A DNA stretch of 64,000 bases, taken from assembly GCA_945877815.1 (NCBI GenBank), contig CAMDWJ010000009.1, positions 8,130-72,129 of the forward strand. Direction: 5' to 3'. The position numbers and the translations under genes are program-made. The DNA is from Caenispirillum bisanense. GTDB lineage: Bacteria > Pseudomonadota > Alphaproteobacteria > Rhodospirillales > UBA2165. Shown one piece after another: positions 1 through 64,000 of the stretch (position 1 is its first letter; each line of letters opens with the position of its first letter). Below the pieces are notes generated by a model that worked only from the letters and a program-made list of their open reading frames with translations, ran no database searches and was not told the DNA's origin.

Positions 1-1668
1 TTGAGATATCGGCAGATTGCCTTGAGACGCTTCTTTAAATATCTATTCGTGCTTTTGTTGGTGGGCAATGGCGTAGTTATCGGCATTGTCTTGGAGCAAC
101 AAAAATTTCCTCCTTATTTTTACGCCAAGGAAAAATATCTTAGGTCCGAAGCGGCGGTGCTGAAATTCCTGGGACAGGTCGCTCGCTCGTCTCCGGAAAC
201 TCACGGGGCGAAACCGCCGAAGATTATAGCCGAACGGAAAATTCAAAGTACCTTGCTGCCACTCATGATTCGGGGGGTACAACTCAATGCCTTTTTCGGT
301 TCGCCGACCGAGGCTGGTGGCATCGCGGTCATTGGTGACAGCGTCGTAATTTCGGATCGGCAGTCAAATTTTTATCTATCGCGTGATGCCGGGAAATCGA
401 TTGAGCGACTAGCTTTGCCGAGGGTTCCGGACAATCTCGAAAAATTCATTGAATGGGGTTTCTACGGTCGAAGCAGTCTATTTCGACTTCACGATATCGA
501 GTTTATCGCAACGAACGGTCGCCTTTTCTTGCTTGCTGCTCATGAATACTTCGATTCAAATCTGGGCGCGACAAGACTGACTTTGTCGCGAATTGAAGTC
601 GACCGTGCGTCGTTCGCTCGGCTGGGCGAATGGGAGCGTATCTTTGAAAGTACGCCCCTCAAACCGCAGAAAACATATTATGCAAATGGCGCTGGTGGCC
701 GCATTACCGTGAAGAACGATCATGCCGTCATCCTGACGATCGGCGATTATAACCAGGATGGTGTTTTCCTGCCGACTGACGGTACGGCCCCGGCCCAAGA
801 CACGTCGCAAGATTTTGGAACTATCGTTGAGATAGATGTCTTATCGGGGACGAAAACAAGACTCAGTTACGGACACCGCAATCCCCAGGGAGCTTTGGTG
901 ACGGCATCGGGACAGTTGTTGGCGACGGAACATGGTCCTCGGGGTGGAGACGAACTTAACGTGATTGTTGCCGGCAAAAACTACGGTTGGCCGAAAGTGA
1001 CGCTGGGATCCGATTATCCGGCCTACGCCTGGCCTAGCGCTACGGAGCCAGGGCGCCACCAAGATTACGAGTCTCCGTTGTTCGCATGGGTGCCGTCCAT
1101 TGCGACTTCGAACCTGATCGAGATATCGGGATTCAATTCTCGATGGAATGGGGACATCTTGGTGTCCTCCCTGAAAGCTCAAAGTTTATTTCGCTTGAGG
1201 CAGGAAGTCGGACGGGTTCTTTATTCGGAGCCGATCTGGATAGGACAACGCATTCGTGATCTCGCGCAGTTGAGGAACGGGACAATCGTCCTGTGGACAG
1301 ACGATACTCAGCTACTGTTTATCGATGTGGACGAAACAGTGTTGGCTAGTAACGCATTCGGGGGCATACAGGCAACGACTCGCGAGCTCGGCGATTGTTT
1401 GAAGTGTCATCATATGGGATTGACCACACCCGATCATCCGGCTCCGACATTGAGCAATCTAATGGGCCGAGCCGTCGCCGCAGATGCCAATTACGATCGT
1501 TATTCGACAGCACTTAAGCAAGCTGGCGGCCAATGGACGCGATCGAAATTAACACAGTTCTTGTCAAGCCCTGGGGATTTTATTCCAGGAACGAGCATGG
1601 TGATTGAACCGATCGCAGATCTAGCAAAAATCCGCAGAATAATCGATGAGATCGAGAAAACGAACTAA
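1..1668 (+). CDS. PQQ-dependent sugar dehydrogenase (GSDH/aldose dehydrogenase family) fused to C-terminal cytochrome c
   Basis: GHRNPQG, EHGPRGGDELN and GKNYGWP motifs of GSDH family; C-terminal CLKCH heme-c motif and IPGTSM cytochrome c2-like tail; N-terminal TM helix; start may lie at or before window edge. Confidence 0.8.
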   Translation: MRYRQIALRRFFKYLFVLLLVGNGVVIGIVLEQQKFPPYFYAKEKYLRSEAAVLKFLGQVARSSPETHGAKPPKIIAERKIQSTLLPLMIRGVQLNAFFGSPTEAGGIAVIGDSVVISDRQSNFYLSRDAGKSIERLALPRVPDNLEKFIEWGFYGRSSLFRLHDIEFIATNGRLFLLAAHEYFDSNLGATRLTLSRIEVDRASFARLGEWERIFESTPLKPQKTYYANGAGGRITVKNDHAVILTIGDYNQDGVFLPTDGTAPAQDTSQDFGTIVEIDVLSGTKTRLSYGHRNPQGALVTASGQLLATEHGPRGGDELNVIVAGKNYGWPKVTLGSDYPAYAWPSATEPGRHQDYESPLFAWVPSIATSNLIEISGFNSRWNGDILVSSLKAQSLFRLRQEVGRVLYSEPIWIGQRIRDLAQLRNGTIVLWTDDTQLLFIDVDETVLASNAFGGIQATTRELGDCLKCHHMGLTTPDHPAPTLSNLMGRAVAADANYDRYSTALKQAGGQWTRSKLTQFLSSPGDFIPGTSMVIEPIADLAKIRRIIDEIEKTN

Positions 1669-1694
1669 ATCTGTGACGAGGAGGGCATGCGACA

Positions 1695-2174
1695 ATGCAG
1701 TATCCGATCCGCCGGGTGGTCACCGGTCACGACCGCAACGGCAAGGCGATCGTCCTGATCGACGAGATTTCCACCAACACGATGTCGCGCCGGCCGGGGC
1801 AGACCGGCTGCGTCGTTTGGACGACCGAGGGCTTTCCGGTCGACAACGACGGCGACGAGGACGAAGCTCTGCGCCCGGTCGCGACCGGGCTTCAGAATGG
1901 TACCGTCTGCCGCATCAACAAATTCGATCCCGGTGTGTCGCCCCGCATGCACCGCACCGATACGATCGACTATGCCATCGTCATGTCGGGCGAGATCGGT
2001 ATGGAGATGGATAACGGCCTCGTCGTGCATATCAAGGCCGGCGATGTGCTGGTGCAGCGCGGCACGGTGCACAATTGGATCAATAAGGGTTCCGAGCCCT
2101 GCATCATCGCTTTCATCCTGATCGATGCGAAGCCGGTCGAAATCGACGGCAAGCGGCTTGGCGCGGTCGGCTGA
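1695..2174 (+). CDS. cupin domain protein
   Basis: RRVVTGHD N-terminus, MHRTDTIDY and GDVLVQRGTVHNW cupin motifs; GAGG SD upstream. Confidence 0.85.
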   Translation: MQYPIRRVVTGHDRNGKAIVLIDEISTNTMSRRPGQTGCVVWTTEGFPVDNDGDEDEALRPVATGLQNGTVCRINKFDPGVSPRMHRTDTIDYAIVMSGEIGMEMDNGLVVHIKAGDVLVQRGTVHNWINKGSEPCIIAFILIDAKPVEIDGKRLGAVG

Positions 2175-3397
2175 TGGCGGCTCCACTCGCCGGCCTTCGC
2201 GTTCTCGATCTGTCGCGCGTTCTAGCCGGGCCTTGGTGTGGTCAGATTTTCGCCGACCTTGGCGCCGAGGTCATCAAAATCGAGCGTCCGGGACGCGGCG
2301 ACGACACGCGCGAGTGGGGCCCGCCTTGGCTCAAGGACAAGGACGGGACCGAGACGCACGAATCTGCCTATTTTCTGTCGGCCAATCGCGGCAAGCGCTC
2401 TGTCACGGTGGATATCACTAAGGATGCCGGCCGCGACCTAGTTCGCGATCTTGCGCGCATGTCCGATATCCTGATCGAGAACTATAAGGTCGGCGATCTC
2501 GATGCCAAGGGGCTCGGCTACGCCGATATGGCCAAGGTCAATCCCGGCATCATCTATTGCTCGATCAGCGGTTTCGGTCAGACCGGGCCACGCGCCAAGG
2601 AGCCGGGCTACGATTATTTAGCGCAAGGAATGGGCGGCTTCATGAGCATTACCGGCGTTGCCGATGGCGAACCGGGGGCGGGTCCGCAGCGCGCCGGTCT
2701 CGCGGTCGCGGATCTCACGACCGGCATGTATTCGGTGATTGGGATCTTGGCGGCGCTCCGCCATCGCGACGCCACCGGGCGTGGCCAGCGGCTCGACATG
2801 GCTTTGCTGGATACGCAGGTCGGCTGGCTCGCCAACCAGGCGCAGAATTATTTCACCAGCGGGCAGATGCCGGTGCGCACCGGATCGTGGCATCCCAATC
2901 TGGCACCCTATCAGCCGTTCAAGACAGGCGATGGTTACGTCATCATGGCGGTTGGGAACGATCTCCAATTCGAACGGCTGTGCAACTTCATCGGCCGGCC
3001 CGAACTTGTGCGCGACGTTCGCTTCGCGACCAATCCGGCGCGGGTCGCCCATCGCATCGCGCTTGCCGAGGAAATCGAGGCAGTGATGGTGACCCATGCG
3101 AGTGCGCATTGGCTTGCCGTTCTGCCAAAGGCAGGCGTGCCGTGCGGCGCGGTCAATACCATCGACAAAGTGTTCGAGGAGCCGCAGGTGATCGAGCGCG
3201 GCATGAAGGTGATGATGGATCATCCGAAAGGCGGCGCGATCCCGACCGTCGCATTGCCGATCAAATTCTCCGAGAGTACCGTCGACTACGCGCTGCCGCC
3301 GCCTCTGCTCGGCGAGCATACCGACGATGTGCTTTCCCGGTTGTTGAAAATGGATGCCGCCGCGATTGCCAGGCTCAGAGCGTCAGGGGCTATTTAG
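2174..3397 (+). CDS. CaiB/BaiF family (class III) CoA transferase
   Basis: LAGLRVLDLSRVLAGPW, ADLGAEVIKIERP, NRGKRS, PPPLLGEHT; TGATG coupling to cupin gene. Confidence 0.92.
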   Translation: MAAPLAGLRVLDLSRVLAGPWCGQIFADLGAEVIKIERPGRGDDTREWGPPWLKDKDGTETHESAYFLSANRGKRSVTVDITKDAGRDLVRDLARMSDILIENYKVGDLDAKGLGYADMAKVNPGIIYCSISGFGQTGPRAKEPGYDYLAQGMGGFMSITGVADGEPGAGPQRAGLAVADLTTGMYSVIGILAALRHRDATGRGQRLDMALLDTQVGWLANQAQNYFTSGQMPVRTGSWHPNLAPYQPFKTGDGYVIMAVGNDLQFERLCNFIGRPELVRDVRFATNPARVAHRIALAEEIEAVMVTHASAHWLAVLPKAGVPCGAVNTIDKVFEEPQVIERGMKVMMDHPKGGAIPTVALPIKFSESTVDYALPPPLLGEHTDDVLSRLLKMDAAAIARLRASGAI

Positions 3398-4097
3398 CCG
3401 CGTTCAGCAAAATTTCGACCAGCTTCTCGGGCTCGTCCACCATGACATCGTGGCCGCAGGGCACGCCGACGACCTCCCATCGCGGATCGGTCATTAGTCG
3501 CGCGGCGATAGGCGCGAAGGGCGAGGGATCGTAGCCCTCGGCGCGCACATAGATCGCCTTGCGGACATTTTCCCATGGCCTCCGATGATTCAGCGGTTGG
3601 CTCATCGTCGCCGAGGGATGCGGTGTCGTGCGGCGATCGACCCAGGTTTGGTCAGCGGCGGTGCGGACCTTCCATGAGGAAGCCGGCGGCGATTCGCTCA
3701 TCCATCCGCCAGGACTCTGCTGGCGTAGCAATCTCTGGCGATCGGTCGGCAGGCAGTCGATCAGGGATTGGTTGGGTTCGGGTATGAAGGCATCGAGATA
3801 GACAAGACTATCGATGCGGCCGCGCCGCACAGAATCGGCTGCGCCAGTAATAACCATGCCGCCGTAGCTGTGTCCGCACAGCACAATCGTGTCCAACTCC
3901 TCGGCTTCGATGACGCCGACGACGTCGCGCACATGTGTGATCAGATTAATCTGGGGATCGAGAAGATGGGCGCGCTCGCCCAAACCGGTCAGGGTCGGCG
4001 TAAAGACCTTGTGCCCGAGGCGGCGTAACGGGTCGGCGACACGCGGCCAACACCAGCCGCCATGCCATGCACCGTGGACGAGCACAAAATTCGCCAT
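3390..4097 (-). CDS. alpha/beta hydrolase (esterase-like)
   Basis: FVLVHGAWHGGWCW, GHSYGG nucleophile elbow, GHDVM catalytic His. Confidence 0.9.
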   Translation of the reverse strand: MANFVLVHGAWHGGWCWPRVADPLRRLGHKVFTPTLTGLGERAHLLDPQINLITHVRDVVGVIEAEELDTIVLCGHSYGGMVITGAADSVRRGRIDSLVYLDAFIPEPNQSLIDCLPTDRQRLLRQQSPGGWMSESPPASSWKVRTAADQTWVDRRTTPHPSATMSQPLNHRRPWENVRKAIYVRAEGYDPSPFAPIAARLMTDPRWEVVGVPCGHDVMVDEPEKLVEILLNAAK

Positions 4098-4145
4098 ATT
4101 TTATCGCCCCATTTGTTGCAGGGATTTTCGGGCGGAAACTACCGA

Positions 4146-4158
4146 ATGTACATATGTA
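4146..4158. promoter_or_regulatory. short palindromic site upstream of hydrolase gene (possible operator)
   Basis: overlapping palindromes ATGTACAT and TACATATGTA in an AT-rich intergenic gap. Confidence 0.25.
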
Positions 4159-4180
4159 GATATACCAGCGGGTTTTGCGG

Positions 4181-5350
4181 TCAATTTTCGATCTGATCGA
4201 TCAAATGGGTGACGCGATGCTCCCAACTCCAGCGTTCCATCGCCAGTGCGGCTTGTTGACCGCGTGCACGCGCGGTTTCGCGGTCGCGATAGATCGTTTC
4301 CAAGGTTTCGACGAGCTCGTCGATATCGCTCTCGCCCCAGCCATCCGTCGCCGGAAACCGTTTGCTTCCCTTGGCGTTCCCTTGAGTGGCAAGGGGCCAG
4401 CACGGAACACTTTCGATCAAATCAAGATGCCCGGTATTGGCCGAGAGAATTGTGGGAAGCCCGCAGGCGAGGCATTCCATCGCAGCGAGATTCGTGCCGC
4501 CCTCGGCACGGCTGGCGAAAACGGCGGCATCGCATTCGCGGATCAGGGTCGGAAGATCCTTGTTCGGAACCAAGCCGCATTCGACGAAGGAATCGTCGGG
4601 AAGTCCCTCGTTCGTCATCCACTGGCCGACATTCAAGCCGCGGCCGTTCTGTGCCCGCGTCGGTTCGCGTTTGGAGAGGCCGGCCGTGGTGATTTCCACG
4701 CCGATCTCGGAATACATGTTTTGCCAATTGGCGATCAACACAGCGTCCTTATGGCGCGCATGGAATTTCTTGAAGGCGGCGAGGACGATGTCCTGCCCCT
4801 TTCGGTATTCGAGCTTGCCGCCGGCGAAGATGGCAAAGCGATCGACGAAGAAACCGCGTCGGGGTGCCGCGTGGAACAGTGCGGTATCGATCCCTTGATG
4901 GGCGAGGCGCGATTCGGTCACGCCGGCTGCGGCCAAGACGTCGCGATTCCATTTCGAACCGGTCAGCACGAGCGGGAATGCATTGGCGCGGGCGATACCC
5001 TCGGCCGTGAAACGGGCGTTTTCGAAGAAGATAAAGCAGACTTCGCGCTTTCCAGTTATGGCGGGCGAGCCGAACAGTTCGAAGTCGAACACGGCGGGCT
5101 GGATCACGGTGGCATTGACGGTGACCTTTGTGCCCTTTTTGCCGGCCAACTGGCGTTCGAGGGTTTGGGCTTGGGTGATGGCGTCGCGCAGCAACAGGGC
5201 GCGGGGTAGATCGAGTTCAAGCGCGGCGGGCGCCTGCAGCAAGGCAACCGCGCGGGCACCGGTCCGCTTGAGTTCCAAGGCGAGGTTGAGTCCGAACACG
5301 CCCCAGCCGTGAAAACTGCTGATGGCCCAATTTATGCCGATACCGTCCAT
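4181..5350 (-). CDS. glycosyltransferase family 4 (GT-B)
   Basis: GGKLEYRKGQD and AEGGTNLAAMECLACG (E-x7-E) motifs; start reassigned to MDGIGINW (5350) to avoid overlap with the divergent gene. Confidence 0.82.
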   Translation of the reverse strand: MDGIGINWAISSFHGWGVFGLNLALELKRTGARAVALLQAPAALELDLPRALLLRDAITQAQTLERQLAGKKGTKVTVNATVIQPAVFDFELFGSPAITGKREVCFIFFENARFTAEGIARANAFPLVLTGSKWNRDVLAAAGVTESRLAHQGIDTALFHAAPRRGFFVDRFAIFAGGKLEYRKGQDIVLAAFKKFHARHKDAVLIANWQNMYSEIGVEITTAGLSKREPTRAQNGRGLNVGQWMTNEGLPDDSFVECGLVPNKDLPTLIRECDAAVFASRAEGGTNLAAMECLACGLPTILSANTGHLDLIESVPCWPLATQGNAKGSKRFPATDGWGESDIDELVETLETIYRDRETARARGQQAALAMERWSWEHRVTHLIDQIEN

Positions 5351-5456
5351 GGCTCGTGTCGTCCCCCGCGATTCGAATTGCAGCCTAAGGCCAGACGACG
5401 AGACGCGGCAAGCACGGGGCTCGCATTTACAAGGAGCGTCTCTATAATGCGCGCCC

Positions 5457-7109
5457 ATGCAAAGCGAGTTAGCGCAAATCCACGGCCATTTGCAGCGCGG
5501 GGAACTGCTCCAGGCGGAGACGTTGTGCCGCGAAGCCATGCGCCGCAATCCCTTCGACGCCACCCTCGTCGATATTCTGGGTGTGATCGCACGCGGACGC
5601 GGCGATTCGCTGAAGGCGATCGAATATTTCAAGAATGCTGCAGCAATGGCGCCGTCGATGGGCCTCTTTCAATGCCATCTCGCATTGGCGTTGAAGGCGG
5701 AGGGACGAAACGACGAGGCGCGCGCGGCGTTCGACAGCGCGTGCCTGACCGATCCAAGCTCCTTCGAGACGGCTTATAATTATGCGTTGTTTCTGCATGA
5801 ATTGGGGGAGGACGAAGCCGCCATCTCCCAGAGCCGCCGCGCCGTTGAAATCGATCCGAAACACGCGGGCGCGCATAACAATCTGGGGACCGCGCTGCAA
5901 AGCGCCGGCCGTTTCGAGGAAGCGGCCAATTCTTATCGCCAGGCAATCCGGCTCGATCCCAACCACGCGAATGCCCATGCCAATCTCGGGACCGCCCTGG
6001 CCGAGGCCGATCAGATCGAGGCGTCACTGCGCGGGATCGAGCGTGCCCTTAAGCGTTGGCCGAAAAATACCGACGTTCTGAATGCGCGCGTCAATGCGCT
6101 GATGCGTCGCAACGACTTTGTCGGCGCATTGACTGCCGCCGAGGCGGTCCTGGCGGTCGAGCCCGATCACGCCCAGGCGCATTACTGCAAGGGCATGATC
6201 CTCTTGGCAGAGGGGCGATTGGACGAAGGGTTCACCGAATACGAATGGCGCGTGAGACGGGCCGATTTCTGGCCGAAGCGGCGCTATCGCAAGCCGCGGT
6301 GGAACGGCGAACCGCTCGCCGGCAAAACTTTGCTCGTGCATTGGGAACAGGGCTTCGGGGATATTATCCAATTCTGCCGCTATCTGCCGTTATTGCGCGC
6401 CTTCTGTGCCGCGAGCCCGCTCCATGCCGGCGCACGCATCGTGTTTGATTGCCCCAAGCGCCTGATCGATCTTATCGAGACGTGCGGCGGTTTCGACGAG
6501 ATCGGGGATTACAGTGCATCTCCGCCGCCCTTCGATGTTTATGTGCCCTTGATGAGTCTGCCAAAGATTTTGGGGACCGTAGCCGATACCATTCCGGCGC
6601 CGGTTCCTTATCTCAAAGCCGCGCCTGCCGACGACGTCATCGTGGCCGACGCGAATTTCAAGATCGGTCTGACCTGGGCCTCCGAACACGGCGAAAGCTA
6701 CCGGCGCAAGGTGATGGCGATCACCGACTTTGCGGCTCTGTTCGCCAACAACAGGTGCGACTTCTACGGGCTTCAGTTCGGCGCCGAGGGGGCGACGATC
6801 GAACCGTATGTCGGATCCAACGTCACGAACCTTGGCGATCAATTGGGGGACTTCGCCCATACGGCGGGCGTGATCGCGAAGATGGACCTGATTTTGTCGA
6901 TCGATACCTATATCGTCCACCTGGCTGGCGCCCTGAATATACCGACATGGGTCTTGCTGCCTTATTCGCCGGATTGGCGCTGGGGCCAGGGGCGCGCCGA
7001 CTCGCCTTGGTATCCGAGCCTGCGTTTGTTTCGTCAGCCGAAACCTGGCGATTGGACTGCGGTTATCAAGGATGTGGGACGCGCCTTGAATGCTTCCGCC
7101 CCGGCTTGA
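5457..7109 (+). CDS. TPR-repeat protein with C-terminal GT9-like glycosyltransferase domain
   Basis: multiple TPRs (AHNNLGTAL, AHANLGTAL), EQGFGDIIQFCRY, SIDTYIVHLAGAL, DWRW, SPWYPSLRLFRQ. Confidence 0.88.
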   Translation: MQSELAQIHGHLQRGELLQAETLCREAMRRNPFDATLVDILGVIARGRGDSLKAIEYFKNAAAMAPSMGLFQCHLALALKAEGRNDEARAAFDSACLTDPSSFETAYNYALFLHELGEDEAAISQSRRAVEIDPKHAGAHNNLGTALQSAGRFEEAANSYRQAIRLDPNHANAHANLGTALAEADQIEASLRGIERALKRWPKNTDVLNARVNALMRRNDFVGALTAAEAVLAVEPDHAQAHYCKGMILLAEGRLDEGFTEYEWRVRRADFWPKRRYRKPRWNGEPLAGKTLLVHWEQGFGDIIQFCRYLPLLRAFCAASPLHAGARIVFDCPKRLIDLIETCGGFDEIGDYSASPPPFDVYVPLMSLPKILGTVADTIPAPVPYLKAAPADDVIVADANFKIGLTWASEHGESYRRKVMAITDFAALFANNRCDFYGLQFGAEGATIEPYVGSNVTNLGDQLGDFAHTAGVIAKMDLILSIDTYIVHLAGALNIPTWVLLPYSPDWRWGQGRADSPWYPSLRLFRQPKPGDWTAVIKDVGRALNASAPA

Positions 7110-7133
7110 TACCGCGCACGGCACCTGCGCAGA

Positions 7134-9161
7134 ATGCGCCCCATGCTGCTCTATGCCCCGACGATCTTCATCAGCGCCTTCCTGCTGTTTCTGATCCAAC
7201 CAATCATCGCCAAGCAGATCCTGCCCTGGTTTGGCGGCTCCGCCTCGGTCTGGACGACGGCGATGGTCTTTTTCCAGGTCACGCTTCTGGCCGGCTATGC
7301 CTATTGCGACGTAGTCACGCGGTTGTTGAACCGGCGTACCCAGGTCATCGTCCATATCGTTCTGCTGGTTGCCTCCTTGGCATTCCTGCCGGTCATGGCG
7401 GATGCCAGTTGGAAGCCGTTGGGCACGGAAAATCCGAGTGTGCGGATCATCGGGCTTTTGCTGGCCACCATCGGTTTGCCGTTTTTCCTGCTCTCCTCGA
7501 CGGGACCGCTAGTGCAGGCTTGGTTTGCGCGCTCGTTCGCGGAGCGGCGCGTCTATCGGCTCTTCGCTTTGTCGAATCTCGCGTCGCTATTGGGGTTGGT
7601 TGCTTATCCCTTTCTGATCGAGCCCTGGATCACGATGGACCATCAGGTCCTGATCTGGTCGGTGGGTTATGCGATCTTCGCGATAAGTTGTGCGGGCGCC
7701 GCCTATTCCAGTCTGTCTCAGGGTGCATCGAAAATTGCGGCCGCGATCGATGAGCCGGCCGCGGAAGCGCCGCCGAGCGTTGGACGCATGGCGATCTGGG
7801 TTGCACTGGCGGCGCTGGGCTCGCTTCTGTTGCTCGCCACCACCAATCATATTACGCGCGATATAGCGTCGATCCCGTTCCTGTGGATCGTTCCGCTGTC
7901 GCTCTATCTGTTGACCTTCGTGCTGTGCTTCGACAGCGACCGTTGGTATAGACGCTGGCTCTTTCTGCCGTTGGTCGCGGCTATCCTGGTCGCCAGCGCC
8001 TGGGGACTGCAATCGTCCTCGGTGACCTACAATATCAAAATTTCGCTGCCGCTCTATGTCTTGGGTATGTTCGTGCTGTGCATGTTCGCGCATGGCGAAT
8101 TGGCCTCCGACCGGCCGGCACCGAAATATTTGACGCGGTTTTACCTGATGGTCTCGCTGGGCGGCGCGATCGGCGGATTGTTCGTCGGCCTGATCGCACC
8201 GTATGTGTTCCCGGATTACTTCGAACTGGGCCTTGGCTACGTGCTGCTGGCGCTGGTCGCAATCGCCGTGCTGCGTTCGCGTGGGGTTGTCGTAATGGGC
8301 GCTGCGGCGGGCGTATCGATTGCCTGCTCGGTTTTCTTCGCACTGCATATTCACGGCGAGGTTAAAGGCAGCCGCGTTCTGGTGCGTAATTTCTATGCGA
8401 CTTTGCAGACGCACGACACCAATGCCGATCCGGCCGTCGGGTTCGGCACGCGGGTGCTGATCGACGGAGTCATTATTCACGGTGAACAATATCTCGACGG
8501 TCCGCTGCGCACCCAGCCTGTGACCTATTACGGCGTGAGTTCGGGTGTGGGACGGGTTATGGACGTCAAACGCGAAGAGCCCCGCAAGGTGGCTGTGATC
8601 GGGCTTGGCGCGGGCACCATGGCGGCGTTCGGCAAGGCCGGCGACGAATATTGGTTCTACGAGATCAATCCGCAAATTTTCGATGTCGCGGATACGGAAT
8701 TCAGCTATTTGCGGGATTCCAAGGCGACAGTGATGCGCGTGCTGGGCGATGCTCGGTTGAGCTTGGAGCGCGAAGAAGGCCATGGCTTCGACGTCATGGT
8801 CATCGATGCGTTCTCAAGCGACTCGGTGCCGATGCATCTGTTGAGCGCCGAGGCGATGGAAGTTTATCTCAAACATCTGGCTCCCGACGGCGTGATCGCC
8901 TTCAACGTCACCAACCGTTATTTGAATCTGACGCCGCCGATCCAGCGCATCGCGCAAGAATATGGGCTGGTCTCGACCTATGTCAGCGACGAGCCGACCG
9001 ATCGTATCCACTACGATTCGGAATTCGTATTGGTCACGCGCGACCCTGCCGTCTTGAACGATCCGCGTATCGCGGGGGGGATCAGCGCGGTTGAGGAAAT
9101 TCCCAATATCGGCGTGTGGACCGACAACTTCAACAATCTGTTCCGTATCCGGCGGTTCTAG
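7134..9161 (+). CDS. fused multi-TM / spermidine synthase-like methyltransferase
   Basis: ~13 hydrophobic helices then VIGLGAGT SAM-binding motif, GDARL, DAFSSDSVPMHL, WTDNF. Confidence 0.85.
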   Translation: MRPMLLYAPTIFISAFLLFLIQPIIAKQILPWFGGSASVWTTAMVFFQVTLLAGYAYCDVVTRLLNRRTQVIVHIVLLVASLAFLPVMADASWKPLGTENPSVRIIGLLLATIGLPFFLLSSTGPLVQAWFARSFAERRVYRLFALSNLASLLGLVAYPFLIEPWITMDHQVLIWSVGYAIFAISCAGAAYSSLSQGASKIAAAIDEPAAEAPPSVGRMAIWVALAALGSLLLLATTNHITRDIASIPFLWIVPLSLYLLTFVLCFDSDRWYRRWLFLPLVAAILVASAWGLQSSSVTYNIKISLPLYVLGMFVLCMFAHGELASDRPAPKYLTRFYLMVSLGGAIGGLFVGLIAPYVFPDYFELGLGYVLLALVAIAVLRSRGVVVMGAAAGVSIACSVFFALHIHGEVKGSRVLVRNFYATLQTHDTNADPAVGFGTRVLIDGVIIHGEQYLDGPLRTQPVTYYGVSSGVGRVMDVKREEPRKVAVIGLGAGTMAAFGKAGDEYWFYEINPQIFDVADTEFSYLRDSKATVMRVLGDARLSLEREEGHGFDVMVIDAFSSDSVPMHLLSAEAMEVYLKHLAPDGVIAFNVTNRYLNLTPPIQRIAQEYGLVSTYVSDEPTDRIHYDSEFVLVTRDPAVLNDPRIAGGISAVEEIPNIGVWTDNFNNLFRIRRF

Positions 9162-10432
9162 GCAGAAGCTCCGCGAATGATGCCGCCGGCGACCGTCGCA
9201 TTGGTCGCGGGATCGATCATCACGAGGGCGCCGGTTGCGCGATTTGCTTCGTAAGTATCGAAGGAAACATCTGTACCGAGCCTAAGCGCCACGCGACCGA
9301 TTTCATTGGTCGCGAGTTGGCCTTCGGCCTCGATCTCGGCCAACGTGGTGATATCGAGCAAATGATCGAGCGTTTCGACCTTCGCCTGATGCGTGCGGGC
9401 ACCATGCTTGATGAGATAGGGGCGCCGCAGATCGAGCGGCGCGCGATCGAGCCAGATCAGATCGGCGGCCAGCTTGCGCGCGACCTGCGGCGGGTTTGCG
9501 GGATCGCCGATTAGATCGCCGCGGGTGACGTCGAGTTCGTCGGCCACCGTAATCGTCACCGAGGTCGGCGCGTCTGCGCGCTGTAGCTGCGTGCTGCCGA
9601 CGTAGATCCCAGTGATCGTGGTGGTGAGGCCGGCCGGATAGATCGATATCTTTTGGCCCACTTCCATCGCGCCGGATTCGATCCGCCCCATATAGCCGCG
9701 GAAGTCGTGATGTTCTGTTGTTTGAGGCCGATTGACTCCCTGCACCGGCATGCGCAGCGGCAATTCCAAGCGGAAGGATTCGCCGGGTGCCGAATCGAGC
9801 AGGTCGAGCAAAGGCGGGCCGTCGTACCACTGCATTTGATCGGATTTGTGCACGACATTTTCGCCGGCGAGCGCCGAAATCGGAACCGCCGTCGGAATTG
9901 GGCGGCCGAGGCGTTGCGAGAAATCGGCGACCTCGTCGCGGATTGCGGCGAAGCGGCGCAGATCGTGGCCGATGAGGTCCATCTTGTTGACCGCGATGAT
10001 CTGGGTGCGCACGCGCAACAAGGCTGATATGCATAGATGTCGGCGGGTCTGCACGGTCACGCCGCGCCGCGCGTCGATCAGGGTGACGGCGGCGTCGGCG
10101 CGCGATGCGCCGGTTGCCATGTTGCGGGTATATTGTTCGTGGCCGGGAACGTCGGCGATGATGAACTTGCGCTTGGTGCTGGCGAAATAGCGATAGGCGA
10201 CGTCGACGGTGATGCCCTGCTCGCGTTCGGCGAGAAGCCCATCAGTGAGGAGCGCAAAATCCGGGATGGTGCGGCCCTTGCGTTCCATGTCGCGTTCGAG
10301 AGCCTGGCGCTGATCGATTGGGACCGCATCGAGGTCGTAGAGCAATCGTCCGATCAGGGTGCTTTTACCGTCGTCGACGCTGCCGGCGGTGGTCACACGA
10401 AGCGGGGCGCGCAGAAAGTTCGTATCGCTCAT
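9158..10432 (-). CDS. cysN: sulfate adenylyltransferase subunit 1 (GTPase, no fused APS kinase)
   Basis: TAGSVDDGKSTLIGRLL, EREQGITVDVAYRYF, DVPGHEQYTRNMATGAS; start at MSDTNF overlapping cysD stop. Confidence 0.93.
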   Translation of the reverse strand: MSDTNFLRAPLRVTTAGSVDDGKSTLIGRLLYDLDAVPIDQRQALERDMERKGRTIPDFALLTDGLLAEREQGITVDVAYRYFASTKRKFIIADVPGHEQYTRNMATGASRADAAVTLIDARRGVTVQTRRHLCISALLRVRTQIIAVNKMDLIGHDLRRFAAIRDEVADFSQRLGRPIPTAVPISALAGENVVHKSDQMQWYDGPPLLDLLDSAPGESFRLELPLRMPVQGVNRPQTTEHHDFRGYMGRIESGAMEVGQKISIYPAGLTTTITGIYVGSTQLQRADAPTSVTITVADELDVTRGDLIGDPANPPQVARKLAADLIWLDRAPLDLRRPYLIKHGARTHQAKVETLDHLLDITTLAEIEAEGQLATNEIGRVALRLGTDVSFDTYEANRATGALVMIDPATNATVAGGIIRGASA

Positions 10433-11358
10433 CAGAAATAGCCCGCTCGCTTGCGCTCTTCCATCGCCGAGTCGCTCGCCTGATCGTCGAGACGGGTGGC
10501 GCCACGTTCCGAGACGCGTGCGGCGATGACCTCTTCGAGGATCTCGTCCATGGTTCGCGCGGTCGAGGCGACGGGGCAGGTGCAGGTGATGTCGCCGACG
10601 GTGCGGAATCTTACGCTGCGCATTTCCGGCTTCTCGCGCGGTTTCAGCGGCGTCAGCGGAGTGATGGGAACGAGGACGCCCGAACGTTCGACGACTTCGC
10701 GTTCGTGCGCGAAATAAAGAGATGGCAGATGAATGTTTTCTGCTGCGATATAGCGCCACACATCGGCCTCGGTCCAATTGCTGATCGGGAAGACGCGCAT
10801 ATTTTCGCCCTTCGACAGCCGGCCGTTATAGAGGTCCCATAGTTCGGGACGCTGGCTACGCGGCTCCCATTGGCCGAATTCGTTTCGCACCGAAAAGACG
10901 CGTTCTTTGGCGCGGGCCTTTTCCTCGTCGCGTCGGGCACCGCCGATGCAGGCGTCGAATTTCATTTCTTCGATCGCTTCAAGGAGCGTCACTGCCTGAT
11001 GCGGATTGCGGCTTTCGTCTTCGCGCCCCAATACGACCGTGCCGCGCTCGATTGAGCCTTCGAGGCTGCGTACGCTCAGCCGTGCCCCGTAGCGTTTCGC
11101 CGTATCGTCGCGGAACGCGATGACTTCGGGAAAATTATGTTCGGTATCGATATGCAGCAACGGAAATGGGATCGGCGACGGCCAGAAGGCCTTGGATGCC
11201 AGATGGACGATGACGGCCGAATCCTTGCCGCCGGAAAACAATAGGGCAGCGTTGCGAAACTCGGCCGCAGTTTCGCGCAGGATGTGGATGGCTTCGCTCT
11301 CGATCGATCGGAAGGCGAGGTCTTGGGCCGGGATAGGGGCGACATTGTTCATGTTCAT
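10432..11358 (-). CDS. cysD: sulfate adenylyltransferase subunit 2
   Basis: LFSGGKDS PP-loop, GGARRDEEKARAKER, RVFPISNWTE, MEERKRAGYF; ATGA overlap with cysH. Confidence 0.94.
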   Translation of the reverse strand: MNMNNVAPIPAQDLAFRSIESEAIHILRETAAEFRNAALLFSGGKDSAVIVHLASKAFWPSPIPFPLLHIDTEHNFPEVIAFRDDTAKRYGARLSVRSLEGSIERGTVVLGREDESRNPHQAVTLLEAIEEMKFDACIGGARRDEEKARAKERVFSVRNEFGQWEPRSQRPELWDLYNGRLSKGENMRVFPISNWTEADVWRYIAAENIHLPSLYFAHEREVVERSGVLVPITPLTPLKPREKPEMRSVRFRTVGDITCTCPVASTARTMDEILEEVIAARVSERGATRLDDQASDSAMEERKRAGYF

Positions 11359-12116
11359 TTGCGGCCGTGTTCCCGGTGGGCTTTTGCGGGATCGAAATGC
11401 AGTCCGCATTCCTTGGTTTCGGGATTTTCCCACCACCAGCGCCCGGCGCGAATATCTTCGCCGGGCGTGATCGCGCGCGTGCACGGCGCGCAGCCGAGGC
11501 TGGGATAACCCTTGTCGTGCAGCTCGTTGTAAGGAACGTCGTGGTGCCGGATATAGGCCCAGACGTCCTCGGTTGTCCAATCGATCAGCGGATTGAATTT
11601 CTCAAGCTTGTGGTCGCCATCCCATTCGCGCACGCCGAGATCGGCGCGGGTCACCGATTGCTCGCGGCGCAACCCGGTGATCCATGCTCGTTTGCCGGCA
11701 AGTGCGCGGCCGAGCGGCTCGACCTTGCGGATGCGGCAGCATTCCTTGCGTAGTTCGATCGAGCCGTAAAACGCATTGGGGCCGTTGGTAACGACGTAAC
11801 TTTCGAGATTCTCGCGCTCCGGTGCATAGGCGAGGATCGCAAAGCCGTAATGGTCGCGTACTTCCTGTATCAGGCGATGGGTTTCCTCAGGCAAGCGCCC
11901 GGTATCCAAGGTGAAGAATTCGATCTGCGCATTAGCGCGCCAGATCAGATCGGTGATGACCATATCTTCCGCGCCGAGGCTGGTCGCGAAGGAAGCAGGC
12001 GCGAAATCGCGGCCGATCTCGGTCAGCAGCTTCATGGCGTCGGCGGTGAGGGCATTCACGCGCGCGGTACCGCCATCGGACACGACGGCGGTAGTGGTCG
12101 GGGGTGTCTGGTCCAT
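11355..12116 (-). CDS. cysH: adenylylsulfate (APS) reductase, [4Fe-4S] type
   Basis: LDTGRL, ECCRIRKVEPL and SLGCAPCT (CC...CxxC cluster ligands), C-terminal ECGLH. Confidence 0.92.
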   Translation of the reverse strand: MDQTPPTTTAVVSDGGTARVNALTADAMKLLTEIGRDFAPASFATSLGAEDMVITDLIWRANAQIEFFTLDTGRLPEETHRLIQEVRDHYGFAILAYAPERENLESYVVTNGPNAFYGSIELRKECCRIRKVEPLGRALAGKRAWITGLRREQSVTRADLGVREWDGDHKLEKFNPLIDWTTEDVWAYIRHHDVPYNELHDKGYPSLGCAPCTRAITPGEDIRAGRWWWENPETKECGLHFDPAKAHREHGRK

Positions 12117-12127
12117 GGCGGACTGAC

Positions 12128-12225
12128 CTTAAAACATAAAAGAAGTGTATATTGAAATTAATCACACCATAGTTTGTATAAAATATTAATTCAACACATT
12201 TATTATGTGTAAAATATGATTTTGC
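12128..12225 (-). promoter_or_regulatory. very AT-rich cysHDN upstream region with inverted repeats
   Basis: ~100 bp almost all A/T in a GC-rich background; ACACAT-N5-ATGTGT and TTGAAATTAAT/ATTAATTCAA near-inverted pairs. Confidence 0.5.
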
Positions 12226-12266
12226 AGCAGATGGCCTTGCGATCACGACAACTGGGGTTGGGATGG

Positions 12267-14846
12267 CTAGGCTGGCTTGCGGGCGCGGAAGATGCGTAGG
12301 AATGGGAGCGGGCGCTCCAGGCCGGCGACCACAGCGGCAGAGAGGAAGGCGACGCTCTGCACCACGAGAGTCAGGGCAAAGACATTCACTTCCAGTGTCT
12401 GGAAGGTAATGTGATTGTAGCCCCACAACACGGCGGCGCTAAGTGCGAGCAACAGGCCGGCGATCAGTTCGGTCCGCGCGGGATATATGACGCCCGTTTT
12501 GCGGGGCCGCGTGGACGCCTTGTTGCCCTTATCGGTACGGTTGAAGCCGAGGCGCTTTCCGAACAGCCCTTCGGCGACTGCTTTCGCGACGGTCATTTGC
12601 AGGCTCATGGCCGCCAACGCGGCGCCGACGATGTTTCGTGCCGGGATGCGGACCCGCACGCCGTAAAGGGTCATGCAATGCAGCAGATTGACGGCAAAAG
12701 CGACGAGAATCGGAACCGTGAAGGGCAACATTGGGATCAGTACGCCGACGAACAGGATCATCGGAACCCAGAAGAGATTCATATAGGCGGCCAGCACGCC
12801 GAACGAATCCGACAGCCAATAGCTCCAGCCGGTGATGAACTGTATCTTTTGGTGTGTGGTCAGCGTGCGAGACTTTGGCAGCATATGGTGCCAATGCTTT
12901 CGTATGATCTGCATGGCGCCGAAGGCCCAACGGTGACGTTGGGTTTTATAGGCGGCATAGGTGTCGGGCAGCATGCCCCAGCCGTAACGCCGGTTGGTGT
13001 ATTGCGCTTCATAGCCGGCCTCGTAGAGACGCAGGCCGAGTTCGGTGTCTTCGGTGATGGTGTCGGTGTGCCAGGAGCCGACCGCCTCGAACGCCGAACG
13101 GCGCAGCAATAGCATCGTGCCATGCGCGATGACGGCATTGGTCTCGTTACGTTGGACCATGCCGATATCGAAAAAGCCGGCATATTCGGCGTTCATGACC
13201 GATTTGAAGGCGGATTCGTCGCCGTCGCGATGATCCTGCGGCGCCTGCACGAGGGCGATTTTCGGATCGGCGAAGGCCGGAACGAGATCCTTGAGCCAGT
13301 TCGGATCGACGACGTAATCGGCGTCGAGCAGTGCGATGATCTGTGCGTCTTCCGCCATGTGCGGCATGGCCGCGTTCAACGCGCCCGCCTTGAAGCCGGC
13401 GACTTGCGGCAAGAACACAAATTTGAAGCACGGACCGAGGGCGCGGCAATGCGCTTCGATCGGCTGCCAGTAGGGTTCTTCAGGCGTGTTGTTGACGATC
13501 ACCAGCGCTTCGAATTCCGGGTAGTCGAGCCGTGCCACGCTATCGAGCGTTTCCTTCAGCATATCCGGATTTTCGCGATATGCCGGAATATGGATCGAAA
13601 CTTTCGGGAGGACAAAACCTTCCACCACGACGGGCTTCCGGATGAGACGTTTGGGCCGATGGCCCAAAGTGACTTCGGCGACCTCGTGAACCTTTACGAG
13701 CGTCGTCGCGGTCAGCAGGATCATTAGGACGAAGCCGACGATCCAGGCAAAGGCTGAACCGAAGTTCAGATAATTCTCGAACGGATAGAGTGCCGCCATC
13801 GCAACGCCGGCCGAAAGCGTGTTGGCCGCGGTCGCGAAGATCAGTGCATGCGCGAAGGTCGGGTTCATCAAGATCATGCCGAAGATGCTGATCGCTGCGC
13901 CGATTGCGAGCGCTAGGGCGAGACGCTGGAAGAACAGCTTTCGTTCGACCTTGCCTTCGAGCGGAAATTTCAAGTTGCGGTCGGTGTCGAACATACCCCA
14001 ATAGGCGCCGACACTGCCTTCGACGACTTTCCACGGTTGGTCGTAGGCTTCGATGATATTGACCGTCATGCCGCGCCGCGCCGCCTCGGCGACGAACGTG
14101 CGGATGATTTCGGCCTGGCGCACCTGACCGGTCTCGGCGCGCATGAAATTGTATCCTTGCGACGGCCAGCCGAATTCGGCGACAACGATGAGCTTGCCCG
14201 GATAGGCGGCACGGAGGGCTTCGTAACGCCCCAATGAATATTCGACGACCTCCTCGGCGGGGATGCCTTCCCAATAGGGAAGAATGTGGGCCGCGATATA
14301 ATCGACCTCGCGCACCAGCTCCGGATGCTTGAGCCAGATATCCCAGGTTTCGCCGGTCGTCACCGGCTTGTTGACGCGGCGCCGAACCTTGCGGATTGCC
14401 GAAATGAGTTCTTCAGGCTTGCGTTCGAGGCGCAGGATCGTCTCGTTGCCGACAACGACCGAACGGATATTGCGGTGGCGGTTGGTGAGTTCGATCGCTG
14501 CCTTGATTTCGGCTTCGTTGTGGATTTCGTCCGAACCGATCCAGGCGCCCGCGGTCACGTTCAGCCCGTGCTTGTCGGCGATGCCGGGTACGGCCGCTGC
14601 GGTTCCGGTGCTTTGATAGAGGCGCAAGCCGGGCGTTATGGCCGCAAGCGCCGTCAGATCCTGGTCGATCCGCTCGACGTCTTCCTGAGTCGGCTGCTTA
14701 TTGGAATCCTTGGGCGCACCCAGGGAATAGGAGATCGACGAAATCTGATCGCGTACCGACGGCGCCATTACGCTTTCGCGTACTAGAAACCAAACACCCG
14801 CATGCAAGGCCGCGGCGATAACGGCGGCGGCCAAGATTTTATTCAT
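12267..14846 (-). CDS. ndvB: NdvB-like cyclic beta-(1,3)-glucan synthase (periplasmic GH17 + GT2)
   Basis: GH17 motifs VGNE and AEFGWPS; GT2 motifs KAGALN, DADY, TEDTELG, QRHRW; flanking TM helices. Confidence 0.8.
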   Translation of the reverse strand: MNKILAAAVIAAALHAGVWFLVRESVMAPSVRDQISSISYSLGAPKDSNKQPTQEDVERIDQDLTALAAITPGLRLYQSTGTAAAVPGIADKHGLNVTAGAWIGSDEIHNEAEIKAAIELTNRHRNIRSVVVGNETILRLERKPEELISAIRKVRRRVNKPVTTGETWDIWLKHPELVREVDYIAAHILPYWEGIPAEEVVEYSLGRYEALRAAYPGKLIVVAEFGWPSQGYNFMRAETGQVRQAEIIRTFVAEAARRGMTVNIIEAYDQPWKVVEGSVGAYWGMFDTDRNLKFPLEGKVERKLFFQRLALALAIGAAISIFGMILMNPTFAHALIFATAANTLSAGVAMAALYPFENYLNFGSAFAWIVGFVLMILLTATTLVKVHEVAEVTLGHRPKRLIRKPVVVEGFVLPKVSIHIPAYRENPDMLKETLDSVARLDYPEFEALVIVNNTPEEPYWQPIEAHCRALGPCFKFVFLPQVAGFKAGALNAAMPHMAEDAQIIALLDADYVVDPNWLKDLVPAFADPKIALVQAPQDHRDGDESAFKSVMNAEYAGFFDIGMVQRNETNAVIAHGTMLLLRRSAFEAVGSWHTDTITEDTELGLRLYEAGYEAQYTNRRYGWGMLPDTYAAYKTQRHRWAFGAMQIIRKHWHHMLPKSRTLTTHQKIQFITGWSYWLSDSFGVLAAYMNLFWVPMILFVGVLIPMLPFTVPILVAFAVNLLHCMTLYGVRVRIPARNIVGAALAAMSLQMTVAKAVAEGLFGKRLGFNRTDKGNKASTRPRKTGVIYPARTELIAGLLLALSAAVLWGYNHITFQTLEVNVFALTLVVQSVAFLSAAVVAGLERPLPFLRIFRARKPA

Positions 14847-14887
14847 CTGTTCTTTTGCCTTCGGGTCACGGACCCGCTCGTAATCGA

Positions 14888-15484
14888 TTACCGCGGTTTC
14901 GGTTCCGGATAATTCGGCGTCGATCCCGTGGCGGCCGGCGCAGCCTTGCCCGCGGCGGATTTAGGTTGAGATCCGGGCGTAGCCGGTTTCACCGCGCCGG
15001 CCGCCGCGCCCGAAGTCGATTCGTTTGACGGAGCTATTTTCGTCGCCTTTGTGTCGAATTTAGGGTCGTTCCAGCAACTGTCGACGCGCGTCTGCGCCTC
15101 AGCGGCGGTCGGCAACGCGCCGACAGCCACGGTGCAATCGAAGGCAGTCCGCAGATGCTCGCCACCACAATTGAAGGTGTGATAGAGCCGATCGAAATCC
15201 TGTGCCGTCACGGCGTCGTCGCGGAGCAGCGAATGGATGACCCGCTTGCCGATCCAGCCGCATCCGGCGCTGGACGATGGCGCCAAGGGCTGGGATTCGG
15301 GTGCCGTCCCGGGCGGCTGGTTGCGCTTTGGACTGGCCTTGGCCGGGGCTTGGCCCTGCTGGCTTTTGCCGGCGCCGGACGCCGGGAGGGACGATTCTTG
15401 CGCCGCGACACTGCGCGGCGGCACTGCAAAAAAGATGACGCCCAACACGAATATTGCTGCTGGCGTGAGGCGAAGGGCGCTCAT
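14888..15484 (-). CDS. NdvD-like secreted glucan biosynthesis protein
   Basis: signal peptide, Pro/Ala-rich linkers, core C-x-W-I-G-K-R-V...LLRDD...LY..F-N-C...H-L...F-D-C resembling recalled Bradyrhizobium NdvD; directly upstream of ndvB-like gene. Confidence 0.6.
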   Translation of the reverse strand: MSALRLTPAAIFVLGVIFFAVPPRSVAAQESSLPASGAGKSQQGQAPAKASPKRNQPPGTAPESQPLAPSSSAGCGWIGKRVIHSLLRDDAVTAQDFDRLYHTFNCGGEHLRTAFDCTVAVGALPTAAEAQTRVDSCWNDPKFDTKATKIAPSNESTSGAAAGAVKPATPGSQPKSAAGKAAPAATGSTPNYPEPKPR

Positions 15485-15660
15485 GGCCTTGTAAGTCCCC
15501 GGTGACGAATGGTTTGTGTATTAACGCCGACCGATCAGTTTTATTGCGCTTGGTTGCTACGCGCAATCGGTCGCCGTCATTTTATTTTCGGCCGCGGCGC
15601 CTGCCTATACTCCGCGTTCGATACCCCTGTGTAATTCGGCCCGATAGTAGGGCCAATACG

Positions 15661-15705
15661 GCCGAGGGGTTAGCCCCTTTTTTTCAAGGTGACCAACCCC
15701 TCGGC
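15661..15705 (-). terminator. hairpin downstream of tRNA pair
   Basis: perfect 11-bp inverted repeat GCCGAGGGGTT/AACCCCTCGGC 6 nt after the tRNA-Asn CCA. Confidence 0.5.
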
Positions 15706-15711
15706 TTTAAT

Positions 15712-15786
15712 TGGCTCCGGCGGTAGGGCTCGAACCTACAACCCTCGGATTAACAGTCCGATGCTCTACCATTGAGCTACGCCGGA
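15712..15786 (-). tRNA. tRNA-Asn(GTT)
   Basis: TCCGGCGTAGCTCAATGGTAGAGC...CTGTTAA...GGTTCGAG...GCCGGAGCCA; cloverleaf with encoded CCA. Confidence 0.97.
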
Positions 15787-15793
15787 ATAGATA

Positions 15794-15867
15794 TGGAGGC
15801 GCGGACCGGAATCGAACCGGTATACACGGCTTTGCAGGCCGCTGCGTAGCCACTCCGCCACCGCGCC
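15794..15867 (-). tRNA. tRNA-Cys(GCA)
   Basis: GGCGCGGTGGCGGAGTGG...CTGCAAA...GGTTCGATTCC...GCGCCTCCA; cloverleaf with encoded CCA. Confidence 0.97.
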
Positions 15868-16091
15868 TGAAAAGCGCATCCTCACCCGAGAACGGCGGCG
15901 CTGGCGCACACCGTCGCCCGAAAGCGCGCAGAACCTAGACGCCCTTCGGCACTCGGTCAAGATTGACTCGACCTCTTTCCGCCCGTTTGCCAATGTTTTT
16001 GCCGTCAGGGCAATCAAGCGCGCGGAAACCGGATGAAGTCCGCTCCCAACGATGCTAAGAGTGACGCGGTCAAATTCTAGCGAGGCTCCCG

Positions 16092-16745
16092 ATGGATTAC
16101 GCTGCGGCCCGTCACGCCATGGTGGAAAGCCAGATCCGCACAAACCGCGTGTCGGATCCGGCAATCGTCACCGCGTTCGAGGAGATTCCCCGCGAGCTGT
16201 TTGTGCCTATGAACCTGCGTTCCGTTGCCTATGTCGACGAAGCCGTTCCGCTGGGGCAGGGCCGCTTTTTGATGGAGCCGCTGGCGCTGGCGCAACTGCT
16301 TCAGGCCGCCGAGATCCGGCCGAGCGATGTCGTTCTCGATGTCGGCTGTGCGACCGGCTATTCGGCGGCCATCCTAGCGCGTCTTGCCGCAACCGTGGTC
16401 GCGATCGAGGAGAATCCGGGCTTCGTTCGCGAGGCTAATCGGCTGTTGAGCGAACAAATCGTCCACAACGTGGCTATTTTGGAGTCCGCGCTGACCGAAG
16501 GGTGCCCGAAACAGGCGCCTTACGACGTCATCGTCCTGGAAGGCGGCGTCGAGGAGATTCCAGACGCTTTGGTGGCCCAACTGGGCGAAGGCGGTCGGCT
16601 CGCTTGCGTCATCGTTGGCGCAGGCGGCTTCGGCAAGGGAACCCTGCTGACCCGAATCAGTGGCTCGGTTGTGCGGCGCACTGTGTTCGACGCGGGTACT
16701 CCGCTGCTTCCGGGCTTCGCCAGGCGCCCCAGTTTCGTGTTTTAG
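16092..16745 (+). CDS. protein-L-isoaspartate O-methyltransferase family protein (pcm-like paralog)
   Basis: ARHAMVESQIRT, PRELFVP, VLDVGCATGYS, PYDVI; conserved position upstream of tolC. Confidence 0.9.
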   Translation: MDYAAARHAMVESQIRTNRVSDPAIVTAFEEIPRELFVPMNLRSVAYVDEAVPLGQGRFLMEPLALAQLLQAAEIRPSDVVLDVGCATGYSAAILARLAATVVAIEENPGFVREANRLLSEQIVHNVAILESALTEGCPKQAPYDVIVLEGGVEEIPDALVAQLGEGGRLACVIVGAGGFGKGTLLTRISGSVVRRTVFDAGTPLLPGFARRPSFVF

Positions 16746-16790
16746 GGTCTGAAAACCTTTAAAAACAGCCAGTTGGCTCAAGATCGTCAC

Positions 16791-16842
16791 TTGACCCAAT
16801 CCGACGCTTTATATAGTGTGAACTAGTTTACGGTACACTATA
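16791..16842 (+). promoter_or_regulatory. sigma70-like promoter of tolC with overlapping inverted repeat
   Basis: TTGACC-N17-TAGTGT; TATAGTGT-N15-ACACTATA perfect inverted repeat over the -10. Confidence 0.5.
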
Positions 16843-16968
16843 AGTAGTTGTGGTGCGTCGGCCTTTGTTTGCGATTTATTCATTACTTTTGGCCGAATAT
16901 CTGCAAGGGGGCATCTCTGCGGGCAGGGCATGTAGGCGGTTTAAGGCCGGGCCGTCGAGGGGACAACA

Positions 16969-18390
16969 ATGAATTCGTATAACAAAAAACTGGCGGGTCT
17001 GGTGTTCGGCGGAGCGCTTGCGTTGGTGGCACTGTCGACCGGGCCGGCGTTCAGCCAGACTTTGCGCGAAGCATTGGCGGCCGCCTATACAAGCAATCCC
17101 GATTTGCGCTCGCAGCGCGAAACTTTGCGCGGCACCGTCGAAGGCGTACCCCAGGCGCTTGGCGGCTGGCGCCCAACGGTAAGCCTGAACCTCAATGCCG
17201 GGCGCAATTACAGCGAGTCCAACAGTCGAACCAGTGGATCGCGTGAGCAATTTCGCAATCCGCATCAAGGAACGGTTACCTTTACGCAGCCGTTGTTTCG
17301 TGGCTTGCGGACGGTTTCAGGCGTCGACAAGGCCGAAGCCGATGTAAAAAAGGCCGAGGCCGATCTCAACGCGAAAGAGCAATCGACCTTGTTGTCTGCG
17401 GCGACGGCGTTCATGAACGTTGTGCGCGATCAAGCAACGCTTGATCTCAACATCAACAACGAACAGGTGCTGGCCCGGCAGCTTCAAGCGACCCAGGATC
17501 GATTCAACGTCGGCGAAATCACGCGGACGGACGTCAGTCAGGCCGAGGCGGCCTTGGCCGGCGCTACGGCGAACCGGATAACCTCGGAAGGTGTTCTCGA
17601 AACGTCGCGAGCGACCTATCAGCAGGTTATCGGCGAGGCGCCCGGAAAACTTATCGCTCCCGAAGTTGTTGCAAGCATTCCTCAAAGCCGCGAAGAAATT
17701 ATCGAAATCGCGCGCAATGCGCATCCGGCAGTTATTGCGGCCGGATACTCGGAAAAATCTGCGTTGAGTAATGTCGATTTGGTCAAAGGCGAGCTGTTGC
17801 CGACGTTGAATTTTGTCGGAACGCTCGACAAGACGATGGATGGTTCCGCCCGTGGCGCGGGAGGAGATTTGTCCATGTCGGTTACCGGCTTGGCCAAGCT
17901 TGATCTTACTGTTCCGCTTTATGAGCAAGGCACTGTTTATGCGCGGACGCGCGCCGCGAAAATAGCTGCGGGTAAGAGCCGCATCGACCTGGACTCCGTG
18001 CGCGCCCTTCGCGTAGCAACTGCCAATCAGGCCTGGGACACGTTGCGTGCTGCGCGCGCAGCAAATGTTTCATTCAAGGCCCAAATCGACGCGGCAGCTG
18101 TCGCGCTGGACGGTATCAAGCGCGAGGCCTCCGTTGGTTCGCGGACTGTGTTGGACGTTCTGTCATCCGAGCAGACGCTACTCACGGCACAGGTCAATTT
18201 AGTTAAATCGCAACGTGACGAGATTGTGGCGTCTTACCAGCTTAAGGAAGCTGTCGGTGGCCTGACCGCCGAGCAATTGAATCTGCCGGTCGATATTTAC
18301 AAACCGAACGAATTCTATGCGCGCGAGCGTGATCGGTTCATTGGTTTGGATGTGCCTGATTTGCCAGAGGCATCGAGTGATACAAAATAG
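16969..18390 (+). CDS. tolC: TolC family outer membrane protein
   Basis: signal peptide, TLREALAAAYTSNP, RFNVGEITRTDVSQAEA, VGSRTVLDVL; pcm-tolC-popZ-valS synteny. Confidence 0.9.
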   Translation: MNSYNKKLAGLVFGGALALVALSTGPAFSQTLREALAAAYTSNPDLRSQRETLRGTVEGVPQALGGWRPTVSLNLNAGRNYSESNSRTSGSREQFRNPHQGTVTFTQPLFRGLRTVSGVDKAEADVKKAEADLNAKEQSTLLSAATAFMNVVRDQATLDLNINNEQVLARQLQATQDRFNVGEITRTDVSQAEAALAGATANRITSEGVLETSRATYQQVIGEAPGKLIAPEVVASIPQSREEIIEIARNAHPAVIAAGYSEKSALSNVDLVKGELLPTLNFVGTLDKTMDGSARGAGGDLSMSVTGLAKLDLTVPLYEQGTVYARTRAAKIAAGKSRIDLDSVRALRVATANQAWDTLRAARAANVSFKAQIDAAAVALDGIKREASVGSRTVLDVLSSEQTLLTAQVNLVKSQRDEIVASYQLKEAVGGLTAEQLNLPVDIYKPNEFYARERDRFIGLDVPDLPEASSDTK

Positions 18391-18521
18391 GACTGGCGCA
18401 AAGCGCCGGCGCTCACCGGGTGAAACGACTTTGGCGGAAGCGTCGAGGCATTAGACTGTTCGGCCCTGTAAATTAACGGGATCGGCAAGGCGTTTGGTGA
18501 GTTTGACGGGACAGTCGATAG

Positions 18522-19241
18522 ATGGCCGAACAAAGCGAACAAGGACAAGAACCGTCGATGGAGGACATCCTCGCGTCGATTCGACGTATTTTGTCCGAAG
18601 ACGACCAGGCCGAAGCGGCTCCTGCACCTGCTGCCGCAGCGCCGCCGCCGAAACCCGCGGCACCTCCGCCTGCTGCCAAAGCAGCCGCCCCACCTCCGCC
18701 GCCGGAACCCGAGCCCGAGCCGGAACAAGAGGAAGAGGAGCAAATCGATCTTGCGGAGGTTATGCGCAACATGCGCACGCGTCCGGAACCTGAGCCCGAA
18801 CCGGAACCGGAGATCGAATTCGAGGATATCGAACCGGAGCCGGAAATAGAGCCGGAACCGGAGCCGGAGTATGAGCCAGAGCCATTCATCCCCCCGCCGC
18901 CGCCGCGCCGTGAGCCGCGCACCTTTGCGGAGGATATTCTGGAGTTGACCCAACAGATGATCGCTCAACCCGTTCGCGACGTGGGTGCGGGATCGCCGAT
19001 TTTGTCGCCCCCCGCGCAACAACATTCCACCGACGCTTTGCAGGAACTGGCGCGCGCGCTGTTGAACAAGCGCGATATCGCGATTGGCAACCGCGATATG
19101 ACCCTCGAAGGGTTGATCCGCGAAATTCTACGCCCCTTGCTTCGCGAATGGCTCGATCAGAACCTGCCGTATCTGATTGAACGTTTGGTCAAAAAGGAAA
19201 TCGACCACATGGTCAATCGGGCGGAGCGGCTCGACCTTTAA
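18522..19241 (+). CDS. popZ: polar organizing protein PopZ (DUF2497)
   Basis: EPSMEDILASIRRIL N-terminal helix, Pro/Glu-rich disordered middle, TLEGLIREILRPLLREWLDQNLP C-terminus. Confidence 0.93.
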   Translation: MAEQSEQGQEPSMEDILASIRRILSEDDQAEAAPAPAAAAPPPKPAAPPPAAKAAAPPPPPEPEPEPEQEEEEQIDLAEVMRNMRTRPEPEPEPEPEIEFEDIEPEPEIEPEPEPEYEPEPFIPPPPPRREPRTFAEDILELTQQMIAQPVRDVGAGSPILSPPAQQHSTDALQELARALLNKRDIAIGNRDMTLEGLIREILRPLLREWLDQNLPYLIERLVKKEIDHMVNRAERLDL

Positions 19242-19264
19242 ACAAATTCATACGCCTGATAAGG

Positions 19265-19294
19265 TGCGCGCCGCACGAGGCGCGCATTTTTTTT
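19265..19294 (+). terminator. intrinsic terminator between popZ and valS
   Basis: TGCGCGCC-N6-GGCGCGCA followed by T8. Confidence 0.75.
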
Positions 19295-19302
19295 GAGTCA
19301 TT

Positions 19303-21945
19303 ATGCTGGAAAAAACCTTCAATCCGCAGGACGTCGAGGCCAAGCACTATGCCGAGTGGGAGCTTAGCGGCGCCTTCGCGGCCGATCCGCTGTCCAACGC
19401 GGCGCCCTATACCATCGTCATTCCGCCACCGAACGTCACCGGCAGCCTGCATATGGGCCATGCGCTCAACAACACGCTACAGGACATCTTGATCCGCTAC
19501 CGCCGCATGCAGGGCCGCGACGCCCTCTGGCAGCCGGGGACCGACCATGCGGGTATAGCGACGCAGATGGTGGTCGAGCGTCAGCTCGAAGCTCAGGGCA
19601 AGACGCGCCACGATCTCGGCCGTGAAAAATTCATCGATACCGTGTGGAAATGGAAGGCCGAGTCCGGCGGCACTATCGTCAATCAGCTCCGCCGCCTGGG
19701 GGCTTCGTGCGATTGGTCGCGCGAACGCTTCACCATGGACGAGGGGTTGTCCGCGGCGGTGCGCAAGGTTTTCGTCCAGCTTCATAAGGAAGGCTTGATC
19801 TATCGCGACAAGCGCTTGGTCAATTGGGACCCGAAGCTGCACACCGCGATTTCGGACCTCGAGGTCGAGCAACGCGAGACTGTGGGCAAGCTTTGGTATT
19901 TCCGCTATCCCGTCGAAGGCCAGGACGAGCGTTTCATCACGGTGGCGACGACGCGCCCCGAAACGATGTTGGGCGACACCGGCGTCGCGGTTCATCCGAC
20001 GGACGAACGCTATACCGATCTTGTCGGCAAGTTCGTCATCCTGCCGATCGTCGGGCGGCGCATCCCGATCGTGGCCGATGAATATTCCGACCCGGAAAAG
20101 GGTTCGGGCGCAGTCAAGATCACGCCGGCGCACGATTTCAACGATTTCGAGGTCGGCCGGCGCCAGAATCTGGACCGGATCAACATCTTCGATCGCGACG
20201 CCAAGCTGAACGAGAATGTGCCGGAGGCTTATCGCAATCTTGACCGCTTCGTTGCGCGCGAGAAGGTGATCGCCGAGATGGGGGCGTTGGGTCTGCTCGA
20301 GAAGATCGACGACAACGCGATGACGATCCCCTACGGCGACCGCTCCGGCGTGGTGATCGAGCCGTGGCTGACCGACCAATGGTTCGTCGATGCGGCCAAG
20401 CTCGCGATTCCCGCGATCAAGGCGGTCGAGGCGGGGCGCACTCAGTTCGTTCCCAAGCATTGGGAGAACACCTATTTCGAATGGATGCGCAACATTCAGC
20501 CATGGTGCGTCTCGCGCCAGATCTGGTGGGGACATCAGGTGCCCGCTTGGTACGGTCCCGACGGGCATATTTTCGTCGAAATGACCGAGGACGAAGCTTA
20601 CGCGGCCGCGCAATTGCACTACGGCAAACGCACCGATCTGAAGCGTGACGACGACGTGCTCGATACTTGGTTCTCGTCGGCGCTGTGGCCGTTCTCGACA
20701 CTCGGCTGGCCGGAACAGACGCCGGAACTGGCCAAATATTATCCGACCGACGTGCTCGTCACCGGCTTTGACATCATTTTCTTCTGGGTTGCGCGCATGA
20801 TGATGATGGGGTTGCACTTCATGGACGAAGTGCCGTTCCACACGGTCTATATCCATGCCCTCGTGCGCGACGAAAAGGGGCAGAAGATGTCGAAATCCAA
20901 GGGGAACATCATCGATCCCCTGGCACTCATCGACAAGTTCGGCACCGACGCATTGCGCATGACCTTGGCCGCCCATGCTGCGCAGGGGCGGGATATCAAG
21001 TTGTCCGAAAACCGCGTCGAAGGTTATCGCAACTTCGCGACCAAGCTTTGGAACGCGGCGCGCTTCTGCGAGATGAACGGTTGCGTGCTCGATCCCGAAT
21101 TCGATCCGAAGCGAGTTACCCATACGCTGAACAAATGGATTGTCGGCAAGGTCGCCGATGCTGCCAAGGCCGTCGCCGTAGGCATCGAGGAATATAAATT
21201 CAACGAGGCGGCGATTTCGATCTATCAGTTCACCTGGGGCACCTTTTGCGATTGGTATATCGAATTCGCTAAACCGATTTTCCAGGGCAACGATGCGGCC
21301 GCGGTCGAAACGCGCGCGACGGCCGCCTGGGTGCTCGATCAATTGATGCTACTGCTGCATCCCTTCATGCCGTTCATCACGGAGGAGTTGTGGCAAACGA
21401 CGTCGCCCAGGACGCAAAGCCTGATCTCGGCAGATTGGCCCGATTATACCGGTCTCGGCGATGTCGCGTCCGAAGCCGAGATGGATTGGGTCGTGAACCT
21501 GATCTCTCAGGTCCGATCGGTGCGCGCCGAAATGAACGTGCCGCCGGGGGCGCAGGTGCCCTTGTTCTTCCGCAATGCTGATGCCGAGGTTCTGTCGCGC
21601 GCGGGACGCCACGATTCGCTCATCAAGCGCTTGGCGCGGGTGACCGAATTGAGGCCGCTCGAAGGTGCGGTGCCGAAAGGCTCGGTGCAGGATGTGCTGG
21701 GCACAACGACTTTGGTCCTGCCCATCGGTGAGGTGATCGATGTGGCGCAGGAACGTGCGCGCCTGCAAAAGGAAATCGGCAAGCTCGAGTCCGAGATCGG
21801 TAAGATCGACGCCAAGCTTGGCAACCAAGCCTTCGTCGCCAAGGCGCCGCCCGAGGTGGTGGAAGAGCAAAACCAGAGGCGCGAAAACGCGGCTTCTTCG
21901 ATCGCGAAGATCAACGAAGCGCTCGCGCGTCTCGGCTCAGCGTAG
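19303..21945 (+). CDS. valS: valine--tRNA ligase
   Basis: PPPNVTGSLHMGH, KMSKS, VLDTWFSS, C-terminal coiled coil. Confidence 0.98.
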   Translation: MLEKTFNPQDVEAKHYAEWELSGAFAADPLSNAAPYTIVIPPPNVTGSLHMGHALNNTLQDILIRYRRMQGRDALWQPGTDHAGIATQMVVERQLEAQGKTRHDLGREKFIDTVWKWKAESGGTIVNQLRRLGASCDWSRERFTMDEGLSAAVRKVFVQLHKEGLIYRDKRLVNWDPKLHTAISDLEVEQRETVGKLWYFRYPVEGQDERFITVATTRPETMLGDTGVAVHPTDERYTDLVGKFVILPIVGRRIPIVADEYSDPEKGSGAVKITPAHDFNDFEVGRRQNLDRINIFDRDAKLNENVPEAYRNLDRFVAREKVIAEMGALGLLEKIDDNAMTIPYGDRSGVVIEPWLTDQWFVDAAKLAIPAIKAVEAGRTQFVPKHWENTYFEWMRNIQPWCVSRQIWWGHQVPAWYGPDGHIFVEMTEDEAYAAAQLHYGKRTDLKRDDDVLDTWFSSALWPFSTLGWPEQTPELAKYYPTDVLVTGFDIIFFWVARMMMMGLHFMDEVPFHTVYIHALVRDEKGQKMSKSKGNIIDPLALIDKFGTDALRMTLAAHAAQGRDIKLSENRVEGYRNFATKLWNAARFCEMNGCVLDPEFDPKRVTHTLNKWIVGKVADAAKAVAVGIEEYKFNEAAISIYQFTWGTFCDWYIEFAKPIFQGNDAAAVETRATAAWVLDQLMLLLHPFMPFITEELWQTTSPRTQSLISADWPDYTGLGDVASEAEMDWVVNLISQVRSVRAEMNVPPGAQVPLFFRNADAEVLSRAGRHDSLIKRLARVTELRPLEGAVPKGSVQDVLGTTTLVLPIGEVIDVAQERARLQKEIGKLESEIGKIDAKLGNQAFVAKAPPEVVEEQNQRRENAASSIAKINEALARLGSA

Positions 21946-22152
21946 AATAAATCTAGACCTCGGCGATTCGATTCTTGTCTGATGCAATAGGTACGGTTAC
22001 CTAGTTTCAATTTTTAGTTGTTGGCGTTTAAGAATCGCCTTATCGCTGCCTCATGTTCGCGGGACCTGGGATCTTGCCGATCATTTAATTGCGCATTGGA
22101 ACGCAAACGGTGGATTCACGCCTCGCTCAATCGGGCGGACGTGAGGTGAAAA

Positions 22153-23637
22153 ATGTACTTTTCGAAAACGCTATTGCACAGCGTAGTTACGGCGTTTGCG
22201 ATGTCCATTGCGGGGGCTGCGACGGCAGGCGACGGGCCTGGAATTCCTTTTGAATTGGGGCAGGTCAACCTGCGCGCGACGCTGGATGCGGCTGCTGGTG
22301 CATATAGCCTCAAGAACGCGCAGTTCGGCAATGGCAGCAACAGTCGGACCGGTACGCGCGCCGGCGGACGCAATTGGTATGAAGGTGCTGTTACACCGGG
22401 CCTTCAATTTGATGTCGGCGACGACGATCTCGGTCAGATATACGGACGCATTTCGGCCGTCGGTGCGATGACTCGTGGGGCCGGCGAAGCCCAGGCGACC
22501 TCGACGACATCGGATCACCCCGAACATTTTGGCATCGAAGACGCCTATATCGGTGTCCGGTTTGGGCCGTCGCTCGGATTGGCCGAAAGCGCGATCGACT
22601 TGTCGGTCGGCAACCAACCTTTTGTCGTGGGCGACGGGTTTCTGATCGCCAATGGAACCGCAGACGGCGGCGGGCGCGCAGCATATTTATTGGGCCCTCG
22701 CGCCGCGTTTGAACGAACTGCTATCGCCCGAATCAATACTGCGCCAGTCCGCGCTGATGTGTTTCATCTTCAAGGAAATGTGGATCAGGTCCTGATGTAT
22801 GGTAACGACGGTCCGGACACGCGTCTGATCGGGGCGAACCTGGAATGGTTCGGCTCCAAGACCGAGGATAAGGGGCGGCTCGATTATGCGGAACGCAAAT
22901 GGTACCTCGGCCTCACTGCGCTTAGGGTCTACGAAGCTGATCGACTTTTCTCATTCTCCGGTTCGAAAGGCGGCGGCGACGCTGCTGCCAATCGCGACGG
23001 GCTGAATGTATTGAGTGCGCGCGCGGGGGGAAGCTTTATTCCCGATCTCGACGCATTTGGAATTTATGGCGAATACGCCATCGAACGCAACGGGCGGGGA
23101 AGCGGGAACGGCGGCAGCGTCGATGCCGAAGCTTGGTACCTCCAGCCGCAATATGCCTTCGGCGATCTGCCGTGGGCGCCGGTCCTGACAGGGCGATATG
23201 CTCACTTCAGCGGCGACAAGAATACCGGCGACACCACGGATAAATCATGGGATCCACTGTATTCCGATGCCGGGCCGCGTGGCTCCACGACCTGGACCCA
23301 GGGCCTGATCTACTCGCAATATGTCGGTGCGAACAGCAATCTGAACAGCTACCACGTCGGTCTGCAGGCCCAGCCGATTGAAGGTACTTTGTCGCTTGGA
23401 CTGGCCTATTATCGGCATAAATACGATGAACCCAGCCAAGCGGGTGCGCGTTCGGACGAACTGATGGACGAAGTCGACCTTTCCGCCACTTGGACGACGC
23501 CTATTCCGGGCTTGAGCGTGTCGCCCGGTATTGCGGCAGGGATGTCCGGCGCAGGGCAACGTCAGGCGCTGGGACTATCCGATCAGGCAGACCGGACCAT
23601 GTGGCTCGGCCAAATCGTCGTCAACTACAAGCTTTGA
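22153..23637 (+). CDS. outer-membrane beta-barrel, alginate-export (AlgE)-like family
   Basis: signal peptide, amphipathic beta strands, YAHFSGD and WDPLY motifs, C-terminal VNYKL. Confidence 0.6.
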   Translation: MYFSKTLLHSVVTAFAMSIAGAATAGDGPGIPFELGQVNLRATLDAAAGAYSLKNAQFGNGSNSRTGTRAGGRNWYEGAVTPGLQFDVGDDDLGQIYGRISAVGAMTRGAGEAQATSTTSDHPEHFGIEDAYIGVRFGPSLGLAESAIDLSVGNQPFVVGDGFLIANGTADGGGRAAYLLGPRAAFERTAIARINTAPVRADVFHLQGNVDQVLMYGNDGPDTRLIGANLEWFGSKTEDKGRLDYAERKWYLGLTALRVYEADRLFSFSGSKGGGDAAANRDGLNVLSARAGGSFIPDLDAFGIYGEYAIERNGRGSGNGGSVDAEAWYLQPQYAFGDLPWAPVLTGRYAHFSGDKNTGDTTDKSWDPLYSDAGPRGSTTWTQGLIYSQYVGANSNLNSYHVGLQAQPIEGTLSLGLAYYRHKYDEPSQAGARSDELMDEVDLSATWTTPIPGLSVSPGIAAGMSGAGQRQALGLSDQADRTMWLGQIVVNYKL

Positions 23638-23725
23638 TGGCATAATTTTCGTTCGCAACGGGAATAGTCTCGCTTGGCCATTGTTGGCCTAAGGGACAAA
23701 TTTTTCTTTTTCCAGGGAGGACGCG

Positions 23726-24595
23726 ATGGACCAGCGAGTTATCAGCCAAGAAATCTACGATCTCTACGACGAATTCACACATTCGACGATGCAGCGCCGC
23801 GTTTTCATGAGCAGGCTCGCCAAGATCGCCGGCGGAACCACGGCCGCAGCGGTAATCGCGCCGATGCTGACCTGCAATTATGCGCATGCGGCCGTTGCCG
23901 AGACCGATCCGCGCATCGAGGTCCAATGGGTGACCTTCAAGGGCACTTCGGGCGATGTGAAGGGCTATCTCGTGAAGCCCAAGGGCGTTGCCAAGGCTCC
24001 GGCGATCGTCGTGACCCATGAAAATCGGGGCCTCAACCCACACATCATGGATGTGACTCGCCGGCTCGCTACCGACGGGTTCGTCGCTCTGGGCGTGGAT
24101 TACATGTCGCAGATCGGCGGCACCCCGTCGAATGACGACGACGCGGCGAAGGAATTCGCGAAGATGGACGCGCCGAAGTCGGTCGGCGACGGCGTCGCTG
24201 CGGTTGCCTATCTCAAGAACCATGCGAATTCGACCGGTAAGGTCGGAACGGTCGGCTTCTGCTGGGGTGGCGGCATGTCCAACCAGATCGCCGTCAACTC
24301 GCCCGACCTCGCGGCGGGTGTCGTCTATTACGGCATTCAACCGCAGCCGACCGAGGCCGCGAAGATTAAGGCCAAGATGATGATCCACTATGCCGGTAAC
24401 GACGAGCGGATCAATCAGCGCATGGCCGAGTGGGAGAAAGCGCTGAAGGATGCGAAAGTCGACCTACAGCAATTCGTCTATCCCGATAAGCAGCACGGCT
24501 TCAACAACGATACCAGTGCGGCGCGCTACGACGACGCGGCCGCGAAACTGGCCTGGGGCCGCACCATCGAGTTCTTCAAAAAGAACCTGGCATAA
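23726..24595 (+). CDS. dienelactone hydrolase family protein (YghX-like, Tat-type signal)
   Basis: QRRVFM twin-arginine segment, HENRGLNPH, GFCWGG nucleophile, HGFNND. Confidence 0.9.
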   Translation: MDQRVISQEIYDLYDEFTHSTMQRRVFMSRLAKIAGGTTAAAVIAPMLTCNYAHAAVAETDPRIEVQWVTFKGTSGDVKGYLVKPKGVAKAPAIVVTHENRGLNPHIMDVTRRLATDGFVALGVDYMSQIGGTPSNDDDAAKEFAKMDAPKSVGDGVAAVAYLKNHANSTGKVGTVGFCWGGGMSNQIAVNSPDLAAGVVYYGIQPQPTEAAKIKAKMMIHYAGNDERINQRMAEWEKALKDAKVDLQQFVYPDKQHGFNNDTSAARYDDAAAKLAWGRTIEFFKKNLA

Positions 24596-24614
24596 GTTTC
24601 GTATTTTGAGACGG

Positions 24615-24645
24615 AAATGGCCCGGCTGGTCCGGGCCATTTTCTT
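24615..24645. terminator. terminator hairpin between convergent genes
   Basis: AAATGGCCCGG-N5-CCGGGCCATTT followed by TCTT. Confidence 0.75.
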
Positions 24646-25406
24646 TAGTGCGCCAGAATCCGGCTGAGGAACAGCTTGGTGCGCTCGTGCCGAGGAGTCG
24701 CGAAGAATGCCTCCGGCGCGTTTTCCTCGATGATCTCGCCGCCATCCATAAAAATTACGCGGTCCGCGACGGTCTTGGCGAATCCCATTTCATGGGTGAC
24801 GACGATCATCGTCATGCCGCTTTCGGCAAGTTCGACCATGACATCGAGCACCTCTTTTATCATCTCCGGATCGAGGGCCGAAGTCGGCTCGTCGAACAGC
24901 ATGATCTTGGGATTCATCGCCAGTGCCCGAGCAATGGCGACGCGCTGCTGCTGGCCGCCAGAAAGTTGCCCCGGATATTTCTGCGCCTGATCGGGAATTT
25001 TCACGCGCTCCAATAGCCCCATCGCCGTCTGTTCGGCTTCCGCCTTGGGACGTTTGCGTACATGGATCGGGGCGAGGGTCAGATTCTCCAGCACCGTCAG
25101 GTGGGGGAACAGATTGAATTGCTGGAACACCATTCCGACCTCGCGGCGGATCTGTTCGATCAGCTTCAGATCGTTGTTGAGTTCGATTCCGTCGACGACG
25201 ATCTTACCTTGCTGATGGTCTTCGAGCTTGTTGATGCAGCGGATCAGGGTCGACTTGCCGGACCCTGATGGCCCGCAGACCACGATGCGTTCGCTGCGCG
25301 CCACCTCAAGATTGATATGCTTGAGGACGTGGAATTTATCGTACCACTTATGGACGTCGATCATTTGGATGATCGGTTCTGATGTCGTGCCGGATGTGTC
25401 GCTCAC
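24645..25406 (-). CDS. polar amino-acid ABC transporter ATP-binding protein (AapP/GltL-like)
   Basis: GPSGSGKST Walker [10 protein letters not shown] signature, [13 protein letters not shown]; GTG start chosen at 25406. Confidence 0.93.
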
Positions 25407-25528
25407 TCGGTTCCCCCCAAATGGCGCCAAGGCCAAGCGGTTATGTCGATTGTCCACTACATGCAACATCGGCGCAATGGATCAAAAGGTTGCCGCCGGC
25501 ACCCCATAAACCCGATAATGACGATAGA

Positions 25529-26752
25529 ATGGAGAGGGTGCCGCATCCGGCGGTAGCGAACGACCATGGATTCCGAACCGTTCATCGCGCCGTCGCCGCG
25601 GATATTCTGTCCCGTGCCGAGGCACTCGTGCCAATCTTGGCCGCGCGCTCGGCGGCTGCCGAGGGGGCCCGCCAGGCGCCGGCCGACACGGTCGCCGATC
25701 TTGAGGCCGCCGGGCTTTTAAAACTCTGCCAGCCGGCGCGGTTCGGCGGTTACGAGATGGATTGGGACGTGCTGTGCGAGGTCGCGCGTATCCTGGCGCG
25801 CGGCTGCGCCTCTCAGTCCTGGGTCGGCAGCATCTATAACGATCACGCACAGATGCTCGGCATGTTCGATGCTCAAGCGCAGGACGACGTTTGGGCCAAG
25901 GCGCCCTCGGCGCGCATCTCGGCTGCGTTGGAACCGACGGGCAAGGGGCGCACGGTCGCCGGCGGCACGATCTGGACCGGTCACCATCGCTATGCCAGCG
26001 GCATCGATCACGCGCAGTGGCTGATCTTTGGCGGACAGCTTGCCGTGGCCGACGGATCGCTGCGGCGTTGCCTCTACCTATTGCCCAAAAGCGACGGGAC
26101 CTTGATCGACGATTGGTGCGTGGTCGGGCTGTCGGGCACCGGGAGCAAGAGCTTCAAGGTGGACGAGGTCTTCGTGCCCGACCATCGCATTCTCGATTTC
26201 GTCGCCTCCGACCTGGGGCAGGGCCCGGGATCGTTGCTGGCGGGTGCCGCGCCCATCTATCGGATGCCGCGCCACGATATCGCACCGATCGGTTTCGCCG
26301 CCGTCGCAATCGGTATCGCCGAGGCGTTCCTGCGCGATTATCTCGATTATACCGGCGGGCGGGTCTCGCGTGGTCTTGCCATGGCGGAATTTACCGGCAG
26401 CCAGATCGGCATCGGACAGGCGGCGATCGAGGTCGAGGCGGCCTGGCGACTCTGCATCGGCCTGGTGCGCGAAACGATGCAGAGCCTGCGCGCGGGCGAG
26501 GAGGTCAACCGAGAACAACGGTTGAAGATCAAGGCGGCGACCTCGCATGGCTGCCAGACGGCATTGCATGCGGTGCAGCGGTTGTTCAATGCCGCAGGCG
26601 GCAGCGCGCTTTTCGCCGACAACCCGATGCAGCGCCGGTTCCGCGATATTCATGCGGTCACGGCCCATCGCTCGACCCATTGGGAGTTGAATTCTGCCGG
26701 CTACGGCGCCCATTTGCTGGGCATGGCGGCGCCCGTGGGGACGGCGCGCTAG
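25529..26752 (+). CDS. flavin-dependent monooxygenase oxygenase component (acyl-CoA dehydrogenase fold, HsaA/C2-like)
   Basis: QPARFGGYE, ASGIDHAQW, DDWCVVGLSGTGSKSF, QRRFRDIHA; exact start uncertain. Confidence 0.82.
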   Translation: MERVPHPAVANDHGFRTVHRAVAADILSRAEALVPILAARSAAAEGARQAPADTVADLEAAGLLKLCQPARFGGYEMDWDVLCEVARILARGCASQSWVGSIYNDHAQMLGMFDAQAQDDVWAKAPSARISAALEPTGKGRTVAGGTIWTGHHRYASGIDHAQWLIFGGQLAVADGSLRRCLYLLPKSDGTLIDDWCVVGLSGTGSKSFKVDEVFVPDHRILDFVASDLGQGPGSLLAGAAPIYRMPRHDIAPIGFAAVAIGIAEAFLRDYLDYTGGRVSRGLAMAEFTGSQIGIGQAAIEVEAAWRLCIGLVRETMQSLRAGEEVNREQRLKIKAATSHGCQTALHAVQRLFNAAGGSALFADNPMQRRFRDIHAVTAHRSTHWELNSAGYGAHLLGMAAPVGTAR

Positions 26753-26804
26753 CGCATTTCAGGCTCTTCTTCCCTTTTCCCCAACGCTCCGGCAGAATCG
26801 CGGC

Positions 26805-27344
26805 ATGACCGATACCTCCCCGCTCGAAAAGATGATGGGTAAGAACCCAACGCCTGAGGAGCGTGCCCATGTCATTATCAAGCGTCTCGAGCAATTCATC
26901 CGCGAAGGCAAAAGCGGCGAGCGCGGCGGCATCGCCTTCAAGCGCTGGCAAGAATTGGCGGTGCACGAGGTCTGCAACGCCATTCGCGACGCCGAGAAAC
27001 ATTGGCGGGGCGATCAGCGGTTTTTGACGCGCGGTCTCGCCATCGGTGCCATGTGTCTCGTCACCATCGGCGTCTGGGGCACGGTGTTGGCGGCCCAGGT
27101 CGCGCCCGACCGTCAGACTGCGGCGCTGATCCTGATCGTGGCCGGTGGGCTGATGATCGCCGTGCTGGCCATGTGGGGCATCAAGCGTGCCGACAAATAT
27201 TATCAGGCGACACGCCGTCTCGATCATTTTCGCCGCATCTTCGATTTCGACCGCCAATTGGCACAACTCGACAAGGATCTCGAGAAGCGGCTGAAGGATC
27301 TCGAAGACACGCTCGAAGAAGCGACGAAGATCGGACGGCGTTGA
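26805..27344 (+). CDS. hypothetical membrane protein (2 TM, C-terminal coiled coil)
   Basis: fills the intergenic gap with typical codon usage; two hydrophobic segments. Confidence 0.7.
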   Translation: MTDTSPLEKMMGKNPTPEERAHVIIKRLEQFIREGKSGERGGIAFKRWQELAVHEVCNAIRDAEKHWRGDQRFLTRGLAIGAMCLVTIGVWGTVLAAQVAPDRQTAALILIVAGGLMIAVLAMWGIKRADKYYQATRRLDHFRRIFDFDRQLAQLDKDLEKRLKDLEDTLEEATKIGRR

Positions 27345-27348
27345 CGCG

Positions 27349-28599
27349 TCAGATGTTCAACTCGCTGCGGCGTTTCTGCAAAAATCGCCGCGCGGCCGGA
27401 TCGCTCTCTAATCCTATCGCCATCTCGTGGGCTTCATCGGCGACGACGACGTTCCCACCGCGTGCCAGTAGTTCGGCGCGTGCCGCCCAGTAGGGTTGAT
27501 AAGTTTTCAGCCGCGCATCGCCGGCCACCTCATCGAGAACGGCAAGACCTTGCGCGATCCCGCGATTTTCGGCGACGGCGATCGCGCGGTTGATGGCAAC
27601 GACGGGTGAATCGCTGAGGGCCGCCAAGGCATCGTAAAGGCTTTCGATTGCGGCCCAATCGGCACGGCCTGAACGTCGTCGCACGACGTGCGCGGACTGC
27701 ACGACCGCTTCGATCTGATAGCGGCCGATGGCGCCGAGCGTGCTGGCGAGGAACAGTAAGGACTCGGCTTCGTCGATCATCGCTTCATTCCACTGTGCCG
27801 TATCTTGATCGGCGAGCGGCACATAATCGCCGTCGGGTGTGCGCCGTGCCGCACGGCGTGCCTCAGCGTGCAACATGAGTGCGAGAAGCCCGAGCGCTTC
27901 GGCCTCGCAGGGCAGGAGCGAGACGGCAAGCCGGCCGAGCCAGATACCCTCTTCGGCCAGCGCCCGACCACGGATTTCGGTTCCGGCCGCATCGGACCAG
28001 CCCTCGGCGAAGGCGACGTAGATCGCTTCCAGAACGGAATCGAGACGTTCGCCGAGATCGGCGCGGTCGGGCACCCGAAAGGGGATGCCGGCAAGTTTGA
28101 TCTTGCTCTTCGCGCGCACCAGCCGTTGGCCCATGGTGGCGGGCGAGATCAGGAAGGCCGAGGCGATGGCGGCGGCATCGAAGCCGAGCACGGTTTGCAG
28201 GATAAGCGGTGCGCGCATGGCAGGATCGATCGCCGGATGGGCGCAGGCGAACATCAGGGCCAGACGTTCGTCGGGAATTTCTGTTTCGGTCATCGCTGCG
28301 GCTTCCAATTCGTCCGCCATCAGCTTCAAATGGTCGGCCGCCGCCTGGCCGCTGCGCCTCCGTCGAACCGCATCGATCATCTTGCGGCGCGCGACGGTCA
28401 GCAGCCAGGCTTCCGGGATTTTCGGAATGCCGCTTCTGGGCCAATTGGCCAGCGCGGTCGCGAAGGCCTCGCCCAACGCGTCTTCGGCGGCGGCGACATC
28501 GCGGGTGCGCGCCGCAAGATAAGCGACAAGTTTACCGTAACTCCGACGCGCGACCGCTTCCGCAGCCGCGCGCGCCGAAATGTCGCTGTCTTGCGGCAT
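27349..28599 (-). CDS. ECF42-type sigma factor with long C-terminal TPR-like extension
   Basis: AEDALGEAF, AWLLTVARR, IPDERLALMFACAHP, QRLVRAK, YVPLADQD, SPVVAINRAIA; paired with a DGPF gene. Confidence 0.88.
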   Translation of the reverse strand: MPQDSDISARAAAEAVARRSYGKLVAYLAARTRDVAAAEDALGEAFATALANWPRSGIPKIPEAWLLTVARRKMIDAVRRRRSGQAAADHLKLMADELEAAAMTETEIPDERLALMFACAHPAIDPAMRAPLILQTVLGFDAAAIASAFLISPATMGQRLVRAKSKIKLAGIPFRVPDRADLGERLDSVLEAIYVAFAEGWSDAAGTEIRGRALAEEGIWLGRLAVSLLPCEAEALGLLALMLHAEARRAARRTPDGDYVPLADQDTAQWNEAMIDEAESLLFLASTLGAIGRYQIEAVVQSAHVVRRRSGRADWAAIESLYDALAALSDSPVVAINRAIAVAENRGIAQGLAVLDEVAGDARLKTYQPYWAARAELLARGGNVVVADEAHEMAIGLESDPAARRFLQKRRSELNI

Positions 28600-28605
28600 C
28601 GCGCC

Positions 28606-28959
28606 TCAATTGCCCATCATGACGATGGGACGGACCTCCATGGCACCCATGCTGGCGCCCGGGCATTTGGCGGCCCAGGACAGCGCCGCATCGGCATCCG
28701 CTACGTCGATGATGTGATAGCCGCCGAGCTGTTCCTTGGTTTCGACATAGGGACCGTCGAGCACCTTGGTCTTGCCGCCCTCGATACGCACCGTGGTGGC
28801 GGTGTCGGACGGTTTAAGCTGGTCGCCGGCCTTCATCACCCCGGCCTTGATGAGCGCTTGGGTATAGGCACCGTAGGCCGCGTACATCTGTTCGCCATCC
28901 GCCTTGGTCATGTTCTTCTTGCCGGCTTCATTCCCGTAAATCAGCAGCATATATTGCAT
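28606..28959 (-). CDS. YciI/DGPF family protein
   Basis: MQYMLLIY, DGPYVETKEQLGGY, EVRPI. Confidence 0.92.
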   Translation of the reverse strand: MQYMLLIYGNEAGKKNMTKADGEQMYAAYGAYTQALIKAGVMKAGDQLKPSDTATTVRIEGGKTKVLDGPYVETKEQLGGYHIIDVADADAALSWAAKCPGASMGAMEVRPIVMMGN

Positions 28960-29010
28960 GGTCGTCTCCGTTGAAGGTTGTGGCCGGGCACCTTGCCCCG
29001 CTGAACCAAA

Positions 29011-29037
29011 GTCGTTCGAGGAGGGCGGATTTCGACA
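29011..29037 (-). promoter_or_regulatory. ECF42-type promoter upstream of DGPF-ecf42 operon
   Basis: minus strand TGTCGA-N17-CGAC matches the recalled ECF42 consensus (TGTCGA / CGWC), ~50 nt before the start. Confidence 0.7.
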
Positions 29038-29131
29038 GGATATGTGAAATAATTCCAGTTTTCTTGGACTGGCACAAAGTTTTCCACAGGTTTATGTAAT
29101 ATCTCCCCAACCCAGACGGCGGGAGAGCGAT

Positions 29132-31012
29132 ATGCCTGAACTTCGATCCAAGACCTCGACCCACGGCCGCAATATGGCCGGCGCGCGCGGTCTTTGGCGC
29201 GCAACCGGGATGACCGATAGCGATTTCGGCAAGCCGATCATCGCGGTCGCCAATTCCTTTACGCAGTTCGTGCCGGGCCATGTCCATCTCAAGGATCTCG
29301 GTCAGATGGTTGCGCGCGAGATCGAAAAGGCCGGTGGGGTGGCCAAGGAATTCAACACCATTGCGGTCGATGACGGCATCGCGATGGGTCACGACGGCAT
29401 GCTCTATTCGCTGCCGTCGCGCGAGATCATCGCGGATTCGGTCGAATATATGGTCAATGCCCATTGCGCCGACGCAATGGTCTGCATCTCGAACTGCGAC
29501 AAGATCACGCCCGGCATGTTGATGGCCGCCATGCGCCTCAATATCCCCTGCGTCTTCGTCTCGGGCGGACCGATGGAGGCGGGCAAGATCGTCATCGACG
29601 GCGTGGAAACCTCAATCGATCTCATCGACGCCATGATCCAGGGCGCCAACCCCAACGTTTCGGATGAGCTTGCCGAGCAATACGAGCGCTCGGCATGCCC
29701 GACCTGCGGTTCGTGCTCGGGCATGTTCACCGCCAATTCCATGAATTGTCTCGCCGAGGCGCTGGGCCTTGCGCTGCCTGGCAACGGCAGCGTGTTGGCG
29801 ACCCATGCCGACCGCAAAGAGCTGTTCCTCGGCGCCGGCCGTCTCGTGGTCGAGCTTGCGCATCGCTATTACGATCAAAACGACGTCTCCGTGCTGCCGC
29901 GTAGCGTCGGCATGAAGGGCCTGGAAAATGCCATGACCCTCGATATCGCCATGGGCGGTTCGACCAATACGGTGCTTCATCTGCTGGCGATCGCGCAGGA
30001 AGGCGAAATCCCCTTCAGCATGTCCGATATCGACCGTCTGTCGCGCAAGGTACCGAACGTCTGCAAGGTGGCACCCGCCGTGGCGGATATCCACTTGGAA
30101 GACGTGCATCGCGCCGGCGGGATCATGTCGATCATGGGCGAGTTGGAGAAGGGCGGGCTGATCCATAGCGATGCGCCGAACGTGCATTCGAAAACCATGG
30201 GCGCCGCGCTTAACGCCTGGGACGTGACCCGCACCAAGGACGAGAATGTCCACACCTTCTTCCGTGCCGCGCCCGGCGGCGTACCGACACAGGTGGCCTT
30301 CAGCCAGGTGCGGCGTTACAAGGAACTCGATCTCGACCGCGAGAAGGGCGTTATCCGTTCGGTCAAGAACGCCTATTCGGCCGACGGTGGGCTGGCCGTG
30401 CTCTACGGCAATATCGCGCTCGAAGGCTGCATCGTGAAAACCGCAGGCGTGGACAAGAGCATCCTCAAGTTCAAAGGTCCGGCGCGTATTTTCGAAAGCC
30501 AGGACTCGGCCAGCAAGGCGATCCTCAGCCGCGAGATCAAGGCGGGTGACGTCGTCGTCATCCGCTACGAAGGGCCGAAGGGCGGCCCTGGCATGCAGGA
30601 AATGCTCTATCCCACGAGTTATCTGAAATCGATGGGCCTCGGTAAGGACTGCGCGTTGCTGACCGATGGACGTTTCTCGGGCGGCACCTCGGGCCTGTCG
30701 ATCGGACATGTCTCGCCGGAAGCCGCCGAGGGCGGCGCCATCGGCCTGGTCGAAGAGGGCGATATGCTCGAGATCGATATCCCGGGCCGCACGCTCAATC
30801 TCGCGGTTTCGGATGCGGAGTTATCGCGTCGTCGCGCGGCCATGGAAAATCGTGCGCAACCGTGGATGCCGACTGAGCAGCGCAAGCGCAAGGTCAGCCA
30901 AGCACTGCGCGCCTATGCGGCGCTGACCACGAGTGCGGCGCGCGGCGCGGTGCGCGACGTCACGCAGGTCGAACGCGGCCGGCGTGGTGTGAAGGCGCAA
31001 GCGGCCGAATAG
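29132..31012 (+). CDS. ilvD: dihydroxy-acid dehydratase
   Basis: [40 protein letters not shown]. Confidence 0.98.
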
Positions 31013-31072
31013 TCTTTCGTCGAGAAACGAAAATCGTCCGGCCCTCGCAACGGCCGGAGTAGGGAGGGGTAT

Positions 31073-31849
31073 ATGGATCTGCAAGGTCGCGCGGCCATCG
31101 TCACGGGATCGGCAACGGGCATAGGCGCCGAAACGGCTAAGCTGCTTGCCGCCAAGGGCTGCAATGTCGTCGTCAACTATTCGCGCAGCAAGGGCGAGGC
31201 GGAAGAGACGGCCGACGAATGCCGCAAGGCAGGAGCCGATGTTCTGCTGATCAGTGCGGATGTCTCAAAAGACGAAGATTGCCGCGCGATGGCGAAAGCG
31301 GCGCTCGAGAAGTGGAAACGGCTCGATGTGTTGGTGAACAGCGCCGGGCGCACCAAGCCCGCGACCCCGGGCGATTACGATGCGCTGAACGCCCAGGACT
31401 TCCACGACATCTATGCGGTCAACGTAATCGGCGCCTATCAGATGATTCGCGCCGTGGTGCCGGCCCTGAAGGCGAGCGGCGACGGCGCCATCGTGAGCGT
31501 ATCGGCGCTGGCGGCGCTCACCGGCGAAGGCAGTTCCATCGCCTATGCGGCGTCCAAGGGTGCGCTCAATTCGATGACGATTTCCTTCGCGCGCCAATTG
31601 GCGCCGCATATCCGCGTCAACGCGGTTTGCCCGGGCTTCGTCGCCACCCGCTGGATGAAGAACCTATTGGGCGAGCAACGCTTCAACGAACGCGTCCAGG
31701 ACATGGCCGCGACGACGCCGGTCGGCAAGACGGCGCACGCCGAAGATATCGCCGAGATCGTGTGCTGGTATATCGACGGGCCGGGCCTGATCACGGGCGA
31801 AATCGTGCCGGTCGACTACGGAACTCGCTTCGGGATGCGCGCGAAATAA
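31073..31849 (+). CDS. short-chain dehydrogenase/reductase
   Basis: TGSATGIG, YAASK, IRVNAVCPG; strong GGAGGGG SD. Confidence 0.93.
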   Translation: MDLQGRAAIVTGSATGIGAETAKLLAAKGCNVVVNYSRSKGEAEETADECRKAGADVLLISADVSKDEDCRAMAKAALEKWKRLDVLVNSAGRTKPATPGDYDALNAQDFHDIYAVNVIGAYQMIRAVVPALKASGDGAIVSVSALAALTGEGSSIAYAASKGALNSMTISFARQLAPHIRVNAVCPGFVATRWMKNLLGEQRFNERVQDMAATTPVGKTAHAEDIAEIVCWYIDGPGLITGEIVPVDYGTRFGMRAK

Positions 31850-31857
31850 GGGAAAGA

Positions 31858-31934
31858 AAAACCCTCATCCTGAGCTTGTCGAAGCATGAGGGTTTTGGCT
31901 TTCGCGCCCATCCTTCGACAGGCTCAGGATGAGG
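31858..31934. repeat. REP-like palindromic element between convergent genes
   Basis: 22-bp arms CCTCATCCTGAGCTTGTCGAAG / CTTCGACAGGCTCAGGATGAGG (1 mismatch); alternative 11-bp hairpin AAAACCCTCAT/ATGAGGGTTTT. Confidence 0.75.
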
Positions 31935-31946
31935 ACTTGGTAGAAT

Positions 31947-32732
31947 TTAAGTCGATGCGCGCGCTTCGAGTGCCTGCGAGATTGTCTTGCGGATGATCTT
32001 GAGCTCGTTTTCCTTCATCTCGCCGGCCAGCGCGTAATCCAGCGCGCCATTGCTCCAATAAATTGCATTTTTGTGCTTCTGGTCAATGGTGCGAAACGCG
32101 GTGTCCAGGTTTCCTGTGCCGCGGCGGACATAGAGGGTCACGCGCCCACCGCTATCGTTTTCATACATGATAAGCGCGGCCGGTTCGCCCTGATCATTGA
32201 CCAGACGCCCGCCGATCAACGCGAATCCGGCGGGGCTTAAATCGGGCGTGCGAATTTGTTGCCCCAGCCGGTCGGAGAGCCAGCCGACATAATCCGTTTC
32301 GTCATTGACGCCGATCTCGACGGGCCGCGAGGAATCGTACGCATAGACGGCATAGGCATTGATCGCGCGATTGACGAACTGGCTGCCGGGTGTGCGCTGT
32401 GACTGTGTGACGACATCGCTACTCCAAAAGCCGCCGGCGCCGCCGACCGCGACGAGCATGAGAGCCGCCGCGATCTGGCGCCATCCCGGCAGCCAGCGGC
32501 GTACACCACTATTGTCCAATGCTTGGCGCACACCCGCCGGGAGAGGCGTATCTTTCGGCAGATCGTAGAGCAGATGGAGCTGCAGGCGCTGAAGCTTATA
32601 GGCATGGACGCGCGCCGCGTCCTGCGGGTGGTCGGCGAGCCAGAGTTCGATCTCGGCCAGTTCCTGGGTATCGAGCTCGCCATCGACATAGGCATTGAGA
32701 TCGGTGTCGGACAGTTGTTCGGGCTCGGTCAT
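31947..32732 (-). CDS. transmembrane anti-sigma factor
   Basis: LNAYVDGEL, single TM, WLSDRLG..PDLS..GFALIGGRL, YWS..LDYALAG; ATGA overlap with the sigma gene. Confidence 0.88.
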   Translation of the reverse strand: MTEPEQLSDTDLNAYVDGELDTQELAEIELWLADHPQDAARVHAYKLQRLQLHLLYDLPKDTPLPAGVRQALDNSGVRRWLPGWRQIAAALMLVAVGGAGGFWSSDVVTQSQRTPGSQFVNRAINAYAVYAYDSSRPVEIGVNDETDYVGWLSDRLGQQIRTPDLSPAGFALIGGRLVNDQGEPAALIMYENDSGGRVTLYVRRGTGNLDTAFRTIDQKHKNAIYWSNGALDYALAGEMKENELKIIRKTISQALEARAST

Positions 32733-33238
32733 GTTACGCTCCTCAATTGCGGCCGGTTTTGTCCCTCGACCGCGCGACGCAAACGTTCGCGCGCTCGGGC
32801 GAGCCGCGACATCACCGTCCCGACGGGGATGCCGAGGATCGACGCCGTATCCTGATAAGACATGTCTTCGAGTCCGATCAGGAGCACGACCTGGCGTTGT
32901 TCTTCGGGCAGTTCGCTCATCGCGCGATCGAGATCGCGCAAGGCCAGTCGTTGTGTCGCGTCGTCGACGGCGGCGACGCGGTTTTCGATTTCCTCGGTCA
33001 ATTGCGATGGGCTGGCCCGGCGCGAGGATTGGCGCAGGTTCTGGCGATGCAGATTGTGCATCACAGTGAACAGCCATGCGCGCATGTTTGTGCCGGCCTG
33101 GAATAGTTGAAGCCGTCCGAGTGCCCGGGCGGTCGTGTCCTGGACCAAGTCGTTGGCGGCATCGGTATCGCGCGTCAGCGAGCGCGCATAACGCATGAGA
33201 TGCGGCAATTCGGCGACGAGTGCGGTTCGTTTATCCAT
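32729..33238 (-). CDS. ECF sigma factor (ECF26/PrtI-like)
   Basis: LPHLMRYARSLT, DLVQDT, RAWLFTVMHN, PVGTVMSRLARARE. Confidence 0.9.
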   Translation of the reverse strand: MDKRTALVAELPHLMRYARSLTRDTDAANDLVQDTTARALGRLQLFQAGTNMRAWLFTVMHNLHRQNLRQSSRRASPSQLTEEIENRVAAVDDATQRLALRDLDRAMSELPEEQRQVVLLIGLEDMSYQDTASILGIPVGTVMSRLARARERLRRAVEGQNRPQLRSVT

Positions 33239-33261
33239 GGGTTTGTGTCCGATTCCGGAGG

Positions 33262-33294
33262 GGAAGCCTCCCGGCGGGGGGCCGGGAGACTTCC
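33262..33294 (-). terminator. GC-rich hairpin between small secreted gene and ECF sigma gene
   Basis: minus strand GGAAGTCTCCCGGC/GCCGGGAGGCTTCC pairs fully with one G-U; no U-tract. Confidence 0.45.
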
Positions 33295-33325
33295 TTACCC
33301 CAGCATCATATCACTGAATGCCGTA

Positions 33326-33565
33326 TCACTTTTTCCCCTTGTCGGCGGCTTGGCCCTTGGCGTCGCTCTGGCCTTTGACCTCGGGGATGCCCTTGGTTTC
33401 GCTCTTGCCTTTGACTTCGGCCTTACCCTTGGATTCGGCGCTCTTGCCCTTCTCCTGGACGTTTTCCATTTTGGTTTCGGCTTTGCCCTGGGCATAAGCG
33501 ATTCCGGGCGCGGCGCCGGCGGTCAGGAGGAGCGCGGCGGCGGTGGCGGCCAATAAGGTCTTCAT
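33326..33565 (-). CDS. small secreted Lys-rich protein with KG-x4 repeats
   Basis: Sec signal (MKTLLAATAAALL...AYA) then about 7 KGxxxx units; GAAGG SD; ECF-like promoter upstream. Confidence 0.75.
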   Translation of the reverse strand: MKTLLAATAAALLLTAGAAPGIAYAQGKAETKMENVQEKGKSAESKGKAEVKGKSETKGIPEVKGQSDAKGQAADKGKK

Positions 33566-33625
33566 CGGTGAAATGCCTTCATTTTAAGGTTACGCTGGCC
33601 GAAATGGCCGGCGTTCAATCATACC

Positions 33626-33650
33626 AATGCCGGTAGGATGCGGTTATTCC
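33626..33650 (-). promoter_or_regulatory. ECF-type promoter
   Basis: minus strand GGAAT-N16-CATT, ~60 nt upstream of the small gene-sigma-anti-sigma operon. Confidence 0.55.
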
Positions 33651-33760
33651 CCCGAATATTGACGCCTGCGCGCTTCTGACTCCGAGCCGCTCAATATGGT
33701 GGCGGATTACCTGATTATCTGTATGGATACGGCGGGGAAGAATAGCCGGGGGGTGATCAC

Positions 33761-34537
33761 GTGCGCGTTATTCGAATAGACGACCTGTTCGAGACACAAT
33801 CCCAGCAAGCAGTTGATATCCGCCGAGAATTCATCTCGCGATATATTTTTGAAGTGTTTGAAGGGGTCGTCCGATATGGCCCCTTGAAGTCCTTCATTCT
33901 CAACAAAGACTCATCCTGGGGCGGCGCGGATCTGGCCGCCAAATTGCTGGGCCTCTACGAAAAGGAGGTCTTGGACGCGATTTTGAGCAAATCGCCCCGT
34001 TTCACGACTCTCGTGAATTTGGGGGCAGCGGACGGCTATTACGGCATCGGCCTCCTAAAAGCGGATATTTTCCAAAGATCGGTCTGCTATGAGTCGTCGG
34101 AAAAAGGCCGCGCACTCATCGCGGCCACCGCGAAGGCGAATGGAGTCGACAAGAGAATCGTTATCGGTGGTACGGCCAGCGCAGCTTTTCCGAGCGAGAT
34201 TTCGAAACTAGGTGTCGCCCTCAACGAGTGCGTTGTGCTGTGCGACATCGAAGGCGGGGAATTCGACGTACTTTCCCTACATTGTATACAGCAGCTTCGT
34301 CATTCGATGCTGCTCATCGAACTTCATGACTTCATGGTGAATGACGGAGATGCGAAGAAGCGAAACCTCATAGAGATGCTCAGCGAACATTTTTCCATCA
34401 CCCTGCTGACAATGGGAACGCGCGACCTTTCGCCATTTCCGGAACTCGGAATGCTGAATGACAATGATCGGTGGCTTATCTGTTCGGAAGGGCGGCCGCG
34501 CCATATGTCGTGGCTTCGGTGCGATCCGCTGACCTGA
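33761..34537 (+). CDS. SAM-dependent methyltransferase-like protein (FkbM-like)
   Basis: LGLYEKE, VNLGAADGYYG, CDIEGGE, LIELHD; more AT-rich codon usage. Confidence 0.65.
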   Translation: MRVIRIDDLFETQSQQAVDIRREFISRYIFEVFEGVVRYGPLKSFILNKDSSWGGADLAAKLLGLYEKEVLDAILSKSPRFTTLVNLGAADGYYGIGLLKADIFQRSVCYESSEKGRALIAATAKANGVDKRIVIGGTASAAFPSEISKLGVALNECVVLCDIEGGEFDVLSLHCIQQLRHSMLLIELHDFMVNDGDAKKRNLIEMLSEHFSITLLTMGTRDLSPFPELGMLNDNDRWLICSEGRPRHMSWLRCDPLT

Positions 34538-34549
34538 GCAGTGAGCCGA

Positions 34550-35323
34550 TCAGTCGGCCAGTTCGCACCAGGCGGGGGTATGGTCCGATGCCTTCTCCCA
34601 CCCGCGCGGGGTGCGGTCGACGCCCGAATTCACCAACCGGTCCGCCGCCTGCGGGGAAAGCAACAGATGGTCGATCCGGATGCCGTTGTCGCGCTGCCAC
34701 GAACCGGACTGATAGTCCCAGAAGGTAAAGACCCCGTGCTCGGGATGCTGAGCCCGGATTGCGTCGGTGAGACCGAGATAGAGCATCTTGCGGTACATGG
34801 CCCGCGATTCAGGCCGGTATAGAGCATCGCCAGTCCAGGCGGCCGGGTTCATGGCGTCGATCGGCTCGGGGATGATGTTGTAATCGCCGGCAAGCACGAA
34901 GGCATCTTCGGTTTCGAGCAGCCCCTGGGCATGTTCATAAAGCCGCTCGAGGAAGGCGAGCTTGTAGGGAAATTTCTCGCTCTCGACGGGATTGCCGTTC
35001 GGCGCATAGATGGACGCGACGCGCAGCCCGGCGGTGAACACCTCCAGATAGCGTGCGTGGGTGTCGTCTTCCATCCCGGGCAGGCCGCGCTGCTCAACAT
35101 CGATGGGGCTTTTGGACAGCACGGCGACGCCGTTATAGGTTTTCTGTCCCAAGATCGCGACGTTGTAGCCGAGATCTTCGATCTCAGTGCGCGGGAATTG
35201 TTCTTCGAGACATTTGAGTTCTTGCAGCAGGACGATGTCCGGGCGGAACTCGCCCAGCCACTGTTGCAAATGGGCGGCGCGGGCCCTGACCGAATTCACG
35301 TTCCAGGTGGCGATTTTGACCAT
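34550..35323 (-). CDS. xth: exodeoxyribonuclease III
   Basis: IATWNVNSV, LQELK, YNGVA, GDYN, RIDHLL, SDHTP. Confidence 0.95.
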   Translation of the reverse strand: MVKIATWNVNSVRARAAHLQQWLGEFRPDIVLLQELKCLEEQFPRTEIEDLGYNVAILGQKTYNGVAVLSKSPIDVEQRGLPGMEDDTHARYLEVFTAGLRVASIYAPNGNPVESEKFPYKLAFLERLYEHAQGLLETEDAFVLAGDYNIIPEPIDAMNPAAWTGDALYRPESRAMYRKMLYLGLTDAIRAQHPEHGVFTFWDYQSGSWQRDNGIRIDHLLLSPQAADRLVNSGVDRTPRGWEKASDHTPAWCELAD

Positions 35324-35399
35324 ACGCGCGTCTTAGCACATGAACATAGGAGCGTCATGACTAACGTGACGGGCCGCCCACGAAGCGCGATCGACGATG

Positions 35400-35732
35400 T
35401 CAAATCGAGAAAGAAACGCCGCAGCCGCAGGAGGACGAGGCGTTGGGATTGCTCAGCTTGAAGAACGAGCCGACAAGATTGTCGACATAGTCAAGCTCGG
35501 CGCCCTTGACCAGTTCGAGCGAGGTTTCATCGACCACGACCTTGACGCCCTCGGACTCGAAAACTTTGTCCTCGGATGTGATTTCGCGGTCGAGATCGAA
35601 GCCAAGCTGGAAGCCCGAGCAGCCGCCGGACGACACCGACACGCGCATGGCGAGCGAATCGTCGCCTTCGAGGGCAACCAATTCCTTGATGCGCTTGGCC
35701 GCGTTGGCCGTGATGCCGATATCGCTGTGCAT
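35400..35732 (-). CDS. erpA: iron-sulfur cluster insertion protein ErpA (HesB family)
   Basis: GGCSGF, NPNASSSCGCGVSF; xth-erpA-dgt synteny; start reassigned to MHSDI. Confidence 0.88.
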   Translation of the reverse strand: MHSDIGITANAAKRIKELVALEGDDSLAMRVSVSSGGCSGFQLGFDLDREITSEDKVFESEGVKVVVDETSLELVKGAELDYVDNLVGSFFKLSNPNASSSCGCGVSFSI

Positions 35733-35845
35733 ATTGACCCTAAGAAAAATCGGGTTAAGTCGTTGCCATACAATCCCGAATCGCTCCTGATACTTAATCC
35801 GAACCAGCATTTTGTCAAATTGGGGCCAACATCAGGTCAGGATCG

Positions 35846-35874
35846 TTGCCTCCCCATCCATGCGCGGCTAGTTT
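35846..35874 (+). promoter_or_regulatory. sigma70-like promoter directly before dgt start
   Basis: TTGCCT-N17-TAGTTT, 7 nt before the ATG at 35882. Confidence 0.55.
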
Positions 35875-35881
35875 GCCCCCA

Positions 35882-37057
35882 ATGCCAAATAATCTCGCAC
35901 CCTTTGCCTGCTACCCGGCCAGAAGCCGCGGCCGGCTGTATCACGAGGCCGACAGCGCCACACGCGACTGTTTCCAGCGCGACCGCGACCGGATCATCCA
36001 TTCGGTCGCCTTCCGCCGGCTCGAGTATAAGACCCAGGTCTTCGTCAACCATGAGGGCGACCATTTCCGCACCCGGCTGACCCACACGCTAGAGGTCGCG
36101 CAGATCGCGCGCTCCATCGCGCGCTATCTGAACCTCAACGAGGATTTGGCCGAGGCCCTGGCGCTCGCCCACGATCTCGGTCATCCGCCCTTCGGTCACG
36201 CCGGCGAAGACGCGCTCGCCGCTGAAATGCAGCCGTTCGGGGGATTCGACCACAATGCCCAGTCGTTGAAAGTCGTCACCAATCTGGAACGGCGATATCC
36301 CGCCTTCGACGGCCTCAATCTAACCTGGGAAACGCTGGAAGGGATCGTGAAGCATAACGGCCCGCTGATCGGCCATGGCATCGCGCGCGAGGTTCCGCGC
36401 GACATCCGCGAATATATGGGCGTGTACGATCTGGAACTCGGCAGTTTCGCCTCCGCCGAGGCGCAGGTCGCGGCACTCGCCGACGACATCGCCTATAATA
36501 ACCACGACATCGACGACGGATTGCGCGCGGGTCTTTTTAGCATAGCGGATCTCATGGAACTGCCTCTTGTCGGTCGGATATTCCATGATGTTCAGGCAGA
36601 ATACACGAATCTCGATCCCTCGATCCAGATTCACGAGGCCATTCGCCGCATGATTGGCGAATGGGTCGAGGATTGCCTGACCGAGTCGTTGAACCGCATT
36701 GAACGCGTCGCGCCGAAATCGGTCGAGGAGTTGAGAACCTTGCCCGATCCGGTCATCGCATCGAGCTATGAGATGATGCGCTGCGATGCCGCGATCCGCG
36801 AATTCCTGCGCGAACACATGTATCGCCACTACAAAGTCAATCGCATGACCAGCAAGGCGCGCCGCGTCGTACGCGAATTGTTCACGCTGCTGCTGGCGGA
36901 ACCGCAGAGCCTGCCGCCCGAATGGCAAAGGCGCGCTGGCAAGCCTGGCGACGAGGTGACGGCGCGCACCGTGTCGGACTATATCGGTGGTATGACTGAC
37001 CGTTTCGCCATTGATGAGCATGTGCGGCTGATCGATGTGCAGGCGCGCGCGTCATGA
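35882..37057 (+). CDS. dgt: deoxyguanosinetriphosphate triphosphohydrolase
   Basis: [51 protein letters not shown]. Confidence 0.95.
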
Positions 37058-37070
37058 GGATTTTTGTGTC

Positions 37071-38828
37071 ATGAGTGCCGAGACCAACGCATTCGAGATC
37101 ATGCGTGGGCGCATCGAAGGCGCGCTCGCCGGTATCGTGCCCGCCGGTACCGATATTTCGCGTCTCACCGTCGAGCCGCCGCGCGATGCGGCGCATGGCG
37201 ATATCTCCACCAACGCGGCCATGGTCCTGACGAAGGCGGCGGGACTGAAGCCGCGCGATCTAGCGGACAAGATCGCAGCCAAGCTGGGCGGCGATGCCGA
37301 TGTCGTAAAAGTCGAGGTCGCGGGGCCGGGCTTTATCAATCTGACGCTGACGGATTCCTTCTGGCACACGCGCCTTGCCGAAATCCTGCGCGCTGGCATT
37401 GTCTATGGCACCTCGAAGGCCGGGCAGGGCCGCCGTGTGAACGTCGAATATGTGTCGGCCAATCCGACCGGACCGATGCATGTCGGCCATGGGCGCGGCG
37501 CGGTCGTCGGCGATGCGTTGGCGGCGCTGCTGGCCAAGGCGGGCTTCGATGTAACGCGCGAATATTACATCAACGATGCAGGCGCGCAGGTCGATCAGCT
37601 CGCACGCTCGCTCCATCTGCGCTACCGCGAAGCCTTAGGCGAGGTCGTGACTGCGATACCGGAAGGTCTATATCCCGGCGCCTATTTGGTTCCGATCGGC
37701 GCGATGCTTGCTGGGCGCGACGGCGACAAATGGCTTCACCTGGCCGAGGCCGAATGGTTGCCGCCGCTCCGCGACTTCGCGGTCGCCGAGATGATGAAGT
37801 TGATCCGCGAGGATCTGGCAGCACTCGGTGTCGTGCACAGCGTCTTCACGTCCGAACGTGCGTTGGTCGCGGGCGGCCGCGTCGATGAGGTGATGCGCGA
37901 GCTCGAAGGCCGCGGCCTGATCTATACCGGCACTCTCGAACCGCCCAAGGGCAAGACGCCCGAGGATTGGGAGCCGCGCCCGCAGAAGCTGTTCCGCGCC
38001 ACGCAATTCGGCGACGATGTCGATCGTCCGGTCGCCAAGTCCGACGGCACCTGGACCTATTTTGCGACCGACATGGCCTATCATCTCGACAAGTTCCGCC
38101 GTGGCTACGCCGATATGATCGACATTTGGGGCGCCGACCATGGCGGCTACGTGAAGCGGATGAGCGCCGCCGTACAGGCCCTGACCGAGAGCAAGGGACG
38201 CCTAGACGTCCAGCTCTGCCAGATGGTCAATCTGATGGACAAGGGCGAGCCGGTGAAAATGTCGAAACGGTCCGGCACCTTCGTCACCTTGCGAGAAGTG
38301 ATCGACGAAGTCGGCAAGGATGCCGTGCGCTTCATCATGCTGACGCGCAAGAACGATGCGCAGCTCGACTTCGATCTCGCTAAGGTGGTTGAACAGAGCC
38401 GCGACAATCCGGTGTTCTACGTGCAATATTCGCATGCGCGGTGCTGCTCGGTGTTGCGCCACGCGGCGGAGACATTTTCGGCGAACGAATTGACGGCGGA
38501 GGAATTGGCCAACGCGCCCGTCGAGCGTCTAACCGATCCAGCCGAATTGGCACTCATCAAGGCGATGGCGGCGTGGCCGCGCATGGTCGAAAGTGCCGCC
38601 GTCGCGCATGAACCGCATCGCATCGCCTATTATCTGAACGACCTGTCGTCGTACTTCCACGCTTTGTGGACCAAAGGCGCGCGCGAGGACGTCAGCCTGC
38701 GCTTCCTCAACGAGAACGACCGGGAGCTGACGCGCGCTCGTCTGGCCCTGGTGAGGGCATTAGCTGGCGTGATCGCATCCGGATTAGCCGTCATGGGCGT
38801 TGTCCCTGTCGAGGAGATGCGCGGATGA
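37071..38828 (+). CDS. argS: arginine--tRNA ligase
   Basis: [39 protein letters not shown]. Confidence 0.97.
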
Positions 38829-39868
38829 GTCCAGCCGACCGCCTGCCGCCGTCCGTTACGCCGCCCGGCGGATCGGATAAGGAACCTTATCTTTATCCGC
38901 GCACCGAACGTGACGTCGCTTACACACCGCCGAGGACCGAACTGGAGCCCGATGCGGAGCCGCCCTTCGCCACCATGCCGGAGGTCAGCGAACGTGAGTT
39001 GCAGGCCGATACGCTAGCCTTCGAACAGGTCGGCAGGCGCAAGCCACGCAATTGGGGCTGGCTCAAGCTGGTTCTGGTCCTTGCCATACTGGGCGGCGGC
39101 GGATATGGCGCCTACAAAAAATGGGGCGAGGATTTCCTACGTCCGACGGGCGACGATATTCCGACCGTGCGCGCGGTGGACGGGCCCTTCAAGGTGCGTC
39201 CGGAAACGCCCGGCGGCGCGGATGTTCCAAACCGCGACAAAGAGGTCTATGGCCTCCTTGAGCGCGATAAGGCTGGCAAAGGCAAGGCGGTGACTGAAAG
39301 CCTGTCGCCGCGTCCTGAGGCGCCGATGCGTCCGCCGCTCACCGCTACGCCGCCGAGTTCTGTGGCGTCGGAGGAATCCTCGCCGCAAATGACGATCGGA
39401 CCGGGCGAATCCGATGACGACGAAACGGAAATGGTCGAGGTCAAACCCGACGGCGTATCCGCCGCTTCGCAGGCAGCACCGGCCGCGCCATCGGCGGCCT
39501 CACCGAGCCCGAACCAGGTCCGCAGTGCCGCACCTCCGCCGCCTCCGCCGCCTCCGCCCGCAGTTAAGTCGGAAGAGCAGATCGCGACGGCCCCTGCGAC
39601 CTCTATCCCGGCGCGCGCCTTCAAGATCCAATTGGGTGCGGTGCGGACCGAGGCGGCCGCGTGGGTAGAATGGGACAAAATGCGCAAGACCTATGCATCC
39701 GTGCTTGGTCGTCTCGCACTGAATATCGAGCGCGCCGATCTTGGCACGAAGGGAGTTTATTTTCGCATCCAGGCAGGGCCGTTTAACGACCGTGCCGCGG
39801 CCGACGCGGCCTGCCAGGAGATGGCCAGGCAAAAAATCCCCTGCCTGCCCATACGGCCCGAAGGCTGA
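38825..39868 (+). CDS. SPOR domain cell-division protein (FtsN-like)
   Basis: single [13 protein letters not shown], Pro-rich linker, C-terminal IQLGA...[15 protein letters not shown] domain; argS-SPOR-nagZ synteny. Confidence 0.85.
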
Positions 39869-39870
39869 TC

Positions 39871-40893
39871 GTGGCGGACATATCTCCACGCGCCGTTATT
39901 TTCGGCTGTGCCGGCCCGGAGTTGAGCGAAGCTGAGCGGGCTTTTTTCGCGGATGCCGATCCGGTCGGATTCATCTTGTTCGAACGCAATTGCGCCTCGC
40001 CCGAGCAGGTGCGCCAGCTGTGCACTGATTTGCGCGCTTCGGTCGGACGCAAGAATACGCCCATTCTGATCGATCAGGAGGGCGGGCGCGTTCGCCGTCT
40101 CAAACCGCCCCATTGGCGTCCGGCACCGGCGGCGCGCATGTTCGCCGATCTCGCGAAACGCAATCCGGCGGCCGGTGAAGAGGCGGTGCGTCTCAACGCG
40201 CGGCTGATGGCGGCCGAGCTTGCCGATCTCGGCATCGATGTTGATTGCACGCCGGTCCTAGATCTGCCGCAGGACGACGCCGATCCGATCATCGGCGATC
40301 GCGCCTATGGGACCGAGCCGGCAATGGTCGCGCGTCTGGCGCGCGCGGTGGGAGAGGGCTTGGTCGCCGGCGGCGTGCTTCCCATCATCAAACATATTCC
40401 GGGTCACGGGCGCGCGCGCGCCGATAGCCACAAGGAACTGCCGCGCGTCGAAGTCTCCCACGCCGAACTGAGTGCCCATGATTTCAGGCCGTTCCGCGAT
40501 CTCTGCGATCTGCCGATGGCAATGACCGCGCATGTCGTTTTCGAGGCGATCGATGCGGCGGTGCCGGCCACGTGCTCGCGCCGCCTGATCGATACAGTCA
40601 TCCGCGGCGAAATCGGTTTCGACGGTTGGCTGATCTCCGACGATCTGTCCATGAAGGCACTGTCAGGCGGCTTCGCGGATCGCGCGCGCGCGGCCCTGGA
40701 TGCCGGCTGCGATGTCGTTCTTCATTGCAGCGGCGATCTTGCGGAAATGTATTCCGTCGTGTCGGGGACCCGTCGTCTCGATCCGGCGGGGATGGATCGA
40801 TTGAACCGGGCCCGTGCGCTGATCGCCGGGCCAACCGCGGCGTTCGACAACTTGGCCGCCGAAACCCGGCTTGCCGCCTTACTGGATCAATAA
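39871..40893 (+). CDS. nagZ: beta-N-acetylhexosaminidase (GH3)
   Basis: IDQEGGRV, KHIPGHG..ADSH, SDDLSM. Confidence 0.95.
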   Translation: MADISPRAVIFGCAGPELSEAERAFFADADPVGFILFERNCASPEQVRQLCTDLRASVGRKNTPILIDQEGGRVRRLKPPHWRPAPAARMFADLAKRNPAAGEEAVRLNARLMAAELADLGIDVDCTPVLDLPQDDADPIIGDRAYGTEPAMVARLARAVGEGLVAGGVLPIIKHIPGHGRARADSHKELPRVEVSHAELSAHDFRPFRDLCDLPMAMTAHVVFEAIDAAVPATCSRRLIDTVIRGEIGFDGWLISDDLSMKALSGGFADRARAALDAGCDVVLHCSGDLAEMYSVVSGTRRLDPAGMDRLNRARALIAGPTAAFDNLAAETRLAALLDQ

Positions 40894-41582
40894 TGGACGA
40901 AAGCTCGCAGATCTTTCGCATCTCGACCTGGGTGATCCCGGTATTGCTGGCGATCACCTTGCACGAGGCGTCGCACGGATTCGTCGCTCTTCGCTTCGGC
41001 GATGACACTGCGCTGCAGGCGGGACGCGTTACCTTCAATCCATTAAAGCATATCGACCCGTTCGGAACCGTGATCCTACCCATCATGTTGCTGTTGGCAT
41101 CGGGTGGCAGCATGACCTTTGGTTTTGCCAAGCCCGTTCCCGTCAATTTCGCGCGGCTGCGCCCGCTACGTCCCGGCATCGTCGCGGTCGCCTTTGCCGG
41201 GCCTGGATCGAACCTGGTTCTGGCCGTTGCATCCGCGTTGCTCTTCCATCTGGTGCCTTCGCTGCCCGATGGGGTTATCCCCTGGGCGCAGGCGACCTTG
41301 ACGGTCTCGATGTTAATCAATTTGATTCTCTTCTTTTTCAATCTTATCCCCATCCCCCCGCTCGACGGCGGACGCATATTAGTGGCGGTTTTGCCCGAGA
41401 ATCTGGCCGGTCCTGTGGCCCGGTTGGAGAGGGCTGGCTTTGTCATTATTTTGGGGGCTCTGTTCCTGCTGCCCTGGCTTGGGCAGATGGTGGGCCTCGA
41501 TCTCGACGTATTCCAATGGATCGTTGGGAAGCCGGCCTTCGAGACGATGCTGTGGATTGCCGATTTCGTGGGACTCAAGTGA
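40893..41582 (+). CDS. site-2 protease (M50) family protein
   Basis: HEASH zinc motif, AGPGSN, FNLIPIPPLDGG; TAATG coupling to nagZ. Confidence 0.92.
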   Translation: MDESSQIFRISTWVIPVLLAITLHEASHGFVALRFGDDTALQAGRVTFNPLKHIDPFGTVILPIMLLLASGGSMTFGFAKPVPVNFARLRPLRPGIVAVAFAGPGSNLVLAVASALLFHLVPSLPDGVIPWAQATLTVSMLINLILFFFNLIPIPPLDGGRILVAVLPENLAGPVARLERAGFVIILGALFLLPWLGQMVGLDLDVFQWIVGKPAFETMLWIADFVGLK

Positions 41583-41585
41583 CAT

Positions 41586-42410
41586 ATGAGCGAGCGCGAC
41601 GCTAACTTCGAAGAGGATGCCGGGCGGCCTATCGTCGACCCGGGCCAGGAACTCGTTATCGACGTCGCGGGCTTCGAAGGGCCGATCGACGTTCTCTTGA
41701 CGCTCGCGCGCGACCAAAAGGTCGACATCACACAGATTTCGATTCTGCAGTTGGCCGACCAGTATCTGCTGTGGATCGCCCGGCTGAAGGGACAGAACCT
41801 CGACCTCGCCGCCGACTATCTGGTGATGGCGGCGTGGCTCGCCTATCTCAAATCGAAACTGCTGTTGCCCGAAACAGGTACAACCGAGGAACCCTCAGGC
41901 GAGGTGATGGCTGAGGCGCTCGCCTATCAGATGCGGCGCTTGGAGGCGATGCAGTCTGCCGGGCAAAATCTCATCCACCGCCCGCAGCTTGGCGTGGACT
42001 ATTTCAAGCGCGGCGAGCCCGAGGCCTTCGGCTACAACTCCACCACACGCTACAATGTGACGCTGTACGATTTGCTGAGCGCTTATGGCGATCAGGCGCG
42101 GCGCTCCAATATCAAGACCTTGCGCGTGGCGCCCAGCGAGCTTTATTCGATGGATGAGGCGATCCAGCGCCTGTCTTCGATGCTGGGGCGTATTCCGGAC
42201 TGGTCCAATCTCATGCAGTTCCTCCCCATAGAGTTGCGCGGCGATATCGTGAGCCGCTCGGCGTTGGCCGCAACCTTCCTCGCGGCCCTTCAACTCACCA
42301 AGGACGGGCGCATGCGCATCCGCCAGGGCGAAAATTTCGGCCCGGTCTATATCCGGGCTTCCAGCGAAGCAGAAGTTGCAAGTGCTGCACGTATCGAAGA
42401 AACAAGGTAG
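41586..42410 (+). CDS. scpA: segregation and condensation protein A
   Basis: FEGPIDVLL, ADYLVMAAWLAYLKS, FLAALQL. Confidence 0.94.
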   Translation: MSERDANFEEDAGRPIVDPGQELVIDVAGFEGPIDVLLTLARDQKVDITQISILQLADQYLLWIARLKGQNLDLAADYLVMAAWLAYLKSKLLLPETGTTEEPSGEVMAEALAYQMRRLEAMQSAGQNLIHRPQLGVDYFKRGEPEAFGYNSTTRYNVTLYDLLSAYGDQARRSNIKTLRVAPSELYSMDEAIQRLSSMLGRIPDWSNLMQFLPIELRGDIVSRSALAATFLAALQLTKDGRMRIRQGENFGPVYIRASSEAEVASAARIEETR

Positions 42411-42414
42411 TCGT

Positions 42415-43329
42415 ATGATGGATTTGAACGTTTCCGAATCTGAGGTCACGAGTGTGCCGAATTTGGCGCAGGCGATTGAGACCATGCAGGACGAAGAGGA
42501 GACCCAGGCGATCGAAGCGAGAACCGAGACCACGGATGCGAACGCCGAGCCCGTGCTCGATGCGCCGGCCGACGAGCCTTCCGCGCCCGAAGAGGTCGCT
42601 GCCGAAGAGGTCATCGAGCAAGCCGTCGAGGATTTGACGGAAGAAGAGCTTCCCGAACCGACCGAGGTCGACGAAGGCCAACTGCGTTTGCTGGAGGCCC
42701 TGATCTTCGCGTCCTCCGAGCCGGTGTCGCAGACGGTCTGCAAGGATCGCCTGCCGGACGGCGCGGCCGTGCCCGCGCTGCTCGCACGCCTGCGGGCAGA
42801 CTACGCGACGCGCGGTGTCAATCTGGTGAAGATCGGCAAGGGTTGGGCGTTCCGCACCTCGACCGATCTTGCTCCGCAACTCGCGACCAACCGCGAAATC
42901 AGCCGTAAAATGTCGCGTGCCGCGGTCGAGACGCTCGCGGTGATTGCCTATCATCAACCGGTGACGCGCGCCGAGATCGAAGAAATTCGTGGTGTCAGCA
43001 TCAGCAAGGGCACCATGGATATCCTGTTCGAGTCAGGTTGGATCCGCCCGCGCGGCCGGCGCCGTACGCCGGGCCGCCCGGTGACCTGGGGTACCAGCGA
43101 GGCTTTCCTCGATCACTTCGCACTTGAGACATTGGACGACCTGCCGGGTGTCGAGGATTTGCGCGCCGCCGGCCTGCTGGACAAGCGTCCGGCGATCCAG
43201 ACCTTGGGTATTCAGGGTGCAGAGCCGCAGGATCCGGACGCCTTGGCCGAACCGGCCGAAGAGGTCGATCTGTCCGAAGATCCACTCGATCCTGAAGATG
43301 GCGATTTGCGCAAACTCATGCGCGAGTGA
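42415..43329 (+). CDS. scpB: segregation and condensation protein B with acidic N-terminal extension
   Basis: LEALIFAS, ETLAVIAYHQPVTRAEIEEIRGV, PGRPVTWGT. Confidence 0.94.
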   Translation: MMDLNVSESEVTSVPNLAQAIETMQDEEETQAIEARTETTDANAEPVLDAPADEPSAPEEVAAEEVIEQAVEDLTEEELPEPTEVDEGQLRLLEALIFASSEPVSQTVCKDRLPDGAAVPALLARLRADYATRGVNLVKIGKGWAFRTSTDLAPQLATNREISRKMSRAAVETLAVIAYHQPVTRAEIEEIRGVSISKGTMDILFESGWIRPRGRRRTPGRPVTWGTSEAFLDHFALETLDDLPGVEDLRAAGLLDKRPAIQTLGIQGAEPQDPDALAEPAEEVDLSEDPLDPEDGDLRKLMRE

Positions 43330-43350
43330 ATGGTCTCTGACGCCGCTTAT

Positions 43351-43472
43351 CCCCCACACCAACCCTCCACCGATCGCGCGGTCTGCCGCGCGCAAGTGCG
43401 CGATGGGGGGGAGGGATTAAAAAAAAGTAACGTCCCCTCTCCCCTGCGAAGGGGAGGATTAGGGTGGGAGGG
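43351..43472. repeat. two oppositely oriented CCCTC(T/C)CC...GGGAGGG palindromic REP-like elements
   Basis: 43351-43415 (CCCCCACACCAACCCTCC...GGGGAGGG with internal ATCGCGC/GCGCGAT stem) and 43434-43472 (CCCCTCTCCCCT..AGGGGAGGATTAGGGTGGGAGGG). Confidence 0.6.
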
Positions 43473-43509
43473 CCGCCTGTCAAATGACATTCGGCAGGGG
43501 CGTTTCTAA

Positions 43510-44646
43510 ATGCGCGCCGACGTTTACGTCACCGTCTGGGGTACGGCTTTTGTCGAGAAATACCTGACATATTCGTTGGCGAGCCAACTGGCGCCGGGCA
43601 ATTTGCCTGCGCTGTCCGCTGCCGACATCGAATTCGTCTATCACATCTATACCGATCGTGCCTCCGAACCGCTGTTCGCTGCGGGGGTGGACGCTCTGGC
43701 ACCTTATGCCGAGGTGCGTTTCCATTTCTACGAAGATATTCCGTTCAAGGGGGCCTCACTCTCCGAGGCGATGGCCAATTCGCCACCGGACACCGTGAAG
43801 CACAATGTGCAGCGGCTGACCTCGCTGCATTTCCTCGACCTCGCCGCCGAGGAGAAGAGCGATGCGGCCATCCTGCTCGATTCCGATTTCCTGTTCTCGG
43901 ACGGTTCGTGGCCGGCGATGATCGCGTTCTATCGTGCGGGCGCGCAGGCCGTCTGCGCGATGCATCTGCGTCTCGATGAAGGTCGGGCCACGCCGCTTCT
44001 CAAGGACCGGATCGGCGCCGGGATGTCTGGGCGCGATCTGGTCGCGGTCGGTCTTGCGGCACTCCATCCCATCGCGCAATCGATGTTCGTCGATGCCGAT
44101 CCCTTCACGACCTATCCGTCGCAGCTCAATTGGCGAGTCAGTGCGGCCGACGGCTTTGTTACTCACACTTACTTCCCTCATCCGTTGCTGACGGTGCCGC
44201 GTGCCGGTCTGCGCTATTCAAGCACGATGGATTACGAATATGCCTTGCGCGCCGTGCGCGAGGATTCCGCGATCCATCTCGTGCGATCGTCGGACGAGCT
44301 GCTGGTCTGCAAGATCACGCCCGCGACCTACCTTGCGGAAAAACCGAAAGGCGGCACGCTGTCGCTTGGTGAAATTGCGCGGTTTCTCGTCTCCAACACC
44401 AATATGCGCCATCGCTTGTTCATGGCGCAGCCGATCCGCTTTCGCGCGAGCGGCACGGAAGAGGCGTGGAAAGAGACCGAAGCCCGCTCGACCCGCTACG
44501 TCGAGGGGCTCTATCAGGCCGCCGAAATGATCCTGGCCGGGGTCAAGATGGATGCGCGAAGTCTCGTTTTCCTCAAATCTTTCCTGGGTCCAATCGAGGA
44601 TTATGCCTCGCCTCAAACCGCATCCCGCCTCAAGAGCCGGATGTAG
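43510..44646 (+). CDS. hypothetical protein, possible GT-A-like fold
   Basis: 378-aa ORF; VTVWG..F.....[11 protein letters not shown]-terminus, [12 protein letters not shown] DxD motif. Confidence 0.6.
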
Positions 44647-44738
44647 CGGTTTTCGGCCCTCCCGGCGTCGTTGCTCCGTCCCCTCGCATCTGCCATGATG
44701 GGCGCAACATCCTGACACTAAACGTGAAAGTGGTTGCC

Positions 44739-44999
44739 ATGGGTAGCTTTAGCATCTGGCATTGGTTAATCGTCCTCGCGGTCGTCCTGCTGTTGTTCGG
44801 TGGGCGCGGCAAGATTTCGCAGATCATGGGCGATTTTGGCAAAGGCCTGAAATCCTTTAAAAAGGGCATCAAGGACGATGAGGAGGAAACCGCGGCGACG
44901 AATGCCGCGAGTGCGGCCACGGCGCAACGCGTGCCGGACGACACGCATCGTCCGATGTCGTCGGCACACACAACCGAGTCTCCGAAAAAAGCCGACTAG
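44739..44999 (+). CDS. tatA: twin-arginine translocase subunit TatA
   Basis: [35 protein letters not shown]; start reassigned. Confidence 0.95.
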
Positions 45000-45071
45000 C
45001 TCGCATCGTAGCCTCGGCGAAGGTTTCGTCGTTCAACTTTTCTTTCCTCGCCCCTAGGATCGCGGGCCGCA

Positions 45072-45473
45072 ATGTTCGATATCGGCTGGCCAGAGCTGTT
45101 CGTAATCGCGCTTGTCGCTTTGGTCGTCATCGGACCCAAGGACTTGCCGAAAGTCATGCGCGCCGTCGGCCGTTGGGTCGGCAAGGCCAAGCGCGTGACC
45201 TACGAATTCAAGAGTCATGTCGACGACATGATGCGCGAATCCGAACTCGACGAGGTGCGCCAGCAAATCCGCGAGGCGACGCAGGGCGATCCCAGCGCCT
45301 ATGTCGAGAAATCCGTCGATCCCGATAAGAAGATCCGCGAAGCTTTCGAATTCGGTGGCGAGGAATTGGTGAATGTGAAGATGCCGGAATTGCCGGTGAC
45401 GAGCATTGCCCCACCCGCGCCCGCGCCGGATGCGCCGGTGCCAGCGGTTGAATCCAAAGAGACCAAGACGTGA
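45072..45473 (+). CDS. tatB: twin-arginine translocase subunit TatB
   Basis: MFDIGWPEL..VIGPKDLP. Confidence 0.95.
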   Translation: MFDIGWPELFVIALVALVVIGPKDLPKVMRAVGRWVGKAKRVTYEFKSHVDDMMRESELDEVRQQIREATQGDPSAYVEKSVDPDKKIREAFEFGGEELVNVKMPELPVTSIAPPAPAPDAPVPAVESKETKT

Positions 45474-46297
45474 GTGCCGCCCAGGACGACGATTCCTCTA
45501 AAATGCCGCTGCTCGATCATTTGATCGAACTGCGCAACCGGCTGATCAAATCATTCATCGCCGTAATCGTCCTGTTCCTGATCTGTTACGGCTTCTCCGA
45601 GCATATCTACGCCTTTCTCGTGCATCCGCTGGCCGAAGTGGTGCACGAGCAGGGCGAGAATCGCCGGCTGATCTATACCGCTCTGCACGAGGCCTTCTTC
45701 ACCTATTTGAAGGTGTCGTTTTTCGCGGCGATGTTCCTGGCCTTCCCCTTCATCGCCGCGCAATTGTGGCGGTTCATGGCGCCCGGCCTCTACGCCAATG
45801 AAAAGAAGGCCCTGCTGCCCTATCTTGTGATCTCGCCGGTGCTGTTCTTCATGGGCGGAGCGCTCGTCTATTATTTCATCTTCCCGATGGCGTGGCGCTT
45901 CTTCCTGAGTTTCGAATCGCCGGGCGGCGAGGGTATGATGCCGATCCAGCTCGAAGCCAAGGTCAACGAATATCTCTCGCTCGTAATGCAGTTGATTTTC
46001 GCCTTCGGTATCGCGTTCCAGCTTCCGGTCGTGCTCACCTTGGCCGCGCGGGCGGGCTTCACGACAGCGGCCGGATTGGCCGAGAAGCGGCGCTACGCCA
46101 TCGTCATCGCATTCATTGCTGCGGCGATCCTCACCCCGCCTGATGTGATCAGCCAGGTCGGGCTCGCCATTCCGATCATAATTTTGTACGAGGCCTCGAT
46201 TGTCGTCGTGCGCATGATGGAAAAGCGGCGACCGAAAGAAGAAATCACCGACGACGGCGTCGTCGACGATACGGATTTCAACGAGGCCCAGAGCTAA
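45470..46297 (+). CDS. tatC: twin-arginine translocase subunit TatC
   Basis: [32 protein letters not shown]. Confidence 0.96.
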
Positions 46298-46301
46298 TCA
46301 C

Positions 46302-47585
46302 ATGCACGACATCCGTTTCATTCGCGAGCAGCCCCTTGTTTTCGCGGCAGGTCTCACGCGCCGTAATTTTGAAGGTGCGGACGATGTTGCCAATCAACTC
46401 TTGGAGTTGGACAAGCGCCGCCGCGAGGCCGTGACCCGCGCGCAGGAACTACAGACGCGGCGCAACGAACTGTCCAAACAGATCGGCCAGAAAAAATCCA
46501 AGGGCGAGGATGCGGCCGCCGAAATGGCAGAGGTCGCGCGCTCCAAGGATGAGCAGGCCGAGGCCGAGGCGGCGGGTAAGGCTGCGGGCGACGAACTCGA
46601 CACACTTCTCGCTTCGTTGCCCAACCTGCCGGCCGACGACGTGCTGCAGGGCAAGGACGAGAGCGAGAACAAGGAAGTCCGCAAGGACGGCGAACCCCGC
46701 AAATTCAATTTCACCGCCAAGGATCATGTGGCGCTCGGCACCGGCCTTCGCATGATGGACATGGATACGGCCGCGAAAATGTCGGGTGCGCGCTTCGTGA
46801 TCCTGTCGGGCGCCTTGGCGCGGCTCGAACGAGCGCTGGGCGCCTTCATGCTCGATCTGCACACGCAGACCAACGGTTACACCGAAGTCAGCCCGCCGGT
46901 CCTGGTGCGCGACAATGCGCTGTTCGGCACCGGGCAATTGCCGAAATTCGCTGAGGATCTGTTCCGCACCGAGCAGGATATGTGGCTGATCCCGACCGCA
47001 GAGGTCTCGCTCACCAATATCGTCGCCGAGCAGATCGTGACCGAGGAAACTCTGCCGCGTCGCTATACCGCGCAGACTCTGTGCTTCCGTTCCGAGGCCG
47101 GGGCGGCAGGCAAGGACACGACCGGCATGATCCGCCAGCATCAGTTCCTCAAGGTCGAGATGGTGTCGATCGTGCGGTCCGAGGATTCGGAGGCCGAGCA
47201 CGAGCGCATGACCGGCTGCGCCGAGGACGTGCTGAAGCGTCTGGCCATTCCCTATCGCACGATGATGCTGTGCACCGGCGATATGGGCTTTTCCGCGCGC
47301 AAGACCTACGACATCGAAGTCTGGTTGCCCGGGCAGGACCGCTACCGCGAGATTTCGTCCTGCTCCAACTGCGGCGATTTTCAGGCAAGGCGCATGAATG
47401 CGCGTTACCGCCCGGCGGGCGAGAAGGGGACGCGTTTCGTTCATACCCTCAATGGGTCCGGCTTGGCGGTCGGGCGCACCCTGATCGCGGTGCTGGAGAA
47501 TTACCAGCAGGCCGATGGCTCGATCGCGGTGCCGGACGTGCTTCGCCCCTATATGGGCGGGCTCGATACGATCCAGCGGGCGTGA
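46302..47585 (+). CDS. serS: serine--tRNA ligase
   Basis: [39 protein letters not shown]. Confidence 0.98.
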
Positions 47586-48028
47586 TGGCTGACCGAGCAA
47601 GCGACACAATGACCGGATGGCACGATATTTCCCGCACTATCATCATGCCCGTGCTTTGCGATCATTACGGCCATTTGAACGTGCGTCACTATTCCGCGCT
47701 GTTCAACGACGCGGCCTGGCAGATGCTGACCTTGGGCGGGGTTAGCATGACGGACATGCGCGCAGCGGGGCTCGGCACGGTGGTCGCCACACTGACAATC
47801 GATTTCCACCACGAGGTGACGGTCGGTCAGTTGGTGCAGATCAAGGGCGCGATCACCAAGGTCGGCACCAAGAGCCTGGCGCACGAATTGCGGCTCTATG
47901 AGACGGAAACGATGACCCACTGCGCGACCCAGAAATCGGTCGAGGTGTGTTTCGACATGGTCAAGCGGACCTCGGTCCCGTTCCCGGACGATTTCCGCCA
48001 GCGGCTTGCAGCCGCCGTTGCGGTCTAG
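47585..48028 (+). CDS. acyl-CoA thioesterase (hot-dog fold, 4HBT-like)
   Basis: CDHYGHLNVRHY motif; TGATG coupling to serS (alternative ATG at 47609). Confidence 0.82.
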   Translation: MADRASDTMTGWHDISRTIIMPVLCDHYGHLNVRHYSALFNDAAWQMLTLGGVSMTDMRAAGLGTVVATLTIDFHHEVTVGQLVQIKGAITKVGTKSLAHELRLYETETMTHCATQKSVEVCFDMVKRTSVPFPDDFRQRLAAAVAV

Positions 48029-48048
48029 TCCAGGGCAAGACGCAATCC

Positions 48049-48064
48049 TTAATCGCTGGTTAAC
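48049..48064 (+). promoter_or_regulatory. CtrA box upstream of pcm-nlpD
   Basis: TTAA-TCGCTGG-TTAAC = TTAA-N7-TTAAC in intergenic DNA. Confidence 0.7.
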
Positions 48065-48197
48065 CAAATCGTGAAAGGCTGCGGTCGGGATTCTGTGCGC
48101 CCACGCCCGCCTTTGGTCGGTGTGGGGGTGCTATGGGTGGCGAGAGTATGGGGCAATCGAATATGACTAGGGTGGCCACCTTTACGAGGGATGGGGC

Positions 48198-48842
48198 GTG
48201 AGCGACGAGGGCAAAGCCAAACTCGTCATGGCGCTACGGAAGGCCGGCGTCACCGATACGGCCGTTTTGGGGGCGATCGAGAAACTGCCGCGCGACGTGT
48301 TCGTGCCCGCGCATTTCCGCCATGCCGCCTATGACGATGTCGCCCTGCCGATCGGACATGGCCAGACGGTCAGCCGCCCGGCGGTCGTCGGCCTGATGAC
48401 CGAGGCGCTCTGCCTCACGCCGCGCACCAAGGTGCTCGAGATCGGAACGGGGTCGGGCTATCAGACCGCCGTGCTCGCCATGCTGTCGCGCCGCGTCTAT
48501 ACGATCGAGCGGCACCGCCCGCTTCTGGCGATGGCCGAGCAGCGTTTCGGCCAATTGAAATTGTTCAATATCACGACCCGTGCCGGCGACGGCACTTTGG
48601 GCTGGAAAGCGCAGGCGCCGTTCCAATGCATCATCGTGACGGCCGCCGCGGCCGACGTGCCGCCGGTGCTCGCCGATCAATTGGCCGAGGGCGGCGCGAT
48701 GGTCGTGCCGATCGGCAGCGACTATGCGAGCCAGGCCATCGTGAAAGTCGTGCGAGAAGGCAGCGGTTTCACGACCAAGGAAATGCGCGCCGTTCCCTTT
48801 GTGCCGCTTGTGCCGGCTGATACGGCGAGGGAGGCGGTGTGA
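48198..48842 (+). CDS. pcm: protein-L-isoaspartate O-methyltransferase
   Basis: PIGHGQTVS, VLEIGTGSGYQ, IIVTAAA, FVPLV. Confidence 0.93.
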   Translation: MSDEGKAKLVMALRKAGVTDTAVLGAIEKLPRDVFVPAHFRHAAYDDVALPIGHGQTVSRPAVVGLMTEALCLTPRTKVLEIGTGSGYQTAVLAMLSRRVYTIERHRPLLAMAEQRFGQLKLFNITTRAGDGTLGWKAQAPFQCIIVTAAAADVPPVLADQLAEGGAMVVPIGSDYASQAIVKVVREGSGFTTKEMRAVPFVPLVPADTAREAV

Positions 48843-50035
48843 TGCTGCGCGCGGCACTCCTGATCCTTGTCGCCGCGACTCTGTCGGCCTGCGGCGGTTT
48901 GCAGTGGCCGCCTCAACCGCAGCCGCACTTGGCGAATCCGCCCCGCGCCGCCGCCGCCCCTGTCGCGGTCGCGAACGGGCAATCGCGCACCGTCGCGGTG
49001 CAGAGCGGCGAAACCCTGTTCGATCTCGCCAAGCGCACCGGCGTGACCCCGCGCGCGATCATCGAAACCAATAACTTGCAGCCACCCTATCGCATCGCCA
49101 AGGGCCAGACGCTGATCTTGCCCGCGTCCAAGACACACACTGTGATCCGCGGCGACACGCTCTACGGCATCTCGCGTTATTACGGCGTCGATGCCTACGA
49201 ACTCGCTCGGCTCAATAACCTCGCCCCGCCCTATAATATTCGTGCCAATCAATCGCTTATCCTGCCGGGCGGCGATACGCGTACTCCGACCTCGGTCGAG
49301 ACGGTCGACCGTTCGGGATCGACCGGTCCAACAAGTATACCGGCGCCGAGCCCGCGCGGCCCGGCACTCGAAAAGGTTCATGTGATCGAAGAGGCGCGCG
49401 TGGCATCGATCGGGCCTGACCGCTCCGCTCCGCTCCAAGCGGCCGTCCAGGTTCCGGCTTCGGTATCCGCCACGTCGACTTCACCTGCGGCAGTGAATGT
49501 GGCACCTGCTTACGTGCCCGCGACACCCGCTGTGAGTCACGTCGAGCCGGGGACGCCGGTCGAGCGTCCGGCCGAAGCCGCTCCGCAGCCGGAGAAGGCG
49601 CAGCTCGCCAGCCTGCCGACAGCAGCCTTGCGCGGCAAGGGCGGCAGCGGCCGCTTCGTCTGGCCGGTCCAAGGCAAGCTTGCCTCCGAATACGGCCCCA
49701 AAGGCGACGGCCTTCACAATGACGGCATCAATATCGTGGCTGCCAAGGGCACCCCGGTTCATGCGGCGGCCTCTGGCGTTGTCGCCTATGCAGGCAACGA
49801 AATTCGCGGCTTTGGCAATTTATTGCTGATCCAGCACTCGGACGGCTGGATGACCGCCTATGCCCACAACGACAAACTGCTGGTCAAACGCGGCGACCGG
49901 GTCGAGCAGGGCCAGCAGGTCGGCGCGGTCGGGTCGACCGGCAACGTCGTGAGCCCGCAGCTTCACTTCGAGATCCGCCGCGGCAAGCGCGCGGTCGATC
50001 CGCTGGATCAGTTGGGTTCGCCGCGCTCGTCCTAG
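48839..50035 (+). CDS. nlpD: LysM-M23 lipoprotein (NlpD/DipM-like)
   Basis: LSAC lipobox, two LysM domains, NDGINI and QLHFEIR degenerate M23 domain. Confidence 0.85.
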   Translation: MMLRAALLILVAATLSACGGLQWPPQPQPHLANPPRAAAAPVAVANGQSRTVAVQSGETLFDLAKRTGVTPRAIIETNNLQPPYRIAKGQTLILPASKTHTVIRGDTLYGISRYYGVDAYELARLNNLAPPYNIRANQSLILPGGDTRTPTSVETVDRSGSTGPTSIPAPSPRGPALEKVHVIEEARVASIGPDRSAPLQAAVQVPASVSATSTSPAAVNVAPAYVPATPAVSHVEPGTPVERPAEAAPQPEKAQLASLPTAALRGKGGSGRFVWPVQGKLASEYGPKGDGLHNDGINIVAAKGTPVHAAASGVVAYAGNEIRGFGNLLLIQHSDGWMTAYAHNDKLLVKRGDRVEQGQQVGAVGSTGNVVSPQLHFEIRRGKRAVDPLDQLGSPRSS

Positions 50036-50042
50036 TGGCGTT

Positions 50043-51938
50043 TCAACCCGCGACTTTATCCGCGCAGAATCCGTCGCATTCCTTCTTAGCCCGTTTCTTG
50101 AGTTCGGCGAACCGCGTCGATAGGCCGTCAACGGTGACCGACCTCGTGCCTGCCGACAATTCGATGACGGCGGCGGAAACTCCCATCAGCGGGAAGCGGC
50201 GATATTCGTCGTTGCGGTCGCGCACCTCGATATAACCGGTCGCGCGCGCTTCGGGACTGTAGAAGCTCTCGACATCCTGGCGGAAGGTTTCAAGCAGATT
50301 GCGAATCTGCTCCTCGACGTCGCAAAGGGCGCGACCGCGGAGACCGAGGAAAAAATCGTCGCCTCCCACATGTCCGAGAAAGGCGTCGGTTGTCGCAAAT
50401 TTTTTCGTCATGAGATCGGTGAACAGCATGATGGCGCGATCGCCTTGTCGGAAGCCGTAGGTATCGTTGAACGGCTTGAAATTGTCGAAATCGAAATAGA
50501 CGAGTACGGAGCTTTCATGTTCGGCACCGATGGTTTCGTTCACAAAGTCGATGATGGTGGCGTTGCCCGGAAGCCCGCTCAGTGGATTTTGATTCTGCGC
50601 GGTGAACAGATTGCGTTCGTTGATCACGCGGATCATCGATATGGCACTCAGGAACCCGAGATATTTCGAATTCTCCAGGATCACGATGCCGTCGGAATCC
50701 TGGCTCTGGTGCATCACCTCGAGGATTTTCTCCAAGCCGAGGCCGATATCGGCGACCGGAAAGAAGCTCACAAAATCGGCGAGTTTCTTTCCATAATTCT
50801 TATTTTCGAGAAGCTCTCGTCCGAACGGCGAATAGATGTAGTAGCGGATGTTCGGCTCGCGCACGATGCCGATGAAGCTGCCGGTTTTCTGATCGACCAC
50901 CGGCAGATAGCTGTTCTGCGGCGATTTGCGGAAGGCTTCGTAGATTTCGGTAAAAGACGACCCCAGCGGGATCGACGGAATGATGTCGAGCTTGTCCTCG
51001 ATGAACTGGCGGTCGCGCGCGGTCTTGCTTGAGCTCGCCAAGCGCTTGTCCCCGGTCGAAACCAATTCGATCTCCGCGTTGCGGAGACAGATTTTGCCCA
51101 GATCCTGTTCGGGACGCGCGATAAAATAGCCTTGCGCGAGATCGCAGCCGATATCCTTCGCGGCGAGATACTCGTCCTTTGTCTCGACCCCTTCGGCGAT
51201 CACCAGTACGCCCAGCGCATGGGCGAGATTTACGATCGTCGAGACGAACAATTTCTTTTTGTGGTCGCCGCTGAGATTGGAAATGAAGAAGCGGTCGATT
51301 TTCACGTAGTCCGGATGTTGCTCGTAGAATAGCGACAGCCCGGCAAACCCGGCGCCGAAATCGTCAATGGCGAGCGAATAGCCTTGATCCTGATAGCGGC
51401 GCAGTACGCGCCCGGCATCGACATATTCGGCAAAGGAATGGCGTTCGGAAATCTCGAAACAGATCGCATTGATGGGCAAATTGTGTTTTTCGATCAGGCG
51501 GCGTGTGTTGCCGCGCTGATAATCCGGCGCATTGATGATGCGATTGTCGAGATTGTAGAACAGCTTGTAGTGATTTTCGTCGGAAACCTTGGCGAATTTG
51601 CCGAGCGCCAGGTCGCGCAGCACGGTGTCTGCCGTATAGAGCATGCCGGATTCGTGCAGGGCATCGAATAGATCGTGGATACCCGCGAATCCGAGCTTGG
51701 CTTGGCCGCGCAACAGAGCCTCGAAGGCGAAGACCGTGCCCGTATGGATATTGACGATCGGCTGGAAGGCGAAATCGATCTCGGTTTTGAGAGCCGCGAG
51801 CAGGTCGCGTTTCGCCTTTTCGGAGCCCAATCCCCCCGCGAACGAGATCGGCCGCGAGATCGCGTTGTAGTCTGCGACAATAGGCGAAATGGTGCGGTTT
51901 GCGGCCTGCTGCCGAGCGAAATCGATCTGTTCGGTCAT
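50043..51938 (-). CDS. c-di-GMP enzyme with EAL, CBS-like and GGDEF domains
   Basis: FQPI..FEALLR, IDDFGAG, AEGVE; NPLSGLPGN, DFDNFKPFND, GHVGGDDF; start reassigned to MTEQI. Confidence 0.9.
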   Translation of the reverse strand: MTEQIDFARQQAANRTISPIVADYNAISRPISFAGGLGSEKAKRDLLAALKTEIDFAFQPIVNIHTGTVFAFEALLRGQAKLGFAGIHDLFDALHESGMLYTADTVLRDLALGKFAKVSDENHYKLFYNLDNRIINAPDYQRGNTRRLIEKHNLPINAICFEISERHSFAEYVDAGRVLRRYQDQGYSLAIDDFGAGFAGLSLFYEQHPDYVKIDRFFISNLSGDHKKKLFVSTIVNLAHALGVLVIAEGVETKDEYLAAKDIGCDLAQGYFIARPEQDLGKICLRNAEIELVSTGDKRLASSSKTARDRQFIEDKLDIIPSIPLGSSFTEIYEAFRKSPQNSYLPVVDQKTGSFIGIVREPNIRYYIYSPFGRELLENKNYGKKLADFVSFFPVADIGLGLEKILEVMHQSQDSDGIVILENSKYLGFLSAISMIRVINERNLFTAQNQNPLSGLPGNATIIDFVNETIGAEHESSVLVYFDFDNFKPFNDTYGFRQGDRAIMLFTDLMTKKFATTDAFLGHVGGDDFFLGLRGRALCDVEEQIRNLLETFRQDVESFYSPEARATGYIEVRDRNDEYRRFPLMGVSAAVIELSAGTRSVTVDGLSTRFAELKKRAKKECDGFCADKVAG

Positions 51939-52034
51939 TCGAACTTCCCCCGATGAACACATACAAAACCGATCACTTCTTTAGAACTAATGATCGCCCT
52001 GTGTGCAGGATGTCGTCGGTCCGGGTCGATGGTA

Positions 52035-52049
52035 TTAAGCAATTGTTAA
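52035..52049. promoter_or_regulatory. CtrA-like box between divergent EAL/GGDEF and MFS genes
   Basis: TTAA-GCAATTG-TTAA (N7). Confidence 0.6.
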
Positions 52050-52113
52050 GGTTTCGCGTCGGCTCGCTGAGTCTGGGGATGACAGGGGCGTCGGCTCCCG
52101 CTATCCACAAGGC

Positions 52114-53301
52114 ATGGCCGTAACCCGCCTTCAGCACGCCACCGCCGTTATCATCCTCACCACCGCCGTCGGGCTCTTCGGATTTCAGGCCGTTTCGCCG
52201 GCCCTACCGGGCATGCGCGATGCGCTGGGGATTTCGACTCAGAATATAGGTTGGGTGATGACGGCCTATGCCATTCCCGCATTCATCTTCGTGCCGCTGG
52301 CGGGCCTGTGGGCCGACCGTTTCGGCAAAAAGGTCGTTCTGGTGCCGTCGCTGTTGCTGTTCGGGATCGCGGGCGGGCTGATCGTCCATGCGCCCGATCC
52401 GATCACGCTGTTCGCGCTGCGTTTCATCCAAGGGATTGGCGGTTCGGCGATCATCACGCTCAATTACGCGCTGCTCGGCGATTTGTTCGCCGGCGCGCAA
52501 CGCACCCGGCTCGCGGGGTGGCTGGGCGCCATCCAGAATGTCGGCTCCTCTGCGGTGCCGATCGTGGCGGGCGCGCTCGCGACCATCGCCTGGTATTGGC
52601 CCTTCGCGCTGCTGTGGACGGCTGTGCCTATCGCCATCCACGCGGCCTTGTGCCTGGACGAGTCCCAGGAGCAGAAACCCGTCTCGCGCGGCGGCGCCTT
52701 CCTCGGTCATGCCTGGACGCATCTGGCGAGCCGCCCTGTCATCGAAACCCTGATCATGACCGGGGGGTTCATCTTCGTCGGCTTTGGCGCCCTAATCACC
52801 TATCTGCCGCTGTATATGAAGGACACCTTCAATGCCCCCGAACTCGTCATCGGCCTGGTGATGGGGGCTCGGGCCATTTCGGGGGTCTTCATGGCGGGTG
52901 GGCTGCCGTGGGCCGAAAGCCGTTTCTCGCAAAGATCGCTGGTCGCCGTTTCCTTCGTCGGCATGGCGATTTCAAGCGGGATTGTACCCTTTGCGCCGAA
53001 CATCTGGGGATTGCTGGCCTCGTCGATCATTTATGGGGCGGCCTTCGGCATCGTGCGGCCGATGCTCCAGCTCAAGCTGCTCGATCTGTCGCCGCCCGAT
53101 CTGCGCGCCACTCTGTCCTCGGCGGGGACCTTCGCGCTTAGGATGGGGCAGGCGATCTCGCCGGTGGTGGCTGGGCTGTATCTTGCCTTCGGCTCCTATG
53201 ACGGCATGTATTTGTGGTTCGGTGTGATCGCGCTCGGCTTCGCGATCTATGCTTATTGGGCAAAATGCCTGCAGCCGGGGATCCGGAGCGGCACCTCATA
53301 G
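52114..53301 (+). CDS. MFS transporter
   Basis: ~12 TM helices, [10 protein letters not shown] motif A, LRFIQGIG. Confidence 0.92.
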
Positions 53302-53323
53302 CTCCCTCCCCCTCTGGGGGGGA
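53302..53323. repeat. truncated CCCTCCCC/GGGGGA palindromic element
   Basis: CTCCCTCCCCCTCTGGGGGGGA resembles the elements at 43351-43472. Confidence 0.3.
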
Positions 53324-53378
53324 TAACATTGAGAAGCCGGGACTCGCTTTTTGCGCTGCAACGCGCCATATATTTCGG

Positions 53379-56231
<2,853 letters not shown>

Positions 56232-56248
56232 AATAAGGAAGATCTAGC

Positions 56249-56707
56249 TTAAAGATCATTTTTTCTAAAAATTTCGTCCATCACTGTATAGAATGTTGCT
56301 TCTCGCGGTTGACCTGCATTTGCCAGCATCGCATGCACGTCGATATGCTTGCTCCGATCATTGAGTTTGATGCGCTTATTCGTCACTACTTCGATGAAGA
56401 CGGGTTCCCCACCTTTCACTCGCCAGCCCGAATCTAAATTCTCGATCTCACGAATTAGAAAGGGCGAGACATTTTCTCCCGTGGAAGTGAAATGGTCGGG
56501 TTTCAACAAAATCGATTTTTGTTCGTGATTGAAATTTAAATAGAGATTCCATGGTTCGGCAGGTATTCCGCCGTTGGCGAAGTAACCCATAACGTAGCCA
56601 ACCAAGCGTAAAGCCGAATTTTCGTGCATGGCGTAAATCAATTGATTTTCGCCTAGAACGAAGTAGAGGCTCCACCTAAATCCGAACCATTTATTCCAAA
56701 ATGCCAT
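56249..56707 (-). CDS. hypothetical protein (AT-rich, follows higA)
   Basis: 152-aa ORF with AGGGG SD, 24 nt after higA stop; no recognised motif. Confidence 0.65.
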   Translation of the reverse strand: MAFWNKWFGFRWSLYFVLGENQLIYAMHENSALRLVGYVMGYFANGGIPAEPWNLYLNFNHEQKSILLKPDHFTSTGENVSPFLIREIENLDSGWRVKGGEPVFIEVVTNKRIKLNDRSKHIDVHAMLANAGQPREATFYTVMDEIFRKNDL

Positions 56708-56731
56708 CGTAGCCCCTGAGTGGTTGTCGCC

Positions 56732-57043
56732 TTAGAGCGGGCTTTCCACCGGCTTCGCCCGCTCGATGCGCTTGCGCCGCTCCGGCGTGTTCAGAGCTTC
56801 CCATAAATCCGTGCGACGTTGCACGTTCAGCCAGAAGTCGGGCGTATTGCCGAAGACGCGCGCGAGCATGAGCGCAGTATCGACCGTCACCGCGCGCCGT
56901 TCGTTACAGATTTCGTTGACCAGTCGTCGTTCCACGCCCATCGCCTCGGCCAAGGCCGTTTGGGTCAGGCCGAGGGGCTTCATGAATTCCTCGTCGAGCA
57001 TTTCGCCGACGGAGACGGGGCGGCGTTTAGTCATCGTTGTCAT
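56732..57043 (-). CDS. higA: HigA family antitoxin (XRE HTH)
   Basis: PVSVGEMLDEEFMKPLGLTQ..LA..VNEICNERR..TALMLA..FWLNVQ. Confidence 0.92.
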   Translation of the reverse strand: MTTMTKRRPVSVGEMLDEEFMKPLGLTQTALAEAMGVERRLVNEICNERRAVTVDTALMLARVFGNTPDFWLNVQRRTDLWEALNTPERRKRIERAKPVESPL

Positions 57044-57066
57044 GGCTTCACCTAACTTGAGATCGA

Positions 57067-57363
57067 TCAACGATAGTTATGGTTATCGAGATAGACGTTC
57101 GACGCTTCGCCGAGAGTTCCATTCCACTGAAAGATCAAACGCCAACTGTTGGTAACGCGAATTGAATGCCAATCTTGCAGCGTGCCCTTGAGCTTCTCGA
57201 AGTGATTGGACGGCGGCGACCGCAAGTCGAGATCGTTGGTCGCGTCGTCCATCAATTGCAGCTTGCGAAACAACCGATCCCGAGCGTTTGCCGGTATATG
57301 CTTCGAGATTCGGTCGTCGCAGAAAAATTGTTCGAGCCAGTCGTCTCGGAAACTGACGATCAT
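57067..57363 (-). CDS. higB: HigB family toxin (RelE/ParE, plasmid-killer type)
   Basis: MIVSFRD, DLRSPPSNHFEKLKG, HSIRV..WRLIF, YLDNHNY; toxin-first order. Confidence 0.92.
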   Translation of the reverse strand: MIVSFRDDWLEQFFCDDRISKHIPANARDRLFRKLQLMDDATNDLDLRSPPSNHFEKLKGTLQDWHSIRVTNSWRLIFQWNGTLGEASNVYLDNHNYR

Positions 57364-57379
57364 CGTGTCTCTCTTTACT

Positions 57380-57399
57380 ATTATACCGTACATACGTAC
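57380..57399 (-). promoter_or_regulatory. higBA -10 element and candidate operator
   Basis: minus strand TATAAT at 57380-57385; GTAC-N4-GTAC palindrome at 57388-57399. Confidence 0.45.
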
Positions 57400-57416
57400 A
57401 AATTAAACTTTATAAT

Positions 57417-57431
57417 GTTCCTATTTTGTTC
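57417..57431. promoter_or_regulatory. alphaproteobacterial LexA (SOS) box
   Basis: GTTC-CTATTTT-GTTC = perfect GTTC-N7-GTTC; abuts TTGACC at 57432. Confidence 0.85.
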
Positions 57432-57612
57432 TTGACCAACGTAACTCATGTGGGCTATTCTTCAAAAAGAAATCTGCAGGGTCTCGTACTCACGTTCGGC
57501 GGCGCAGCGAGCGAGCCCGCCGCGCGCGACCCGATTGCTCTTGAACATGGTGAATGGATCGTACCGTCTCCGGTTTATCCGGGCATGTGTGCCCGGCGGT
57601 ACCTTGGGATCG

Positions 57613-57755
57613 GGTCGAATTGGTGTCGATCCCCTGTCGATCCCCTGTCGATCGCCGGTAGATACCCAGTCGATCCGATGTCGATGAAATGTCGATCCGA
57701 TGTAGACGTGATGTCGATGGTCTGTCGTCCCAATGTCGGTCGAATGTAAACGCAT
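57613..57755. repeat. array of 13 phased 11-bp units, core TGTCGAT + 4 variable nt
   Basis: units start at 57613, 57624, 57635, 57646, 57657, 57668, 57679, 57690, 57701, 57712, 57723, 57734, 57745 with no indels. Confidence 0.9.
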
Positions 57756-57959
57756 CGGGGGGACGAAAGCCCAGAATTCCTTCAAATTTTAGGTAAATCA
57801 GAACTAAATTCTTACATCAAATTTGTGCGAGTCTGAATTTTGCCTCTCGCCCTGCGTGTCGAACCGGGTTACGAACATCACCTATAAATAAGGCGAATGT
57901 CATAAATTGTTCGCCGTGCTGAGGGTGACCGCGCCGGATGTTCAACAAGGCGGGTCAAC

Positions 57960-58226
57960 ATGATGTTTTTTCGACGCACCTGGGAAACCCCCACGTGGCA
58001 TTGGCGCACCCAATGTTCGTCGTGGCCCAGCGAAGAAGAGGCCGAAGAGCGCGCCGGATTGCCGCGCGGCGGCCGTTTGTGCAAGGAATGCGAAGCGCTC
58101 GATCTGAGATCGGCGCTGTTGCGCCTGGAGGCCGAGGAGGCCGCTGCCGCTCGGCAACCCACCGCCGCCGAGGTGCCGCCACCAGCGCAGGCGCGCCGCA
58201 AATCCGCCAAGCTTAAAACCGCGTGA
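57960..58226 (+). CDS. small His/Cys protein, possible zinc-binding
   Basis: WHWRTQCSSWP...LCKEC; AAGGCGG SD-like; Ala/Lys-rich tail. Confidence 0.6.
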   Translation: MMFFRRTWETPTWHWRTQCSSWPSEEEAEERAGLPRGGRLCKECEALDLRSALLRLEAEEAAAARQPTAAEVPPPAQARRKSAKLKTA

Positions 58227-58245
58227 CGCTTGGGCTCTTGAATAG

Positions 58246-58860
58246 CTAGGGAATTTGTCCGTGCCGGGCGCGCGCCTTGCCGAGCTTGTACCAGGTCAGC
58301 AGCGCGAAGGCGGGCGCGCCGATCGTGGCACCCACGATGACCGGCATGTGCCAGCCCAGCCACACCAGCGGCCCGAAAAGATACAGCACATCGTCAAAGT
58401 CGAAACCGGCAAAGCCGGGATAGGCCTTCTCGCCGGTATCTTTCTGCAATTGGTCGATTTTCTCGGCCAGGATCTCGGCCGCCACCACGCCGGCGCCCCC
58501 TAAGAGACCGCACAGGATGGCCCAGTCGCCGAGCCAGCCGTGGCGCAGGCCCGCGCCGGCGCCAACGAAAAACAATGCGGTGACCGTCACGTCGGCGACG
58601 TAATCGAGCTTGTGGCCCCACGCACTCGTCTTGCCGCTGACGCGCGCCAGTTCGCCGTCGGCGCGATCGAGGAAGGCCGAGAACAGCCAGAGCCAGCCGC
58701 CCCACAGATCGAACTCCCATTGGCCCACGGCGAAGCACGAACAGGCGGCGATTCCGCTGAGCAGGCGGACCACCGTCAGATGGTTGGGGGTGATCGGGCT
58801 ATCGACCAGCGGCAGGATGCAGACCCGCGCGATTTTGTGAGTCCAGGAATCGCCTACCAC
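58246..58860 (-). CDS. CDP-alcohol phosphotransferase family protein
   Basis: ITPNHLT, DRADGELAR-x7-GHKLDYVAD signature; 7 nt after hpnK stop. Confidence 0.9.
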   Translation of the reverse strand: MVGDSWTHKIARVCILPLVDSPITPNHLTVVRLLSGIAACSCFAVGQWEFDLWGGWLWLFSAFLDRADGELARVSGKTSAWGHKLDYVADVTVTALFFVGAGAGLRHGWLGDWAILCGLLGGAGVVAAEILAEKIDQLQKDTGEKAYPGFAGFDFDDVLYLFGPLVWLGWHMPVIVGATIGAPAFALLTWYKLGKARARHGQIP

Positions 58861-58867
58861 GCCCCGC

Positions 58868-59686
58868 CTACCATATCAGACTCCGAAAATTGGAAAGTTG
58901 GATGCCGCCGGTCGCGACCGCGCGGCGCACCTCGGGATCGAGCAGGGCGGCAAGTTCATCGGCAAAGCCGTAATGCGCTGCCTTGGGATCGACCTCGCCC
59001 CAGGCCTCGGTGGCCGGGTGGCACATGATCTCGGACACGCCGTCGCTCAGCCGGGCGAGGAGGCCGAGCATGCGGGTGCGGTCGAGCCGGCCGGTATCGT
59101 TGAGGCCGTAAAAGGCATCGTTGCACTGCACACCTTTGCTGCGCAGCCGGCGCTTGGCCCAATCGGCCCACAGCCGGAACAGCGTGTTGGCGAGGCCGGG
59201 CGCATGCTCATAGGGAATGCGGATCGCGCGCATGCCATGCTCGCGCCCGATCCTGAGGATCAGCCCGAAGACCGTCGGATGCACGTGCATATGGTTGTGG
59301 GCGTTGACGTGATCGAGCGCGAGACCGGTGCGCGCGAAGGCATCGAACTGGGCGCGGATCTCGGCGGCCAGTTGTTTGCGCACACGAGGCAGGAAGAAAT
59401 AGCGAAAGCCGGCGCGCACCAGATTGTCGTCGAAGTTACCGTCGGCATCCACGAGATCGGGTATCTGGGCAGGCGGCAGGATGGCGCGGCCGCGCGCGAC
59501 GACCACGTGAAGGCCGACGCCGAGGCCGGGCAGGGCCTTGGCACGTTGGATGGCATCGGCGGCTTCGGGGGCGGCGACCATCAGGCAGGTGGCGGTGAGA
59601 ATCCCGTCGCGATGCGCGGCCTCGATCGCTTCGTTGACGGGCCGCGACAGGCCGAAATCGTCACCGGTAACGACGAGGCGCTTCAG
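58868..59686 (-). CDS. hpnK: hopanoid-associated deacetylase HpnK (YdjC family)
   Basis: KRLVVTGDDFGL, GVGLH, DHVNAHNHMHVHP, EIMCHP; start is CTG at 59686 or GTG at 59707. Confidence 0.88.
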   Translation of the reverse strand: MKRLVVTGDDFGLSRPVNEAIEAAHRDGILTATCLMVAAPEAADAIQRAKALPGLGVGLHVVVARGRAILPPAQIPDLVDADGNFDDNLVRAGFRYFFLPRVRKQLAAEIRAQFDAFARTGLALDHVNAHNHMHVHPTVFGLILRIGREHGMRAIRIPYEHAPGLANTLFRLWADWAKRRLRSKGVQCNDAFYGLNDTGRLDRTRMLGLLARLSDGVSEIMCHPATEAWGEVDPKAAHYGFADELAALLDPEVRRAVATGGIQLSNFRSLIW

Positions 59687-61116
59687 ACGGCGTTCTCCCG
59701 TCCCCACAGGAACTTGAAGAATTCCACGCCCTCGCGGAGCTGGCGCTTCATCACGTCCCAATCGCGGCACATGTCGTAGAACAAGGCCGCCATCTTGCGG
59801 GGTCGGAAGTAGAACCGCTTATAGAAGGTTTCGACCGCCTCGAAGATGTCCTGCTTGGACAGATGCGGATATTGCAGAACGCTATTTTGGACGCCCGAGC
59901 CAGCGACCAACTGCGAGCCGTCCTCGGCGATGAGCCAGCCGTTGGCCTTGGCCTGATCGTAGAGGAACGTGCCGGGATAGGCGGCGGGCAGGGAGACCTG
60001 GATGGTCTTCGGGTTGATCTCCTGGGCATAGCGGATCGTCTCTTCGATCGTATCCTTGGTCTCGCCGGGCAGGCCGACGATGAAGGTGCCGTGGATCAGG
60101 ATGCCAAGCTCGTGGCAATCCTTGGTGAACTGCTTCGCGCGCGTGACCAGGATGCCCTTCTTGATATTGTTCAAGATTGTCTGGTTGCCGGATTCGTACC
60201 CGACCAGCAGCAGGCGCAGGCCGTTCTGCTTCATGATCTCGAGCGTCTTGCGCGGCACGTTCGCCTTGGCGTTGCACGACCAGGTGACGCCGAGCTTGCC
60301 GAGTTCGACCGCCAGCGCTTCGACATTGGCGACGTTGTCGGTGAGCGTGTCGTCGTCGAAGAAGAATTCCTTGATCTCGGGGAAGGTGTCGCGCGCGTAT
60401 TTGATTTCGGCCGCGACGTTGGCGACCGAGCGCGTGCGGTAATTATGCCCGGCGATGGTTTGCGGCCACAGGCAGAAGGTGCAGCGCGATTTGCAGCCGC
60501 GGCCGGTATAGAGCGACATGTAGGGATGCAGCATGTAGCCGTTGTAATAATCGCTGGTCACCAGGTTTTCTTTGTAGATCGGCGTGACCCACGGCAGGGT
60601 GTCCATATCCTCGATCAACGGGCGCTTGCCGGTGAAGTGCGGCTTTGCGTCGATGCGGATGGTGATGCCGAGGACGTCCTTGAGCGACGCACCTTCGGCG
60701 ATCTCCTTGATCGCGAAATCGAACTCGGTGTCGCAGACGAAATCGATCGCTGGCGAGGCCATGATCGAATCGTTGTTGTTGATGGCGACATGCGCACCGC
60801 AGAAACCGATCAGCAGATTGGGGTTCGCTGCCTTATAGGCCTCGGCCACCTTCACGTCGTTCGCGAAAGACGGCGTGCTGGTATAGATCACCAGGAATTC
60901 GTACTTGCCGGCATCGGGCAAAAGATCGGCGAGCGTGATCCCGCGCGGCGGCGCGTCGATCAGACGCGAACCCGGAACCAGGGCGGCGAGCTGGGCGAGC
61001 CAGGTCGGGTACCAGAAAGATTTGACCTCGCGCTTGCACTGGTAGCGCGAGCCCGCGCCGCCGTCGTATCCGTCGAAGGTCGGGGGGCTGAGGAACAGGG
61101 TTTTCTTAACGGGCAT
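59683..61116 (-). CDS. hpnJ: hopanoid-associated radical SAM protein HpnJ
   Basis: FDGYDGGAGSRYQ, SFWYPTWLAQ, GRGCKSRCTFCLWPQT (CxxxCxxC), REGVEFF. Confidence 0.93.
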   Translation of the reverse strand: MPVKKTLFLSPPTFDGYDGGAGSRYQCKREVKSFWYPTWLAQLAALVPGSRLIDAPPRGITLADLLPDAGKYEFLVIYTSTPSFANDVKVAEAYKAANPNLLIGFCGAHVAINNNDSIMASPAIDFVCDTEFDFAIKEIAEGASLKDVLGITIRIDAKPHFTGKRPLIEDMDTLPWVTPIYKENLVTSDYYNGYMLHPYMSLYTGRGCKSRCTFCLWPQTIAGHNYRTRSVANVAAEIKYARDTFPEIKEFFFDDDTLTDNVANVEALAVELGKLGVTWSCNAKANVPRKTLEIMKQNGLRLLLVGYESGNQTILNNIKKGILVTRAKQFTKDCHELGILIHGTFIVGLPGETKDTIEETIRYAQEINPKTIQVSLPAAYPGTFLYDQAKANGWLIAEDGSQLVAGSGVQNSVLQYPHLSKQDIFEAVETFYKRFYFRPRKMAALFYDMCRDWDVMKRQLREGVEFFKFLWGRENAV

Positions 61117-61149
61117 ATCGACCACTATTTTTTCCTAAACTTTGACGAC

Positions 61150-62307
61150 CTAACGTGGCGTGTTGTGCGAGACGCTGTCTCGTTCCAGGACCATCGTTTC
61201 CGCGCGCCATCGGACGGTGCTTCCGAAGAAGCTGCAAATTCGCACCGCCAAGGTAAAAAAATCGCGCACAAAAATCAGCCACGGAGCGTACGTACCGCCC
61301 GAAGGTTGGGTAACGGCCACAATGTGGTGCACTGCATAGCGCAAAATCAAGGCGATGGCGAGAGGAAGCGCGAAAAACCCTAGGGAGTCTGTGGCTTCCC
61401 ACAGGGTTAGACCGGCAATGACCGACAGTGGGACCAGATCGGTAATGAAGGAAAATGCGTAGCCGACCGGCTGAACCGACCGAATCGTGCGCGCCCAGCG
61501 GATTTCATGGAAAAAAAGGCTTTTGAGGCCGTTTTCCTCGATGACGTTCTCGATGATGTAGGGGGCGACGGCGATCTTGTGGCCGGCCCTGTGGGTCATC
61601 TGGCCGAGCATGTAATCGTCGGCGATATAGTCGGCCAGGGCGGGGAATCCGCCGAACGAGTCGAGCACATTTCGGCGAATCGCCATGGTGGCCCCGAAAC
61701 AGAAATCGGGCTCGCCAAAGCTCAGCGGGATGAGCGATGAGGGGAAAAACCAATCGTTGATGAACATAGCGCCGAGCCGCGAGGCGAAGCCGCTTCGCGC
61801 CGTGCCCGAATATAGGCAGGTGGTGGCGCCAACCTCGGGCCGCCGGAATGGGGCGACGAGCGCATCGATATAGTGCGGCTTGACCCGCATGTCGCTGTCG
61901 GAAATGACGAGCAGGTCGTGCTTGGCCGCTGCCATCATGTTGGCGAGATTGCTCACCTTGAAATTGGCGCCGATGATCTTTTCGTGGACGACCAGCGCGA
62001 TGTCGCGGTCGGGGAATTCGGCCTGGAGCGCCTTCACGACCGCGATGGCTGGATCGGCCGGATCGCGAACCCCGAAGACGATCTGATAGGTCGCGTAATC
62101 CTGCCGGCAGAACGAGCGCAGATTGTCGGCGAATTCGGGCTCCAACCCGCATAGCGGCTTGAGCAGCGTGACCGGTGCGGTCACGTGGCCCGTTACGCCG
62201 CGTTGCAGCCGGCGTCCGAACCGCACAACGCGCGCTAGGGCGAAAAGGGCATAGCCGAGCGATGCCGCGAAAAGGGCGAGGGTGGCGTAGACGAGAATGT
62301 CGTTCAT
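61150..62307 (-). CDS. hpnI: bacteriohopanetetrol glycosyltransferase HpnI (GT2/GT21-like)
   Basis: VTLLKPLCG, GANFKVSNL, SDSD, ADDYMLG, HEIRWART; start reassigned to MNDIL (ATGA overlap with hpnL). Confidence 0.9.
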   Translation of the reverse strand: MNDILVYATLALFAASLGYALFALARVVRFGRRLQRGVTGHVTAPVTLLKPLCGLEPEFADNLRSFCRQDYATYQIVFGVRDPADPAIAVVKALQAEFPDRDIALVVHEKIIGANFKVSNLANMMAAAKHDLLVISDSDMRVKPHYIDALVAPFRRPEVGATTCLYSGTARSGFASRLGAMFINDWFFPSSLIPLSFGEPDFCFGATMAIRRNVLDSFGGFPALADYIADDYMLGQMTHRAGHKIAVAPYIIENVIEENGLKSLFFHEIRWARTIRSVQPVGYAFSFITDLVPLSVIAGLTLWEATDSLGFFALPLAIALILRYAVHHIVAVTQPSGGTYAPWLIFVRDFFTLAVRICSFFGSTVRWRAETMVLERDSVSHNTPR

Positions 62308-63302
62308 ATGCTCTCGCCGTCCTTCGCGGCTTGACGGCGCTTGAACAAGGCACGGCCTTCGGCATGCTGCCAAAGGATCAGGCCCGGTATGTCGATGACG
62401 ATTTCGCGGATACGCACGACCAATGAGATAGCTAGGGCCACGTCGGGCGTCCAGCCGACGAAACCGCCGAGGATCACGAAGGCGCCTTCCTGCACGCCGT
62501 AGCTGTTGGGTACGACGAAGGCGGCGTCGCTCAAAGTGCTGGTTAGGCTTTTGATGAACAGCGCCTCGACGACCGAGATCGGATAGCCGAGCAGATAGGC
62601 CGCGAGCCAGACCTCGCCCGTTTGCATGACGAGTGCGGCCATGCGCCAGGTCACGGCGGCAGCAAGTCTGCCACGCTGTCGATAGGTGTCGTGGATGCGT
62701 GCGTCGATCGCCCCGGCGGCGCCGATCATATCGCCGAAATAATCCGACTTGGTGACCCGATGGGCTGTGGAAACCGCAAGATGGAACATGCCGGCTTTTT
62801 GGACCACCAGAAATCCTGCCACGCCCGCGCCCAAGGTTGCGATCGTGATCGAGGCCGAGAGGACCATCGTATCGTCGAGCGTGATCCAAGCCAGCAGCGA
62901 AACGCCGATCAACCCCCACAGAATGGTGGTGATGACTTGCACGGTTTTGTCGACGACCGTCGCGGCGCTCGCGTCATCGCGATTGGCGCCCCATAGAATC
63001 ACCACGCGGGCCTTTACGATCTCGCCGCCGATCGAGGCGACCGGCAGCAGGGTATTGACCGCGCGGCCCATCCATTGGGCATAGAATATAGGCCAGAAAC
63101 GCGGCGTACGGTCGGGATGGAAGAGAAGCTGCCAACAGCGCGCATTCATGAACAGGGTGGGCAACCAGACCAGCGGCACGAGCAGCATCCGCCAATCGGA
63201 TCTGAACATCACATCGGCGATGTCGGCCACGCCCTGCCAGGCGATCAGGCCGATCAGGCTCACTAGTCCGGTGACCAGGCCGATGATGGATGCGATTCTC
63301 AT
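62304..63302 (-). CDS. hpnL: HpnL-like membrane protein (lysylphosphatidylglycerol synthase TM/flippase-like)
   Basis: VNTLLPVASIGGE, AFVVPNSYGVQEG, SLVVRIRE; multi-TM; adjacent to hpnIJK. Confidence 0.75.
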   Translation of the reverse strand: MRIASIIGLVTGLVSLIGLIAWQGVADIADVMFRSDWRMLLVPLVWLPTLFMNARCWQLLFHPDRTPRFWPIFYAQWMGRAVNTLLPVASIGGEIVKARVVILWGANRDDASAATVVDKTVQVITTILWGLIGVSLLAWITLDDTMVLSASITIATLGAGVAGFLVVQKAGMFHLAVSTAHRVTKSDYFGDMIGAAGAIDARIHDTYRQRGRLAAAVTWRMAALVMQTGEVWLAAYLLGYPISVVEALFIKSLTSTLSDAAFVVPNSYGVQEGAFVILGGFVGWTPDVALAISLVVRIREIVIDIPGLILWQHAEGRALFKRRQAAKDGESI

Positions 63303-63440
63303 AAGCGAATCCGCCGACAAATCCCCCTGCCCTCGGGGCAGGCCCTGCATTCAAGTGGTGTGGGCGGCACCAGCCTTTTCTTGCGCACTTCCGGGTACCC
63401 GTTTAGAGAGGCCAACACAACTGCCTCTGAAGGATCAGCC

Positions 63441-64000
63441 GTGCCCGGCTCCCCCGAACCAGCGGCCGATGCGCCCTATCGGCTCATAGCGCCCACCCAG
63501 CTTTTCCCGCTGACACGGCATCTGTCTTATCGGCTGACTCTGCTCCTCGTCCAGACCCCGATAACCCCCAACCAGATCACCGCGCTCTCCATGATCGCCG
63601 GCCTTGCGGGCGCCTTTTGCTTCGCTTTCGGGACTTGGGACCTATCGGTTGTCGGAGGTATTTTGCTAATCGCGGGTTATACGCTCGACAATTGCGACGG
63701 TGAGATCGCCCGGCTGAAAAAGATGTCGTCGGAGTGGGGAGCGCATTTCGACGATTTGGTCGACTGGCTCGTGGACAGTGCTTTTTTTGCCGGTCTCGGT
63801 TTCGGGACATCGACGGCCACCGGTAACATGATCTGGCTTTGGCTCGGCATGGCGGCCAGTTTCGGCGCGACCATCGACTACATCATCGATTTGATCCTTC
63901 AGGCCAAGGCCAAGCGCGATCCCGCCCAGAAAACGCGCGAGCAAGAAGCAACCAACGTGCGCAAGCCCGAGGATGCCATCGATTGGCTGATCTATATTTT
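63441..64000 (+). CDS. second CDP-alcohol phosphotransferase family protein (partial, runs off window)
   Basis: not in ORF track; manual translation from GTG 63441 (AAGGA SD) gives ITPNQIT and DNCDGEIAR-x7-GAHFDDLVD; open to window end. Confidence 0.88.
   Translation, partial: MPGSPEPAADAPYRLIAPTQLFPLTRHLSYRLTLLLVQTPITPNQITALSMIAGLAGAFCFAFGTWDLSVVGGILLIAGYTLDNCDGEIARLKKMSSEWGAHFDDLVDWLVDSAFFAGLGFGTSTATGNMIWLWLGMAASFGATIDYIIDLILQAKAKRDPAQKTREQEATNVRKPEDAIDWLIYI

Follow-up and report, generated by a model that had tools for sequence, protein, structure and literature searches.

The DNA analyzed here is a stretch of 64,000 nucleotides, referred to as the window, in which a tandem array of 11-bp units is located in a 567-bp intergenic gap. 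The features of the locus are listed below with their coordinates and strand.

56231: end of uvrA, flanking the block 56232-57773
56232..57773, no strand assigned: block absent from the sister species, comprising orf152, higA, higB, box, promoter, leader and array
56249-56707, minus: orf152, 152 aa, no Pfam match
56732-57070, minus: higA, HTH_3 antitoxin gene (Pfam)
57067-57393, minus: higB, HigB-like toxin gene (PF05015, E 3.6e-29), divergent from the array element
57417..57431, plus: candidate LexA-type SOS box GTTCCTATTTTGTTC, a GTTC-N7-GTTC direct repeat with AT-rich spacer
57432..57461, plus: promoter-like site TTGACC-18-TATTCT (promoter scan, 1 site vs 0.7 expected)
57468..57612, plus: putative leader (from sequence and fold), with hairpin CCGGGCATGTGTGCCCGG at 57579-57596
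57613..57755, plus: array of subfamily A (ATG-TCG-AT-NNN), 13 x 11 nt (unit reading, TRF, PWM and family profile)
57756..57792, plus: 3' tail GCATCGGGGGGACG...GAATTCCTTCAAATTTT (family-profile match)
57960-58226, plus: ORF of 88 aa with a CKEC motif, no Pfam match, conserved in the sister species

The block 56232-57773 has a GC content of 51%, compared to 60% for the genome, and orf152 one of 44%. In the sister species (G001), which is the only other genome of the genus, the stop codon of uvrA is followed by 12 bp and then by the homolog of 57774-58138; the tail sequence from 57774 on is present there and the array is absent. Nucleotide identity over 57774-58138, which covers the 5' two-thirds of the 88-aa ORF and its upstream region, amounts to 71%, and 57960-58226 probably encodes a real small protein. 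The candidate SOS box lies 24 nt upstream of the divergent higB start and abuts the -35 hexamer of the promoter-like site (TTGACC, 57432-57437), whose promoter match is modest (9/12) and from which transcription would start near 57468. An alternative -10 hexamer, TATAAT, is found at 57411-57416 directly before the box, an arrangement shared with the copies of subfamily C described below.

Reading the array unit by unit confirmed the earlier note's description of 57613-57755 as 13 gapless 11-bp units without indels, in which G and T at unit positions 2 and 3 are invariant (13/13 each). The remaining core positions are T1 in 10/13, C4 in 10/13, G5 in 12/13, A6 in 11/13 and T7 in 9/13 units. The last four nucleotides had been regarded as a free spacer, which holds only in part: positions 8-11 are mixed, with C or G at position 8 in 11/13 units, but the base preceding TGT belongs to the conserved part, because paralogs and sister species reveal a deeper register of the form ATG-NNN-AGA-NN. 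TRF reported period 11 at 57624-57703 and additionally a period-22 row, corresponding to a weaker alternation, at 57669-57718. The heptamer TGTCGAT occurs 23 times in the window, compared to 11.2 +/- 3.1 times in shuffled sequences, none of which (0/100) reached 23; six plus-strand occurrences, at 57624, 57635, 57646, 57679, 57690 and 57712, are spaced by multiples of 11.

The array had been taken for non-coding DNA, and the ORFs overlapping it on either strand are indeed without Pfam match. Rfam gave no match at E<=1 between 56000 and 59000 of the window, and ARAGORN found nothing at the array, only two distant tRNAs. A coding alternative would have each unit start a mini-ORF with its ATG, or a 33-nt super-period encode a repetitive peptide; ATG is in fact the best-kept part of the unit in both species, and there are overlapping 107-aa ORFs on either strand of the array. 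We nevertheless regard this alternative as hardly credible, since the period of 11 nt is not a multiple of three, the overlapping ORFs lack Pfam matches, the frame is not kept between copies that differ in unit number, and inspection of window and paralogs revealed no suitably spaced ribosome-binding motif.

The array is not a solitary structure. The regular expression proposed in the earlier note, a PWM of the unit and a lag-11 autocorrelation scan were applied to the genome of the window (G000, 3.98 Mb, 84 contigs), and all three found many arrays, at least 37 of this type in total. Genome-wide, regions with >=56% self-identity numbered 36 at lag 11, seven at lag 10 and none at lag 13; the same scan gave 31 regions at lag 9 and 55 at lag 12, counts which putatively arise from codon periodicity. 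The set of 37 is composed of 33 of the 36 lag-11 regions, selected by inspection, three short arrays from the PWM search and one found by eye, and two further loci detected with the generic pattern ATGNNNA stand outside this tabulated set. A profile built from 12 full copies matches 26 loci of the genome at E<=1e-3, the window copy included.

Each element comprises about 300-350 bp. An AT-rich promoter and a leader precede the 4-13 phased units, which are followed by a hairpin/T-run module and, beyond it, by another 1-3 units. The 12 full copies are 68-78% identical to the copy on contig C11, and no two of them are close to each other. All 12 carry, in the same orientation, an upstream AT-rich UP-like stretch and the promoter TTGACT-18-TAGACT, which the promoter scan also detected in both copies tested (L110, L116), followed by a leader of about 100 nt, an A-run and 9-13 units. 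The units have features tied to their position, e.g., TGTTTATTTCC for unit 2 and GGACTATCGAA for unit 4. Behind the array the full copies contain a partial unit in inverted orientation (GCATCGGGAC), then the GGAAATCCGGGATTTT module and one more degenerate unit; an inverted unit in this place is common to subfamilies A and C. For about half of the full copies the module is predicted to form an A-tract/stem/U-tract hairpin, and the scan called a terminator-like site (hairpin and T-run, plus strand) in L116 and none in L110. Across all copies the units share the form ATG-NNN-AGA-NN and fall into three subfamilies:

Subfamily A: units ATGTCGAT, 16 loci, including the window (ATG-TCG-AT)
Subfamily B: units ATGTCGAGA/ATGTAGAGA with interspersed GGTCTATGAAA, nine loci
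Subfamily C: units ATGCCTAGA/ATGCACACA/ATGCGAAGA, 12 loci

Subfamily C has the same 5' and 3' modules, with trailing units of its own type. Within this family the window array is a diverged member. Profile positions 152-326 match 57606-57792 (E 1.1e-27), i.e., array and tail only, and by blastn only the array part of the intergenic region matches elsewhere in the genome. The place of the window promoter corresponds to that of TTGACT-18-TAGACT in the paralogs; the window copy itself is without the family A promoter, its leader is not alignable to the family A leader, and the promoter/terminator scan found no terminator-like site there. The DNA platform proposed in the earlier note is not supported in this form: the array does not stand alone but is one diverged member of a dispersed family, found throughout downstream of a conserved promoter and in one orientation.

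Flanking genes were tabulated, as had been suggested, and read by eye. They are unrelated housekeeping genes, and no neighboring gene, par and response regulator genes included, recurs at the 26 profile-hit loci; six of the 12 full copies, and the diverged C10 copy as well, have a convergent downstream gene. Since the flanks are unrelated and often convergent, the element is neither the 5' UTR nor the operator of one operon. Upstream of four copies there are ORFs of about 125 aa, which are mutually unrelated and appear to be spurious, and Rfam gave no match in 18 paralogous loci. On C12 (2430-3005 of the extracted flanking sequence) the element directly follows a gene whose product contains an HPFREGNGR motif, presumably of the kind found in Fic/Doc proteins, and on C39 (2505-2981 of the extracted flanking sequence) it follows an ORF of 158 aa, which seems to resemble the small subunit of a phage terminase. 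At C6:71445-71573 the genome has another simple tandem repeat, CCGCTATGTGA x4, which does not belong to the family.

About a third of the elements are associated with LexA-type boxes. The window box GTTCCTATTTTGTTC is an exact match to GTTC-N7-GTTC, which is listed as the SOS box of Caulobacter in Table 1 of PMC9578287. The window genome contains 35 exact boxes with AT-rich spacers, which have the extended consensus ATGTTC in common, and boxes precede both lexA (C8:65148, with the gene at 65241, about 90 nt) and recA (C44:31482 vs 31651, about 170 nt); LexA_DNA_bind has a single match in the genome. By its proximity to a promoter and the occurrence of the same motif at lexA and recA, 57417-57431 appears to be an alphaproteobacterial LexA box. 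Twelve of the 37 elements, among them that of the window, carry a box with <=1 mismatch within 320 nt upstream of the array, where about 1.0 would be expected from the genome-wide box density, and an exact box is present within this distance in 6/37 elements compared to 0.1 expected on the same basis. In subfamily C the box directly follows the -10 hexamer, whereas in the window copy it abuts the -35. Like the arrays, the local LexA box repeats directly with a period of 11 bp, and its half-site begins with ATGT, as the array units do. About 25 strong boxes of the type ATGTTC-N5-ATGTTC form a putative SOS regulon, in which lexA and recA are tied to genes; further examples are located at C3:143359, C19:46698, C10:37620, C23:5748, C31:41972 and C40:18146.

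LexA probably represses transcription of the window copy and of about a third of the family, and DNA damage would relieve this repression. In Caulobacter, higBA is known to be under the control of LexA, and the window box may serve higBA, the array element or both; it could also serve the divergent higBA alone.

Parts of the region 55500-59500 are contained in four metatranscriptome runs. Two whole contigs from two studies, of 266 nt (X16, 57485-57750) and 267 nt (X17, 57483-57749), extend from about 15 nt past the predicted start to the end of the array, and a third contig (X15) spans 57712-57856; further RNA contigs have loose ends that correspond to other copies, e.g., the C7 copy. The contigs are unstranded, their ends may represent assembly breaks at shared words, and carry-over of DNA is possible, so that they are a hint of array expression and not a proof. 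Contigs are absent over 58314-59500 and 56438-56705 in the four runs, holes which prove nothing. One could attribute these contigs to the minus strand and regard the array as part of an extended leader, or of an operator, that belongs to the divergent higBA. The distance between the array and the higB start is 220 nt, this start and the LexA box are both spanned by an RNA contig (57196-57453), and orf152, higA, higB and array form a single indel relative to G001. Against this stands that the other tabulated loci, with flanks read by eye, have no HigB or HigA neighbor and that the architecture shared with the paralogs places the promoter on the plus strand; moreover, no RNA contig bridges 57454-57482, a gap which alone is no evidence. 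A higBA leader is thus a very improbable explanation of the array.

Of the 12 family A copies, 11 have a predicted leader hairpin at the same place, and an analogous structure is predicted for C57. One pair of the outer stem is GC in eight, AU in two and GU in two copies. The RNAalifold consensus of full transcripts is weak, because MAFFT does not align the leader structurally. The folding energy of the array (z -0.15) and of the whole putative RNA (z -0.31) equals that of shuffled sequences, and the folds do not repeat a hairpin from unit to unit. Of the 25 copies in subfamilies A and B, 20 are oriented with the G-rich (leading-like) strand; over all 37 copies the ratio relative to GC skew is 25:12, which is no stronger than the ordinary strand bias of genes and agrees with transcribed genes, without amounting to a strong polarity.

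The sister species permits a view on the constraint that acts on the units. G001 harbors at least eight arrays of the same architecture. A UP-like stretch and TTGAC come first, in some cases with a LexA box; the leader and the units follow, and behind them a GGATTTCCGGG...TTTT module with a pair of trailing units. The G001 units (ATGATGAGA, ATGCTAAGA, ATGCTTAGA, ATGCACAGA, ATGTCCAGA) differ from those of G000 in the middle triplet. Four of seven tested G001 loci are syntenic with an element in G000 although the flanking genes are only 78-85% identical, which implies that the arrays persist over long times. At the syntenic pair C57 and G001 C2, the arrays align without gap over 104 nt; unit positions 2-8 are identical in 58/68 cells, compared to 14/36 cells at positions 9-11 plus 1. 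The view that core and phase are constrained, rather than freshly produced by slippage, is thereby strengthened, and the behavior that the earlier note had expected of a neutral minisatellite, with equal divergence of core and spacer and frequent indels, is not observed at this pair.

The other ortholog pairs likewise keep the phase and show no indel. Between the species ATG, AGA (or a TGTCGAG core) and the phase are kept, whereas the spacers diverge. At the pairs C32/L214 and C22/L211, ATG and AGA are retained in 17-18/21 and 14-16/18 cells, respectively, compared to only 5/18 and 6/16 cells for the middle triplet. At C11:98757/L218 the units are ATGTCGAGA in G000 and ATGATGAGA in G001, and the trailing units beyond the 3' module change likewise, so that the middle triplets are species-specific even at three syntenic loci. 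Since phase and constant bases are kept at syntenic pairs while the variable triplet changes in concert within a genome, we consider the former to be under constraint, and the concerted change suggests either a shared trans-acting partner or frequent gene conversion.

Gene conversion is part of an alternative in which the family is a selfish or neutral repeat, a modular element like MITEs or BOX that is spread by duplication and whose units have no function for the host; slippage and conversion between copies would keep the minisatellite regular, and the promoter would be a side effect. Pneumococcal BOX elements with their variable number of boxB, REP/BIME and MITEs are modular repeats dispersed over intergenic regions. 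The present family shares with them dozens of modular intergenic copies with variable internal tandem sub-units, a lineage-specific expansion and differences in presence between close species. It deviates by a sub-unit of only 11 nt with conserved core and free spacer, by the conserved inward-reading promoter, by the LexA box in a third of the copies, and by terminal inverted repeats not being seen.

The distribution of the copies speaks for such a repeat in several respects. Insertions and absences distinguish the two species: the block of the window is absent from G001, both of the additional family A loci with a resolved comparison (2/2; a third had only one flank) lack a counterpart there, and at 3/7 G001 loci the corresponding G000 site is without element. 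Copy numbers are strongly unequal, with 89 matches of the generic ATGNNNA pattern in G000 vs 23 in G001, the copies are situated in intergenic gaps, often between convergent genes, and conversion could yield species-specific units at syntenic loci. At one syntenic site, G001 C1:153215-153331 contains an array element and a small gene, and G000 C1:137560-138150 an unrelated AT-rich insert of 600 bp. On the other hand, slippage or conversion should homogenize the spacers too, yet these differ and ATG, AGA and core are kept; four of the seven G001 loci are syntenic despite their diverged flanks; no close copies exist; and the enrichment of LexA boxes is hard to explain for junk DNA. Terminal inverted repeats and target duplications were not seen in 16 aligned copies with flanks or in two filled-vs-empty pairs, whose intergenic DNA has diverged too far for exact borders, and no transposase was seen at these aligned copies and site pairs. 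On balance we consider a purely selfish origin unlikely, although a serious alternative.

Within the genomes searched, the family is restricted to the genus. A five-unit TGTMGA pattern was found in two of 201 sampled genomes of the order, namely G000 and G001 of the same genus, and blastn with a full copy gave matches in two of 41 relatives. The generic ATGNNNA pattern produced single short matches in 3/37 other genomes of the family and, in a sample at class level, matches in 4/400 other genomes, all of them perfect simple repeats. Across genome contigs, a three-unit TGTCGAT pattern occurred at 109 or more loci in unrelated phyla; since the family profile matched nothing but the repeat itself, these are chance matches or simple repeats. 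A metagenome scan with the conserved promoter module gave at least 119 loci; among the matches listed one had lag-11 periodicity, and this one lies on an unrelated contig with 19% GC. The viral scan with a four-unit ATG-NNN-AGA pattern resulted in 12 loci, all perfect simple 11-bp repeats in AT-rich phages. The respective IMG/VR contigs (L232-L243) carry runs such as ATGGTTAGACA x6, ATGGTCAGAGC x6 and ATGTAAAGATA x5, which may be iterons of origins or partition sites. One of the three other genomes of the family with a short match belongs to a sister genus (G023, C16, L247); there a simple three-unit repeat ATGAGGAATTC occupies 1490-1545 just before a gene start, with a GTTC-N7-GTTC site about 110 nt upstream of it, and the similarity to the arrays may reflect a distant kinship or be coincidental. 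No description of such arrays was found in the accessible portions of the literature searched.

The element resembles sponge RNAs, parC-type iterons and BOX-like repeats and combines the full set of tested features of none of them. Multi-site sponge sRNAs are CsrB and RsmZ for CsrA and CrcZ for Hfq/Crc. Like these, the element would be a stand-alone, promoter-driven ncRNA with many copies of a short motif and possible paralogs, in which the motif matters more than the intervening sequence. Unlike these, it keeps a strict spacing of 11 nt, its motifs are not placed in hairpin loops, and it is present as about 37 genes, a far higher number; GGA, which CsrB and RsmZ expose in hairpin loops, is only sporadic in the spacers. 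CsrA (PF02599) has no match in the genome (completeness 100), with a control search matching in 3/14 genomes, and a Pfam search for PUF gave no match but is uninformative, its control likewise matching in no genome; no candidate binding protein was found in the genome. ToxI antitoxin RNAs of type III toxin-antitoxin systems consist of repeats of about 36 nt, arranged in tandem ahead of the gene for the toxin. With ToxI the element has in common a putative promoter-driven tandem-repeat RNA followed by a terminator and a fast divergence of repeat specificity. It differs by its 11-nt repeat and by unrelated, often convergent downstream genes, and no toxin gene directly follows the array at the tabulated loci.

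Closer in geometry are DNA sites. The parC centromere of plasmid R1 is composed of ten 11-bp iterons around a promoter and bound by ParR. The arrays described here share direct iterons with the same conserved period of about one helical turn, here 13 x 11 bp, two blocks split by a short core region and proximity to a promoter. They are distinguished by the lack of parM, parR or another recurrent neighbor at the tabulated loci (26 loci with flanking ORFs read by eye, Pfam on the window ORFs), by dozens of chromosomal copies, by their position downstream of the promoter with putative transcription, and by several unit subfamilies. Pho boxes of PhoB/OmpR-family regulators are head-to-tail direct repeats with an 11-bp period and a TGTCA core, and the 7+4 geometry is present in the window array. 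The alphaproteobacterial LexA box GTTC-N7-GTTC is a direct repeat with an 11-bp period as well (PMC9578287, Table 1). Both types of site resemble the arrays in having head-to-tail repeats one helical turn apart, but comprise two to six repeats at or upstream of a promoter, whereas the arrays have 4-13 units 50-200 nt downstream; between the predicted start and the array of the window lie about 145 nt, and this array is not at the -35. Moreover, the unit cores TCGAT, TAGAG and CCTAGA differ from GTTC of LexA and from the Pho core.

Following these analogs (ParR/parC, OmpR/PhoB-type regulators and the direct-repeat LexA box), the units might serve as iterons in duplex DNA, on one face of which a protein would bind cooperatively in head-to-tail order, and transcription through the array would be regulatory or incidental. 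The 11-bp period and the conserved core without indels across paralogs and orthologs agree with such a platform, as do the units that recur past the hairpin/T-run, the inverted unit behind the array in subfamilies A and C, and the organism's own LexA box with its 11-bp period and ATGT half-site. At C57/G001 C2, neither the promoter nor the 3' module can be aligned although the array is conserved, which is in keeping with a role of the array as DNA. It is difficult to reconcile with a platform, however, that the orientation downstream of a conserved promoter is fixed in all full copies, that RNA-library contigs cover the array, that no partner gene recurs at the 26 tabulated profile-hit loci, that several binders would be required for the three unit subfamilies of this genome, and that LexA_DNA_bind has only one match there. 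Overall, a pure DNA platform appears rather unlikely.

We therefore favor, with a probability of roughly 40%, a genus-restricted and duplicative family of small ncRNA genes, the phased units of which are multivalent sites for a trans-acting factor. This reading is based on promoter, leader, array and hairpin/T-run occurring in a constant order and orientation, on the independence of neighboring genes, the RNA cover, the LexA boxes at promoters and the long-term keeping of phase and constant bases. A sigma-70-type promoter of the element's own would transcribe the leader and 4-13 phased 11-nt units (ATG-NNN-AGA-NN) up to the hairpin/T-run module, giving a small RNA of roughly 270-300 nt. In this RNA the units would act as single-stranded sites, as a sponge or scaffold, for a sequence-specific factor whose specificity would have drifted together with the units, and LexA would hold the window copy and about one third of the family repressed until DNA damage. 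The trailing units may lie outside this RNA. These units past the hairpin/T-run, the promoter lost at one orthologous array and the failure to find a candidate binder in the genome keep the DNA platform and the selfish repeat alive as explanations. Other conceivable roles were considered and set aside, namely a mimic of Rho-binding rut sites, a binder ring like that of TRAP, mimicry of the tRNA T-arm, sequestration of tRNA by minigenes, decoys for restriction sites, and condensates of RNA with RNA by way of the palindromic cores. Going further, the family might constitute an undescribed class of ncRNA, i.e., dozens of paralogous and partly SOS-controlled sRNAs, each with about eleven 11-nt modules of constant ATG/AGA and a variable triplet co-evolving with the trans factor; this we regard as a possible but doubtful extension.

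Even as a selfish repeat, the family would still be a clean case of an element carrying a promoter and a LexA box which is able to rewire the expression of neighboring genes. As functional RNA or DNA platforms, the elements would form an unusually large family, with about 37 genes and several hundred binding units per genome. If the ncRNA class is real, it would represent a genome-wide multivalent platform whose dispersed copies change their triplets in concert between sister species, and its phasing in steps of a helical turn, concerted change of specificity and SOS link would match no catalogued family that we found. It would then point to a sequence-specific nucleic-acid-binding factor in freshwater alphaproteobacteria and offer a natural system for the co-evolution of a trans factor with dozens of dispersed targets.
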